Source of the DNA: an uncultured Pseudomonadota bacterium
GTDB lineage: Bacteria > Bdellovibrionota_B > Oligoflexia > Oligoflexales > CAIYRB01
Direction of reading: 5' to 3'
Length of the DNA: 64,000 nt
Assembly (NCBI GenBank): GCA_903928445.1
Contig: CAIYRB010000101.1
Span: 1,909-65,908, forward strand
The notes below the pieces were generated by a model, which was not told the DNA's origin, ran no database searches, and worked only from the letters and a program-made list of their open reading frames with translations. The position numbers and the translations under genes were made by a program. Shown piece after piece: positions 1 through 64,000 of the stretch (the stretch's first letter is position 1; each line of letters begins with the position of its first letter).

Positions 1-81
1 CCTGATTCATGCGCGCGCCTTAAACGGTAGCTCACTGAACCGCTTCACACTGGTTGAATAAAACGCGTCGCTAAGTGCAAA

Positions 82-120
82 GGCCCTGCAGCAAGTCGTG
101 CTGCGGGGCCTTTTTTTTTT
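82..120 (+). terminator. Rho-independent terminator closing a + strand gene that lies upstream of the window
   Basis: Stem-loop ggccctgcagc/aagtcgt/gctgcggggcc (82-110) followed directly by T10 (111-120). Confidence 0.85.
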
Positions 121-161
121 GAGCGGGTGACCCGTCCATCCGGGTCGCCCCTAATGCTTGC

Positions 162-494
162 TTAGCGGCACTGCAGGAGGGTCGTACGGCCTTCGATGAT
201 CAACTCGCCAACGTTCGTTGGTTGGGCAGGAGAGACGATGAACAACACGTCGCCGCCTTTAACTGCGGACCCGACTTTACCAGAAAAACTCGCGTCAACG
301 CCTTCGAAGGTCAGAGTCTCGCTAGCAGTCTTGACGACTAAGGTCGCCAGTTGGCTACCCGAGTCTTGTAGCAACTGGACCGTTTCACCAGCAGCGCCGA
401 CACATTCGACCACGCTGGTGCTCGCGCGGGCGACCTGACCGAGACCGAACATTATGAAACCAGCAGCCGCCAGGGCTTTCATCGAGATACGCAT
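162..494 (-). CDS. Small secreted protein, unknown function (110 aa, 2 Cys)
   Basis: ORF preceded by AGGAG 5 nt upstream of ATG. N-terminal signal peptide MRISMKALAAAGFIMFGLGQVARA. No recognisable family. Confidence 0.6.
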   Translation of the reverse strand: MRISMKALAAAGFIMFGLGQVARASTSVVECVGAAGETVQLLQDSGSQLATLVVKTASETLTFEGVDASFSGKVGSAVKGGDVLFIVSPAQPTNVGELIIEGRTTLLQCR

Positions 495-802
495 GAGTTC
501 TCCTATTGAAGTTGAGTCGTGAGAATCGGAACAGTGACGGGCAATATTGTGAAAAATGGGTTGTTCGTCAACCTGATATCGCGTAGAAAAAATCCGCTGT
601 CATCAGGCGAAGGCGGTCGCATGAGCCGCGACACTGCCAGCTGAATCGTGCTGATAGGCCTTCTCGAAGCATTCCAGCGCATCTAAGATAGCCAATGCCT
701 AAATTAAAAAGCAGCCGAGACAGGAGGTAGGCGTCGGCCTTGACCTTGCTGATGGCCACTTGATCCAGCGTTTTGCCGATCTCAAAGCGGGCGCCCGCGC
801 AC

Positions 803-1483
803 TCAGGGCCGCACATGACCATCGACGACTTCGATGCGCCGGTCACAGCGCGCCGCCAAGCGGCTATCGTGGGTCACGACTAGCACCGTCAAGCCTTTAT
901 CCTGATTGAGTCGCCGCAGCAGCGTGAAGATCTCGTCAGCATTGTGCGTATCAAGATTGCCGGTTGGCTCATCGGCGAGCAAAAGCACAGGATCGGCGGC
1001 AAGCGCTCTGGCCATAGCGACTCGCTGCTGCTGACCGCCTGACAACTTCGGTACTGCAGCATCGGCAAGATGCTCCATACCGACCAAGGCCAAGGTCTCA
1101 AGAGCCTTGGTCCGCATCCCGGCTCGCTCCCTACCAGCATGGGCCATGAGTGGCAGCATGACGTTTTCCGCCGCGGTGAAGCCCGGCAAGAGGTGATGAA
1201 ACTGAAAGACAAAGCCAAGCTTACTGCCGCGAAATGCCGTGAGCTGCCCAGGCGTCAGGGCCAGCACATCAGCTCCGAGCATCTGCAGCGTCCCTTGCGT
1301 CGGCCGATCGAGCAGACCGATCAGATTGAGCAGAGTGCTTTTGCCCGAGCCGGATGGTCCAATGATCGCGGCAAAAGCGCCAGCGGCGACGCTTAAATTG
1401 ACACCATCTAAGGCGCGCGCCCGGCCTTCGCCGTAGTCTTTGACGATATCTCGCATGACCAAGATGGGTTGTGCTTCAACCAT
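803..1483 (-). CDS. ABC transporter ATP-binding protein (LolD/MacB-type ATPase)
   Basis: Walker A GPSGSGKST, signature LSGGQQQRV, Walker B LLLADEPTGNLD, H-loop THD. The ORF runs to 1579, but the internal Met (MVEAQPILVMRDIVKDYG) at 1483 overlaps the upstream permease stop by 8 nt and matches normal family N-termini. Confidence 0.9.
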   Translation of the reverse strand: MVEAQPILVMRDIVKDYGEGRARALDGVNLSVAAGAFAAIIGPSGSGKSTLLNLIGLLDRPTQGTLQMLGADVLALTPGQLTAFRGSKLGFVFQFHHLLPGFTAAENVMLPLMAHAGRERAGMRTKALETLALVGMEHLADAAVPKLSGGQQQRVAMARALAADPVLLLADEPTGNLDTHNADEIFTLLRRLNQDKGLTVLVVTHDSRLAARCDRRIEVVDGHVRP

Positions 1484-2717
1484 AGCGAATCGCCACCGCT
1501 GGATCGAGGAGTGCGGCACGGCGCGCGGGCAATACCGAGGCGACCAAACCGACGCCCAGCGCCAAGAGCGACGAACCAAGAAGGAGCCCAGGCGTCACCG
1601 CCACAGGAAAGGTCGGCCCCCCGTCCGCATTGCGGCTCAGGTGCCGAAAGGCCTCGGCTAACACCGCACCAAGGATGACCCCACCAACGGCCCCAAGGCC
1701 ACCGAGCATCGTCCCTTCGAGCAAAAAAATCCGCAGCGTTTGCCCCGTCGATGTGCCAAAGGCCCGCATGATGCCGATCTCTCGCGACTTTTGCATGACT
1801 ACGACCATCAGCACGCTGGCGATGCCTAGCGCGACGGCGATCACGACAAAAAACTCGATCACGTAACGCGAGCTATCCTGACTGCGCAAGCCGCTCACGA
1901 GTTGCTTATTGATCTGGAGCCAGCTATCAGCGGTAAGTCCGGTGCTCGCGGCAAGGCGCCTGGCGACGCGTTCAGCGCCAAACACCTCTTTGACGCGCAC
2001 CTCCAAGGTGGTCGCACCGCCAGGAATATCGAGCAGTGCCTGCGCTGCTTTTAGGTTGGTCAACACCCAACGGCGGTTGACATCGCGGCTCCCGAGATCA
2101 AAGATTCCCGCAATCGTAAACACGGATGCCTGAGTCGCCCGCGACAAAGTCGCGCCACTCTGACGCGTCGTCGTCAAGCGCAGCTTGTCGCCCACGACTA
2201 GCCCAAGATCCCGCGCCAGCTCGACGCCGACCACGGCCTGGTCTGCTTGGATATTGAAACGCCCGGATTTTAGATGCTTGGACACCGGTACGATTTGGTC
2301 GTAGGCGGCGTCGATCCCACGCAGCGCCACGGCGACGTTAGCGATGCCATGAGTGGCAAAGGCCGCACCGGAAGCAATCACCGCCGCGGCTTCAACCGCA
2401 GGTGTAGCGCGAGCCGTTGCTAGCGACGCCTGCCAGTCGTTGATCACCAGCTCCTTTTGCGGTGGTTGTGCCACCAACGCCAGGACCACTGCGCCATCGT
2501 CTCCTGGCGTGTACCTTGGGGGACTCTTTAGCCGAGTCATGATCACATGCGGCTGCGAACCAAGCGTCGTCGCGATCAAGCTAGCCTGGAGTCCGTTGAT
2601 CAGCGCCGAGAGAAAAATCACGACACCAACACCCAAAGTGACGGCGGCGAGAATCAGCGCCGTCTGAAACCGCGCCTCCTTCAAATAACGCAACGCAACA
2701 AACAGTTCGAACGGCAT
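1476..2717 (-). CDS. ABC transporter permease, FtsX/LolC/LolE-MacB family
   Basis: 413 aa. N-terminal TM helix, large periplasmic domain and C-terminal FtsX-like 3-TM bundle (REIGIMRAFG motif). Lies between an HlyD adaptor and an ABC ATPase. Confidence 0.88.
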   Translation of the reverse strand: MPFELFVALRYLKEARFQTALILAAVTLGVGVVIFLSALINGLQASLIATTLGSQPHVIMTRLKSPPRYTPGDDGAVVLALVAQPPQKELVINDWQASLATARATPAVEAAAVIASGAAFATHGIANVAVALRGIDAAYDQIVPVSKHLKSGRFNIQADQAVVGVELARDLGLVVGDKLRLTTTRQSGATLSRATQASVFTIAGIFDLGSRDVNRRWVLTNLKAAQALLDIPGGATTLEVRVKEVFGAERVARRLAASTGLTADSWLQINKQLVSGLRSQDSSRYVIEFFVVIAVALGIASVLMVVVMQKSREIGIMRAFGTSTGQTLRIFLLEGTMLGGLGAVGGVILGAVLAEAFRHLSRNADGGPTFPVAVTPGLLLGSSLLALGVGLVASVLPARRAALLDPAVAIRYG

Positions 2718-2729
2718 CGTTAACCCCCC

Positions 2730-3944
2730 TCAACCGTGACCAACAGCTCGCACCGCTTGACCATCGCGCAAGCCGCCATCCTGCGGAATCAGCACCTCGT
2801 CACTCTCGAGCACTCCGGACGTGATCTCGAAGAGACTGTCCCCACGCAGGCCAAGGCGCACCACGCGGCGACTCGCCTTGCCACCGTTAGCGACAAAGAC
2901 ATAGGGTTCTTTGCCGTCTGGCTCTTGCACTGCGGCATGGGGAAGGGTGAAGGAGGCATTTGCCGCCGCTGTCGTGATCGCCACCGAGACGCTCATATCG
3001 AAGCGCAGAAAGGACGGCGGATCTTTCACCGCCAGCCGCACTTCGACGGTCCCACGCGCCGGATCAATCGCCGGCGCCAGCCACGTCACCGTCGCGGCAA
3101 AGGGCCTGCCTGGATAGGAATCAGCAAGCACCGAGGCGGCTTGGCCGACCTGAATCAGCGGCAGATTCTTTTCGTCGACCTGCACCGTCACGCGCGGTGA
3201 CCCACTAGCGGCCATGTCGACTAGCAAATCGCCTGGCCGTACGGCATCGCCAGGCGCAACCGGCACCTTCAGGGCCGTCCCATCCATCGGCGCGGTCAGC
3301 GTGTAATCGGCCAAGCGCGCCGCCGCAGCAGCCACCATCGCCTGCGCCTGACCGGCGGCGGCAATAGCGATCCGGGAATCGGCGCCCTTCGGCGACGCCG
3401 CGCGAGCCTGGATGGCCGCGGCGGTCGCCTGGCTCTCCGCCAGCCGTAGGTTCATCGTCGCCTGCTCAAAATTTTCTTTGGTGGATGCATTCTGCTGCGC
3501 CAGAATCTCCTCGCGACGCAGGTCCCGACGCGCCGTCGCGACCTTCAAATCGGTCTGCCTAAGCGCCTCAACCGCGACTCTAGCGCTGACGCCCTGAAGC
3601 TGTTGGAGCTTGGCCAGGCTTTGCTCGCTGGCCGCCTGGGCCTGGGCCAAGGACGCCTGGGCTTCGGTATCCTCGAGCCGCACCAAGGCCTGACCCATCT
3701 TGACGCTGTCGCCTTCACCGATCAACACCGTCATGACGACCCCGCTGACCTGTGCGCCCAGCTTTGGCCTCAGCTGCGGCTCGATGGACCCCGATGCCAC
3801 GACCATCTGCACCACGTTTGCCCGCTTGAGACGAACGGCATCGATCTGTGGGCCGCGAATCAACCGCCACAAGACACTCGACACGACCGCTGCGACTAGG
3901 ACAGCAGCGACAGAAAGTAGGATAGAACGACTGGAGTAGGCCAT
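2730..3944 (-). CDS. HlyD-family periplasmic adaptor (membrane fusion protein, MacA-like)
   Basis: 404 aa. N-terminal TM anchor, long Ala/Gln-rich coiled-coil hairpin and beta-barrel C-terminus. First gene of the exporter operon. Confidence 0.85.
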   Translation of the reverse strand: MAYSSRSILLSVAAVLVAAVVSSVLWRLIRGPQIDAVRLKRANVVQMVVASGSIEPQLRPKLGAQVSGVVMTVLIGEGDSVKMGQALVRLEDTEAQASLAQAQAASEQSLAKLQQLQGVSARVAVEALRQTDLKVATARRDLRREEILAQQNASTKENFEQATMNLRLAESQATAAAIQARAASPKGADSRIAIAAAGQAQAMVAAAAARLADYTLTAPMDGTALKVPVAPGDAVRPGDLLVDMAASGSPRVTVQVDEKNLPLIQVGQAASVLADSYPGRPFAATVTWLAPAIDPARGTVEVRLAVKDPPSFLRFDMSVSVAITTAAANASFTLPHAAVQEPDGKEPYVFVANGGKASRRVVRLGLRGDSLFEITSGVLESDEVLIPQDGGLRDGQAVRAVGHG

Positions 3945-4076
3945 TTAGAGGCTCCCTTTGCCACGGCCATGCGCTAGAAAAGAACATGATCGTGGGTGCA
4001 ACTGGCAACTTGAAGTCGGTATACCACCTCTGAAGCCGGAGCACCATATCGCCGTAAGCGTCGTACGGGCCCGCTT

Positions 4077-5387
4077 TCACAGAAATATTGCCATATACAA
4101 TGGCATCGAGCTGACGGGGGGTGGGGTACATACATTCTTAGCGGATAACTTAATGGCCTGCTGCACCCCGCACTGGCGCATGACGGCCGTGACCGACTTT
4201 GATTTTGTGTTATCCGACGACTTCACCTCGACGGCCGTGGCCTTTTTCCCATGGCGGATGAAAAAATCAATCTCCATCTTGGCGTCCCGCTCAAAGTAGT
4301 AGAGGTTCTTGCCGGTCTTGGTGAAGATGTCGGCGATGATATTTTCGTACACCGCGCCCTTATAGATGCCGAGATTGCCGTCCATGATCTCCTGAGCCGA
4401 CCCTTCGTCAAGCATCGACACCAGGAGCCCTGTGTCGCGCATATACACCTTAAACACATCGCTTTTTGCGTGCCCCTCAAGGGGTAGCTCTGGTGCCGAT
4501 AGATTGTGGCAAAAATTGATGATGCCAGCGTCCAATAGCCACATGAGACTACCGCCATATTTCCGCGCGCTACCTCCACGTTCGACCAGACTATATTGAA
4601 ACTTCTTGTGCTCCTTAGCCAGATGCCTTGGGATCGATAGGAAACAAGCTCTTGCCTTGGTCTTCTCGTTCCCATCAGCATATTTGGCAATGTCGTCGCT
4701 GTAGTCCCTGACGATGGCTTTCTGCAACTGCAGGACTCGGCCAAAGTGATGGTTCGTTATGAAGTCCTGCACCACTCGCGGCATACCGCCGACGACTACG
4801 TGCTCCTTAAACAACTGCATCATACGTTCGTGCATCGCTGTCGGTACTGGCTGTAGCCGCGTCCAGTAGCCCTTTATATCGTCGATAGACGCGGCACTGA
4901 CGCCGTTCGCCCATAAAAACTCCTCGAAATCCAGTGAGTGCATGTCCACGTGATCGACGTAGCCGACCGGGTAGGATGGCACCTCTTCATAGTGGATGCC
5001 GAGCATCGATCCGGACGCAATTACATCAACGCGGTCGTCCTGAGCGAGGAACTTCAACGCCGTGCGAGCCCGAGGACAGTGTTGAATCTCGTCGAGAAAT
5101 AAAACGGTCTGTCCACGCACGAATTCCGCGCCCGGCAGGCGCAGCGAGATTTGCTTGGTCAGGGTCGTCACATCAAGGTCGCCGTCAAAAATGGCTTTGT
5201 GTGACGGCGTCTCGTCGAAGTTGATTCTTATGTAATGTTGGTAGTGACGCCGTGCAAAGTCGTCGATGGCATAGGTCTTACCGACCTGACGGGCCCCTTT
5301 GACGAGGAGGCACATGCGCCCTTCGCGAGCCCTCCACTCCAGCAGACTTTGGGTGATCTTGCGTCGCAGCATCGGGGTGGATCCCAT
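4077..5387 (-). CDS. AAA+ ATPase with C-terminal DUF4143-type domain (ATP-binding protein)
   Basis: 436 aa. Walker A LLVKGARQVGKTY, Walker B LFLDEIQ. Overall layout matches the AAA_14 + DUF4143 family. The gene and its flanks are visibly more AT-rich than the neighbours. Confidence 0.8.
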   Translation of the reverse strand: MGSTPMLRRKITQSLLEWRAREGRMCLLVKGARQVGKTYAIDDFARRHYQHYIRINFDETPSHKAIFDGDLDVTTLTKQISLRLPGAEFVRGQTVLFLDEIQHCPRARTALKFLAQDDRVDVIASGSMLGIHYEEVPSYPVGYVDHVDMHSLDFEEFLWANGVSAASIDDIKGYWTRLQPVPTAMHERMMQLFKEHVVVGGMPRVVQDFITNHHFGRVLQLQKAIVRDYSDDIAKYADGNEKTKARACFLSIPRHLAKEHKKFQYSLVERGGSARKYGGSLMWLLDAGIINFCHNLSAPELPLEGHAKSDVFKVYMRDTGLLVSMLDEGSAQEIMDGNLGIYKGAVYENIIADIFTKTGKNLYYFERDAKMEIDFFIRHGKKATAVEVKSSDNTKSKSVTAVMRQCGVQQAIKLSAKNVCTPPPVSSMPLYMAIFL

Positions 5388-5578
5388 AGTTCCGATGAAT
5401 GTAAAATTACTCTTTAATATTAGATACTTGCATTATTTAGTCGCGAATATCTACATGTATATGCATATTTTTACCACGAATATCGACCTACCATTGCATG
5501 GTTTCGTCATTCGTGCCAAGTTTGAATCCGGCCTGTATCACCCTAATGGTTCTAGGCCCGGCTGTAGAGTGGAGTACA

Positions 5579-5604
5579 AAAGTCAGCCATAAAGGACTGA
5601 CTTT
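5579..5604 (-). terminator. Putative intrinsic terminator of ligA
   Basis: 8-bp stem aaagtcag/ctgacttt with a 10-nt loop, about 15 nt downstream of the ligA stop. On the - strand the stem runs into a U-rich stretch (cugacuuuugu). Confidence 0.45.
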
Positions 5605-5618
5605 GCGCAGACCACTGA

Positions 5619-7625
5619 TCAACGATCAGGCTTGCCTGTCTGGTCACCATCGGCCGACCCTTCAATGGCTCGCCACAACCTTGCTTCACTCCAGACCGGA
5701 ATACCCAAAGCCTTCGCCTTTTGCATCTTACTGGACGCTGAGTCCGGCTCATCCGTGATCACCGCATGGGTCGTCTTCGCCACACTCCCCGACAGTCGCC
5801 CCCCCGCAGCTTTAATCGCTTTCTCCACCGTCGCCCGCGGCTGACTGAGTGCACCGGTGATGACAAAGACCTGCCCACTAAGCGGCCCATCACCGGTTGC
5901 CGCCGTCGCCGCTTTGGGTACGACTCCGGCTGCGAATAGATCATCGATCAACGGCCGCTTGACCTCCAGACCCAACACGATCTGCGCCGCCGTCTTCTCC
6001 GCGAACCCATCGATAGCCGCCAGCTGTTCCTGACTCGCCTGTAGGATGGCATCGAGGGTCGGAAACTCCGCCAACAACTTTTCCCACGTCGTTAATCCGC
6101 TCCCTTCGATCCCTAGACCATTCAAAAATTGAGCAAGTGGAAGATGCCGACTCTTCTGAATATTGGCATATAGCTTAGTCGCCATCTTTTCTTTGGTCTG
6201 AGGAATGCGGTAAAAATCCTCGACTTTCAGCCGGTAGAGATCGGCCATGGTGCGCACAAGTCCAAGCTCCATCAACGGGGCCAGACGCTTTTCGCTGAGA
6301 TCCTCGATCTCGGCCGCGCGAATCCAATTGAGCACGGCGCCTAATTGCTGCGCGCTGCAATGGGCCTCATTGGGGCATTTAAGGCGCACATCATCAAACA
6401 CCAGGGCTGCCCCACACGATGGACACGCATCTGGCCAGCGGTACTCACCCTCGGCGGCGTGCACCACCTGCAAAAACTTCGGGATCACTTCGCCAGAGCG
6501 CACGATCTCGACGTCGTCGCCAGCCTTCAGATTATAGGCTTTGACGTGCGCCGCGTTGTGCAAGGTGACATTGGTGATCGTGGCGCCACTCAAGCTCACT
6601 GGAGCCACGATGGCCACCGGTGTGACGATGCCAAGTCGCGAGGTGGCCCAAGCGACGTCCTGAATCCGCGTCGTCGCGGTCTGCCCTTGCCATTTGAAGG
6701 ACATTTTATAGCGAGGGTGGTGCGAGGTCAGGCCAAGGGCATGCTGGCGGGCGATACTATCGTAGGTGAACACGGCGCCATCGAGCGGGATCTCCCCCTC
6801 AGCCAATAATTCTCGCACCCTTTCGATATACCCACCCACAGCGCTTTGACCGTCTAGCCGCTCCGGCTTTGGCAAGACAAAGCCTCGTGCCGCCAGCCAA
6901 GCAATTTGGTCGGTCTCTGTCTTTAGGCCTAGATCGACCGAAGCACTGCTGACATGGAATGCAAAGAATCCGAAAAACCGCGCCAGGTTTATATGCGACT
7001 TGCGTCCCATGAGACCAGCGACGATATTGCGCGGACTGGTCGGGCGCTCAAGGCCCAACTCCTGCATCGTCTCGGCGAGCTGGATAAACCGACTATCGGT
7101 ACAATATAATTCGCCGCGAATCTCGATGTCGCCGGCAATCCCTGGAAGAGCAGGCAGAGCCTCGGTGACCCAGCGAACCTTAGGCGTCACGTCCTCACCG
7201 ATCACCCCATTACCGCGAGTCTTGGCCATGACCAGCACGCCATCGCGATACAGCAAGCTGATGCTGACGCCGTCGATCTTCAACGTTCCGACCACTGGCT
7301 CGGTACCGACCCATTTCAGCAGTTCGTCCAGATCGTAGGTCTTTTGCAGACTGAGCATCGGCGAGGAGTGAGCGACCTTTGGCAAGTCGGTCGTGAGGTC
7401 AGTACCGACGACCGCCAGCGCCGGGTGCGTCGGCGCGAGCTGCCGCAGCTCGTCTTCGAGTGCATCGAAGGCCGCATCGCTGATTTCTGGATGGCCGGCA
7501 TAATAGAGCGCTTTGTGGTGCAGAATCCGCTCGGCTAAATCAGCGACGCGAGCACTGCTATAGGGTTTGGCAAGCATGCGGAATCGAGGGTCCTTTGGCC
7601 TTGGGTGGGACGATCTATGTTTCAT
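5619..7625 (-). CDS. ligA: NAD-dependent DNA ligase
   Basis: 668 aa. Adenylation motif KIDGVS, Zn-finger cysteines (CPSCGA...CPN..C), HhH repeats and a C-terminal BRCT (FVITGAL...). Confidence 0.97.
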   Translation of the reverse strand: MKHRSSHPRPKDPRFRMLAKPYSSARVADLAERILHHKALYYAGHPEISDAAFDALEDELRQLAPTHPALAVVGTDLTTDLPKVAHSSPMLSLQKTYDLDELLKWVGTEPVVGTLKIDGVSISLLYRDGVLVMAKTRGNGVIGEDVTPKVRWVTEALPALPGIAGDIEIRGELYCTDSRFIQLAETMQELGLERPTSPRNIVAGLMGRKSHINLARFFGFFAFHVSSASVDLGLKTETDQIAWLAARGFVLPKPERLDGQSAVGGYIERVRELLAEGEIPLDGAVFTYDSIARQHALGLTSHHPRYKMSFKWQGQTATTRIQDVAWATSRLGIVTPVAIVAPVSLSGATITNVTLHNAAHVKAYNLKAGDDVEIVRSGEVIPKFLQVVHAAEGEYRWPDACPSCGAALVFDDVRLKCPNEAHCSAQQLGAVLNWIRAAEIEDLSEKRLAPLMELGLVRTMADLYRLKVEDFYRIPQTKEKMATKLYANIQKSRHLPLAQFLNGLGIEGSGLTTWEKLLAEFPTLDAILQASQEQLAAIDGFAEKTAAQIVLGLEVKRPLIDDLFAAGVVPKAATAATGDGPLSGQVFVITGALSQPRATVEKAIKAAGGRLSGSVAKTTHAVITDEPDSASSKMQKAKALGIPVWSEARLWRAIEGSADGDQTGKPDR

Positions 7626-7900
7626 GCAGAAAGCTAGTGGCTATTCGGCAAAAATCAAATGCAAAATGACCGCGACTAGGTACAAATCACGGCCTGACGC
7701 CCATTTTTTGACCTTCTGCATACGAAAAGGCAGCGATCGTCTCGACTGGCCCTAAGTACGACCTTTGCCAACCTGGATTGCCCGACCATTTCCCACCATT
7801 ATTACCATCCAACGCACTGTTATCAAACAATAAAATAATTTCAGCTCAGGAGTCGCCGCAGTTTGCCGATGGGGGCCTTAAGCCTTACTAGGAGTTAGCC

Positions 7901-10900
7901 ATGGGTCGCCTCCAACGGTTCAGCCACATCGCCGCCGCATCCCTGCTTTACTTAGCCTCCGCGTCAAGCTTCGCCGGCCCATTTGTCTTCAGCTACGGCG
8001 GCAGACTCGCCAACAGCTCAGATGTCGCGGTCACGGGGCCAGTAAACATCGAACTGAAATTCTTCCGCTCCGCCTCAGGCGGCAACCCGGTTGGCGTCAG
8101 CAATATGTCCTTCAGCAACGTCCCACTTGAAGACGGCGTCTTCCAAGTAGACATCGGCCAATTGACCTCTGCCGAAATGGCACTCGTCTTTGACTCCAGC
8201 CAAGACACCTACGTCGAGATCACCGACAACACCCACAACGTCACCTACCCTCGTCAACACCTCAGCGCGATGCCCTACGCCATGAAAGTGCCAGTCGACG
8301 GCAAAACCTTGGCCTTTGATTCCAGCGGCAACCTCGGCTTATCGCTGAGCAGCTCCCCAGGCACCAACCAATTCGTCACTAAAGACAGCAGCGGCAATTT
8401 GATTTGGGGCACCCCCGCAACCAGTGCGGCGTCCTTGCAAGGCCAAAGCATTAGCGCCACGACACCTGGATCTGGGCAAGTGCTGCAATACGACGGAACC
8501 AAATGGTTGCCGGTAACCCTGGCGACGGTGACCACTGCCAACAACATCAACTCCGGCACCTTGGGGGCGTCTTACGGCGGTACCGGCGTCACTTCGAGCG
8601 CAACCTTTCCGACCGCGGGGGTGATCGTCACCGAGGCGGCCACGGAGACCCTCACCAACAAAACTCTGACGGCGCCTCTGATTAGTTCGATCGTCAATAC
8701 CGGAACCTTGACGTTGCCAAGCTCGACAGACACGCTGGTCGGTCGCAATACCACCGACACCTTGACCAACAAAACGCTGACCAGTCCCATCGTCACTGCG
8801 GGCACAATCACCGGGGCCTCGCTGATTTCCGGATCTACCTCGGTAAACACCAGTGGAACCATCACCGCTGGTGCCATTGCAACCAATGCGGGCCTGACTA
8901 TCAAAGGCAACGGCGCTGCCGCCAACATGCTCACGTTAAACAATGGTGGCAATACCTTCGCCTTGAATTTTAAAGCACCTGACGTTTTGACGGCTTCAGT
9001 AACGTGGGTCTTACCAACAGCGGACGGTAGCGCGGGCCAGTTGCTATCGACTAACGGCGCTGGCTCATTTAGCTGGACAACCGGAGTCGGCGGCGGTACC
9101 GGCGGCGCGTCTGGTGCGGCAGGAGGTGATTTGGTTGGCGCATACCCAAACCCGACACTCGCCACCAGCGGTGTCACAGCAGGCAGTTATACCAAAGTGA
9201 CGGTCGATGCTAAGGGCCGCGTCACTGCTGGTTCTACGCTCGTTGTAGGGGATATTCCGCCGCTTTCCGCTGCGACCATCAGTTCGGGAGTGCTCGGCGT
9301 CGCCAACGGCGGCACTGGCGCCGCCACCATCATCAACAACGGCGTCGTCATCGGAGCTGGCGCCGGTGCTCTTTCAGGCGCCACGGGCACTAACGGTCAA
9401 GTCATGACGGTCAATTCGTCTAACCAACCAATCTTTAGCTCCGTGAATCTTGGCACCGCTGCCGCAGTTTCTGGCACTCTCGCCGTCGCCAACGGCGGTA
9501 CTGGAGTTACGACATCGACTGGTACGGGCAGCCTAGTCCTCTCAAACAGCCCAACACTTGTCACACCATCACTCGGCACTCCTACAAGCGGTGTCGCGAC
9601 CAACTTAACCGGGCTTCCCTTGACCACTGGAGTTACGGGCACGCTTGCAGTAGCCAACGGCGGTACTGGTACGACCGCGACGCCGGCTAACGGTCAGTTG
9701 CATATCGGTAACGGCTCCGGTTTCGCCCTGGCGACTTTGACTAGCGGTACTGGCATCAACGTGGTCAACACGTCTGGAGCAATCACGGTCAACGCGACGG
9801 CAGATGCTTCGACTAAAGTGACAAAAACAGGCGACACGATGACTGGTACCTTGAATCTACCAGCCAATGGGCTAAATGCCGGTACCAATCAATTGGTGCT
9901 ATCTGGCGGCAATATGGGGATCGGGACCACAACTCCGAATGCCAAGCTGCAAATCAGCACCACAAGCGCAGCGCCAGGTGTTGTGGTCGTGGCCGCGGCC
10001 GGGCAGACTGCGGACCTGCTCGAGACGCTGAACTCCGCCGGTACGGTCATCGCGCGCGTGACAGCAGTCGGCGAATTCAGCAATCCCAATCCAGGAGGAG
10101 GAAGCGGCGGACAGAACGAGCGTTTCGGCGTGGGTGCTGGCAGCAACATGATCAATGGCGTCGGCAACACCCTGATCGGTAACTCGGCAGGGAACTCTGT
10201 GACCACTGGCAGCAGCAACACGCTGATCGGGTCTTCGGCAGCCTCGACATTAACGAGCGGAAGCAGCAACGCCGTGATTGGGACCTCTGCGGGCGGTGGC
10301 GTTACCGGCAACTACAATACAATCATAGGGACCCTCGCCGACGCCCCAGGCCTGAACGGCTGCCTCGCGATCGGTTGGGGCTCTACTTGCACGGCTAATA
10401 ACCAGATGGTGACTGGCTCAGGAGGTATCAGCGTGAATGATATTTACTGGGGGAACGGCGTCGTCAATTCGGCGGCATCGACCCCGACCTTGAACGCCAC
10501 GGGCGGATCGGGCGCGGACACAGCCGGCGGGGGACTGATCCTTGCGGGGGGTAAGAGCACCGGCACCGCCGCCGGCGGGCCCTTGGTTTTTAAAACTTCA
10601 CCAGCGGGCGGTGCGGGCAGCAGTCCTAACGGCCTCGTCGAAGCTATGCGTATCACCGCGGCTGGCAACGTCGGCATAGGCACTACCACTCCGGCAGCGA
10701 GACTTGCTGTATACGCCTCCGCGGGGTCTGAAATGTTGCACCTTGTCGCCCCGGCCTCCTCGGCGGCGATCTTCCGTCTCGGTACAAATACAATAGCTAA
10801 CTCACTGCAGCTCACCTTTAATTACATCGGGAATGCCAATGCCAATAACTATGCCTCCTTAGGTGTCCAAGGCTTATCTACGCTATATTTAGTAGGTACT

Positions 10901-11719
10901 GGTAACGTCGGGATTGGGACCTCCAGCCCCGCTGCGCCCCTTCACGTCAGTGGGGCATCTGCCATATTCGGCACAGGTGAGGGTGCGGCGACGCCTGGTG
11001 CGACAACCATTCGCGGAGCCAATGCGGCGGGAACTGACAAATTTGGTGCGAACCTCACCATCCAAGCTAGCAACGGTACTGGTACTGGCGGCTCGGGTGC
11101 GATCAACTTCCAGACAGCTACTGCTGCCGCCACGGGTACCGCGGCTGACACCTTGGCCACAGCGATGACCATCGCTAGTAGCGGCAACGTCGGGATTGGC
11201 ACAACAGCGCCAACCCACACCCTAGAAGTTGCCGGTACCGCAGCCAATACCGGCGGTGGCTCCTGGCTCACCATTTCTGACATCCGCATGAAAACGATCG
11301 AAGGCGACTACGAGTACGGCCTAGACGAGATCAAAAAACTCCACACGGTCCGGTTTAAATACAAGGATGGCAACGCCCTCAAGCTGCCCACCGACCAGGA
11401 ACACACCGGCTTCATCGCCCAGGAAGTCCAGGAGGTGATCCCCGACGCCGTCATCCATAGGCCCGACGGCTACCTGGAGTTAAACGTGGATCCTATTCAT
11501 TGGGCCACGGTGAACGCAGTCCAGCAACTCGCGGCCGAGAACGAACGTTTAAAGGCCGATTCTGCCATCCTGAAGGCGCATTCTGACAAGGCGGACGCGC
11601 GCGCAGACAAAGCCGACGCGCGCGCAGACAAGGCGGAGGCCGAGGCCGCGCAGCTCAAAGCTGCGCTATGCAGTAAATTTTCTGATTTGCCGCTGTGCGC
11701 CTCCAAAATAGGCGAGTAA
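7901..11719 (+). CDS. Secreted phage-type trimeric fibre / adhesin with C-terminal peptidase S74 intramolecular-chaperone domain (expressed copy)
   Basis: 1272-aa ORF with AGGAG 8 nt upstream. Sec signal peptide [25 protein letters not shown]|G. G/T/S/A/N-rich fibre repeats: TLTNKTLT(A/S)P x2, VANGGTG x3, GN(V/M)GIGT(T/S)xP x4 at nt 9908, 10664, 10901 and 11183. The C-terminus [13 protein letters not shown]...LHTVRFKYK...[17 protein letters not shown] is the classic S74 auto-cleaving chaperone module, followed by a coiled coil and a C-x8-C tail. Confidence 0.92.
11585..11626 (+). repeat. 21-nt in-frame tandem repeat (DKADARA x2, degenerate third unit follows) in the post-chaperone coiled coil
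   Basis: gacaaggcggacgcgcgcgca / gacaaagccgacgcgcgcgca, followed by gacaaggcggaggcc... Confidence 0.85.
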
Positions 11720-11915
11720 CCGGGGGTCATGGGGTCGGGCACTCCCAGGAGCGCTCTAAATCTACATCAAGCGCCTCATCGAGCTTGAACATACTGAATG
11801 CACTGAAGTTTTTTTGATCCAGCTGAGACCGTCGACAGCCGGAGCCTAAAGCACCTCCGGGATTTCGCCGATGGGACACGACCACTCCGCCCACTAATCC
11901 ATTGAGGTTATAGAC

Positions 11916-12305
11916 ATGGGAGCCACCGCCAAGCCAGCCCCCGTGCGATACACCGACGGCGTCGCATTTGGCGAGCGGACCGGGAAGCTTAATGATTGGC
12001 GCGAACTGCTTTGCCTCGGCCTGGAGCCGGACACCATGGGCGGGGGATTTTTTAACGCGAAAAAAGATATCCTACTGAACTTTGTTCAGCGCGATCCTGC
12101 CTATCACATGATGACGTTTGTTGGGCCAGATCGGTGCGTGAATCGGTTCGTTTCAGGGCCAAGGAATCACTATTTCCTCGCGGATGGGGACCCGGATCCG
12201 AACCTGGTCTTGTTTCCGTTTCTCGCGCTTGATTGGCACCTAGTCTTTGAAGATTCCATCTGCAAGACCTTTGCCATGATCCAGGATATCAAAAATCGTC
12301 GCTAG
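11916..12305 (+). CDS. Family-X protein copy 1 (129 aa, unknown function; paralogue of 12814 and 17514)
   Basis: Starts MGATAKPAP..YTDGVAF. GAGG-N8-ATG arrangement is conserved in all copies. High similarity to X2/X3 along the whole length. Confidence 0.6.
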   Translation: MGATAKPAPVRYTDGVAFGERTGKLNDWRELLCLGLEPDTMGGGFFNAKKDILLNFVQRDPAYHMMTFVGPDRCVNRFVSGPRNHYFLADGDPDPNLVLFPFLALDWHLVFEDSICKTFAMIQDIKNRR

Positions 12306-12556
12306 ACCAAGGACCAACCGCTCAGCATCGCGCCAGTTCTCATCGAGCTTTGAGCTGTGGGCGGAACTCATGCCTTGATATATTCTGTCGCACGAGTGTC
12401 GGCCGTTCGGCGACGCAGCTCCCTTGACACGAGATATTCGAACACCGCGTACGCGTCAAAGTGATCCGTTGCCGTATACAAAGCACACGACGCTGGCAAT
12501 TCGCGTTGCTTCTCTTCGCTGAAGAGTGGTGATGCCGCCGCATCCACTTGCTCCAC
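12240..12556 (-). pseudogene. Family-Y gene copy 1, decayed (start codon lost, 1-nt frameshift)
   Basis: Homologous to Y2/Y3 (PLFSEEKQRELPASCALYTATDHFDAYAVFEYLVSREL...). ATG is replaced by CGG just after an in-frame TAG. A 1-nt deletion near 12370 splits the reading frame (TEYIKA* then MSSAHSSKLDENW...GIFKD* in another frame). Confidence 0.75.
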
Positions 12557-12813
12557 CTGGGTCCGCTAGTTTCTTGGGGTCGGGCACTTCTTGCAACTCA
12601 TTGAATTTTCTGGGACCGAATCAACTCGCGGAAAGATAGGCAACGACTTGAACATCGCATGCCAGCCAGCTACGCTCCCCTACGCCAGAATAGCCTGAAA
12701 ACATTAATATCCAAGGTCCTAGCATGACCAACATCGGCCGCTGGCTAAAGAACGCTTGAGATTCCACCGATAGTTATCTGTCAGTCCACTTTCTATCACG
12801 TGAGGATATCGAC

Positions 12814-13212
12814 GTGGGAGCCACCGCCAAGCCAAGCCCGGATTTCTTCACCGATGGCGTCGCGTTTACAGAGCGGACCGGAAAGTTAAATCGTTGGCAT
12901 GAACTGCTCTGCCTCGGCCTGGAGCCAGATACCATGTCGGGTGGTTTTTCCAGCGAGAAGGCAGATATTCTCCTGAACTTTGTCCGGCGCGATCCTGCTT
13001 ATCATATCATCACGTTTGCATCGGATCGGTATATGAATCGGTTCGTGGCAGGAAGAAACACAGTATATTTTCTCGCGGATGGAGACGCCGATCCAAACTT
13101 AGTCTGCAACCCATTTCTCGCGCCTGATTGGCATCTAGTCTTGGAAGATACGATCGGCAAGACTCTTGCCATGCTCAAGGACATTAAAAATCGTCGCCAG
13201 ACCAAGGTCTAA
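12814..13212 (+). CDS. Family-X protein copy 2 (132 aa, unknown function)
   Basis: GTG start with GAGG 8 nt upstream. V/MGATAKPSPDFFTDGVAFTERTGKLN... Same length as X3. An in-frame TGA 24 codons upstream argues it is a separate gene rather than a fibre extension. Confidence 0.65.
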   Translation: MGATAKPSPDFFTDGVAFTERTGKLNRWHELLCLGLEPDTMSGGFSSEKADILLNFVRRDPAYHIITFASDRYMNRFVAGRNTVYFLADGDADPNLVCNPFLAPDWHLVLEDTIGKTLAMLKDIKNRRQTKV

Positions 13213-13482
13213 GCGCTCGGCCTGCTTCCAATCGCGATCAAGCTTGGAGTTATGAGCGGTGCTCATGCTTTCGTACAATTCCAACGCACGAGCGTCCACC
13301 GTGCGGCGGCTCAGTTCCCTTGATAATAAATATTCGAACACAGCATAGGCGTCAAAGTGATCAGCCAGTGTGTACAACCCACACTCCGATGGTAATTCTC
13401 GCTTCGGCTCATCGCTGAAGATCGGTACCTGTATTGCCTTGCCGCTGCGCGTGACTCCGACATGCTGCACCGCTTGGGTCAT
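13135..13482 (-). CDS. Family-Y protein copy 2 (115 aa, unknown function), convergent with and overlapping X2 by 78 nt
   Basis: Strong SD (AGGAGGattccATG). MTQAVQHVGVTRSGKA...HFDAYAVFEYLLSRELSRR... Paralogue of 17835..18182. Confidence 0.7.
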   Translation of the reverse strand: MTQAVQHVGVTRSGKAIQVPIFSDEPKRELPSECGLYTLADHFDAYAVFEYLLSRELSRRTVDARALELYESMSTAHNSKLDRDWKQAERLDLGLATIFNVLEHGKSLADRIFQD

Positions 13483-13528
13483 GGAATCCTCCTATAGTCA
13501 TCGCGACGTCTTTTATCAATCGTGTGCC

Positions 13529-14302
13529 ATGGCGTCCAACGACATGTACCTGATTTTCGGGCATGTCGGGATTGGGACAACCTCCCCTGCCGGCACCCTC
13601 GATGTCGCCGGCACGGGTATGTTCACCGGCACCCTTTACGTCAACAACAACCGTGCCGGAGTCGGTGCCGGGTCGACCGGTACGGTCCAGATCGGCGACG
13701 GCACCATCAGTAAAACCTACGGAACCTCCTTCCTATTCAATTCAAGCCTCGTTCCCCTCTCTGATAATGTTTATACCTTGGGAAGCAGTAGTCAGCGTTG
13801 GAGCGTAGTGTACGCCGCCAACGGCACCATCCAGACCTCGGACTCCCGCCTCAAGCAAGACATTCACGAGTCTGATTTGGGCCTCGACTTCATCATGGAC
13901 CTCCGGCCGGTGAGTTACCGATGGACCAGCGGTCCAGATAAGGGCTTCCACTATGGTCTGATCGCCCAAGAAGCACGGGCGGCAATCCTCGCCACCAAGT
14001 TACGCCTTGGACTAAACCAAGATCCTAATGCGGACCTCATAGTCAGCCGCGACGCTGCTAGCGACCGCTACGGACTCAGCTACACTGAGCTAATCGCGCC
14101 CATCATCCGGGCGGTACAAGAGCAAGAGCACAAGATTGACAGCTTGACCGATGCCTTGTCCGAGATCGAGCACCTCAAGGCTCGCGCCGAAGCGGCGGAG
14201 GCCGAAGCTGCGACCCAAAAGGCCGAGACCGCGCAGATGAAGGCTGCATTTTGCACCAAGTTCTCGGAACTGGCGATGTGCGCATCTAATCCGACAAGAT
14301 AG
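13529..14302 (+). CDS. Short fibre distal module: junction motif + alternative tip + S74 chaperone + coiled coil + C-x8-C tail (257 aa, no signal peptide)
   Basis: MASNDMYLIFGHVGIGTTSPAGTLDVAG... then YTLGSSSQRWSVVYA, TSDSRLKQDI (S74 cleavage motif), FHYGLIAQE, a coiled coil, and ...AAFCTKFSELAMCASNPTR, which parallels the end of the 1272-aa gene. The computed ORF reaches 13370, but homology and the divergent Y2 gene favour ATG 13529. The SD is weak, so it may be a silent cassette rather than an expressed gene. Confidence 0.7.
   Translation: MASNDMYLIFGHVGIGTTSPAGTLDVAGTGMFTGTLYVNNNRAGVGAGSTGTVQIGDGTISKTYGTSFLFNSSLVPLSDNVYTLGSSSQRWSVVYAANGTIQTSDSRLKQDIHESDLGLDFIMDLRPVSYRWTSGPDKGFHYGLIAQEARAAILATKLRLGLNQDPNADLIVSRDAASDRYGLSYTELIAPIIRAVQEQEHKIDSLTDALSEIEHLKARAEAAEAEAATQKAETAQMKAAFCTKFSELAMCASNPTR
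13562..13578 (+). repeat. Fibre junction repeat CATGTCGGGATTGGGAC, copy a
   Basis: Exact 17-mer shared with 14952, 15926 and 17108. Its 14-nt core gtcgggattgggac is identical to 10907-10920 in the expressed gene. Confidence 0.9.
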
Positions 14303-14304
14303 AA

Positions 14305-14604
14305 CTATGACGCTTGGCCCAGTTGCTTTAGCTTTTCGCGAATGGAACGGAGTTTAGGCTCTAGGTCACCTCGCTCGAATCCGTTGGGAAAAAGGATGAA
14401 TTCCGGCTTGACCCCAAGAGCCTCCGCGAGAAGGATGGCCCGATCCTCGCCTAACCGGGAACGCCCACTCTCGATATTGGAGATATTCGAGACGGCGATA
14501 CCGGTAATCTTCGCGAGCAGTGCCTGGGTCCAACCCTTTTTGGTACGGAGCTCCTTGACAACTTGTCCCGGGGTCAAGACCGCTCTCGGTGTACGCTTCC
14601 TCAT
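14305..14604 (-). CDS. XRE-family HTH antitoxin (HigA-like)
   Basis: 99 aa. HTH_3 core KGWTQALLAKITGIAVSNISNIESGR. 4-nt overlap with the upstream RelE-like toxin gene. Confidence 0.85.
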   Translation of the reverse strand: MRKRTPRAVLTPGQVVKELRTKKGWTQALLAKITGIAVSNISNIESGRSRLGEDRAILLAEALGVKPEFILFPNGFERGDLEPKLRSIREKLKQLGQAS

Positions 14605-14894
14605 AACTTGCTCCTATAATCATGGGGAGTTATTCGCGAGACGTTTACGACCTCGACCTTGCCTCCTCGATCGACCTGATAAATCACACGCCATTTTAGA
14701 CTCAACCTCGACGAGCGAAATTTTGACAACTGGCCGTGGAGCTTTTCATCGTGGTAACCCTTAAATTCCCGAAGAATAAAGGCGCCGTGCTCCTCGACGA
14801 GTCGAGCCCAAATCTCATAGGAGACAAGGATTTCCTTTGGCGCCTTAGCTAGCTCCTTCTGAGCAGACTTGGATTCGATGATTTCGGCTTTCAT
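14601..14894 (-). CDS. RelE/ParE-superfamily toxin (HigB-like; toxin-first gene order)
   Basis: MKAEIIESKSAQKEL...LHGQLSKFRSSRLSLKWRVIYQVDRGGKVEVVNVSRITPHDY is the typical RelE-fold pattern. GGAG 6 nt upstream of ATG 14894 (ORF extends to 14921). Confidence 0.85.
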   Translation of the reverse strand: MKAEIIESKSAQKELAKAPKEILVSYEIWARLVEEHGAFILREFKGYHDEKLHGQLSKFRSSRLSLKWRVIYQVDRGGKVEVVNVSRITPHDYRSKL

Positions 14895-14950
14895 TCTTGC
14901 TCCCTGCAAGTTATCGTGCACAATAACTTATACTTAACTATAAGTCAAAG
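14895..14950 (-). promoter_or_regulatory. Putative promoter/operator of the RelE-HTH module
   Basis: On the - strand, TTGACT-N17-TATTGT. Palindrome aagttat-N9-ataactt overlaps the -10 region and 5' UTR, typical of a TA autoregulatory operator. The -35 lies 3 nt from the fibre junction repeat at 14952. Confidence 0.5.
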
Positions 14951-14951
14951 A

Positions 14952-15167
14952 CATGTCGGGATTGGGACTACGTCGCCGGTATCCAAGCTCGATATTAACG
15001 GCGGTATCTCCGCAGGCTCCTATGCTGGGATCAATTCTGCCCCGACTAATCAGCGGCTGAGTCCTTGCAACTCAAGACTTTCCTATGCGGCCAGTTCCCT
15101 GTCGCGCCGATGTGTCACCCATGAGGCGGAGGCGCTTACCGGATTAGACAGCTTTCGGCTGCCTTAA
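14952..15167 (+). pseudogene. Fibre cassette fragment b (junction motif + about 35 aa of fibre sequence, then unrelated read-through)
   Basis: Begins exactly with CATGTCGGGATTGGGAC. Encodes HVGIGTTSPVSKLDINGGISAGSYAGINSAPTN. Fibre-like sequence ends near 15055. No signal peptide and no S74 domain. Confidence 0.7.
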
Positions 15168-15224
15168 ATCTTGGATAGAATCACCTAGCAGCCCAAGCCG
15201 CCTACTGTCATTTACCGAGGACGG

Positions 15225-15320
15225 ATGACTGAAAAGGTTCATGTTATCAGCAGCGTTGAGAGACGTCGTCGCTTCACCGATGAAAAGAAGTTAGGCACCT
15301 TGCCGATTGAGTCGATTTGA
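15225..15320 (+). mobile_element. Remnant of an IS66-family tnpA (5' stub, 31 codons)
   Basis: MTEKVHVISSVERRRRFTDEKKLGTLPIESI* matches the characteristic N-terminus (..GVERRRRWS.EEK..IV.E) of IS66 TnpA-type HTH proteins. No remainder of the IS is present. Confidence 0.4.
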
Positions 15321-15366
15321 TGCACGATGTCTTGTAGTGTCTAACACTACAGAAGAGGTCCGAAAA

Positions 15367-15660
15367 TTGAAAGAACTCGGGTTCGACTGGGAGCAGTGGA
15401 ATATACAAAAAAACGAGTTAAAGCATGGTGTCTCTCGTTTAGAGGCTGAGAGTGTGTTTTTCGACCCCCAATATAGATTATTTTCCGATATCGTGCATTC
15501 CACCCCGAGAGAAGCGCGTTATGTTTTGTTCGGAAAAAGTATCGAAAATAGGATTCTGATGGTTGGTTTTACCCTCAGGTCTCAGAAGGCCCGCATCATC
15601 ACGGCGCGGACCGCTTCAAAAAAGGAGAGGACGATCTATGCCAGTGAAGAAAAAAAATAA
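15367..15660 (+). CDS. brnT: BrnT-family toxin (DUF497)
   Basis: FDWEQWNIQKNELKHGVSRLEAESVFFDP...ILMVGFTLRSQKARIITARTASKKERTIY is the canonical BrnT pattern. Probable TTG start at 15367 with AGAGG upstream (the computed ORF starts at 15307). Confidence 0.85.
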   Translation: MKELGFDWEQWNIQKNELKHGVSRLEAESVFFDPQYRLFSDIVHSTPREARYVLFGKSIENRILMVGFTLRSQKARIITARTASKKERTIYASEEKK

Positions 15661-15910
15661 GAGAAGGGAAATAGGTGATTACGATGATCTGGACACTTCA
15701 CAATTTATTGATGCAGCGAGGCCTTTGAAACTTGAATCTTTGGGACTGAAGTTGCCAGAAGCGTCACCAACGCAGGTAGTCTCAATAAGGTTGCCGACAG
15801 CTTTGATTAACGAGATTAAAGCCCTAGGTTCCCAGGATGATGTTCCGTATCAAGCTCTCATAAAACTGATTCTGGCCAATGCGGTCAAAAAAATGAAAAA
15901 AAGTGCATAA
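15638..15910 (+). CDS. brnA: BrnA-family antitoxin
   Basis: MPVKKKNKRREIGDYDD...VVSIRLPTALINEIKALGSQDDVPYQALIKLILANAV is the ribbon-helix-helix BrnA pattern. Overlaps the brnT 3' end. Confidence 0.82.
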   Translation: MPVKKKNKRREIGDYDDLDTSQFIDAARPLKLESLGLKLPEASPTQVVSIRLPTALINEIKALGSQDDVPYQALIKLILANAVKKMKKSA

Positions 15911-15919
15911 TCTCATTAG

Positions 15920-16204
15920 AGTGGGCATGTCGGGATTGGGACTACGGCGCCGGCGGGTAAGCTAGACGTCGAAGGATCTGGCGGAGTTATATTAAACGCC
16001 GGCAACGTCGGGATTGGCACAACGGCCCCGGTCGTTGCCCTCCAAGTGATCGGTGACATTCGAGTTGGTACCAGCGGTACCAACGGTTGCCTCCAGAAAT
16101 TCAGTGGCTTAGCTTTGACCGGTACCTGCTCCTCGGATGAGCGCCTGAAGACCAATATCAGACCTCTCGGGCGTGAGCCCTTCGGGCGGCTTCCTGACTC
16201 ATAA
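15920..16204 (+). pseudogene. Fibre cassette fragment c (start-less open frame: two junction motifs + small Cys-containing tip + first 13 aa of S74 domain)
   Basis: Open frame with no start codon. [83 protein letters not shown], then breaks off. Exact 17-mer at 15926-15942 and a second motif at 16001-16021. Confidence 0.75.
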
Positions 16205-16207
16205 TCC

Positions 16208-16516
16208 CTAGGCGGACTTTTCCTTGACGACCCGCGCTGGTTTCTTAGGCGGTGACAGTTCCCTCAATTGGTAAGATACCTTTCCCCTGCGTACCGAGAC
16301 CTCTAGGCGATACCCATCAAATTCTAGGACTTGGTTGTCACTGCGTTCGCAGACATCATCAAACGTGACACCTTGAATATCTCCCGTGGGACTGAAAAAA
16401 CCTACCCCTTCGCCACTACTTGCCTGCGTGGCATCGCCAAATGGTCCGGGTTGAAAATCCAAATGTAAGGCACCGGACCCGGCCATGGGAATGTAGCTGA
16501 CCTTAGCCTTTCGCAT
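16208..16516 (-). CDS. Small protein, DUF2283-like (putative antitoxin partner); assignment tentative
   Basis: MRKAKVSYIPMAGSGALHLDF...GDIQGVTFDDV resembles the DUF2283 beta-rich pattern. Translationally coupled (14-nt overlap) to the upstream gene. The start was chosen at an internal Met (ORF reaches 16603). Confidence 0.5.
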   Translation of the reverse strand: MRKAKVSYIPMAGSGALHLDFQPGPFGDATQASSGEGVGFFSPTGDIQGVTFDDVCERSDNQVLEFDGYRLEVSVRRGKVSYQLRELSPPKKPARVVKEKSA

Positions 16517-16844
16517 ATCGAATTCTCCGTAATTTTTTGTGCTTTGCGCGGTGGGTGGCACCGGTCGGGTAGGCGGTAACAAAGAAGCACCCATCGGGAA
16601 CACGCTTGACTATGACGACCATGTAGTGTCGGGCGTTGAGCCGGTAGAATAAGTGAAAAACATGCGTCTTTCGCTCCTCAAATATGTCAGATGGATCCCG
16701 CAGCACGCGCTCAATGAGCTCAAGAACCATTTCCTCCGGGAAAAGAGGAAAATGACGCTCTATCGTGTGAGCTATGGCCTCGGCCAGAACCACAACCCGA
16801 TCACCCAGCACGTCGGTGATGACGGCAGCTATCCTTTTGCTCAT
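16503..16844 (-). CDS. Small toxin-like protein (barnase/RelE-fold nuclease-like, PBECR/DUF4258-type); assignment tentative
   Basis: MSKRIAAVITDV...AIAHTIERHFPLFPEEMVLELIERVLRDPSDIF...YMVVIVKRVPDGCFFVTAYP has the H-x3-RH motif plus the 'xxVTAYP' ending typical of these small nuclease toxins. Paired with a small downstream gene. Confidence 0.45.
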   Translation of the reverse strand: MSKRIAAVITDVLGDRVVVLAEAIAHTIERHFPLFPEEMVLELIERVLRDPSDIFEERKTHVFHLFYRLNARHYMVVIVKRVPDGCFFVTAYPTGATHRAKHKKLRRIRYAKG

Positions 16845-17104
16845 AAAAAGAATCAACCTAGTCAAGAATCAGGGGAAAAAACACCTTAGCGCCCGTCAGG
16901 AAATAACTTGCCCTTGGCAAAAATATGCCTGCCTACAGTTTAATGCAAGTCAATGCAAGGGCGCCGCTCATTCCGCGACTCCAGCGTTTCTCAACACGGG
17001 AGAGCACCACGGAGTACTACATAGTAGCTGATATTGTTAGATATTTGCGACATGTAGGGGCATAAGTCGGAATCGCCCCTCGAAGCTTAAGCAGATCTGT
17101 CGGA

Positions 17105-17236
17105 GGGCATGTCGGGATTGGGACAACGTCACCATCTTACATGCTGCATGTCAGCGGCTCCGTCGCCGGCGTAGGCGCATACAACGCGCTGTCTGATATT
17201 CGCTATAAAAAGGATGTGCAATCCCGGCGTTGCTAA
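17105..17236 (+). pseudogene. Fibre cassette fragment d (junction motif + short tip + start of S74 domain, nonsense-interrupted; degenerate S74/3'UTR homology continues to about 17440)
   Basis: GHVGIGTTSPSYMLHVSGSVAGVGAYNALSDIRYKKDVQSRRC*. Exact 17-mer at 17108-17124. The downstream sequence aligns with the 3' flank of the expressed gene (…ccgtcgacag…, 11.83 kb versus 17.43 kb). Confidence 0.7.
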
Positions 17237-17513
17237 TCGATCAATGGCCTCAGCCTCCAGGCCAACGCCGTCAACACCCATGCTCGCGACCGTCTTTATA
17301 AACTCATCGAATGTTGGGATCACCACCTGAAACTTGGGAGCCACTTTGGCTCTATGTAAGGATCCACGCCGAGCTAACTCATCAGTATGACGTTCGGAAA
17401 ACGTTGAATTGTACGATTCATCCGAGGCCGTCGACAGTCGCAGGCTCAAGAATGCATGGGATTCCACCGAGAGATGCCTATCAGGTCATTTTCTTTCCTG
17501 TAAGGGTATTGAC

Positions 17514-25819: not shown

Positions 25820-26509
25820 ATGAGTGCGCAGCTCGGATATTCGATGTTCCAAGATGTGCTCTTTCCCGTCGCCGAACAGGTCAGTGCCACGGCGGCGGCA
25901 GAGGTGCTACAGCTGCGCCGCGTCAAGCGCTTTGTCCCAGCTAAAGACCTGAACATCCTCGGGGCCTCGATCGTCGTCTTCGACTTGGAGACGACCGGAC
26001 TCGACCACCAGGTCGACCGCATCATTGAGATCGGCGCGATCAAACTGGCCGGACTTGAACCGATCGCGGAGTACTCCTCGCTGGTCGAGACCGACATCGA
26101 GCTGACCAGCGACATCGTCACATTGACCGGCATCACTCAGGAGATGCTCCAGGGGCAGCCGCAGATGGGGGCAGTGCTGCCGGAGTTTTTGCGCTTTATC
26201 GAGGGCAGCATCCTGGTGGCGCACAACGCCGAGTTTGATATGGGCATGCTCAAGGCGGCGTGCTCTAGGCAGGGGCTGGAGCTGGAATGGCCGTGTTTTT
26301 GTACCTTGAAGATGGCGCGCGAGATGCTCGCTGATTTAGAAAACAAGAAGTTGGACACCCTAGCCGCCCATTACGGGCTAAGCTTTGAATCGCGCCACCG
26401 CGCCATCGGCGACATCAAGGTCACCGTCGGTGTGCTCGCTGGACTGTTGCGCCAAGAGGCGGCGGCGATCGAGCGCTGGGATCAACTGCAACCGTATGTG
26501 GTCACGTAG
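25820..26509 (+). CDS. DnaQ-like 3'-5' exonuclease (DNA Pol III epsilon-type domain)
   Basis: Exo[10 protein letters not shown], Exo[14 protein letters not shown], Exo[11 protein letters not shown]. Confidence 0.88.
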
Positions 26510-26514
26510 GATCT

Positions 26515-28119
26515 ATGCAACTGAAGAGTCAAATCGAAGCGGGCGGCGCCGATTTCCGGCAAAACCAGGAGTTCCACGCACGCCTCGCTGCGGACTTAGC
26601 GCAGCGTGAGGCGGCGGCACAAGCCGGCGGTGGCGACAAAGCCCAGGCCTATCAAAAGAGCCAGGGCAAGATGCTGGCCCGCGAGCGCATTCAGGCTTTG
26701 ATCGACCCCGAGACGCGCTTTCTCGAGCTGTCGACCTTGGCGGGGTATGAACTCTACGACGACGCCGTAGCCTCTGGTGGCATCGTCACCGGCATCGGTC
26801 AGGTCAGCGGTCGCACCTGCCTCATCGTCGCCAACGATCAAACGGTCAAGGGCGGGACCTACTACCCGATCACCGTGAAGAAGCATCTGCGGGCGCAGGA
26901 GATTGCGCAGCAAAACGGCCTGCCATGCCTGTATTTGGTCGATTCGGGTGGCGCCTTTCTGCCGATGCAAGACGAGGTCTTTCCCGACAAAGACGACTTT
27001 GGTCGCATCTTCTTCAATCAAGCCAAGATGAGCGCGGCCGGTATCCCGCAAATCGCCTCGGTGCACGGGCTATGCACGGCGGGCGGGGCGTATATTCCGG
27101 CGATGGCCGATCAAAATATCATCGTGCGCGGGACAGGAACGATCTTTCTCGGCGGTCCCCCACTGGTCAAAGCGGCCACCGGCGAAGACGTCACGGCCGA
27201 GGAGCTGGGCGGCGCCGAGGTGCACACCAGCATCAGCGGAGTGGCCGACCACTTGGCCGAGGATGACGAGCACGCCACGCAGATCATGCGCGATATCGTT
27301 GCGCACCTCGGGACACGCCAGGCGGCTACGGTCACGCTCAAAGAGCCTAAACCGCCGCTGTATGACCCTAGCGAGATGCTCGGGGTCATTCCCACCGACC
27401 CGCGCAAGTTCTTTGACGCCCGCGAGGTGATCGCCCGCATCGTCGACGGATCCGAGTTTTTTGAGTTTAAGAAGAACTACGCGACGACGCTACTCACGGG
27501 CTTTGCCCATCTCCAAGGCATGCCCATCGGCATCGTCGCCAACAACGGCGTGCTGTTTTCCGAGAGTGCCCTCAAAGGCGCGCATTTTATTGAACTCTGC
27601 GCCCAAGAACGCATCCCGCTGCTGTTTTTACAAAACATCACTGGGTTTATCGTTGGCAAGAAGTATGAGCATCAAGGCATCGCCAAAGACGGCGCCAAGC
27701 TGGTCCACGCGGTTGCCTGCGCCAATGTCCCAAAGATCACCTTGGTCACCGGTGGCAGCTACGGCGCCGGCAATTACGGCATGTGCGGAAGGGCCTACGA
27801 TCCGCGCTACTTGTTTATGTGGCCAAACGCGCGGATCTCCGTGATGGGCGGCGAGCAAGCGGCAAACGTGCTCGCTAGCGTCAAGGAGCAACAGCTGGCG
27901 CGCACCGGCCAGCCGTTCACCGCTGCAGCTCGCGACCAACTCAAGGCCCCAATTCTAGCCAAATACGACCGCGAGAGCTCCTGCTACTACTCGTCGGCTC
28001 GCCTCTGGGATGACGGCGTGATCGACCCGCGGCAGACGCGGCAGGTGCTAGCCATGGCTTTTGCCTCGACCCTGCAGCAGTCATGGGACGATACGAGGTT
28101 TGGCATCTTTCGCATGTGA
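26515..28119 (+). CDS. Methylcrotonyl-CoA carboxylase beta subunit (carboxyltransferase)
   Basis: 534 aa. Full-length match to the acyl-CoA carboxylase CT family pattern ([39 protein letters not shown]). Clustered with a biotin carboxylase and an enoyl-CoA hydratase. Confidence 0.9.
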
Positions 28120-28183
28120 CTCTGCAGGTGATCCTAGGTGCTTCACGGTTTAAAACAGCGCTGCAATCAAGCGAAGGTGACGG

Positions 28184-30013
28184 ATGACAACGCAAAAAAG
28201 CATCAAAATCGGCAATGCCAGCGGCTACTGGGGCGATGATCCCGACGCTCTAAACCGCCAGGTACACGGTGGCCGGCTCGACTATATCTCGATGGATTTT
28301 CTCGCCGAGATCACCATGTCGATCATGCAAAAGCAGCGCAGCCGCGACCCCGAGGCCGGTTACGCGCGGGACTTTATCCCGATGCTAGAAAAGGTGCTGC
28401 AAAAGACCTTAGCCGAGAAGACGACGATCATCACCAATGCCGGCGGCATCAACCCCGAGGCCTGCGCCGAAGCCATCTCCAGCATGGCCAAGCGCCTCGG
28501 CTTACATCCGCGTATTGCTGTCGTCCACGGCGACAACATCCTCGAGCGCCTGCACGAGCTGCGGGCCAAGGGCTGCACCTTTGCCAATATGGACAGCGGT
28601 CGGCCGTTTAGCGACATCGAAGCGCGTATCGAAGCGGCCAATGTTTATTTTGGCGCGGCTCCCGTCGCCGAAGCCCTCGCCTGGAAGCCCGACATCATCA
28701 TCACCGGCCGCGTCACCGACACCGGAATCTCCATCGGACCAATGGTCCATGCCTTTGGCTGGAGCTTGGATGACTGGGACAAATTAGCGGCGGGCGTCGT
28801 CGCCGGTCACATCATCGAATGCGGCAGCCAAGCGACAGGTGGTAACTTCACCGATTGGCAGTTGGTGAAGTCCTACAAGAAGATCGGCTTTCCCATCGTC
28901 GAGGTGTACGCGGACGGCAGCTTTGTCGTGACCAAACACCCCGGTAGCGGCGGGCTGGTATCGCTCGACACCGTGCGCGAGCAGTTGTTCTACGAAATGG
29001 GCTCACCGACGGCTTATATCACACCGGACGTCGTCGCCGATTTCTCCTCGATGCAGCTCAGCGTCGAAGGCCCGGACCGGATCCGCGTCAGCGGCGTTAA
29101 AGGCTACGAGCCCACACCCACGTATAAAGTCTCGATGGCCTACAGCGACGGCTACAAAAGCGTCGGCGAAATCGCCATCTGTGGCCCTCACGCCAAAAGC
29201 AAGGCGGAGGCCTTTGCCGAGGTGTTTTGGGACCGCGCGGGCCGCGACTTTGCCGCGACCGAGACGGAGTACTTTGGCCTCAATGCGTTTCACCGCAGCA
29301 TGGGCCACGCCAGTGACGGCAATGAAATCATCCTCCGCCTCGGCGCCCGCGACAACGACAGTAAGAAGTTAAAAAAGATGGCGAAGATCATCCCATCTTT
29401 GATCCTCGGCGGCCCTCCTGGCGTGACGATCCTCGGCGGTGTCGCCAAGGTTCAAGACATCGTCAGCTATTGGCCGGCGTTGATGCCTAAGTCGGCCCTG
29501 CAGCCGGTCGTCGCCCTGTACGAAAACGGCGGCTTCAGCGCAGAGCACGTGGTAGGTACGACCCGGAGCGGCAATTACGAGGGCAGTGCTGCTGGCCGTC
29601 AGGAAGCCAGCAAAGCCGAGCGTTCGGTCGCGGCGACCGCCGCCGACCATGCCCACGGCACTGAACTCATAGAGATCTGTTTAGCCCGTAGCGGCGACAA
29701 GGGTGACACCGCCAACATCGGCGTCATGGCGCGCAGCCCCAAAGCGATGGCCTTTCTCGACCACTTCCTGACGGCGCAGCGGGTCAAAGATCTGTTTCAG
29801 GAACTGTGCTTTGGCCGCGTCGTGCGTTACCGCCTAGACAACCTGCAGGGATTTAACTTTCTGCTGGAGAACTCGCTCGGCGGCGGCGGCACCTTGACGC
29901 TGCGCGCGGATGCCCAGGGCAAGACCTTCGCGCAGGCGATTTTGCGGCAAAAAACCGCGATTCCCGCCGATGTCCTCGCTGAAGTTGCCCAACTACGAGG
30001 CCAGGCGCCGTGA
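28184..30013 (+). CDS. AtuA-like protein (DUF1446, acyclic terpene utilisation family)
   Basis: 609 aa. IGNASGYWGDDPDAL...LDYISMDFLAEITMSI N-terminus is characteristic of DUF1446/AtuA. Confidence 0.8.
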   Translation: MTTQKSIKIGNASGYWGDDPDALNRQVHGGRLDYISMDFLAEITMSIMQKQRSRDPEAGYARDFIPMLEKVLQKTLAEKTTIITNAGGINPEACAEAISSMAKRLGLHPRIAVVHGDNILERLHELRAKGCTFANMDSGRPFSDIEARIEAANVYFGAAPVAEALAWKPDIIITGRVTDTGISIGPMVHAFGWSLDDWDKLAAGVVAGHIIECGSQATGGNFTDWQLVKSYKKIGFPIVEVYADGSFVVTKHPGSGGLVSLDTVREQLFYEMGSPTAYITPDVVADFSSMQLSVEGPDRIRVSGVKGYEPTPTYKVSMAYSDGYKSVGEIAICGPHAKSKAEAFAEVFWDRAGRDFAATETEYFGLNAFHRSMGHASDGNEIILRLGARDNDSKKLKKMAKIIPSLILGGPPGVTILGGVAKVQDIVSYWPALMPKSALQPVVALYENGGFSAEHVVGTTRSGNYEGSAAGRQEASKAERSVAATAADHAHGTELIEICLARSGDKGDTANIGVMARSPKAMAFLDHFLTAQRVKDLFQELCFGRVVRYRLDNLQGFNFLLENSLGGGGTLTLRADAQGKTFAQAILRQKTAIPADVLAEVAQLRGQAP

Positions 30014-30843
30014 GTCTAACCGAACTGCGCTTTGTCAAAGCGCATGCCGATCGCCCTGATTTGATCGGCGTGCTCTCGCTCAACCGACCAGATGCCGCCA
30101 ACGCCCTCAATGCAGAGATGCTCCAAGCACTCGCAGCTCAGCTCCAGGCTGCCACGGCCAATGAGCACTGCCGAGCTTTGGTCCTGCGTGGACACGGCAA
30201 GCATTTTTCTGCCGGTGCTGACCTAGACTGGATGCGCGCGGCAGCCGAGCTCGATGTTGCTGGCAACCTGCGCGACGCCAAAATCCTCACCAAGGTGTTT
30301 GAAGCCTTAGCCAACCTGCCGATGCCGACGCTGGCATTGGTCCACGGCTCGGCATTTGGTGGCGCCGTCGGATTGGCTGCGTGCTGCGATATTGTCATCG
30401 CCTCGGCCACCGCGCGTTTTTGTCTGAGCGAAGTCAAACTCGGCTTGATGCCAGCGGTGATCATGCCCTACCTGGCGCGCAAGATGTTGCCGGGACAGCT
30501 GCGCCGCCACGCTCTAAATGCAAAGGTATTTAGTGGCGCGGACGCCTATGACTACGGCCTGGTCCAACGCGTCACCGCTGAAGGTGACGTTGGCGGCGAG
30601 GTCGCCCTGCGCGAGGAACTAAACGCCCTGCTGCAGGGTTCACCGACGGCGCAAAAGGCCATCAAAGCCCTGCATGACCGCATCGTCGCCGACAGCTTAA
30701 AACAAGCACCCTATACCGCTGAAGGCATCGCTACCCTGCGGGTGAGCGCCAGCGGCCAGGCGGGTCTAAAAGCCTTTTTTGCGCAGCAAGCCACGCCCTG
30801 GGCGATGACCCTCAACCCCAACTGGAGGCTTGACGTCCCGTGA
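30010..30843 (+). CDS. Enoyl-CoA hydratase/isomerase family (methylglutaconyl-CoA hydratase-like)
   Basis: Crotonase fold motifs FSAGADLDWM and HGSAFGGAVGLAACCD. 4-nt overlaps with both neighbours. Confidence 0.85.
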   Translation: MSLTELRFVKAHADRPDLIGVLSLNRPDAANALNAEMLQALAAQLQAATANEHCRALVLRGHGKHFSAGADLDWMRAAAELDVAGNLRDAKILTKVFEALANLPMPTLALVHGSAFGGAVGLAACCDIVIASATARFCLSEVKLGLMPAVIMPYLARKMLPGQLRRHALNAKVFSGADAYDYGLVQRVTAEGDVGGEVALREELNALLQGSPTAQKAIKALHDRIVADSLKQAPYTAEGIATLRVSASGQAGLKAFFAQQATPWAMTLNPNWRLDVP

Positions 30844-32903
30844 CCCAAAACGCGCTGCCTAAACGTCTATTTATCGCCAATCGCGGCGAGATCGCCCGAC
30901 GCATCGCCTTGACGGCGCGACGCCTGGGCATTGAGACCGTGATCTTGACGGACCACCAGACCCTGCCAAAGTACCTTGCCGGTATCGTCAGCCACGCGGT
31001 ACGAGTCGAGCAGGAAAGTCCAGCGCTATACCTCGATGGTGCGGCCATGATCCGGCACGCGCGCGAGGCGGGCTGCGACAGCGTCCATCCAGGCTTTGGC
31101 TTTTTATCCGAGCATGCCGGATTTGCCGCCATGGTCGTCGAGGCTGGCCTCATCTGGGTCGGACCAAAACCAGCGGCCATCGCCGCGATGGCCAGCAAAG
31201 CCTCGGCACGCGGCTACGCCGAGCGCGCTGGCGTGCCTTGTGTCAAAGGCATCAGCAAGTTCAACGTACCGACCGAAGCCAGCGGCGACAACAGCGACTT
31301 CGCCGAGCTGGAGGCGTTTGCGCGGGAGACGGGCTACCCGCTACTCATGAAAGCTGCCTTTGGCGGCGGCGGCAAAGGCATGCGCGTCGTGCAGCAGCAC
31401 AGTGAACTGCGCGAGGCCGCACTCAGAGCTGCGTCGGAGGCGAAAAGTTCGTTTGGCGACGGCAGCCTGATCTGTGAGCAGTACCTAGGAGCCCCACGGC
31501 ATATCGAGGTGCAGATCCTCGCCGATCGCCTGGGCCACGTGGTCGCCGTCGGCGACCGCGACTGTTCGCTGCAACGGCGCCATCAAAAGATCATCGAGGA
31601 GGCTCCGGCCATCGGCCTCACCGCGGCGACCCGCCGCGACTTGCATGCGGCCGCGATCGCCTTGGCTCAGGCTGTCGGCTACGACTCCACTGGAACGGTT
31701 GAGTTCCTCATCGACTGGAGTGACAGCGCGCGCCAGGGTGGAGCGCAACGCTTTTATTTCCTTGAGATGAATACCCGTCTGCAGGTTGAGCATCCGGTTA
31801 CTGAAGAGGTGTTTGGCATCGACTTGGTCGAGTGGCAGCTCAGAGTCGCCGCAGGCGAGGCTCTTCCCGCCGCCTTTGCGGATCTGCAGCCGCGCGGCCA
31901 CAGCGTCGAGGCCCGCCTCTATACCGAAGATGTCGACAACGGCTTTTTTCCAGCTCCCGGTCCTGTCGCCAGCTTTAAACCGGCGCTTGGTCCTGGCTTA
32001 CGCTGGGAGATCGGTCTAGACGAGGTCGACGAAGTCACCGGACGCTTTGACCCGATGATCGCTAAACTGGTGGCCACGGGTCCAGACCGGGCGGCGGCTC
32101 TGGCCAGGCTCGCCGATGGCTTAAACCGCACCTTCTTCGCTGGCCCCGCGAACAACCTCGACCTGATCGGCGAGCTGGTCACCCACACACGCTTTGCCAC
32201 GGAACCGGTGACCACCCAATTCCTCGGTACCGAGATTGAGCCTATCCTTAGCCGCATGAAGGCGAGGCATCAGGCCGACGCCGCCGCAGCCGAGCAGCTT
32301 CTGGATGCGCTGGTGGCAGGTCGCCTAGCCCCTGGTGCAGCGGTGCGTGGCGGCAACCTGGCCAGCCTGACGCAGCAGGTCTTTCAACTGCGGCCGGCCG
32401 ATCGTTCGCCGCCTTATGATCAAGCAAATCAGCCAAGCGAGGTCCGTCCGCAGCTTCATAGCAGCTCCTACACCAGTCCTGGACCAGGGGTGATGACGGG
32501 GCAGACCGCCGTCCAAAGTGGTGAAGGTGTCATCAACGCTGCAGATGGTTCCGTGCAGGCGTTCGCTTATGCTATGCTGACCGCTGGTTCTGACCGGACT
32601 TTTTGGGCTTCCTTAGGTGGCTGTACGGTGCGGCGGCAGGTGCTTCAAGCGACCAGACGTCAACACGGCGAGCAGCATAAGGGGGGCCAGGCAACGGTCA
32701 CGGCACCAGTGCCAGGTCGCGTGATAGCAGTCAAGGTTGAGGCTAGGACTCCAGTGGCAGCGGGAGATACGATGTTCGTGCTGGAATCCATGAAGATGGA
32801 GTTTGAAGTTCGGGCGACCGAGGCCGGCGAGCTGTCCGAGGTTCACGTCAAAGCGAACGACCAAGTCACCGCAGGGCAGTTATTGGCTAAATGGGCCCGC
32901 TAA
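30840..32903 (+). CDS. Methylcrotonyl/acetyl-CoA carboxylase alpha subunit (biotin carboxylase + BCCP domain)
   Basis: 687 aa. RLFIANRGEIARRI, ATP-grasp GGGGKGMRVV, EMNTRLQVEHPVTE, and C-terminal biotinyl motif ESMKMEF. Confidence 0.92.
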   Translation: MTQNALPKRLFIANRGEIARRIALTARRLGIETVILTDHQTLPKYLAGIVSHAVRVEQESPALYLDGAAMIRHAREAGCDSVHPGFGFLSEHAGFAAMVVEAGLIWVGPKPAAIAAMASKASARGYAERAGVPCVKGISKFNVPTEASGDNSDFAELEAFARETGYPLLMKAAFGGGGKGMRVVQQHSELREAALRAASEAKSSFGDGSLICEQYLGAPRHIEVQILADRLGHVVAVGDRDCSLQRRHQKIIEEAPAIGLTAATRRDLHAAAIALAQAVGYDSTGTVEFLIDWSDSARQGGAQRFYFLEMNTRLQVEHPVTEEVFGIDLVEWQLRVAAGEALPAAFADLQPRGHSVEARLYTEDVDNGFFPAPGPVASFKPALGPGLRWEIGLDEVDEVTGRFDPMIAKLVATGPDRAAALARLADGLNRTFFAGPANNLDLIGELVTHTRFATEPVTTQFLGTEIEPILSRMKARHQADAAAAEQLLDALVAGRLAPGAAVRGGNLASLTQQVFQLRPADRSPPYDQANQPSEVRPQLHSSSYTSPGPGVMTGQTAVQSGEGVINAADGSVQAFAYAMLTAGSDRTFWASLGGCTVRRQVLQATRRQHGEQHKGGQATVTAPVPGRVIAVKVEARTPVAAGDTMFVLESMKMEFEVRATEAGELSEVHVKANDQVTAGQLLAKWAR

Positions 32904-32927
32904 GGCGGACCACAAACGAGGTGAATC

Positions 32928-33878
32928 GTGGCTAGCCAGCATACGTTTAAGCGGTTCATGAAAGAGTCTGGATTCAAGGTATTAGCCTTAGCGCGGCTCA
33001 GCCAATGCGAGTACAGCATCATGCTTTACCTGCTCAATTGCGCCGTTTCGGGCCTTGATCAATTCATCACAACCGAATCCGAGCTCGCCTCGCTGATCGG
33101 CTACGATGATGGCACGCTGCGAGCCACCCTTGGCGAGCTCGCCGGCAAAAACATCATCCGGCTGCACTACGGCGACACCGCCACCAACGTCGATAGCGCC
33201 TCGCTACGCGTCGCCATTCAGTACGACGTCAGTAAGTGGATTTTGGCCTACGATGTCGAGGCCACCTCGCAGGATGCGATCGTCTTCCCGTTTCGTCGCA
33301 CTGGTGCCACAGCCAATCTAAAGGTCATGGACGGCCAAAAAAAGGACCCGCGCGCAAAGAAGGGTGAGACTACAGATAACCCAACCTGGCGCCGCGTGCT
33401 TGAATCCTACCTGCAAAACCGCAGCATGGATGACGACGAGATCGAGCAAGCAGAAAACGCCGCAAAGATCTTAGTCGAGGTCCATCCAGTCGATCAGGTG
33501 CTACTGATGCTGCGCCACTTCCATCAGCGGATTCCAACGCTCAGCCTACTTGCCAGCAGCTGGCAGCATTACCAAGAGATCTTCGAGGCGGAAACGCAAA
33601 AGGTCGACATGCTCGGCGCCAGGCAAAAGCACCAAGAGCTCGACCAAAAGCTACGTTCGCAAGGTGAGGCCCTGCTTCTTAGCAGCGAAAGCCAGTTGAG
33701 CGAGGAAGAGCGCACCGTCCTGAATATCCTGATCAAGCATCGGCATCCGCGCCGGCAGCTGTTTTGGGCCTATCAGCTACGCAGCCGCTACCCAAACCTA
33801 AGCGGTTTTTTTGCCGACAACGCCTCACTGATGCTATCGGTGACCTCAGGTGGTACGGTCGTCAAACGCCATGATTAG
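32928..33878 (+). CDS. Hypothetical protein with N-terminal winged-helix (phage replication-protein-O-N-like) domain
   Basis: 316 aa. LSQCEYSIMLYLLNCAVSGLDQFITTESELASLIGYDDGTLRATLGELAGKNIIR resembles Rep-O/DnaD-type wHTH. The rest is unassigned. Confidence 0.5.
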   Translation: MASQHTFKRFMKESGFKVLALARLSQCEYSIMLYLLNCAVSGLDQFITTESELASLIGYDDGTLRATLGELAGKNIIRLHYGDTATNVDSASLRVAIQYDVSKWILAYDVEATSQDAIVFPFRRTGATANLKVMDGQKKDPRAKKGETTDNPTWRRVLESYLQNRSMDDDEIEQAENAAKILVEVHPVDQVLLMLRHFHQRIPTLSLLASSWQHYQEIFEAETQKVDMLGARQKHQELDQKLRSQGEALLLSSESQLSEEERTVLNILIKHRHPRRQLFWAYQLRSRYPNLSGFFADNASLMLSVTSGGTVVKRHD

Positions 33879-33901
33879 TCGGGCGTAAAACTCTTAGAGG
33901 C

Positions 33902-34010
33902 TGTCCGAAACACTCCCTATCTCCCTACTTCCGCGCCTCCGTGATCAAACACGAACACCCAAGTTTAACCACAGAGGCGCGGAAGTAGGGAGACAGGGAA
34001 TTTTCGGACA
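33902..34010. repeat. Long imperfect inverted repeat (about 42-nt arms, 26-nt spacer) between convergent genes
   Basis: Left arm tgtccgaaacactccctatctccctacttccgcgcctccgtg (33902-33943). The reverse complement of the right arm (33970-34010) is tgtccgaaaattccctgtctccctacttccgcgcctctgtg. About 37 matching positions with one indel. Confidence 0.85.
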
Positions 34011-34015
34011 TGATC

Positions 34016-36106
34016 TTAGGCTGCAGCTTTGCCCTGATTTGGCACGAAGATGGCGACGCCGTCGACTTCGACGTTGACACCGCCTTTGCGCGGCACCAAG
34101 ACAATGCTTTTGCCGGCTAACTTAAGTTCACGCCGCCCACTTAGGACCAAGGTCCCAGGGTCGATCTCCACGGCAGCGCCGGAGGCGAACTGCAGGGCGA
34201 TCTTGCCCTCGCTGGTGATGTCGAGTCCCGTAAACTCAAAGCCTTTGACACTCGACACCGCACGCGGCCCATCCTTTGCCACAGCCGGCACTGGCCGGTC
34301 GGGAGCCTGAGCAGGCGCTGGAGCCAGGTCCAGGGCCGAGAGATCTTCAGTGCCAATCTCGGCGTCTGCCGCCAGCTCTAGCTCGTCGGAAGTGGGCAGA
34401 TCGTTACCAATGGTTTCGCCAGACTCAGTGACTTCAGCGGTTTCCGCGGTTTCAAAGGACAACTCCTCATCCAACTCGTCCAAGGCCAGTTCATCAGAGG
34501 CGGGTGCCGAAAACTCTTCTTCAGGAGCCGACGTCACCAATTCCATAGTCGCCATGCGATCAGTAGAATTAGCATCCTCGATTTCGCCAAAAGCACCTTC
34601 TTCAGCGATGGACGCGCTGAGTTTTTCTTCGAATGCATCGGCATCCGCTTCGGCAATTTCGTCGGCGATCATCTCATCATCGCTAGCCACAAGGGTTGGT
34701 GCACTCGCCTGGGGTTTTGCCGCTGGCGCAATAGGTTCGCTCGCAACGGGAGCCATGCTTAGCGACTCCTCCTCAAGATCAGGATCCGTGGCTAGGTCGA
34801 CGCTTTCTTCTAGCTCATCCAACGCTAGCTCATCCAACGCTAGCTCATCCTCGCCTGCGGCAAGTTCAGCAGGAGCCGGACCCGCGGCAATCGACTCTGG
34901 CGCGAATTCATCCTCAATCTCCAGGTCACCTAGCGTCGGTTCGGCAACAGCAAAGTCCTGGTCCAAGGCGGCAAAATCCTCGTCCTTGGCGGCAAGCTCA
35001 TCTGCAGCAGGTGCCACCGGATCCAAAGACAGATCGTCGACGGCAAACTCATCTTCGGCGGCCGCCAACGTGTCACCGGGCATTGCGACATCGGGTGTAG
35101 ACTCCAGACTCAGCTCACCGAACTCCTCGTCAGCAGCCAAAAGTGGAAGTTCTTCGCCGCTATCTTCGACCAAACCCGTGTCGAAGGCCTCCGCAGCCGC
35201 AGCCAGACCGGTGTCAGCGGATTCGACACCCAGCTCGTCACTGGCTTCAGGACCACTTTCCAGCCCAGCGATGCCGAGATCGCTATCGTCAAAGGATGGC
35301 TCAGCGTCCAGACCTTCGGTGCTGATGGCTGCATCGATACCGGGTGCATCAAATGCCTCGTCTCCGGCGAATTCATCGATCTTCAGTTCATCGCTACTCT
35401 CTGCGGCAGTTGGTTCTGGCGTGCCCGCCGCATCACCGAACGGATCGGCATGCGCCGCGTCCTGGCTGTATGGGGCTAGGGTCGCAATAAACTCCTGCGT
35501 CCCTGCTCGCTCCATCACCTCTTGTAGGGATTCGCCGGACTGCGCCAATTTTTTGTAAACAGAAACAACCTTTGCGATGAGTTTTGGCAGCTTAGCCGCC
35601 GGGACGCCCTCGGCCATGAATGACGCCATCTCTGGGAGTTGAGAATTCTTACCACCTAAACTGACGCGGTAGCCGCCAGTGTCACCGATGATCGAGATAT
35701 CCAGAGTGTGCGTCGCAAGGCAGCAACGAGCACAGCCATTGATGCCAATTTTGAGCGGTTGACCTAGGACGATGCCGGCCAATTCATCGGCTAGGTCCAT
35801 ACTGGAGCCCATGGCATCCTGCAGGTGCTCACTACACAGGGCGCCGAGGCAGTTGATCGGCTGGTGCAGTCCATCTTGGTAATGGCGGACGCCTAGGCCC
35901 ACGGATTTGAGTTGTGCGGCAACTGCAGCCGCCTTCGCCGGTGGAACGAACAAAGCCAGACGCTGATCTTCGGTCGCTTTCGCCACCGCGTCTTCGCCCG
36001 CGCACAACGCGGCTAGCTTCTTTAACTGCTCGGCGTTGTAAACACCTCCAGGCGCTTCCGTCGACAGCAAGAGTAAGCCGTTTTGTAATTTAAAGGACGT
36101 TCCCAT
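34016..36106 (-). CDS. Nitrite/sulfite-reductase-like (ferredoxin-like half-domain + Cys cluster) protein fused to a roughly 400-aa poly-acidic low-complexity region and a small C-terminal beta domain
   Basis: 696 aa. The N-terminal 210 aa carry CLGALC...INGCARCC cysteine spacing, reminiscent of NIR_SIR 4Fe-4S/sirohaem sites. The middle is D/E/A/L-rich (ELALDELALDELEE etc.). The C-terminus reads FEFTGLDITSEGKIALQF...VEVDGVAIFV. Confidence 0.7.
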   Translation of the reverse strand: MGTSFKLQNGLLLLSTEAPGGVYNAEQLKKLAALCAGEDAVAKATEDQRLALFVPPAKAAAVAAQLKSVGLGVRHYQDGLHQPINCLGALCSEHLQDAMGSSMDLADELAGIVLGQPLKIGINGCARCCLATHTLDISIIGDTGGYRVSLGGKNSQLPEMASFMAEGVPAAKLPKLIAKVVSVYKKLAQSGESLQEVMERAGTQEFIATLAPYSQDAAHADPFGDAAGTPEPTAAESSDELKIDEFAGDEAFDAPGIDAAISTEGLDAEPSFDDSDLGIAGLESGPEASDELGVESADTGLAAAAEAFDTGLVEDSGEELPLLAADEEFGELSLESTPDVAMPGDTLAAAEDEFAVDDLSLDPVAPAADELAAKDEDFAALDQDFAVAEPTLGDLEIEDEFAPESIAAGPAPAELAAGEDELALDELALDELEESVDLATDPDLEEESLSMAPVASEPIAPAAKPQASAPTLVASDDEMIADEIAEADADAFEEKLSASIAEEGAFGEIEDANSTDRMATMELVTSAPEEEFSAPASDELALDELDEELSFETAETAEVTESGETIGNDLPTSDELELAADAEIGTEDLSALDLAPAPAQAPDRPVPAVAKDGPRAVSSVKGFEFTGLDITSEGKIALQFASGAAVEIDPGTLVLSGRRELKLAGKSIVLVPRKGGVNVEVDGVAIFVPNQGKAAA
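34811..34850. repeat. 15-nt tandem repeat (2.7 units) inside the acidic region (LDELA repeats)
   Basis: tagctcatccaacgc x2 plus the partial unit tagctcatcc. Confidence 0.85.
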
Positions 36107-36405
36107 GCCCCGCCACCGGTGAAGTTAAATCCTAGGAATGTCTTCGGTGCGAGGCCAGATAACTTTAGCCGCGGCAGGATCCAGAAGAAGCTTAGGTCGT
36201 TTGGTCATTGTGCAAAAAAAAGGACTTCCATACGAAACTTCGACATGTTTTGTCTGTGACCTTATTTTTCGCCGAAAACCAATTAAATCTGGAGACCTCC
36301 ACCGTAATCCCCCCTCTGGATTAACCATGCTAAACTTTATTCAAACGCACTATTCCAAGGCTCAAAGTATCACCGCCACCAGATAATTCACCCGGAGTTG
36401 GTCCC

Positions 36406-37761
36406 ATGCACTACAGACATAGGCTCGCCTTAATCGCAGCGGTTTTTGCACTAGACGCCACCGCATGCAAAACTCCCAGTCAAAATTCGACCGCCCAGAG
36501 CATAGGCATGCCTGATTCCGAGGGGGTGCCGGTTACCTTCCTCAACAATGATGTAGCCCACGTCATGCACGAGCTCTTCCAGAATATGCCTTACCTGGCG
36601 AAAACGTCGAATCCTAGTGGCCTGATCAACGACATTAAAAATCTCTCCGAGAGCATTCGCTGCGAACAAGTGACTCCGAAGGAAAACCACTGTCGATTTA
36701 CCTATAGCGGACCAGAGCTAAGCACTAAGTTCATCGAAGTATTTTTTCACACTATGGCCGGCTATGTGTCGATCAGAAAGGGTTGTGCTGATTCGACAAC
36801 CTGCACGCAGCCACCGGCAGCGATTTGGTGGCGAACTTTGGCACGCGACGATGGCCCGGGTCCAAAGCAGTGGGACTTTGAGGTTTGCCGCATCAACGGC
36901 GTTCTAGCCAGCGTCGGCAGTGGTCAGCGTTTTCGCTTCCTCGACCAATTGCTCAGCACCGTGGGCTATATACCGCAGCTGCACGGCCTTAAAGTCACCG
37001 TCGAGCAGACCGAGCGCGATGCGCCTAAACTCAACGAGGACGACACGCCGCAGCTAGACAGCAACGGCAAACCACTGATGGAAAAAATCCCCGACTTCAA
37101 GGCTGTCAGTGGCTTGGCTGGACTCGGCCCGCTGGGACCCTTTCCTACCCAAAACTGTGCCCTCAGCGACGACCCCAAAGATAGCTCCGCATCAGGTCCT
37201 CTGGCGGCCGTCAAGGGCGCACTTGGTGGTCTACCTGGCCCGCTCCTATCCAAGGTACCAGCCCCACTGGTCAAGACCGTGATCGACACCACGCAACGCC
37301 TCAGTGCCAAGTTCTCGGGGAGCGAGCTCAAGATCGCGCTGCGCTGCCGCAATAACCCGAATAGGCCGGTCTGCCATTTTAGCTATATCGGGCCGGAGAT
37401 CACCGTTCCTGCCGAGCGCAACATCACCGGGACTCCGAATAAGGAGATCGTCATCCTCCGCGGCTGCCAGAATCCTGGCTGTAAGCAGTATAGCGAGGCC
37501 ACCATCGATATGACCGCCTACACCAAAGACCAAGTTGAGACCGTTGAGTTTTGCTCCATGCAAGGGTTCGAAATCGCAACCAAGAAAAGCATCCCCTTGC
37601 AGGGAACCGTGTTCGGTCTACCAGACCTCCGAGGACTGATCGCAAGGGTGAAGGTCAATGCCAGCAACGACCCGCAAGCCGACGCCGACCCAGTCCTTCA
37701 GTCGCTAAAACTCGGCATATCCGGACTCGGCAACTATCCGACGAATAACTGCAGCATCTAG
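36406..37761 (+). CDS. Lipoprotein, unknown function (451 aa)
   Basis: Signal peptide with lipobox MHYRHRLALIAAVFALDATA|C. Cys-containing, two similar halves (…HCRFTYSGPEL… / …VCHFSYIGPEI…). Confidence 0.7.
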   Translation: MHYRHRLALIAAVFALDATACKTPSQNSTAQSIGMPDSEGVPVTFLNNDVAHVMHELFQNMPYLAKTSNPSGLINDIKNLSESIRCEQVTPKENHCRFTYSGPELSTKFIEVFFHTMAGYVSIRKGCADSTTCTQPPAAIWWRTLARDDGPGPKQWDFEVCRINGVLASVGSGQRFRFLDQLLSTVGYIPQLHGLKVTVEQTERDAPKLNEDDTPQLDSNGKPLMEKIPDFKAVSGLAGLGPLGPFPTQNCALSDDPKDSSASGPLAAVKGALGGLPGPLLSKVPAPLVKTVIDTTQRLSAKFSGSELKIALRCRNNPNRPVCHFSYIGPEITVPAERNITGTPNKEIVILRGCQNPGCKQYSEATIDMTAYTKDQVETVEFCSMQGFEIATKKSIPLQGTVFGLPDLRGLIARVKVNASNDPQADADPVLQSLKLGISGLGNYPTNNCSI

Positions 37762-37769
37762 CCAACGAA

Positions 37770-37809
37770 CGTCAAAACGGCCGGCCCATGTGGGCCGGCC
37801 GTTTTGACG
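37770..37809. terminator. Bidirectional intrinsic terminator between convergent genes
   Basis: Near-perfect palindrome cgtcaaaacggccggccca-tg-tgggccggccgttttgacg. GC-rich stem flanked by A4/T4 on both strands. Confidence 0.85.
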
Positions 37810-37832
37810 TTAGAGCCAAGGCAACGGCGAAA

Positions 37833-38735
37833 CTAGTTGAGGTGCTCCTTATAGTCGCGCAGACGCTGGTTCATCAGCGCCTTTGAGGTCCAGAAGGTTT
37901 CCGCCAGCTGCAAGACGATATCGATGGAGCTGTCGATGGTCTCGACTTCTTTGCGCAGCAGCTTACCAGGAATGAGGACAAGCCCAGCAAAGATATTGGC
38001 CTGAATCTCCTGCAGCTCGGCAGGTGAGTCGATGAAGCGCGCGACGATGGGATGATTGACGCGGATGAGATGCTTGAACAGCTCTTTGGCTAAAACAAAG
38101 CGAACGAAGGGCCGCAACTCGGGACCACGGTAGCGGATGGCAGTGATCTGCTCGGCGCCTGTGCCGGTGACATCGACCTGCACCACGCTGCTAAGCAGAT
38201 CATCCTGGGTCAACGTTAGGTTTGGGTAGAGCTTGAAGATCTCAGGCAGATAAATCGGCGCTTCGGTGAAGTTGCCGGCAGCAATCACTGCATCGGCGGC
38301 CTTGACGACGCTTGGGCGATCGACATCAAAGAGTTCTTCAAACGGCTTCTGGTTGGTCTCGGACTGCCACTTGGTCGGGTTTTTGAAGAACTCTTTCTTC
38401 AGACTCTCAAGGCTTTTGCCTTGCAGCGAGAAGGCGCCGTAGCCACGGAATTCAAACACGGCTTCTTCCAGATCGACGCGGCCTGAGGCGATATCGATGA
38501 GCAGCCGTTCGTCGATGCTCAGGTGATCGGCGATGCTGCGCAGAGTCGCCAAAGCGCGGATGTTTTTCTTACCCTTTTTCCAGTGGCTGCAATCGGCGGG
38601 ATCGTAGTTCAAGATGGCGCCAACATCCTGGTCGATCACTTTGACATTACCGTCATAGCGAATCTCCAGCGCTTCTTTGCAAAACCGGAACAATGTCGCG
38701 GAGTGTGGGTACCTGTTTTCGGCTGTCTTTTTCAT
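37833..38735 (-). CDS. Hypothetical protein (300 aa)
   Basis: GGGAGGAG-N6-ATG at 38735 (the computed ORF extends to 38876 without an SD). No confident family; the C-terminal half is faintly ImmA/IrrE-like but lacks HExxH. Confidence 0.55.
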   Translation of the reverse strand: MKKTAENRYPHSATLFRFCKEALEIRYDGNVKVIDQDVGAILNYDPADCSHWKKGKKNIRALATLRSIADHLSIDERLLIDIASGRVDLEEAVFEFRGYGAFSLQGKSLESLKKEFFKNPTKWQSETNQKPFEELFDVDRPSVVKAADAVIAAGNFTEAPIYLPEIFKLYPNLTLTQDDLLSSVVQVDVTGTGAEQITAIRYRGPELRPFVRFVLAKELFKHLIRVNHPIVARFIDSPAELQEIQANIFAGLVLIPGKLLRKEVETIDSSIDIVLQLAETFWTSKALMNQRLRDYKEHLN

Positions 38736-38949
38736 GCTAAGCTCCTCCCTGGAGTGGACGCCAAAAAGCACCAAGCGCGCCATTGGCCTGGCGGCGCAGC
38801 CACCTGCCGCGCGAAAAAACCGGAGATTCTTGCGGATTCCTAGTTCAATTAGAAACGATTTTGGTGCAATGGTCAAGAAAGAGGGTGGCGCCTATTCGGA
38901 CGTCACCCTAAGAGAAGATTGGTAAGAAGCAGAGTAGCCAGAAAGTAGT

Positions 38950-39435
38950 TTAGCCAGACACCCGGTTAGCTTCGAGGATGGCGATGGTCATCGGGCCAGG
39001 TAATTTACTGACCTTACAAGCCACGACTTCAGCGACCCGCGTAATCAGCTGCTGCGCCCGCTCAGGCGTCTCGCGCTCGCGGCCTTTGAGGCGCACCGTC
39101 AACTTGACCTTATCGCCACGCTCCAGAAAGCGACGAATCGCCGCGATCTTGGTCTCGAGGTCATGCCCCGAGATGTTGACCTTAAGCTGGATCTCCTTTA
39201 ACTCGGAGGTCTTGGCCTTAGTCTGGCGGGCCTTTTTCTTTTCGTATTCGAGCTTTTTGTAGTCCTGGATGCGGACTACGGGCGGATCCGACTTATCGCT
39301 GACGATGACGAGATCAAGGCCCACTTCATCAGCCTGGCGAAAGGCAAACTCGGTTGGGACGATCTCATTCGTTCCTTCGCTGATCAGACGGACCCGAGGC
39401 ACCGTACGCGCCATGGCGCGAGTTAAAATATCCAA
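38950..39435 (-). CDS. infC: Translation initiation factor IF-3
   Basis: VRLISEGTNEIV...DLVIVSDKSDPPVVRIQDYKKLEYEKKK...IQLKVNISGHDLETKIAAIRRFLERGDKVKLTVRLKGRE is the canonical IF-3 sequence. The start codon is uncertain (non-ATG, as usual for infC). Confidence 0.93.
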   Translation of the reverse strand: MDILTRAMARTVPRVRLISEGTNEIVPTEFAFRQADEVGLDLVIVSDKSDPPVVRIQDYKKLEYEKKKARQTKAKTSELKEIQLKVNISGHDLETKIAAIRRFLERGDKVKLTVRLKGRERETPERAQQLITRVAEVVACKVSKLPGPMTIAILEANRVSG

Positions 39436-39613
39436 TCGAAACGGTCTCCTGTGACATTGACGAAGGGCAGCCCCCCTGCCCCACCCTTCTTACCTGAATA
39501 AGCAGCATAAATACAGCGGATTTCGCGTAAACCGGGTCACATCGAGTGTCTCGAGGCGTAAAATTGGGCTGGCCGAACATCGGATCCAGCCCAGTGAATG
39601 CTGCGCGAGGTTC

Positions 39614-39642
39614 CCAGGACGGCGTTCCTGCGGCCGTCCTGG
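39614..39642 (-). terminator. Possible terminator hairpin downstream of amt (no clear U-tract)
   Basis: 9-bp GC-rich stem ccaggacgg/ccgtcctgg with an 11-nt loop, 45 nt past the amt stop. Confidence 0.3.
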
Positions 39643-39685
39643 AAATTTCATTACTTAAATTAAATGAGGACCTTGCGAGTATGGA

Positions 39686-41032
39686 TCAAAGGATCCCTTC
39701 CATGTCGCCAAGGTCGAGGTCAAAGGCGGCCCCATCGCGACTGAGCACATTGCTGGCACTGAGCGAACCGATAAAGCTGACAACCTTGTAGAGCAGCGCC
39801 GACACGCCAAAGGCATAGACGGCGACCAAAACCGCCGCCGCGAGATGTTTGCATAGTAGGGTCGCGTCACCGGTGATCAAACCGCCTTTAAGCGCAAACA
39901 CCGCGGTCAGGATCATGCCGACGACACCACCAACGCCGTGGCAAGCGAAGACGTCTAGGGTGTCTGGGATGCGGGCCTTCAACCACTGCGCATTAAGCAT
40001 CAAGTTGGAGACCAATGCGGCGACCGTACCGATGGCGATACTGGCTCCGACATTGACGAAGCCGGCAGCCGGAGTGACTGCCACGAGGCCGACCACGGCA
40101 CCAATCGCCGCGTTCAAGGCGGTGACTTTGCGCCCCATCAGTAGGTCGGCGAGCAGCCAGGCGACCATGGCGGCGGCGGCAGCAGTGTTGGTGGTCAAAA
40201 AGGCCGAAACGGCCCCACCGTCCACGGCCAGTTCCGAACCGGCGTTGAACCCAAACCAGCCGAACCAGAGCAAACCGGTACCGAGTAAAACGAAGGGAAT
40301 GTTGGCTGGAACTTGCGGCGTATGGCCGCGGTTGGCAGCAGCTCCCTTCTTCGGTCCATGGCTAACGGCCAAGGCTCCAGCCAAACCAGCGAACCCAGCA
40401 GCCATATGCACGACGGTGCCACCGGCAAAATCGAGGACACCCCATTTGTGCAGGAACCCCTCTGGATGCCAGGTCCAATGCGCCAGCGGCGCATAAACAA
40501 ACAACGTGAATAGAATCATGAACCAAATGAACGAGGAAAACTTAATCCTCTCGGCAAAGGACCCCGTCACCAGAGCCGGCGTGATAATTGCGAACTTCAT
40601 TTGAAACAGGGCGAACAAGGCCAGCGGAATGGTCGGGGCCAATGCAGCGTTGGTCGTCAAACCAACGTCACGGAACATGAAAAAGGTCCGAGGATCGCCG
40701 ATCAAGCCATGCAGCGAGGTACCAAAGGAAAGACTAAAGCCGACGACGACCCACAGCAGACTGACCACACCCATGGCGATAAAACTTTGAAACATCGTCG
40801 AGGTGACATGCTGCTTACTCACCATGCCGCCGTAGAAAAAGGCTAGGCCGGGTGTCATCAGCAAGACCATGGCGGTGGCGACGATCATCCAGGCGGTGTC
40901 ACCACCATTGATCGCAGCTGGAGGGGGCAGCGCGGCTGCGCCACTGGACAAGACTGCGGGGACACTGACTAGCGCTCCAGCGATGACCATAACGGCCAAG
41001 GCAACAAAAGCGCCCAAACGATGCTTAGGCAT
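39686..41032 (-). CDS. amt: Ammonium transporter (Amt family)
   Basis: 11-TM protein with GDTAWMIVATAMVLLMTPGLAFFYGGMV, DFAGGTVVHM and HGVGGVVG signatures. AAGGAG-N7-ATG at 41032 (ORF extends to 41086). Confidence 0.93.
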   Translation of the reverse strand: MPKHRLGAFVALAVMVIAGALVSVPAVLSSGAAALPPPAAINGGDTAWMIVATAMVLLMTPGLAFFYGGMVSKQHVTSTMFQSFIAMGVVSLLWVVVGFSLSFGTSLHGLIGDPRTFFMFRDVGLTTNAALAPTIPLALFALFQMKFAIITPALVTGSFAERIKFSSFIWFMILFTLFVYAPLAHWTWHPEGFLHKWGVLDFAGGTVVHMAAGFAGLAGALAVSHGPKKGAAANRGHTPQVPANIPFVLLGTGLLWFGWFGFNAGSELAVDGGAVSAFLTTNTAAAAAMVAWLLADLLMGRKVTALNAAIGAVVGLVAVTPAAGFVNVGASIAIGTVAALVSNLMLNAQWLKARIPDTLDVFACHGVGGVVGMILTAVFALKGGLITGDATLLCKHLAAAVLVAVYAFGVSALLYKVVSFIGSLSASNVLSRDGAAFDLDLGDMEGIL

Positions 41033-41277
41033 ACCGTAACTCCTTTGATCTATTAGAACAAATGCTCTAAAAAACCGATAGACCACCCGACTGAACGCAT
41101 GACCGACGACCGGACACCCGCCTAATCAAGTATGAACAGCCCGCAGTTTAGGCCAAATGATCCGCTTTAACAAGGCCTGCAGCCTGGCAAAAGACGTCCC
41201 GTTTAAGTTTCACTTCAAGCCTCCCGAGCTGTGATCATAGGAGCCAAAACCAGGCTCTTATTACTAGAGGAGGTTAT

Positions 41278-41667
41278 ATGGACTGCAGCAAGCTCATTCG
41301 TCTCGTCCTGATCGTATGTTTGGGACTCAGCCTAAGCCCCGCCACCACGGCCCAGGCCCAATCCGACGCCAGCGCCGAGGGTAGCGTTGAGCCGACGAGC
41401 GACAGGGACCAAGGGGCCATCAGCGATAGTGCGATCGGCGTCGAGGACGATCTGTTCCGGCCCGGGGGCAGCTGTGCCGCCCTAGCCTACCTAAGCTCGA
41501 GCCAGCTAGGCGACCTGATCAAAGCCGGCTTTAGTGACGACCGGCACTCCTTTTGCTACCCCGAAGAGCCTTCCGAATGCACCGAGTACACGAGCCTGCT
41601 GCAAGGTCGCGGCCGCCTCACGACCGGTGAGGACGGCTTTCACTGCAACCTGCAGGTCAACTCCTGA
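41278..41667 (+). CDS. Small secreted Cys-containing protein, unknown function
   Basis: GAGGAGG SD. Signal peptide MDCSKLIRLVLIVCLGLSLSPATTAQA. Confidence 0.6.
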   Translation: MDCSKLIRLVLIVCLGLSLSPATTAQAQSDASAEGSVEPTSDRDQGAISDSAIGVEDDLFRPGGSCAALAYLSSSQLGDLIKAGFSDDRHSFCYPEEPSECTEYTSLLQGRGRLTTGEDGFHCNLQVNS

Positions 41668-41695
41668 GGGCTTTATCGGTCGCTTGACGCCGCCT

Positions 41696-43027
41696 TTAGA
41701 GCAAGGTCGCCGCTGCCGTTGCCAGCTCACTACGCTCCCCTCTGCGGAGCGTCACGTGGGCGGCAATCGGCTCGCGGCGAAACTTCTCGATGACATAGGT
41801 GAGGCCGTTGTTCTGCGAATCGATATAGGGATTGTCGATCTGGTAAGGATCACCCGTCAAAACGATCTTGGTGCCTTCGCCGGCACGGGTCAAAATGGTC
41901 TTGATCTCGTGCGGCGTCAGGTTCTGCGCCTCATCGACGACAAAGAAGATGTTTGGCAGCGAACGGCCCCGGATATAGGTCAACGGCTCGACCTGCAGCA
42001 TGCCCTGATTGATCAGTTCCTGGTAGTTCTTGCTCAGGCGCTTTTGCCTGGTGTGGGTGCCGCCGCTTAAGAGCAATTCCAGATTGTCGTAAATCGGCTG
42101 CATCCACGGATTGAGCTTCTCATTGAGATCGCCGGGAAGAAAGCCGATATCCTTGCCCAAAGGAAAGACTGGCCGCGCCACCAAGAGCTTATGGTATTCG
42201 TCCTCGTCGGTGGTTTTGGTCAGGCCGGCGGCAATGGCGAGCAGGGTCTTACCGGTGCCAGCATTGCCGCTCAAGGTCACCAACTTGATGGAATCGTCGA
42301 GCAGGGCCTCGAGCGCAAAGGTCTGTTCGATATTACGGGGGTAGATGCCCCACACGCCATCGGCGTGGGGATCGAGCATGCGGACCACGTGCTCTTGATG
42401 ATCATAGCGGCCGTAGACAAACTGGGTCGCGTCCCGGTCGTCTTCCAGGACGATAAATTGGTTTGGCATGATATCGGTGCCGGGCAGGGCGAGCTCACGC
42501 TTAGTGTAAAAGCTATTGATGGCGGAGCTGTCGATCTTGACGTTGAGAATGCCGCTATAGAGGTGCCCGATATCGACTTTATCGGCCTCGAAATCCTCGG
42601 CTGGGATGCCAAAGGCATCGGATTTAATCCGCAGGTTCGAGTCTTTAGTGATGACGATGACGGCACGGGATTCGCCAAACTGCTTTTGCAGGGTCAGGGC
42701 GATGGCGAGAATATGGTTATCGGTACCGTCGGCGAGCAGCTCGGGGAGGATCTCCATATTGTGGCCGAGGTAAATAAACAGGCTGCCGCTGTCGGCGCGC
42801 TCGTCGAACAGGCGAACGCCCGAGGACAGCGCGCCCTTTTTGCGCAGCCGGTCGAGGATGCGGGACACCTCGCGAGCGTTGCGGCCGGTTTCGCTCTGAT
42901 CCTTTTTGAAGGTGTCGATCTCCTCGATCACCGAGATCGGAATCACCACGTCGTTATCATCGAACTTAAAGATACTGTCGGGGTTACTCAGCAGGACGTT
43001 GGTATCGAGAACAAAGACTTTTTTCAT
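41696..43027 (-). CDS. PIN-domain + PhoH-like ATPase (YlaK/PhoH2-type)
   Basis: N-terminal PIN (KVFVLDTNVLL...DNDVVIPISVIEEID) and C-terminal PhoH NTPase (GNAGTGKTLLA, FFVVDEAQN). Confidence 0.9.
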   Translation of the reverse strand: MKKVFVLDTNVLLSNPDSIFKFDDNDVVIPISVIEEIDTFKKDQSETGRNAREVSRILDRLRKKGALSSGVRLFDERADSGSLFIYLGHNMEILPELLADGTDNHILAIALTLQKQFGESRAVIVITKDSNLRIKSDAFGIPAEDFEADKVDIGHLYSGILNVKIDSSAINSFYTKRELALPGTDIMPNQFIVLEDDRDATQFVYGRYDHQEHVVRMLDPHADGVWGIYPRNIEQTFALEALLDDSIKLVTLSGNAGTGKTLLAIAAGLTKTTDEDEYHKLLVARPVFPLGKDIGFLPGDLNEKLNPWMQPIYDNLELLLSGGTHTRQKRLSKNYQELINQGMLQVEPLTYIRGRSLPNIFFVVDEAQNLTPHEIKTILTRAGEGTKIVLTGDPYQIDNPYIDSQNNGLTYVIEKFRREPIAAHVTLRRGERSELATAAATLL

Positions 43028-43097
43028 AAGCCTCACCCGCAGCGGTAGCGTAAAAAATTGAAGATGCTTCAATATAGATACTTACTTAACTGTTGTC

Positions 43098-45434
43098 ATG
43101 AGCTATTATGCAAGAAATGCCGCAGTTTACTTAGACTCAGCGAGGGTCAGGACGATGGATCTCGACGCCAGCCAAGCGATCAGCGAACTGTCTCGTCAGT
43201 ACCGTGATTTATTCCAAAAGCAACGGGTCATTTTGCCGTTCAACGGCTATCTGGATCTGCTCAGACTCCATCCAAGGCCGCTGCTGCGCAGCGCGGCGGA
43301 ATACATCCGCGACACCTTCGACCACTTTGGGCGCCGGCAGGTCCTCGGCGGCGAGACCGTGACGGCCTCGGTCCACCGCTTCAAGCTGTTTGACAGCGGC
43401 ACGGAAAAGAGTGGCGCCATCATCGGCGGCGAGCTGATCCAAGATGAGATCTACAACGTCCTGCAGTCCTTCGTCCGCCAGGGCTATGCCAATAAACTCA
43501 TCCTTCTGCACGGACCCAACGGGTCAGCCAAGTCGTCGACGGTCGAAGCGATTGCCCATGCAATGCAAAAGTACAGCGAGCTGGAGGCCGGCGCGGTCTA
43601 CCGCTTCAACTGGATCTTCCCCACCGAAAAGGTCGCGACGGCGACGATGAAGGGCGAAAGCGGCCCGATCGGCTTCGCCTCGGGGGGCACCAAGGACGAC
43701 GACCAGGGTAACTCCTATGCCATGCTCGACGACACCTTGATCGCATCCAAGATCCACTCGGACTTCAAGGACAACCCGATCTTTTTGATCCCGATGCCGC
43801 AACGCGAAGCCTGGCTGCGCAAGTGGTTGGCGCAGCACGAGGGCAAGCGTGCCGACGATGTCGAAATACCGCCGCATATCCTCCAGTCCGGGCTGTCCAA
43901 ACGCAATCAGCTGATCTTAGAAAACCTGCTGACGGCCTATGACGGCGATTTGGCAAAAGTCCTACGTCACGTGCAGGTGGAGCGCTTCTTTTACTCCAGA
44001 CAATACCGGGTCGGGATCTCGACTGTGGAGCCGCAAATGGCGGTGGATGCGGTCGAAAAGCAGTTGACGATGGACCGGAATATCCAGAATCTTCCGGCTG
44101 TGCTGCATAATATCCGCTACTACGAGGCCCAGGGCGAGCTGATCGAGGCCAACCGCGGGCTCCTTGAGTTCTCCGACCTGCTGAAGCGACCGCCAGAGAC
44201 CTTTAAATACCTGCTGACTTCGGTCGAAAAGTCCTCCGTCAGCCTGCCCTCGTCGACCGCCAATCTCGACATGGTGTTTATGGCGACGACCAACGAAAAG
44301 CACCTCGATACGTTTAAAACGTCTCCGGATTTTTCGTCGTTTCGCGGCCGTTTTGAGATGGTGACCGTGCCCTACTTGCTAAGGCCGTCGCAGGAGATGC
44401 GGATCTACGACCGCGACCTCATCGCACTAGCCAAGACCAAAGGCTTCGCGCCGCACTCCGTGAAGTTGCTCTGTCTTTGGGCGGTGATGACTCGCTATAA
44501 ACAACCGGATCCGGAATACTATGAGGCCAACCAGCGTGGCCTAGTGGCAAGGCTGGACCCACGCAGCAAAGCCCACCTCTACGAAGGGGAGTCGCTCAAA
44601 CCGACGTTCAAACAAGCCGAGGAGAGTCAGCTGCGCGAGTTGAAGTCCAAGGTGATGAATGAGTCGGTTGGACTGGTGGTCTACGAAGGACGCTTTGGCG
44701 CCTCGCCCCGGGAGATCAAGCAGATCCTCCAGCGCTGCACGCAAAATCCCCAGCATACGACCGTAACGCCGATGGCTGTCTTTGACGAGCTAGAGCGCAT
44801 GGTCAAAGATCGGACCGTCTACGAGTTCCTCCAGTTTGAACCCCGCGGCAAGTACCACGACGCTACCCTGTTTATCACTGTCATCAAGGACGAGTTCGTC
44901 GAATTATTCGAGCTTGAATCGCTCAAGTCGATGTCGATGGTCGCGGAGGAGGAGTACGAGAAGCTGCTGGTCCGCTATATCGAAAACGTCGTCGCCGAGG
45001 TCAAGCGCGAGAAGATCTATAACACTGCCTCCGAGCAGTATGAGCCGGCCAACCAAACGCTGATGCAAGAGATCGAAAAGATCATCGGTGTGACTGGAGC
45101 GGTCGAACGGCACCGCGAGAGCCTGCTGAGCCGCCTGGCGGGATGGCGCATCGCCAATAAGACGGCGGATATCGATGTGGCTGGGTTATTCCAGGACATT
45201 CTCGTCAAGATTCAGGAGCACTACCACGGCCAGCATCAGGGCGTGGTGCAGGAAATCTACCAGGCGATGCTCACCATTGGCACCGACCAAGAGGGCAGCA
45301 TCTCGGCAAAAGACCAAGCGCAAGCCGCCCAGACCTACCGGGAATTGCAACGACGCTTTGGTTATGACGAGGTGTCGGCACGGGAGTGCCTGAAGTTTAT
45401 GCTGAAGCACCAGAAGAAGCGCAAGCGCCCCTAG
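43098..45434 (+). CDS. prkA: PrkA-family serine protein kinase / AAA ATPase
   Basis: 778 aa. LILLHGPNGSAKSS Walker A, LLEFSDLLKRP, ATTNEKH. Overall PrkA N- and C-domain order. Confidence 0.85.
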   Translation: MSYYARNAAVYLDSARVRTMDLDASQAISELSRQYRDLFQKQRVILPFNGYLDLLRLHPRPLLRSAAEYIRDTFDHFGRRQVLGGETVTASVHRFKLFDSGTEKSGAIIGGELIQDEIYNVLQSFVRQGYANKLILLHGPNGSAKSSTVEAIAHAMQKYSELEAGAVYRFNWIFPTEKVATATMKGESGPIGFASGGTKDDDQGNSYAMLDDTLIASKIHSDFKDNPIFLIPMPQREAWLRKWLAQHEGKRADDVEIPPHILQSGLSKRNQLILENLLTAYDGDLAKVLRHVQVERFFYSRQYRVGISTVEPQMAVDAVEKQLTMDRNIQNLPAVLHNIRYYEAQGELIEANRGLLEFSDLLKRPPETFKYLLTSVEKSSVSLPSSTANLDMVFMATTNEKHLDTFKTSPDFSSFRGRFEMVTVPYLLRPSQEMRIYDRDLIALAKTKGFAPHSVKLLCLWAVMTRYKQPDPEYYEANQRGLVARLDPRSKAHLYEGESLKPTFKQAEESQLRELKSKVMNESVGLVVYEGRFGASPREIKQILQRCTQNPQHTTVTPMAVFDELERMVKDRTVYEFLQFEPRGKYHDATLFITVIKDEFVELFELESLKSMSMVAEEEYEKLLVRYIENVVAEVKREKIYNTASEQYEPANQTLMQEIEKIIGVTGAVERHRESLLSRLAGWRIANKTADIDVAGLFQDILVKIQEHYHGQHQGVVQEIYQAMLTIGTDQEGSISAKDQAQAAQTYRELQRRFGYDEVSARECLKFMLKHQKKRKRP

Positions 45435-45448
45435 GGGCCTAAAGTTCC

Positions 45449-46999
45449 TTAATGCGAGCGACTGCGAATCGCCTGCTTGGCCGTCTCCGGTTGATGTTGA
45501 CCGTTGGGGTCAAGCTTGTCTTCAACATAGATCCGGCTGATATGCACCCGAGTATCGCCCTCGATAAGCGAGGGCGAGGCGTAGTCTTCGATCGGCACGA
45601 CCCTGGGGAACTGATCTTCGTCCTTCTTGATCAGGCGTAGATAGTTGAGGCTGTGCTCATCCTCACGACGAGTGCGAAAGCTGGTGAGCGAGCTTTCCGA
45701 CGACACCTGCTCAAAGGTCAGACCGATCGAGCGCAGCAGGGAGCATGCCGCAGCGGTGGCTTGTTCGCCCGAAGCACGGTCCTTGGAGCTGACCTCGAAG
45801 ACGCGCTTCCATAGCCGCCGATTGCGCAGCAGATCGAGCAGCAAGCGTTGACAGCGCAAAAAGGCCTCTGGCGACAGCTTTGCCGCTTCAGCTAGCAACG
45901 TTGCCTCGATGTTGTATTCATCGAGCTCGGCATAGGCGAGCGGATCGGTCGGCATCGTCCAGTCGCCAAGCGTCAGCGCCAAATGCTGAATCATCGACTC
46001 CGCAGCGACCGAAGTCTTATGAAAATATAGCTGCAGATACATGGAGTGGCGCGCCCGCAGGTAATCTTCAAAGGCCGCGAGTCCAGACAAGGTGATGGCC
46101 AGATGCACGCCTTGGTCGCGTTCATCAAAGTATAAGGACAGCGAATCTTGAATCCGCGTCGCATCAAAGATGCCGTAAACAACGCCGCATTCGCGGGAGT
46201 CGCGCAGCAGATAGTCCATCCGGTCGGTATCGACCTCACCGGAGATCAGCTCATGGCACAGCCGATAAAGACCGTGCTTGAGCAAAGGCGAGCCTGCCTC
46301 GGGCTCGATGTCGGGAGTCATGATGCTGATGATATCGCGTGCCTTGACAAGAAAAGGCCCCTGGTAGGTCCGGTTGACGTCTTCGATCAGGCGCTCGACG
46401 AGCAGTAGTGTATAGATCTCATGACGGACCCGGACCCTACCCGGATCGCGACCCGAGGCCGCGATCTTGAGGCAGCTCTCCTCAAGATATTCGGTGATGT
46501 ACGCGGGGCCCGAAGCTTTTTGACTCTGCAGCATCTGCTTCCACGTCGGTAAGAAACGCTCGCCGCTGTGCGAAAAAGGCGGGTGACCGATGTCGTGCAG
46601 CAGTCCAGCCAAACGCAGCGCCTGCTGGGTGTAACCACAAGAAAAGATCTCGTCCATCACGGCAAAGGTCGGTGCCAACAGGCCATGCACTAGCGACATG
46701 GGGCCGATGCCACGCTTTTCGGTGGCGGCAAAGTTGCGGTAGCGGCCGCAGGAGTTGGCCAGACGCTGCTGGTTAGCGCGCATCTTATGCCACGTATCCG
46801 CCGTCAACTGGAGCACGCCCAGCGAATGCTCAAACCTAGAGTGCGAGGCCCCGGGAAACACCAGCGACAGGAATGCCAACTGTTTAACCCGTCTTAAGCG
46901 CTGAAAGATCGGGTGATCGATGACCTGGTCTTCCAAAGCCGTGACGTCTACCGTGCCATGAACGTTGCCGCGAATCCGTCTAAATGTCTCAAGCTCCAA
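45449..46999 (-). CDS. HD-domain phosphohydrolase (dNTP triphosphohydrolase/SAMHD1-like)
   Basis: SRFEHSLGV...AGLLHDIGHPPFSH...DRMDYLLRDS is the signature set of the dGTPase-like HD family. Confidence 0.85.
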   Translation of the reverse strand: MELETFRRIRGNVHGTVDVTALEDQVIDHPIFQRLRRVKQLAFLSLVFPGASHSRFEHSLGVLQLTADTWHKMRANQQRLANSCGRYRNFAATEKRGIGPMSLVHGLLAPTFAVMDEIFSCGYTQQALRLAGLLHDIGHPPFSHSGERFLPTWKQMLQSQKASGPAYITEYLEESCLKIAASGRDPGRVRVRHEIYTLLLVERLIEDVNRTYQGPFLVKARDIISIMTPDIEPEAGSPLLKHGLYRLCHELISGEVDTDRMDYLLRDSRECGVVYGIFDATRIQDSLSLYFDERDQGVHLAITLSGLAAFEDYLRARHSMYLQLYFHKTSVAAESMIQHLALTLGDWTMPTDPLAYAELDEYNIEATLLAEAAKLSPEAFLRCQRLLLDLLRNRRLWKRVFEVSSKDRASGEQATAAACSLLRSIGLTFEQVSSESSLTSFRTRREDEHSLNYLRLIKKDEDQFPRVVPIEDYASPSLIEGDTRVHISRIYVEDKLDPNGQHQPETAKQAIRSRSH

Positions 47000-47015
47000 C
47001 GCTCACTCCTCGCCG

Positions 47016-48119
47016 TTAACCATCCTGATAATAACGCCCGATTACGTCCTGGACATGGTGGACGCCGCGGAGGCGCAACTCCGCAGCCAACTCGGTGAGC
47101 AGCTTGGCGATCACCCAAGGCCCCTCGTAGACTAGTGCCGTATAAACCTGCACGGCCAAAGCCCCGCGAATCAACTTTTGATAGACGTCCGCACCGGTCA
47201 AAACCCCGCCGCTGGCGATCATTGGCAAGTCACCTTGATGCACCGCATGCGCCCACTCCAGACACGCTGTGGCTTGAGCCGCAAGCGGATGCCCGCTCTG
47301 GCCGCCCACCTCGGGATAGGTCACGCGGTGGGTGTTGCTAACGATGATGCCCTGAAACCCGCGCTTGGCGATGACCTCGACCAACTCCTGAAAGTCCCTT
47401 CGGGCCATGTCCGGATCGAGCTTGACCCAGACTTTTGGCAGGCCAGCACCGATGCCATCGGCAAGCTCGTGAATAAAAGCCGGCGACGCCAACTCCCGCA
47501 GACCGGGGGTGTTGGGCGACGAGATATTGACGACAAAGTAGCTGGCGAGGTCCTTGAAAGCCTCCATCACCTGCAGGTAGTCGGAGGCAGCGCGGTCCTG
47601 GGGCGTTAGCTTGTTTTTACCGCAGTTGATGCCCAGCGGGACCTGATCAAAGCGCCACTTATGCGCTGCAAGACGCGTCGCCACTGCCGCTGCACCGTCG
47701 CTATTAAAGCCCATGCGATTGATCAGGGCACGAGTCCCAGGCTGGCGGAACAAGCGTGGTTTCGGGTTACCCGGCTGCGGCTGCGGCGTGACGGTGCCGA
47801 TCTCCAGCATGGCAAAGCCCATGCGGGCAAATCCCCGCGGCGCTCTGGCGTTCTTGTCAAAGCCAGCGGCCAAGGCCAAGGGATGCGGTAAGGTGCCAAT
47901 CCCCGGCAGGGTCACCTGAAGACCGGCGGTCAATGGCTCGACATACGGTGCTGGCAGCACGTCGAGTAGACCGCGTTCGAGCAGCAGCATGCCGACGTCA
48001 TGGGCCATTTCGGCCGGCAGCAAACGCAGGACGGCCGTGCCTGCCTGGCCCATCCAGGCGGCTAAGGTTTGACGGGTAAAGGATAAATTGGCGCCACGCG
48101 CAACAGACATCTCAGTCAT
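47016..48119 (-). CDS. pyrD: Dihydroorotate dehydrogenase (quinone), class 2
   Basis: GFDKNA, EIGTVTP, NRMGFNS, NISSPNTPGLR, SNTH, SGGV motifs in canonical order. Confidence 0.93.
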   Translation of the reverse strand: MTEMSVARGANLSFTRQTLAAWMGQAGTAVLRLLPAEMAHDVGMLLLERGLLDVLPAPYVEPLTAGLQVTLPGIGTLPHPLALAAGFDKNARAPRGFARMGFAMLEIGTVTPQPQPGNPKPRLFRQPGTRALINRMGFNSDGAAAVATRLAAHKWRFDQVPLGINCGKNKLTPQDRAASDYLQVMEAFKDLASYFVVNISSPNTPGLRELASPAFIHELADGIGAGLPKVWVKLDPDMARRDFQELVEVIAKRGFQGIIVSNTHRVTYPEVGGQSGHPLAAQATACLEWAHAVHQGDLPMIASGGVLTGADVYQKLIRGALAVQVYTALVYEGPWVIAKLLTELAAELRLRGVHHVQDVIGRYYQDG

Positions 48120-48128
48120 CCGCGGAGT

Positions 48129-48500
48129 CTATCCCGCGACCAGGTGCTTGCTCAAGCGCTTTACCAGTTCCGTCGGGTGGAAGGGCTTGCGGATGTAGTC
48201 TTTGGCGCCCAGCTTAATTCCCTGAAGGACGACGTTTTCCTGCGCCAGCGCGGTCAGCATGACAACCGGAATATCGCGGTGATCGGCATTGCCTTTGATC
48301 TTGCGCAGGACTTGCAGGCCATCGATGCCAGGCATCATGATGTCGAGCAAAATAAGATCAGGTTTTTCATGCTTCAGCAGGTATTCCAAGGCATCCTCAC
48401 CGGTCCCGACGGCCTCGACGGTATAAGCCTGCTTTTCCAGGACCAGCTTAATCAAACGCTGGATATGAATCTCGTCTTCAACCACCAAGATTTTAGGCAT
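48129..48500 (-). CDS. Single-domain response regulator (CheY-like receiver)
   Basis: MPKILVVEDE...DLILLDIMMPGIDG...KPF. The start at 48500 overlaps the kinase stop by 8 nt (ORF extends to 48629). Confidence 0.88.
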   Translation of the reverse strand: MPKILVVEDEIHIQRLIKLVLEKQAYTVEAVGTGEDALEYLLKHEKPDLILLDIMMPGIDGLQVLRKIKGNADHRDIPVVMLTALAQENVVLQGIKLGAKDYIRKPFHPTELVKRLSKHLVAG

Positions 48501-49692
48501 GAGACCCCTCGTCGTCCAGTGGCCAAAGAAACCGAAATAGACTGCCACTTTTCTGCCGAATAAACAACAAGCGGCCCATGTGTTGCTGGACAATCTGCCG
48601 CGCGATAAATAGGCCAAGGCCGACGCCACGCCGGCCGCGGCGCCGCTGCGAATCGCTGGGATCTTGATAAAAGCGCATAAAAATCAGGTCTTCGGCGCCG
48701 TGTGACACGCCCAAACCATCATCTTCGATATCGACCACCAGCATATGTTCGGACACGTAGACCTGCACGCCGACCTTGCCAGTACGCGCATGCCCCGCGG
48801 CATTCTTCACCACCTCCCACACCGCAGTCTGAAAAAGTCTCAGGTCCGCTCGAATCAGACAGGAGTGATCGGTCATCTTTTGAGCATGAAGATTGAGATT
48901 TCTGGCGCTAAGCGGACCGACCACCTCTGCTGCCTCGGCCTGCATCCTGGCGCAGGCGAGAAGGACTTCGCTCGCGCCGTCAAAGACTGCCAACAGCGGT
49001 TGCGACTCTTGGCCCTGGTCGGAGTAGAGTGCTAGCGAGATCTTATCGATCGCCTTGACCGCACGGTCCACTTGGCTCTCGAGCACCTGGATATATTCAA
49101 GGCAAAGGGCGGGCACCGCCTCTTTTTCGGCGCCGGCGATCAACGCCGTATAGCCTGAGATCGAGGCCAAAGGCGTGCGTAGTTCGTGATCGATCACCAT
49201 GCGCAGGTCGGCTTCGAGCGTCTTTAGATGTTCTTTGATAACGCCTTCGCTGAGCGCATGACGCATATCCTGCTCGCGAAACCACGCCCGCAAACGCGCC
49301 GAGATCGCCTCGAGCGGTCCGTCCAGCTCGCCCGAACGCACCCGCTTACCCGAAGCCATCAGACCGGCGAAGAGCACCTTCTCGGGTTCAAACGCTTGCT
49401 CCGGAACATAAAAAACCGCGCTTTTAGGCCATGATGTAGGATTGATAGGGAGTTTTTCCAGGCGTACCCAGGCCCGAGGCGGCAAGCTGTCTTCAGCCGA
49501 GGTATAATAACCTGTCAGTGCCACCGAGGCCGGCCAAACGCCTAGTTCCGATTCATCGCACTTCAGGACTTTCACCAAAGCATTGGCGCCCAAACGGTAG
49601 AATGCGCCCGAAGTAAACCCAAGCGAATGCAGCAATTCGGCAAATGAGCCCGAATCCATTGAGTTAAAATTATCCAACAGCGCTTGCTTCAA
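48493..49692 (-). CDS. Cytoplasmic sensor histidine kinase
   Basis: H-box HELRTPLASISGY, N-box VVKNAAGHA, G-boxes DDGLGV and GVGLGL. No TM segments. Confidence 0.88.
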   Translation of the reverse strand: MKQALLDNFNSMDSGSFAELLHSLGFTSGAFYRLGANALVKVLKCDESELGVWPASVALTGYYTSAEDSLPPRAWVRLEKLPINPTSWPKSAVFYVPEQAFEPEKVLFAGLMASGKRVRSGELDGPLEAISARLRAWFREQDMRHALSEGVIKEHLKTLEADLRMVIDHELRTPLASISGYTALIAGAEKEAVPALCLEYIQVLESQVDRAVKAIDKISLALYSDQGQESQPLLAVFDGASEVLLACARMQAEAAEVVGPLSARNLNLHAQKMTDHSCLIRADLRLFQTAVWEVVKNAAGHARTGKVGVQVYVSEHMLVVDIEDDGLGVSHGAEDLIFMRFYQDPSDSQRRRGRRGVGLGLFIARQIVQQHMGRLLFIRQKSGSLFRFLWPLDDEGSHA

Positions 49693-49776
49693 AGCCTGCT
49701 CCCGGTGTCCGACTTGAAGACCCTATCGGCACCGACCATCCAATACTTTAGTCATGCCAATACAGGGAGATAGACT

Positions 49777-52074
49777 TTGATCTTGTACTTCGTGCGCTAC
49801 CGCCCAACCGGCGAGCAAGATTGGCAGTCTTGGAAGTTTACCCATGCCAGCGGCCGCCTGCGCGCCTACCTGGCCGTCACCGCGAGCCGCCAAGTGCTCA
49901 AGCAGGTGTCTGCCGCTTTGGACTACGCGCTGACTGGCACACCCTCTCCGCTCCTGCATGAAGTCGCTTTGCAACTCGGCGACCATGGTGGTCACACCTG
50001 GTTGATCCAGCGCCGCGGCAAGGAGACGCGCATCGCCAAGGACGGTGCCTTGTGCGCCGCTGCCGATGCAGAGCGTGACCTCGCTGAAGCCTGCCTCGAT
50101 GGGCAGCTGACACAGGCCTCGTCGCCATGGAGTGCCAATGAACGCCTGACGGTTGGTCATTTCGACATCCGCAGCCAAAGTCCTGACGGTGACGATCAAG
50201 CCGGCCTGCTCCGCCTGATGCGTCTGGGCGCACCGGTGTCGCCAGAAGCCAGCTTAAAGGCCGCAGCCGAGGCGCAGATCACCGCTGTGGCCGGAGCCTG
50301 CGCCCAAAGGTTCGCCTGCCCCGCACTCGCCACAGCCAAAAACCTCGCCGCCTTAGGCCGCAAACTCGACCCGCTTCGCCTGCGCTATAGCGAACTCTGC
50401 CGCCAATATAACGAACTGAAAGGCGAGGCCCAAGGACTGTTAGGAAAGGACGGCAACCAGTGCTCATCCTTAGTGCAAGAGGTCGAACTGCTCGACCAGC
50501 TAGCCGCGGCCGCTGAGCCCCTATTGCAACCTGGCGTCTCCCTCAAGGCGCTCCAGAGCGACCTCGCCAAAGTCACGGCGGAGCGCGCCGAGCTGCGCCA
50601 CCAACTCGGGCTCAGCAACGAGCAGCAGACCATGGCAGTGGATTTCCATGCTGCCATCTCCGGGCTAAGCCATATCGAAGCCCAAGCCCGCCTGATCCAA
50701 GCTATGGGCAAAGCCAGGCAGCAAGTCGCAGAGCAGATCGAGCCGCTCTTTCGCCGCTACCTCGAAGTCGCCGCCGGAGGCCTCACCGGCGACCAACAAA
50801 CCCAGGCAGAACTCGCCTCATGCCTGGCCTCGCTCACGGCGCGTCTCAAACAAAAGGCCCACCTGCAGCAAGTCGAGAGTTTACACGCCGACAAGCAAAA
50901 GACCTGGTTTGATCGCTTTAAAAGCCGCTCCGAGACACCCGGCGCGCAATTTGAAGAAACACCGCTCGAACGTGAAGTCACCGACCTCGAGACGGCGCAT
51001 ATGGCCATCACCTACACCCTAGGCCGCCTGAGCGAACTCAAAGAAAACCTAGCCTTGGTCGACAAAAAGCACGATGCCGCCTTAGCGACGATCGATGCCA
51101 CCTACGAACAACTCGTGCAGGGCTTTGGCACCCTCAAACAACGCTGGCAGGTCCTGGCCGGTCAGTCGCATCTAGCCGAGGACATCGACCTAAACAACCT
51201 ACTGAAACTCGCCGCAGGCCACGGGACCCTGACCGAGCTCGAAGCCAAACATCACGCCTGTGGCGATAAGCTGCAACGCTTTCACACGGCACTAAACCAA
51301 GTCGAGCGTCTGCTGCTCGACTGGCGCAAGGCCACCGGCAGCCAGAAGACCGTTGACCTGAGCAGTCCGGCCATCTTGCTCAGTGAAGTGTCGAGCCTGC
51401 TTCGCTACCGGGAGACCAAGCGCCAGCGTTTGACACTGATCAAAGACCAAGCCGTAGCGGCTAAGGCAGCAGCCGGCATGCTGGCGATGTTAAAAAAGCG
51501 CCGTCAAGCCATCGCCTCGGAGTGGACTGCAGCATTCGCCGCGGCGGGTGTGCCCGCGCTGGAGATTCATGACGAAGCGGTCAGCGAGCTATGCTCTAGT
51601 GCGCAACTCATCGACGCTCTGACTTCGGTGCGCCATACAGCAAGTAAGGCAAAGCCGGCCGGTTTGTTCACCGGTGCCGCCCACGCCACCCATCCCACCG
51701 AAGCCTTTGCCTTAACCGTTTACCATTGGGACGAGGAGCACACGCAAGCCAAGGAACGGCTAGCCTTCCTCGCAGCCCTGGAGCAGGCGACCGAGGATAC
51801 GCTGCACGTCCTGCTGCTTGCCGACGAGAGCCTAGCTATGGCCCTAGCACCTGCCGGCCTTGGCCGCGCCGTAAGCGTACCGACGCAAGTCCAAGCTCAA
51901 GCCGGCCAAAGCGCCACGCCGCACATTCCAGGCGCACCAAAACCAACACCCAACGTCATCAAGGCACCGCAGCAGCAGCGCCAAGCAAACACCCAACCAC
52001 CCACCGCATCAAGTGGACTGCTGAGCGACAAAGCCCGGCACACCTTGGCCATGCTGACGACGAGAAAGTCCTAA
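49777..52074 (+). CDS. Large coiled-coil protein, unknown function (765 aa)
   Basis: TTG start with GGGAGA upstream. Small N-terminal globular region followed by long A/L/Q/E-rich heptad-like segments. Pro/Gln-rich tail. Confidence 0.6.
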   Translation: MILYFVRYRPTGEQDWQSWKFTHASGRLRAYLAVTASRQVLKQVSAALDYALTGTPSPLLHEVALQLGDHGGHTWLIQRRGKETRIAKDGALCAAADAERDLAEACLDGQLTQASSPWSANERLTVGHFDIRSQSPDGDDQAGLLRLMRLGAPVSPEASLKAAAEAQITAVAGACAQRFACPALATAKNLAALGRKLDPLRLRYSELCRQYNELKGEAQGLLGKDGNQCSSLVQEVELLDQLAAAAEPLLQPGVSLKALQSDLAKVTAERAELRHQLGLSNEQQTMAVDFHAAISGLSHIEAQARLIQAMGKARQQVAEQIEPLFRRYLEVAAGGLTGDQQTQAELASCLASLTARLKQKAHLQQVESLHADKQKTWFDRFKSRSETPGAQFEETPLEREVTDLETAHMAITYTLGRLSELKENLALVDKKHDAALATIDATYEQLVQGFGTLKQRWQVLAGQSHLAEDIDLNNLLKLAAGHGTLTELEAKHHACGDKLQRFHTALNQVERLLLDWRKATGSQKTVDLSSPAILLSEVSSLLRYRETKRQRLTLIKDQAVAAKAAAGMLAMLKKRRQAIASEWTAAFAAAGVPALEIHDEAVSELCSSAQLIDALTSVRHTASKAKPAGLFTGAAHATHPTEAFALTVYHWDEEHTQAKERLAFLAALEQATEDTLHVLLLADESLAMALAPAGLGRAVSVPTQVQAQAGQSATPHIPGAPKPTPNVIKAPQQQRQANTQPPTASSGLLSDKARHTLAMLTTRKS

Positions 52075-52083
52075 GCTGGTCGC

Positions 52084-53001
52084 TTAACCGCCTGATTCCA
52101 CCTTTGCCGTCGCCTGGGCAAAGGCCTCGATCGTCGCGTCGATATCAACCGATCCATCGTCTTTACCGAGGGTGGTGACCGCCGTCTGCAGCAATTGGTT
52201 AGAGTTTGTCGCCAGCTCGATCAGATCGCGGCTAACCATATGCGGCCTAACGCGGAGAGCGGTGAAAAAATGCTCTGCAGCACGCATCAACTCCACCAAC
52301 CTGGTTGCACCGATCGGCACCGCGGCATCGGCGATCCCCTGCATGACCCGAAACAAATAGCCGAGCTCGACGGCCCGCTCTTCGGGACTCCTAAGATTTT
52401 TGATCGAGCCGCCGCAAAACAACAGCTGTGCCGTCGCTTCGCTGATAAACAACTCTTCTATTTTGCGCTGCGCCAGGTTACCGGTCGCTAGCGGCTCGTT
52501 GCTTTTGCCGTGCGCTTCTTCGTAGCGCAAGGTGCGGAGTTTACGGATCTGCTGGGCCGCTGATTCGTGCCCGCCACCGGTGCCCGTGGCCTGCGCCGCG
52601 CCCTCGCTCAGACGTTTCATCTCCTTGGCGACGCGCATGGCCTCTTTGACAAAGTCGCGGAGCTCTTCGCCTTCGAAGGGCTTTTCCAGGTAGTCAAAGG
52701 CACCCAAGCGCAAAGCCTGCACCGTCGTATCTTGGCTAGGATAGGCGGTAAGAAAGATAAATGGTTGCATCAGGCCTTCAGAACGCATGCTGCTCAGTAG
52801 CACCAGACCCGTCATCCTTGGCATCATCAGATCGGATACCACCACATCCACGGGCTGTGTTCGCAGGATGTCGAGTGCATGATGCCCATCGCTTGCTTCG
52901 ATCAGCGTCACGCCCAAAGCGGTCAAATGCATGCCAACGATCTCCCGGATTTCCGGCTCGTCGTCGACGATGAGCAGCGTTCCACTTAGCTTCGGGTCCA
53001 T
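52084..53001 (-). CDS. Response regulator: receiver domain + C-terminal helical (HPt-like?) domain
   Basis: LLIVDDEPEIRE...DVVVSDLMMPRMTG...KPF, then about 170 aa of helical, unassigned sequence. Confidence 0.8.
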   Translation of the reverse strand: MDPKLSGTLLIVDDEPEIREIVGMHLTALGVTLIEASDGHHALDILRTQPVDVVVSDLMMPRMTGLVLLSSMRSEGLMQPFIFLTAYPSQDTTVQALRLGAFDYLEKPFEGEELRDFVKEAMRVAKEMKRLSEGAAQATGTGGGHESAAQQIRKLRTLRYEEAHGKSNEPLATGNLAQRKIEELFISEATAQLLFCGGSIKNLRSPEERAVELGYLFRVMQGIADAAVPIGATRLVELMRAAEHFFTALRVRPHMVSRDLIELATNSNQLLQTAVTTLGKDDGSVDIDATIEAFAQATAKVESGG

Positions 53002-53246
53002 AACACTCCCTAGGTCAACAAGACCTTCAGTCCACTCCTCGGCATTTGCAGATTTTAATTTAGCAGGGCCTCGCTAAAATGCCTGAACTCACCGGATACT
53101 TATGGTTTAACCATCTAATTTAAATGACTAATTAAGAATAAATGAACTCCGCGGCCCCTCCCTGAGCTGGGGGTGCGGGCGGCTGCCGTGCCGATGCCCA
53201 GGGGCAGGAAGAGTAAATGCCTCGCCGCTAGCCAAACGTTTTTGCT

Positions 53247-54530
53247 CTACGCCGGTTCCATCGTCTCAGCCATCGCCGTCGCCGCAATCCAGGCCGTGGT
53301 CCAAGCCGCTTGGAAGTTAAAGCCGCCGGTGATGCCATCGACTGCCAGCACCTCCCCAGCAAAGTACAAACCCGGCGCTACGCGACTTTCCATGCGGCGA
53401 AAATCAACCTCCTTCAAGGTCACCCCACCAGCCGACACAAACTCGTCCTTAAAGACACCCTTACCAATGATCGCATAACGTCCTTGGCTAAGCTCAACCA
53501 CCAACCTTTGGATATCGGCCTTGGACATATCGGCATAGACGAGCTCTGGGTCGACCTTCAAGCTGACGACGAGTTGCTGCCAAAATCTCCGCGGCAACTC
53601 GGGAAAGGGCGGATGCTTTGCCACCTGTTTTTTTGCAGCACTTTGTTTAAAGCGCCGCAGCTCAAGGTCAATCTGCGCCGCGTTCAAGTGCGGCAAAAAG
53701 TTGATCTGCAATTCCGCTTTATAGGCGTTGGCATGAAGCAGGATCGCGCCAAAGGCGGAAAGCTTGAGGACTGCTGGGCCGCTCAGTCCCCAATGGGTGA
53801 TCAGCAAGGGGCCGCTGCGTTCGAGTCGCTCTTTACCGCCACCAACGCCTAAACTCAGCTTAACCTCAGCAAAAGCGATGCCGGCAAGGCCAGAGATCCG
53901 CTCATCTTTGACATTAAAGGTAAACAGCGAAGGCACATGCGCCTCGACCACATGACCCGCATTTGATGCAAGTTGCAAGCCCGCAGGCGCACTTCCAGTC
54001 GCGAGCAAAACCGCAGCTGCAACCAGCTCCTGTCCATCCTTAAGGCGCAGCTTGAAACGGCCGCCAGACGGCAAGACCATTGGTGCTAGTGATGCCATTG
54101 GTTCCATCGCCTGCACGCTAGCGCCAAGCCGCACCTCGACCCCTGCTTGGCGCGCCGCCAATTCGAGGGCGTCAGAAATGGTGCGCGAATCATCGGTGCT
54201 GGGAAACATGCGTCCATCGGCTTCGGTCTTTAGCTGGACGCCGCGCGCCGCAAACCAGGCGACCGTGTCGCGGGGTTGAAACCTGGTAAAACAAGAGCGC
54301 AGCTCCCTCGCCCCGCGCGGATAGTTTGCCGTCAATGTCCCGGGATCAAAGCAATGATGCGTCACATTGCAGCGACCGCCGCCGGAAATCCTGACCTTGG
54401 TGAGAACCTTTTGCGTCGCCTCGAGCAATATCACCCGGCGCCCAGCGCCTAGCTCCGCCAAACGAATCGCGGCAAAATATCCGGCCGCGCCCCCACCCAC
54501 CACGACTAAGGGTAGCAGCTGCTCAGACAA
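53247..54530 (-). CDS. NAD(P)/FAD-dependent oxidoreductase, HI0933/YhiN (BaiN-type) family
   Basis: VVVGGGAAGYFAA dinucleotide motif, GGGRCNVTH, and C-terminal YFAGEVLAVDGITGGFNFQAAW. Confidence 0.88.
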   Translation of the reverse strand: MSEQLLPLVVVGGGAAGYFAAIRLAELGAGRRVILLEATQKVLTKVRISGGGRCNVTHHCFDPGTLTANYPRGARELRSCFTRFQPRDTVAWFAARGVQLKTEADGRMFPSTDDSRTISDALELAARQAGVEVRLGASVQAMEPMASLAPMVLPSGGRFKLRLKDGQELVAAAVLLATGSAPAGLQLASNAGHVVEAHVPSLFTFNVKDERISGLAGIAFAEVKLSLGVGGGKERLERSGPLLITHWGLSGPAVLKLSAFGAILLHANAYKAELQINFLPHLNAAQIDLELRRFKQSAAKKQVAKHPPFPELPRRFWQQLVVSLKVDPELVYADMSKADIQRLVVELSQGRYAIIGKGVFKDEFVSAGGVTLKEVDFRRMESRVAPGLYFAGEVLAVDGITGGFNFQAAWTTAWIAATAMAETMEPA

Positions 54531-55317
54531 GTTCTAGGTCCGCTTGGGCAACGTCCAAAGCAGAAGCGGCGGCGTGCATTGGCGGCAATCCACTCCCGTC
54601 GCCTTGGACCAGCATCGACTCACGCGGCAGCGGCGGCAGGCCTACGACCGGCCACTCGTGACGCGGACCTGATGCAGCCAAGGCTTTGCCTGGCAGAGGC
54701 TCGTCTGAGGTCTGAGCAGACGTCCCCTGCTTGGCACCAAGAGGCCTATGCCGGCGGCGCAAGGGCTGAAGTACCACCAAGATCGCGACCACAGCAAAGG
54801 CGACAAACCCAGCGCAAAGCGCGACTAAGATGGCATACTCGCGGACGCCATTAACTTGCTCGGGGCGCTCGACTCCGGCGACTTCGAGATTCAGTTTAAC
54901 CTGCGGCATCAGCGCCTCCGCTGGTGTCGACGCCGCTTCAAAGCGAAAGCCGTTGCCCCGCAAGGTCCGCATGATGCGCTGACGCGCCTCGCGCAGCACC
55001 GCCGCCGGTTGGTCCGAGGTCATCGACACATCAAGTGCCAGCTCACGCAGACGTGGCTCGGTTTGCGTTAAATCAAAATCGGCGCGGCTTTTAACGTCGA
55101 TCTGTCCCGGCACATCGCGGCCATTTTGCCGAAAGAAATCAGCAATGGCGCTGCGAATGAGTTCCTGCATTTGCGACCGTACCGCTTCCTGGTAGCCGCT
55201 TTGCGCGGTGGCATCGCTCGTCGCCTGCTCCGAGGCACCGGCGGCAACTGACCTCCCCAACACGAAGGCAAGGCACAGCGCCGGCAAAAACGATCTAGTC
55301 ATATGCATCACTCCCAT
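54523..55317 (-). CDS. Secreted/membrane-anchored hypothetical protein
   Basis: Signal peptide MTRSFLPALCLAFVLGRSVAAGA. One TM helix (YAILVALCAGFVAFAVVAILVVL) followed by a basic/Pro-rich tail. Confidence 0.55.
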   Translation of the reverse strand: MGVMHMTRSFLPALCLAFVLGRSVAAGASEQATSDATAQSGYQEAVRSQMQELIRSAIADFFRQNGRDVPGQIDVKSRADFDLTQTEPRLRELALDVSMTSDQPAAVLREARQRIMRTLRGNGFRFEAASTPAEALMPQVKLNLEVAGVERPEQVNGVREYAILVALCAGFVAFAVVAILVVLQPLRRRHRPLGAKQGTSAQTSDEPLPGKALAASGPRHEWPVVGLPPLPRESMLVQGDGSGLPPMHAAASALDVAQADLELV

Positions 55318-55362
55318 CGGTCACTCCCATCGGTTGGACGCGCCTTAACGAGGCGGTGGGCC

Positions 55363-56454
55363 CTACGGGGTCGCCACGGCAGAAAGCACATCAAGAATCT
55401 TCACCGCGGCCCCCTTCCCATCGTACTCAGACTGCTTTTGCACCATCGCCGGTGCCGCCTCAGCCAAATCCTGCAGCCTCTGCCCAAACACCGCAGCGCT
55501 CAGGTCGCCCTCTCGCTGCACCAGCGCCCAGCCGGCTTTAGCAAAGGCCGCCGCATTAACCGCTTGATCGCCACGGCTACCCTGTTCCAGAGGGATAAGC
55601 AACATCGGCTTTCTAAGGCTAAGTATTTCAAAGATGGAGTTGGCCCCCGCCCGACTGACGACAAAATCGGCGGCAGCAAATAAGTCCTTGAGCTCTGGCC
55701 CAACAAACTCAAATCCCCTGTAGCGGGGATGTTTAAAGGCCAATCCCTTGCCAGCGCCAGTCAGGTGAATCACCCTGGCATGGGTCAACAGCGACGGCAA
55801 AATCTCGAGCAGCGCCTTATTGATCTTGAGCGCACCCTGGCTGCCACCCATGACCAGATAAGTGGGGAGGGTCGGCGCAGCAGCCACGTCCTGACTAAAC
55901 TCACATAATTTTAGGCCACGCGCTCGGTCGCCGCGCAGAAGGTCGTCGCGCACCGGAGTGCCCACTTGCTCGCTGGGACCGTGGAGCAGAGCTCCCGTCT
56001 CAGCGAAGGTGTAGACGATGCGTTTGGCAACTGGCTGGATGAGTCGCGTCGCCAGGCCTGGGGTCACGTCGGACTCATGCGATACGACCGGTATACGCAG
56101 CAGCCAGGCGGCCCAAGCGACCGGGACGGCGACAAAGCCACCCTTGCTAAACACGACATTTGGCCGCTGCTTCAGCAAAAATATCAGGGCCTGGACACAG
56201 CCTAAAGCGACCTTAAATACATCGGCGACGTTGCGCCAGCTATGGTAGCGCCGGAGTTTACCTGTGGCCACCTCAGTAAACGGGATTCCTTGCGCCTCGA
56301 CCAGGCCGCGTTCGATCCCACTTGAACCAATGTAAAAAACCCGCCATCCCCGCGCCTTGATCCCAGGGAGCAAGGCAAAATGCGGCGTCACATGACCGGC
56401 GGTGCCACCGCCGGTCAGACAAACGACAAATGGGTGTAACGGGCTATTGGGCAT
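55363..56454 (-). CDS. murG: UDP-N-acetylglucosamine--N-acetylmuramyl-(pentapeptide) pyrophosphoryl-undecaprenol GlcNAc transferase (MurG-type GT28)
   Basis: [13 protein letters not shown]-loop, [17 protein letters not shown], and [10 protein letters not shown]...GDQAVNA. The start at 56454 overlaps the upstream ABC ATPase stop (ORF extends to 56598). Confidence 0.85.
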
Positions 56455-57448
56455 AGTGGCATGAAACCAAATGTTGTTTACTCTTGGTGCCGATATCGCG
56501 CAACTCAGGCGCCTCGACACTACACCGCTTTGTCGCGAGTGGGCAGCGCGGATGAAAATGACAGCCGCTCGGCGGATTAATTGGACTCGGCACATCACCT
56601 TTTAGCACTTGGCGCGCCTTTTTAACGTCCAGACTTGGCACTGGAATCGCGGAGATGAGGGCTCTGGTATAGGGATGCGAAGGCTTAGCATACAACTCAT
56701 CACCAGAGGTGTACTCGACGATCTTACCCAAATACATCACTGCCACTTGGTCGCTGATATGCTCGATCACAGCCAAATCATGGGCGACAAACAGATAGGA
56801 TAGACCGAGATTTTTGCGCAGGTCCACTAGTAGGTTGAGAATCTGCGACTGAATCGATACATCGAGCGCACTGACCGGCTCATCGGCGACAATCAACTTG
56901 GGATTTAAGGCAATCGCCCTGGCGATGCCGATGCGCTGGCGTTGCCCACCAGAAAATTCATGCGGATACCTGTCGGCCGCCTCGGCGGGTAGCCCAACCG
57001 TTTCCAGCAAGGTGCGGATGCGACCATCCAGTTCCTGCCTGGTACCAATGCGGTGGATCAAAAATGGTTCGGCCAACACGCGGCCAACGGTCATCCGCGG
57101 ATTGAGCGAGGAAAATGGATCTTGGAAGATGATCTGCATATCGCGCCGCTGATGGCGCAGCTGCTTCGGGTTTAAGCCGAGCAAATCGACGCCAGCAAAG
57201 CTCAGTTGGCCAGCGGTGGGCTCGTAGAGGCGTAGGATGGTGCGGCCAAGAGTCGATTTACCACAGCCCGACTCGCCGACGAGTCCAAGCGTTTCCCCGC
57301 GGCGCAGGGTTAAGCTGACGCCGTCAACAGCATGCACCCTTTGCACAGTCCGCCCGAGCAGTCCGCCCTTGATCGGAAAATGCTTTTTTAGCTGCCTGAC
57401 TTCAAGCAGGGGAGACTCTTGCATAGAATGGGCACCTCGGCCAAACAC
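56444..57448 (-). CDS. Oligopeptide/dipeptide-type ABC transporter ATP-binding protein (OppF/DppF-like)
   Basis: [34 protein letters not shown], and the C-terminal oligo_HPY extension (HPYT...[10 protein letters not shown]). Confidence 0.9.
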
Positions 57449-57459
57449 AAACAGTTACT

Positions 57460-58497
57460 TCAATAGGGCAGGTCATCGCCGGCTTTTATATGCAACCAAC
57501 ACGCCACCTGCTGCTCGGCTCCGACATCTTCAAGGGTCGGTTCTTGCCGCCGACAACGGTCATGGACCTTGGTGCAACGCGCTTGAAAACGGCAGCCGCG
57601 AGGCAAATCGGCCAGACTCGGCACCGAGCCTTCAATCGTCGGAAGATACTCCGTCTTGTGGCCAAGGCGAGGAATACTGCCGAGCAGCCCCACCGTATAC
57701 GGATGCCTTGGCGTGCGAAAAATCTGCTCGACGCTGGCCTTTTCAACGATCTTGCCCGCGTACATGACGAGGACAAAGTCGCACACCTCGGCGACGACGC
57801 CGAGGTCATGGGTGATAAGTAAAATCGCCATGTTTAGCTCTTGCTGCAACTGTGCCATCAAGTCGAGAATCTGCGCCTGAATGGTGACATCGAGCGCGGT
57901 CGTCGGTTCATCGGCGATCAACAACTCGGGCCGACAGGCCAACGCCATCGCGATCATCACGCGTTGGCGCATGCCACCTGAGAGCTGATGCGGATACTCA
58001 TCGACGCGTTGCTCCGGCGCCGGCATGCGCACCAGGCGCAGCATGGCGATGGCCTTTTCCCGTGCGACCTTCTTGCTATCGCCAAGATGGATGCGAAACA
58101 CCTCACCGATTTGATCGCCAATGGTAAACACCGGATTGAGGCTCGTCATCGGCTCTTGAAAGATCATACTGATGCGGTTGCCGCGGACTCCGCGCATGCC
58201 CGCTTCGCTGAGCTTGAGAATATCGGTGTCGCCTAGCAGGATCCGGCTGGTCTCGGCAATTGCGCCCGGTGGCGCCTGGATCAGACGCAGGATGGATAGC
58301 GAGGTCACGCTCTTGCCGCAGCCGCTCTCGCCTACCAAACCGACGGTTTGGCCTTTATTCACGGTAAAGCTGATATCGTCGACCGCGCGGATGGTGCCGC
58401 GCTCCGTGCGAAAGCTGGTCACCAAATGGTCGACGCGGAGCAAGGGTTCGGTCATTGAATCACCGTCTGAATCTGCGTGCGGGGTACCTGGGCTCAC
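57460..58497 (-). CDS. Oligopeptide/dipeptide-type ABC transporter ATP-binding protein (OppD/DppD-like)
   Basis: [36 protein letters not shown]...[10 protein letters not shown]. Confidence 0.9.
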
Positions 58498-58976
58498 CGG
58501 CCATAGAGACTTGGTAGCTGGGCCGCCAGCGGATAAAGCTCGTCAATCGCTTTAAGAGTAGCGCTAAGCGTTGCCACTGCCAAGGTGAATTCCTGCTTAA
58601 GCCCCTGTTTGATCTCGCTAATCCGGTCACTACGACTGGCATCGGCAAAGACCACCACCAGGCCGCCTTCAGGCCCTCTTATGGGCAAGCACTCCCAGCC
58701 TCTGGCTCGGTTGAAGTCGATCACGCTCAAGGCTGCAAGATCGAGCTGGGCTCCAACAAAATGATAGACTCGCGGCAGCTTCAGGGCCAAAGCCAGGGCG
58801 TCGGCCAATTCCTCTTCAGCGAGCAGCTTGGTCAAGAGCAGACCGTGATAGGCGCTGACATCCCAGGTCTGCATAAACCCTTGCACCACCTGCCGGTTGG
58901 TGGCGGTGATCACGCCCTTAGCTGCCAAAGCCTCGAGGAGTCGCACGCTGCAGCTGTGGTTGATGCCATCAGTCAT
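58494..58976 (-). CDS. Stand-alone T2SSE_N / MshEN-like domain protein
   Basis: VRLLEALAAKGVITATNRQVVQGF...LLAEEELADALALALKLPRV...WECLPIRGPEGGLVVVFADAS matches the N-terminal domain pattern of GspE/PilB/MshE ATPases. No ATPase domain is attached. Confidence 0.7.
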   Translation of the reverse strand: MTDGINHSCSVRLLEALAAKGVITATNRQVVQGFMQTWDVSAYHGLLLTKLLAEEELADALALALKLPRVYHFVGAQLDLAALSVIDFNRARGWECLPIRGPEGGLVVVFADASRSDRISEIKQGLKQEFTLAVATLSATLKAIDELYPLAAQLPSLYGR

Positions 58977-59664
58977 CGATCTGCACCCAAGTAAGTTTAT
59001 AACCACTAAGTCCCGACAAGCTGGCCTTACGGCGCTTGGTTCCTGATAGGCACCACGTCAGCTTGCGACTAAGTATAAGGTATTCACGCCAAAAGATGTC
59101 AGTGCAAGTCGACTCAGGCGGCTGCATGGGCGAAATTTCAAGCTCCATGCTCCGCTCCGGCTGACGAAAAAGGTAGCGCACCTTGCCGCCCTCACCTTCG
59201 CGCTCCGCCAATGCCGAGAGCCACGCTTTAGGATAAGTAAACGCCAGTAAACAAGGGACTTCGCGCAGTTGAATGCCCGTCGGATGACCACTGAGGGTGA
59301 GCGTGCCGGCAGCATCGACGCTGATCACTGGCATCCGCGCGGCCAGCGGACCGGCAAAGTCGAGCCTTGAGCCCTGGTTGTGGACCTTAAGCATGGTGCG
59401 TCCAAGTGGATCAATCAGCTCCACCTGCCAGTCATCCGCACTGCGCGCCATCCAGCTGGTTTCCAGCGACCCAGCCAGGACGCCGTCGGCGTATAGCTGC
59501 AGCGTGACGGCACCATCGCCCGGGCCGCAGCCGCTAAACAAAGCGGCAACGGCCTTTGGCAGCACCGGCTTCGGCGGCGGCGCCAAGGTCTGGCAGGCGC
59601 TACTCGCCAAGTAGACAACGGCAATGCCAAGCGCGCGCCGGACCTTACTCGCGAGCATATTCAT
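58969..59664 (-). CDS. Lipoprotein (LolB/DUF4292-like fold suspected)
   Basis: Lipobox VYLASSA|C. 231 aa, beta-rich. Translationally coupled to the TPR gene (4-nt overlap). Confidence 0.6.
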   Translation of the reverse strand: MNMLASKVRRALGIAVVYLASSACQTLAPPPKPVLPKAVAALFSGCGPGDGAVTLQLYADGVLAGSLETSWMARSADDWQVELIDPLGRTMLKVHNQGSRLDFAGPLAARMPVISVDAAGTLTLSGHPTGIQLREVPCLLAFTYPKAWLSALAEREGEGGKVRYLFRQPERSMELEISPMQPPESTCTDIFWREYLILSRKLTWCLSGTKRRKASLSGLSGYKLTWVQIDD

Positions 59665-61457
59665 GGACTAGGACTCGAGGTGGCCTGGGCCAGGGCCTTG
59701 GCTTTGGCCTCGATGCGCGAGCGATCTTGATCCTCCAGGTTGGCACCTAGGGCCTTTTGGTAAAGTTCATGCGCGGCTTTCTTATCACCCTGGGCATTTC
59801 TGACGTCGCCCAGGTGCTCATAGATCACTCCCTCTTTGGGCTCCAGGCGGGCCGCCTTGTCGAGGGTCGCGGCCGCCTTGCCCAGCTCACCCTTTTGAAA
59901 ATACACCCAACCGAGGGAGTCAAGATAGAAGCCGTCGTCGGGCTTTAGCGCTAGGGATTTTTGCACCAGTTTTTCTGCCTCGACGAGATTTTCGCCCTTC
60001 TCGGCATAGAGATAGCCAAGAAAATTGTAGGCGCTGCTATTGTCTGGATCGACCTTGAGCACGAGGCGCATGGTTTGAATACAGCCGTCGCGGTCTCCCG
60101 CCTTCTCCTGATACACCCCTTTCAGAAAGAGCAATCGAACCTTATCGGGAAAGCGCTTGATGCCATCCTCGATCACCGCCAAAGCCTCGGCGTAGTGCTG
60201 CGTGTCTGCGAACACGTCGGCGAGAATGCCGAGCACCTCCCAGCTGGCCTGCGGCAGATCACGGAGCTTTTGCGCCAGAGCATAGGCCTCGGCCTTTTTC
60301 TTTTGCTCTTTGAGGATCAAGAGCGTGCGAAACTGTCCGTCCTTATACAGCGGCGAGCCTGCGGCGATGCCGTGGTAGTAGGCCAAAGCCTGATCGAACT
60401 GCTGCAGCCTCTCATGACTAAAGCCGGCCAGATAATGCACCCGGTCGGACTCCGGGTAGGCGCGGACCAGCTCGTCGAGTAGCTGCGTCGCTTCGGTGTT
60501 GCGCTTGAGCTCCCACAGCAGAATGGCCTTTTGCATCTGCACCGCCGGCTTACTTTGCCCGCCTTGCTTGATCATCTCATCGAGTAGCTGAATCGCGCTC
60601 TCGAGATTGCCGAGCTCGCGGTAAAGCTCGACCATGCGCGAGGTCAGCTCTTCGTCGGTTGGATCTAAGCGGTAGAGCTGCTCGTACATCCGTACGGCTT
60701 GCTTCATCTTGCCGTTTAACTGCAGCGAGATGGCGTAGATCTGCGTCAGCTGGGGATTCGTGCTCTGCATCTCCCAGGCACGCCGAGCTGGAATCAAGGA
60801 GTTTTTGACCTGGCCATTGACCAGATACAGGCGACTCAGCTGCGACCACCCAGCGACGGAGCCGGCGGCATTCTTCACTAGCTCCTTGGCCACGACGATC
60901 GCCTTGGCGCTCTGCTTCATGTTTTGATACAGATCGGCCAGCTGCAGATAGGCGGCTTCGTAGTGGGGGTCGAGTTCGACGCATTTTTCCAGTTGCGTCA
61001 CGGCCTCGGTGAGCTCGCCGGCCTGGGTCAACATCTCACCGTAAAAAAACCGCAGCTGGGCATCTCGCGGATACAGTAGCACCATCTTGCGCGCCTCAAG
61101 CATCGCCTCTGGGCGATCGCCGGCCGCTGCTTTTGCCGCCAACATCTTGCCACCCAGGAACGGATTGGGGTCGAGGCTGTAGGCGGTTTCAAAGAGTTGC
61201 AGCGATTTTTTAGCGTCGTGCTCCTTCAAAGCGACGTATTCACCGACGAGGAAGTAGTAACTGGCCGTGGACTGGCGCTGGGCCGAAGACCACATGCTGA
61301 CCGGGACCTTGGTGATATCGGTCACCTGGCCATCGGACGGCGCCGTCCCAGCCTCAGCGGCCGCCGGGGCCGGCTCCGACTTGGACTCGATGCCAGTGCT
61401 TTTGCAAGCATTCACGGCGAACACTGCGGCGAGTAAAGAGCCAGATAAGCGACCCAT
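59661..61457 (-). CDS. TPR-repeat lipoprotein (598 aa)
   Basis: Signal/lipobox LLAAVFAVNA|C. More than 10 TPR units (A..Y..AL..DP pattern throughout). Confidence 0.85.
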   Translation of the reverse strand: MGRLSGSLLAAVFAVNACKSTGIESKSEPAPAAAEAGTAPSDGQVTDITKVPVSMWSSAQRQSTASYYFLVGEYVALKEHDAKKSLQLFETAYSLDPNPFLGGKMLAAKAAAGDRPEAMLEARKMVLLYPRDAQLRFFYGEMLTQAGELTEAVTQLEKCVELDPHYEAAYLQLADLYQNMKQSAKAIVVAKELVKNAAGSVAGWSQLSRLYLVNGQVKNSLIPARRAWEMQSTNPQLTQIYAISLQLNGKMKQAVRMYEQLYRLDPTDEELTSRMVELYRELGNLESAIQLLDEMIKQGGQSKPAVQMQKAILLWELKRNTEATQLLDELVRAYPESDRVHYLAGFSHERLQQFDQALAYYHGIAAGSPLYKDGQFRTLLILKEQKKKAEAYALAQKLRDLPQASWEVLGILADVFADTQHYAEALAVIEDGIKRFPDKVRLLFLKGVYQEKAGDRDGCIQTMRLVLKVDPDNSSAYNFLGYLYAEKGENLVEAEKLVQKSLALKPDDGFYLDSLGWVYFQKGELGKAAATLDKAARLEPKEGVIYEHLGDVRNAQGDKKAAHELYQKALGANLEDQDRSRIEAKAKALAQATSSPSP

Positions 61458-61551
61458 GACGAGGCTCCTTATGAAGCGGAGAGGCGGTCGATGCGTTCCG
61501 ACAAACGAGTCATGGCGGCCTAAACAAACCGCGTCCTCATCACTATACCGT

Positions 61552-62370
61552 TCAGGGCCAAAGCTTCACACAAAACCCTGCGCTTAGCCGAGTCCGAAGT
61601 TCTGCGACCGTCGGCCGCTCGCCATAACATATCTGCACCAGCGACAGCCCAAGCGCCGGCGCCGTCATCCCCGCCGCCTGCCTATCCTTGGCCGCAAGCA
61701 CCGCGGGCAAGGACTTGGCGTCGCGCTTACCAAGGCCAACATCGACCAAGGTGCCGACCATCGTCCGCACCATCTGCTTTAAAAACCCGCTGCCGCTGAC
61801 CCAAATGTCCACCAGAGGACCCTGTTGCTCGACCACCACTTCATAGATCTCCCGTTGCCGCGTCTTCGCCGTCGAATCAATGGCGCAAAACGAGGTGAAA
61901 TCGTGCAGCCCAACAAAGTCGCGCGCCGCCTCGGCGACAGCCGTCACGTCGAGGTCTGAGACGATCTGCCAGGCAAATGGCGCAATCAGCGGGTTGCGCG
62001 TCACGCCAAGCCACAGACGATAACGATAAACCTTAGCCTGGGCCGACAGAATCGGGTGAAAGTCCGACCCCACGGTGCGGATACTGGCGACGCCGACGCT
62101 GGGCGGCAACAAGCCCTGGAGGCTTTTCAGCCACTTACGCTCATCGTAGGCGACAGCGGTGCGAAAGACCGCCACCTGTTGCTCTGCATGAACTCCAGTA
62201 TCGGTCCGCGCAGCACCAGTGACGCGCACGGGATGGCGCAGCATGGTGCTAAGCGCCTTCTCCAGATGATCCTGCACGGCCGTGCCTTGGGGTTGGCTCT
62301 GCCAGCCCAGAAAGGACGTGCCCAAATACTGCAAATCGAGGCGATAGGCCGGAAGGTCGCTGGCTATCAA
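61552..62370 (-). CDS. truA: tRNA pseudouridine(38-40) synthase
   Basis: YRLDLQYLGTSFLGWQSQP...GAARTDTGVHA (catalytic Asp)...FLKQMVR. Confidence 0.93.
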   Translation of the reverse strand: MIASDLPAYRLDLQYLGTSFLGWQSQPQGTAVQDHLEKALSTMLRHPVRVTGAARTDTGVHAEQQVAVFRTAVAYDERKWLKSLQGLLPPSVGVASIRTVGSDFHPILSAQAKVYRYRLWLGVTRNPLIAPFAWQIVSDLDVTAVAEAARDFVGLHDFTSFCAIDSTAKTRQREIYEVVVEQQGPLVDIWVSGSGFLKQMVRTMVGTLVDVGLGKRDAKSLPAVLAAKDRQAAGMTAPALGLSLVQICYGERPTVAELRTRLSAGFCVKLWP

Positions 62371-63416
62371 TGCGAGGTCTCAAAGGTAAAGGCGATGCCG
62401 TAGACGGTGCGGCCAAAGGACAGCGCGCTGCGATTGATCGCACGAATCCACTCGGCATAGCCGGTTAGGTAAATCGAACCAATGCCCATGCCGGTGTGCG
62501 CGGCGTAGCTGGATTCCTGATCAATCGGGTTCAGCAAGATATTTACCGCAGCCCCGACCACGGTCGAGTTGATCCAACCGCGGTTGACCAGGGCGGTATC
62601 CACCGGAGCCGCGGTTGCGCCGCTGCCGACGGTCGTCGTCGGCGTCGCTGTCGCCGTGGTCCCCGCCACGACCTTGCGCACTTCCTGAAAGTACATCCGC
62701 TCGTAGCCGGCCCACCCGTCCAGAACCACCCATTTGCGATGAAACGGCGTCATCTCTGCCGTCGCCAGCAGTTTCAACGGGACCAAGGTTAGGGAGGTCG
62801 GACCATTGGGATCGATATGGAGGTCGCTCTCGTTAAAAGTCTTCGGATCGGTCTTGGTCACACCATCATTAAGCTGTAAGGCATGGCCATTCACCGAGTA
62901 GTACCCTCCGCGCAGTCCGATACCGAGCGTCGCATACCAATCCCAGGCAAACCAATCAGCACCAAGCTCAGGGTAGCCACTGGGCGAACCGTATGCGGTC
63001 TTGTAGCCCTTCAAGCCGTTGTTAAACTTCGGTACGGCGTAACTTAGGCGAATGCGATAGGCGCCAAACACCGACTCCTCGCGATTTTGACCGCGTACCG
63101 ACAAGACCGGACGCTCAGAGGGATTACCGCTGCCATCCTTGGTATCGTATTTGCGGCGGGACTGCAAAAGCGGCGGCTCATTGGAGTCCGGCTTGGCGGC
63201 GTCGCCGCGTTCCAGCGGTGGCCCGGCCGGTTGCGGCGGCACATCGACGGGATCATCGGGAGCAAACTCGATGCTGCTTTGGACCTCTTCTTCCTCAGCA
63301 TGGAGCGGCGCGCTGCTCAGACCGAGCCAAACCAAAGCGAGGCCACCAAGCAACCACCCACTGATGACCGCTAGTTTGGCCGTCAAGGTTATCCCGAAGT
63401 CCCGCATGCATCTCAC
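62367..63416 (-). CDS. Putative outer-membrane beta-barrel protein, unknown function
   Basis: Signal sequence ...WLGLSSAPLHA, Pro/acidic linker, and alternating aromatic/Gly beta-strand pattern ending YGIAFTFETSH. 4-nt overlap with truA. Confidence 0.5.
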   Translation of the reverse strand: MRCMRDFGITLTAKLAVISGWLLGGLALVWLGLSSAPLHAEEEEVQSSIEFAPDDPVDVPPQPAGPPLERGDAAKPDSNEPPLLQSRRKYDTKDGSGNPSERPVLSVRGQNREESVFGAYRIRLSYAVPKFNNGLKGYKTAYGSPSGYPELGADWFAWDWYATLGIGLRGGYYSVNGHALQLNDGVTKTDPKTFNESDLHIDPNGPTSLTLVPLKLLATAEMTPFHRKWVVLDGWAGYERMYFQEVRKVVAGTTATATPTTTVGSGATAAPVDTALVNRGWINSTVVGAAVNILLNPIDQESSYAAHTGMGIGSIYLTGYAEWIRAINRSALSFGRTVYGIAFTFETSH

Positions 63417-63428
63417 CTCAGCGAAAAA

Positions 63429-64000
63429 TCAATGCACCGCCCCAACGAGCTTCTCGAGGATCTGAACGGCGTTTGTGGCTGCCCCTTTCTTCAGATTATC
63501 AGCGACATTCCAAAATTGCAGCCAGTGGGAGGTAGATTGTCCATGCATCAACCGCACCCGGCTGACAAAGACCCGCGGATCACCCGCAGTCGAACGCGGC
63601 GTGGGCAGGGCTTTGTGGTCATCATCTTCGACCAAAACCACTGATGGCGCGTCGCGCAGGGCATCAAGCGCCTCTTTGCGGCTCACCGCGCGCTTTAGAC
63701 GGACGTGGACCACCTCGCCGTGGCAGTGAAAGGTCGATACCCGGACGGTCGTCGCCAGCACCTCGAGCTGGGGCAGCCCGAGGATCTTGCGCGTCTCCTG
63801 GACCATCTTGACCTCCTCATAGCAATGTCCTTCGGCATCGAAGACATCGATGCCAGGCAGACAATTGAAAAGGATCGGCTGGGCATAGGCCTTCGGCTCT
63901 GGATCTTGAAACTTCATCTGCGCCTCAAGCTGCGCAGCAAGCTCGGAAATGCCCTTTTGTCCCGTTCCCGATACCGACTGGTAGGTCGCGACTTGCACCA
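63429..64000 (-). CDS. asd: Aspartate-semialdehyde dehydrogenase (3' part; gene continues beyond the window)
   Basis: VATYQSVSGTGQKGISEL...VSTFHCHGEVVHV...NVADNLKKGAATNAVQILE. Confidence 0.9.
   Translation of the reverse strand, partial: VQVATYQSVSGTGQKGISELAAQLEAQMKFQDPEPKAYAQPILFNCLPGIDVFDAEGHCYEEVKMVQETRKILGLPQLEVLATTVRVSTFHCHGEVVHVRLKRAVSRKEALDALRDAPSVVLVEDDDHKALPTPRSTAGDPRVFVSRVRLMHGQSTSHWLQFWNVADNLKKGAATNAVQILEKLVGAVH

Follow-up and report, generated by a model that had tools for sequence, protein, structure and literature searches.

A convergent gene pair with a conserved 78-nt antisense coding overlap in a bacterial fibre-cassette array: a candidate antagonistic module

Type I toxin-antitoxin loci such as txpA/RatA and bsrG/SR4 of B. 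subtilis and par of E. faecalis are arranged as convergent units, with 3′ overlaps of tens to about 120 nt between a short hydrophobic toxin and a non-coding RNA antitoxin. The genes of type II toxin-antitoxin pairs are co-transcribed and not convergent. A switch based on convergent promoters is represented by prgQ/prgX of the Enterococcus pCF10 system. Arrays of orphan cassettes are found downstream of CdiA/Rhs toxins, and silent cassettes are known for pilS. To our knowledge, few long antisense coding overlaps in bacteria have been demonstrated to be under constraint in both frames, and such cases are often disputed. Excludons have been described in Listeria (ExcludonFinder, PMC12288877; review, PMC7154746). 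In E. coli O157:H7, antisense overlapping genes were reported as novel ORFs by RNA-seq and ribosome profiling of one strain (PMC9927249).

The locus described here was found in a stretch of 64,000 nt from an uncultured Pseudomonadota bacterium, which is called the window throughout. It consists of two genes with convergent ends, X on the + strand (129-133 aa) and Y on the - strand (112-115 aa). A repeat unit of about 900 nt (families D1-D4 and D6) recurs in the window, with start-to-start spacings of 895-898 and 4700 nt. An initial annotation had listed the copies and remnants of X and Y together with their ribosome-binding sites, which read GAGG/AGGG-N8-(A/G)TG for X and AGGAGG-N5-ATG for Y. 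All of them are present where it had placed them, the X stub being 32 aa long and the decayed Y frameshifted, and that description is right in nearly all details. The features are the following.

11916-12305, + strand: X copy 1, 129 aa, intact; an orphan whose Y partner has decayed
12243-12541, - strand: Y copy 1, decayed; tblastn recovers residues 16-68 and 69-115 as two pieces, each in another frame, but neither the start nor residues 1-15
12814-13212, + strand: X copy 2, 132 aa, GTG start, ribosome-binding site GAGG-N8
13135-13482, - strand: Y copy 2, 115 aa, ATG start, ribosome-binding site AGGAGG-N5
13135-13212, both strands: dual-coding overlap of 78 nt, X codons 108-132 plus stop and Y codons 91-115 plus stop
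13156-13170: conserved palindrome GGCAAGACTCTTGCC inside the overlap
17514-17912, + strand: X copy 3, GTG start at 17514, 132 aa
17835-18182, - strand: Y copy 3, 115 aa, overlapping X copy 3 by 78 nt at 17835-17912
18351-18446, + strand: X stub with codons 1-32 only, joined in frame to a piece of fibre leader beginning at 18228; the promoter of X has been lost by deletion
18450-18553, - strand: internal fragment of Y (about residues 54-88), abutting a MazF-like gene

The last of these reads ELSRGSADTGASDIYDRMSFG and resembles, by eye, Y residues ~54-88 of the homologue P0059. Together, the X stub and the Y fragment at 18351-18553 are the remnant expected from an internal deletion across the overlap.

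In both intact pairs the overlap was found to be exactly 78 nt long with coinciding codon boundaries, as claimed, and position 3 of each Y codon faces position 1 of an X codon. The overlaps of copies 2 and 3 differ at exactly 11 nucleotides, which change 4 X codons synonymously and 6 non-synonymously and 3 and 7 Y codons, respectively; again, this agrees with the earlier count. These two copies are 86% identical inside the overlap and 75-77% identical in the non-overlapping parts. Relatives were recovered from "Proteobacteria bacterium" metagenome-assembled genomes (MAGs) from lake sediment and from one Oligoflexales MAG; the Y family numbers ~138 representatives. Across about 90 modules, including subfamilies at 30-40% protein identity, the overlap measures 66-78 nt and is always in phase 0. 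Of about 80 de-duplicated modules on other contigs, 55 retain X and Y as uninterrupted frames. The persistence of both open frames is far beyond chance, and the overlap is ancient. At one locus (L021) the shared segment is duplicated, and X and Y each retain their own tail. Read-through variants of X with 170-172 aa also occur. In the Oligoflexales pair, X lacks the tail and the overlap is only 6 nt, so that the X-Y protein pair as such can do without the long overlap.

Selection was quantified over many homologues, inside and outside the overlap. Over the 90-107 non-overlapping codons of each gene, X has a dN/dS of 0.18 and Y one of 0.23. Outside the overlap, dS is about 1.0; within it, the value is only 0.32 for the X frame and 0.41 for the Y frame, so that both frames are constrained there. 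Likewise, diversity at wobble sites is 0.40 outside the overlap but 0.17 and 0.22 within it (p = 4e-6 and 4e-5), and second positions fall to 0.04. The Leu codon of Y that lies opposite the X stop is TTA or CTA in 36 of 38 cases, against 27% elsewhere in these genes, and the position of the X stop is fixed by these less-used codons. The earlier view that neither frame is a pure shadow ORF and that both look translated is thus supported by dN/dS, by the wobble constraint and by the Leu-codon bias, and these substitution patterns indicate that X and Y are real protein-coding genes under purifying selection. As in the E. coli O157:H7 case, both strands have coding capacity; unlike that case, X and Y are two independently conserved genes which have only their ends in common, and dual selection is quantified over dozens of diverged copies.

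In the predatory Bdellovibrio, the sigma-28 class drives attack-phase genes. A consensus of TTAAG-N16-CCGATA has been given for sigma-28 (PMC3627812), and its promoters consist of a -35 element T(T/A)AAG, a spacer of ~16 nt and a -10 element (G)CCGATA(A) (PMC3627812, PMC12784957). Sequences with the features of this sigma-28 (FliA) class are found upstream of X, and a different conserved box is found upstream of Y.

11847-11873, + strand: sigma-28/FliA-like motif of X copy 1, TAAAG-N16-(G)CCGATG (regex scan, family-wide enrichment)
12746-12772, + strand: sigma-28/FliA-like motif of X copy 2, TAAAG-N16-CCGATA, at the start of the conserved block of the module
17446-17472, + strand: promoter region of X copy 3, TCAAG-N16-CCGAGA, with a degenerate -10-like element (sequence read directly)
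13510-13546, - strand: promoter-like element of Y copy 2, with the box CATGTCGTTGGAC at 13546-13534, an 18-nt spacer and the -10-like TAAAAG at 13515-13510
18233-18245, - strand: box of Y copy 3, an exact match to CATGTCGTTGGAC

The box of Y copy 2 contains a -35-like TTGGAC at 13539-13534, and the only two exact matches of the box in the window are those at 13534-13546 and 18233-18245. A relaxed sigma-28-like motif precedes 58 of 83 unique X genes and 1 of 69 Y genes, the background rate being 1.5% of windows. With the strict published consensus, 13 of the 83 X upstream regions match, versus 0.2% of background. The match is weak or absent, with no full match, in 4 of 6 stand-alone modules. 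The Y box shows the reverse distribution (48 of 69 Y upstream regions, none of the 83 X upstream regions, 0.8% of background). Homology between modules stops at this box, which is the outer edge of conservation, and the conserved stretch runs from the X promoter-like element to that of Y over ~0.8 kb. X is probably read from a sigma-28/FliA-class promoter, and Y would be read from a separate promoter with the conserved CATGTCGTTGG box. A sigma-54 reading of the block upstream of X was ruled out, as its spacing is off by one. Terminator-like sites are no commoner than in shuffled sequence; none lies in or beside the overlap and none at a consistent position. Rfam gave no match, and no significant fold was detected around the overlap (z = -0.6 and -1.1). 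With no terminator between the genes, the two transcripts should run antisense through each other at least across the shared 78 nt.

By this arrangement the pair resembles the excludons, which are likewise opposite-strand neighbours with overlapping transcripts and for which mutual exclusion by interference and RNA duplexes is predicted. The transcripts of X and Y necessarily overlap, given a coding overlap of 66-78 nt in about 90 modules and the lack of a terminator-like site. Unlike in excludons, the shared segment encodes both C-termini in codon register with constraint in both frames, the arrangement is kept family-wide down to 30% identity, and the unit is compact (~0.8 kb), multi-copy and apparently mobile.

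The two proteins are predicted with confidence by AlphaFold (pLDDT 83 and 90). In copy 2, X is modelled as an alpha/beta core (residues ~11-98) followed by a C-terminal helix (106-130), and Y as an N-terminal beta-hairpin followed by five helices. The initial annotation had recognised no family for either protein, and this holds across all libraries searched: X and Y from three subfamilies have no match in Pfam, NCBIfam, PADLOC or PHROGs, 97 diverse Y relatives have none in Pfam, profile searches of PDB sequences give nothing at E < 0.1, and tblastn finds no match for Y in plasmids or for X in phages. Foldseek searches of the models against PDB returned no fold match either (best E 0.3 and 2.4, TM-scores < 0.4), and X has only weak matches to uncharacterised phage proteins in BFVD (E ~0.1, TM 0.45). 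Similarity to toxins, antitoxins or defence proteins was not found, nor was a DNA-binding domain recognised in X or Y. The order of secondary structures in X is superficially similar to RelE/ParE; this idea was ruled out, as Foldseek gave no such match. An AbrB/MazE-like hairpin in Y, suggested by eye from the resemblance of its N-terminal TRSGKAIQVP to GNSxAVRIP, was not adopted without a profile match. Across the wider family, Y keeps few invariant polar residues and is therefore unlike an enzyme toxin. Direct reading of the sequences revealed no evident signal peptide or hydrophobic segment in X or Y, and their GRAVY values are negative (-0.04 to -0.52).

These properties separate the pair from type I loci, which it resembles in being made of small, multi-copy, dispensable and convergent units with overlapping 3′ ends. 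In X-Y, each partner is a conserved and soluble-looking protein (112-133 aa) for which a confident globular model was obtained; the negative GRAVY values and a dN/dS of ~0.2 do not fit a hydrophobic peptide with an antisense RNA.

The distribution of the pairs was also informative. A single metagenome-assembled genome has at least 10 modules on its contigs. At five unrelated places in chromosomes, X-Y pairs are found by themselves with housekeeping genes on either side, and no fibre gene was called in the surrounding 6-10 kb; one such housekeeping-site pair is 78-80% identical to a pair on a contig that carries window-type module(s) and a fibre-leader fragment. Two loci, L103 and L108, have flanking proteins that are 96-100% identical, whereas their X proteins are only 48% and their Y proteins 41% identical, and each still contains remnants of the other's module. 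At this site, two nearly identical genomes thus keep different modules. X and Y are always linked and diverge in parallel. Orphans comprise 15 loci with X intact and Y decayed and about 3 with the reverse, counts which are skewed because most loci were fetched with X as query; in unbiased subsets the ratio is about 8 to 3 and not decisive. The flanks of the stand-alone modules contain no terminal inverted repeats or target-site duplications, and their upstream regions have no non-coding sequence in common. Taken as a whole, the comparisons indicate that X-Y is an autonomous accessory module of ~0.8 kb that is gained, lost and decaying between near-identical genomes, and the unit is apparently mobile.

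In the window, the modules are set in an array of fibre cassettes. The complete fibre gene at 7901-11719 has a signal-like N-terminus, a repeated NVGIGTT.P motif and a C-terminal match to Peptidase_S74 (E = 1e-14), in which SDIRMK fits the SDxxxK motif. These features agree with the description of MAT-like/S74 fibres, which comprises a signal peptide, repeated V-G-x-x-x-x-P-x-x-x-L-type loops and a C-terminal S74 domain; members of the MAT family have a conserved N-terminal beta-rich domain of ~130 aa (PMC10769870). The fragments in the array each start at N/HVGIGTT(T/S)P, the motif that is repeated inside the main fibre gene. As regards context only, this array is like those of CdiA/Rhs and pilS, where 3′ fragments that are promoterless or truncated lie behind a full-length gene for a surface protein. 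Unlike in CdiA/Rhs arrays, the cassettes are fibre distal units with an S74 chaperone domain and not toxin domains, and the genes between them are toxin-antitoxin pairs and X-Y modules and not immunity genes. The slots between fibre-cassette stubs that X-Y units fill are also taken by four type II toxin-antitoxin pairs, namely, HTH_3 with a weak ParE-like partner (below the Pfam cut-off), BrnT with CopG (BrnA), a PBECR2 nuclease with its partner, and PemK with MazE. Like these pairs, X-Y consists of two small proteins without evident signal peptides and is autonomous, expanded in paralogues, frequently decayed and variable in presence between strains. Type II genes form one operon and belong to recognised domain families or folds; X and Y converge and have separate ribosome-binding sites and promoter-like elements, and no such family or fold was found in Pfam, NCBIfam, PADLOC, PHROGs or PDB.

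The reading that we favour, with a probability of roughly 0.4, is that X-Y is an accessory module whose genes antagonise each other via convergent transcription, most likely as a toxin-antitoxin or addiction-type pair. Each transcript would probably extend into the opposing promoter. Collision of RNA polymerases, promoter occlusion and formation of RNA duplexes could then make the expression of X and Y mutually antagonistic, and the pair would behave like an excludon or a toggle switch. The addiction role is suggested by this behaviour and by position, given the slots held in common with the four toxin-antitoxin pairs; as such pairs do, X-Y could penalise deletion of the fibre-cassette array. 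Addiction or convergent regulation had been among the initial proposals and fits best, with facing promoter-like elements, no terminator and an autonomous, multi-copy, strain-variable unit that alternates with toxin-antitoxin pairs; the lack of similarity to any toxin or antitoxin speaks against it. A strict addiction model fits poorly, since orphan copies of X or Y persist, unless paralogues cross-protect. A more elaborate version, in which a protein pair is combined with obligatory sense-antisense coupling of the mRNAs and the partners depend on different sigma factors (sigma-28 and another), is rather unlikely. In its extreme form, the tails of X and Y, encoded by the same DNA, could form the X-Y interface, and each mutation there would alter both partners. 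The tails are indeed opposite in character (hydropathy r = -0.86, basic versus acidic). In an amphipathic test, the window-type Y tail only was significant (p = 0.03); X tails were not, which leaves the tail-to-tail interface unsupported.

Constant linkage and joint divergence would also be expected if X and Y were co-expressed subunits of a complex, for example a small system for defence or abortive infection, or some other heterodimer. The overlap would then be a compaction after loss of the X stop and without regulatory meaning. The tail-less Oligoflexales X suggests that the tail was born by read-through, the longer X variants agree with such an origin, and turnover at strain level is typical of defence genes. 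However, two different and separately conserved promoter-like elements placed face-to-face are awkward for stoichiometric co-expression, the X stop position and the wobble sites of the X frame are under selection, both tails were retained at L021 after the overlap had been resolved, and PADLOC gave no match; we consider a complex of this kind doubtful.

It is still less probable that X and/or Y serve the preceding S74-type fibres as an assembly factor, tip cap, receptor mimic or self-protection. Window-type (subfamily A) modules typically have a fibre "leader" ~40-46 nt past the Y start, some modules follow an S74 domain, and both X and the main fibre gene, whose motif is similar, carry sigma-28-like sequences. 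The leader adjacency is nevertheless explained by the Y box, since the promoter-like element of Y copy 2 extends over the opening codons (MASNDM) of the leader ORF that lies downstream. The divergent layout noted initially was recovered, with a gap from the Y start to the leader ATG of 40 nt in copy 2 and 45 nt in copy 3 instead of the 46 nt claimed. Similarly, the statement that every module lies directly 3′ of a fibre distal unit applies to copy 1, which follows the complete fibre gene, and not to copy 2, which follows copy 1, or copy 3, which follows a truncated fibre stub. Moreover, S74 fibres bring their own intramolecular chaperone (PMC10769870). The earlier proposal of a tip accessory or receptor mimic is further weakened by the five stand-alone sites and by the 78-80% identical pair in a housekeeping context, and X and Y lack an evident signal peptide. 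Chance alone often leaves the phase-0 antisense frame of a GC-rich gene open, which could make one of the two frames a shadow ORF; the low dN/dS in the non-overlapping codons, the separate ribosome-binding sites and promoter motifs and the confident models of both proteins render this highly improbable. The same applies to shufflon-like alternative C-terminal fibre segments, an initial proposal now rejected. It could draw on the ORF at 18228-18467, in which a fibre leader runs in frame into the N-terminal part of X; that fusion is a deletion relic in which the X promoter is lost, no inverted repeats were found, and X has its own ribosome-binding site, start and promoter motif and stands alone far from fibres.

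The X-Y family provides dozens of diverged natural replicates of dual coding and two natural controls, the locus at which the overlap was resolved by duplication and the outgroup X without a tail. Because of these replicates and controls, the evolution of dual coding becomes directly measurable. If the facing promoters work as predicted, the module would be a minimal, portable and mutually exclusive switch linked to the sigma-28 programme. If X-Y is an addiction pair, toxin-antitoxin biology would gain a new architecture and two new folds, and the pair would help to explain how arrays of alternative fibre cassettes are protected from deletion.

The plus-strand gene X (129-133 aa) and the minus-strand gene Y (112-115 aa) form a convergent module whose two 3′ ends share one segment of DNA. 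The coordinates of both genes, their ribosome-binding sites and the 78-nt codon-aligned overlap described in the initial annotation were all reproduced exactly, as was its hand count of the differences between two overlaps (11 nucleotide differences; in X 4 codons change synonymously and 6 non-synonymously, in Y 3 and 7). Protein searches returned 41 X clusters and 51 Y clusters, a profile search 85 X clusters, and an exhaustive search 138 Y-family representatives at the 50% identity level; all named members of both families are annotated as hypothetical. About 90 X-Y modules were found in the loci retrieved (16 genome and 78 metagenome).

Nucleotide diversity by codon position was computed on 43 unique window-type modules (subfamily A).

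Nucleotide diversity at codon positions 1, 2 and 3
X-only part, X frame: 0.18, 0.15, 0.40
Y-only part, Y frame: 0.23, 0.19, 0.40
Overlap, X frame: 0.22, 0.04, 0.17

In the overlap, the first position of X lies opposite the third of Y and the third of X opposite the first of Y. The wobble diversity of each frame, which there is the first position of the other frame, falls from 0.40 outside to 0.17-0.22 (Mann-Whitney p = 4e-6 and 4e-5). Nei-Gojobori estimates agree with the table: dN/dS outside the overlap is 0.18 for X and 0.23 for Y, and dS decreases from about 1.0 outside to 0.32 and 0.41 inside. Since the two mRNAs would pair perfectly in antisense whatever their sequence, the additional codon-periodic constraint must lie on the proteins of both frames. 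The stop codon of X is kept because Y uses TTA or CTA for the Leu opposite to it, as in 36 of 38 Leu codons at this site against 27% elsewhere in these genes. That both genes are real and dual-coding is close to certain. A shadow ORF, or the shufflon-like set of alternative C-terminal segments that the initial annotation had considered, is contradicted by the data and retains hardly any probability.

The centre of the overlap contains the palindrome GGCAAG-ACT-CTTGCC (13156-13170), the most palindromic 15-mer of the whole module over 43 copies (rank 1 of 654; mean 4.3 of 6 pairs versus 1.5 ± 0.8), which encodes the same GK(T/S)LA peptide in X and Y. The overlap RNA has no Rfam match and no stable fold, and no terminator-like site was found in or beside the overlap.

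The diverged subfamilies B and C, with 30-40% identity to the window proteins, keep a convergent phase-0 overlap of 69-78 nt. Natural controls are provided by two loci. In L021 (3758-4492) the overlap segment is tandemly duplicated and the genes no longer overlap, X ending at 4150, 3 nt before the Y stop codon (4154-4156); each gene has its own tail copy, homologous to the single segment shared in locus L009. In L016, from an Oligoflexales metagenome-assembled genome (3077-4324), Y lies between two tail-less X paralogues of 99 and 100 aa, which are identical over their first 35 residues and end exactly where the overlap would start; one is divergent from Y, and the other is convergent with an overlap of only 6 nt. 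On this evidence the tail of X appears to be a lineage-specific extension, acquired by read-through into the antisense of the Y C-terminal helix and then fixed. Several modules have lost the X stop, and their X frame runs on for 189-195 nt opposite an intact Y; such read-through variants of X (170-172 aa) occur in L006, L015, L037, L038, L040, L069, L070 and L071.

The initial annotation had recognised no family for either protein, and the searches bear this out. Foldseek of the X and Y models against the PDB gave no meaningful match, nor did that of the X model against BFVD. No match was found for X or Y in Pfam, NCBIfam, PADLOC and PHROGs (three subfamilies searched) or by profile searches of PDB sequences, and none in Pfam for 97 diverse Y relatives. 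The AlphaFold model of Y is confident (pLDDT 89.6, pTM 0.85) and predicts an N-terminal beta-hairpin followed by five helices. That of X, also confident (pLDDT 83), predicts an alpha/beta core and a long C-terminal helix formed by the overlap tail. Direct reading of the sequences revealed no evident signal peptide or hydrophobic segment in X or Y, and GRAVY scores are negative for both.

The region is bacterial chromosome, and its 1272-aa fibre protein is similar to Bdellovibrio MAT fibres (PMC10769870). The fibre gene is followed by a unit of roughly 900 nt in three copies, each with X on the plus and Y on the minus strand, and a deleted X-Y remnant comes after the third.

Features of the window
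4077-5387: AAA_14 + DUF4143 ATPase gene
5619-7625: ligA
7901-11719: fibre protein gene (1272 aa, signal peptide, C-terminal Peptidase_S74 domain)
13523-14302: fibre cassette, the only complete one with an S74 domain within 13523-19142
14305-14921: HTH_3 + weak ParE-like match (19.3 bits, under the Pfam cut-off of 23)
15307-15910: BrnT + CopG
16208-16865: PBECR2 nuclease + partner without family match
18554-19142: PemK + MazE
20712-21458: trmD

In 13523-19142, 3′ of the fibre gene, the 5′ ends of fibre cassettes alternate with two-gene modules in the order X-Y, HTH_3 pair, BrnT + CopG, PBECR2 pair, X-Y and PemK + MazE, a layout similar to an array of orphan or silent cassettes with addiction modules in between. 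Cassettes start with a conserved (G)HVGIGTT(S/A)P-encoding motif (13562, 14952, 15926, 17108 and 18264), which recurs within the main fibre gene (9911, 10667 and 11186). The PBECR2 (Barnase/EndoU/RelE-like) nuclease gene (16503-16865, minus strand) overlaps a 131-aa ORF (16208-16603, minus strand) for which no family match was found, and the two probably form a further toxin-antitoxin-like pair.

Look-ups of six diverged X proteins led to pairs standing alone among unrelated housekeeping genes (X 129-131 aa, Y 112-113 aa, overlap 66-72 nt), with no fibre gene called within the 6-10 kb fetched on each side.

Stand-alone pairs and their neighbours
L099: DUF4442 / ABC transporter
L103 and L108 (same site): Cys/Met PLP enzyme / PRK
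L104: CoaE / IucA
L106: glutamate synthase on one side
L110: AAA_14-DUF4143 / WS_DGAT

At the shared site (L103 7584-8811, L108 5739-7854) flanking DNA is about 95% and flanking proteins 96-100% identical, and the intact modules belong to different subfamilies, with 48.5% identity in X and 41.3% in Y. By blastn the ancestral site had two tandem modules, which have decayed reciprocally: each of the two genomes keeps one intact together with deletion relics of its counterpart. L108 has in addition a 208-aa gene and an aldo-keto reductase gene. Its module is 78-80% identical to one in L041, a contig with a fibre-leader fragment and a window-type module as well; modules thus move from one context to another. 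At least 10 modules lie in a single metagenome-assembled genome. After de-duplication both genes are intact in 55 modules, X is intact and Y decayed in 15, and the reverse holds in about 3, an asymmetry which is not relied on because X-seeded sampling inflates it. The X-Y pair is autonomous and not fibre-specific. An AAA_14 + DUF4143 ATPase gene lies a few kb from X-Y modules in three unrelated contexts (the window, L099 15518-16864 and L110 4285-5364), possibly by coincidence.

In an alignment of 42 unique modules with their flanks, conservation extends upstream of either gene, by about 70 nt for X and about 65 nt for Y. The X upstream block, TAAAG-N16-CCGATA (12746-12772), fits the sigma-28/FliA class by motif; in B. 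bacteriovorus, attack-phase promoters have the consensus TTAAG-N16-CCGATA (PMC3627812), and TCTAAAG and GCCGATAA occur in the fliC promoter of P. aeruginosa (PMC12784957).

Occurrence of the sigma-28-like pattern (X upstream; Y upstream; random windows)
Relaxed pattern: 58/83; 1/69; 1.5%
Strict published consensus: 13/83; 0/69; 0.2%

The spacing between the motif and the X start is constant (67-68 nt for subfamily A, 48-51 nt for B), and the version of the motif in subfamily C is TCAGA-N15-CCGATA. As 4 of 6 stand-alone modules have no full match, the assignment is firm mainly for array-associated subfamilies. The relaxed pattern has 7 matches in the window versus 0.8 in shuffles. A sigma-28-like TCAGG-N15-GCCGATG (7846-7871) precedes the start of the main fibre gene by 30 nt, and TAAAG-N16-GCCGATA (49750-49724, minus strand) lies upstream of an operon for a histidine kinase and a response regulator.

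The element conserved upstream of Y (Y box) is CATGTCGTTGGAC; TAAAGA-like hexamers come 18 nt after it, and together they resemble a promoter, either a weak sigma-70-like one or one of another kind. The element is found in 48 of 69 Y upstream regions, in none of 83 X upstream regions and in 0.8% of background, and 4 of 6 stand-alone modules have it. Exact copies in the window are limited to 13534-13546 and 18233-18245, and inter-module homology stops precisely at this box. On the plus strand it reads GTCCAACGACATG and, with the fibre motif CATGTCGGGATTGGGAC 15 nt further, makes an imperfect inverted repeat (13534-13578), which could be an operator or recombination-prone homology. The inverted arm CGACAT(G) is present in 29 of the 48 modules, mostly 16-18 nt from the box, including 3 that do not adjoin a fibre leader.

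A role of X-Y as a fibre accessory, one of the hypotheses of the initial annotation, is improbable. The stand-alone pairs contradict it, and the adjacency to the fibre leader, the ORF that starts a fibre cassette, has a simpler cause, because the leader's first codons (ATG GCG TCC AAC GAC ATG) are the Y promoter box read in reverse complement. Somewhat less improbable is a heterodimer or defence pair whose genes are co-expressed and whose overlap is no more than compaction; the tail-less outgroup favours this, but two distinct facing promoter elements and selection on the X tail speak against it. The X-Y pair is autonomous, has many paralogues, decays frequently, varies between strains and, in the window, takes turns with other two-gene units between fibre-cassette stubs, and in this it behaves like toxin-antitoxin-like accessory modules; an antagonistic addiction-type pair is therefore favoured. 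Mutual exclusion together with an addiction-like role is tentatively given a probability of about 0.4.

Convergent antisense coupling and small selfish two-gene modules are known ingredients; their combination was not found described in the libraries and papers searched. The combination comprises two new protein families without detectable fold relatives, C-termini encoded in codon register on the two strands of one segment, purifying selection on both frames over a large, deeply diverged family and an apparent promoter-to-promoter unit. It is doubtful that this makes X-Y a new class of addiction or switch module, in which the sense-antisense tails might form a protein interface. Support for such an interface is indirect only: the tail of X is basic and that of Y acidic, and the correlation in hydropathy of paired residues (r = -0.86) is largely a property of the genetic code. 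An amphipathicity test gave no support for a tail-tail interface.

In the mutual-exclusion reading, two different promoters would face each other in a unit of about 0.8 kb with no terminator between them, so that transcripts of either gene would run antisense to the other and polymerases would move towards the opposite promoter. This geometry is that of excludons and convergent-promoter switches (PMC7154746, PMC12288877) and predicts mutually antagonistic expression of X and Y. Sigma-28 dependence of the X promoter, if it holds, would mean that X is expressed while sigma-28 is active and Y while it is inactive. The control of an addiction-type pair would thus be built into its convergent layout, and the X-Y pair may help to protect the fibre-cassette array from deletion.
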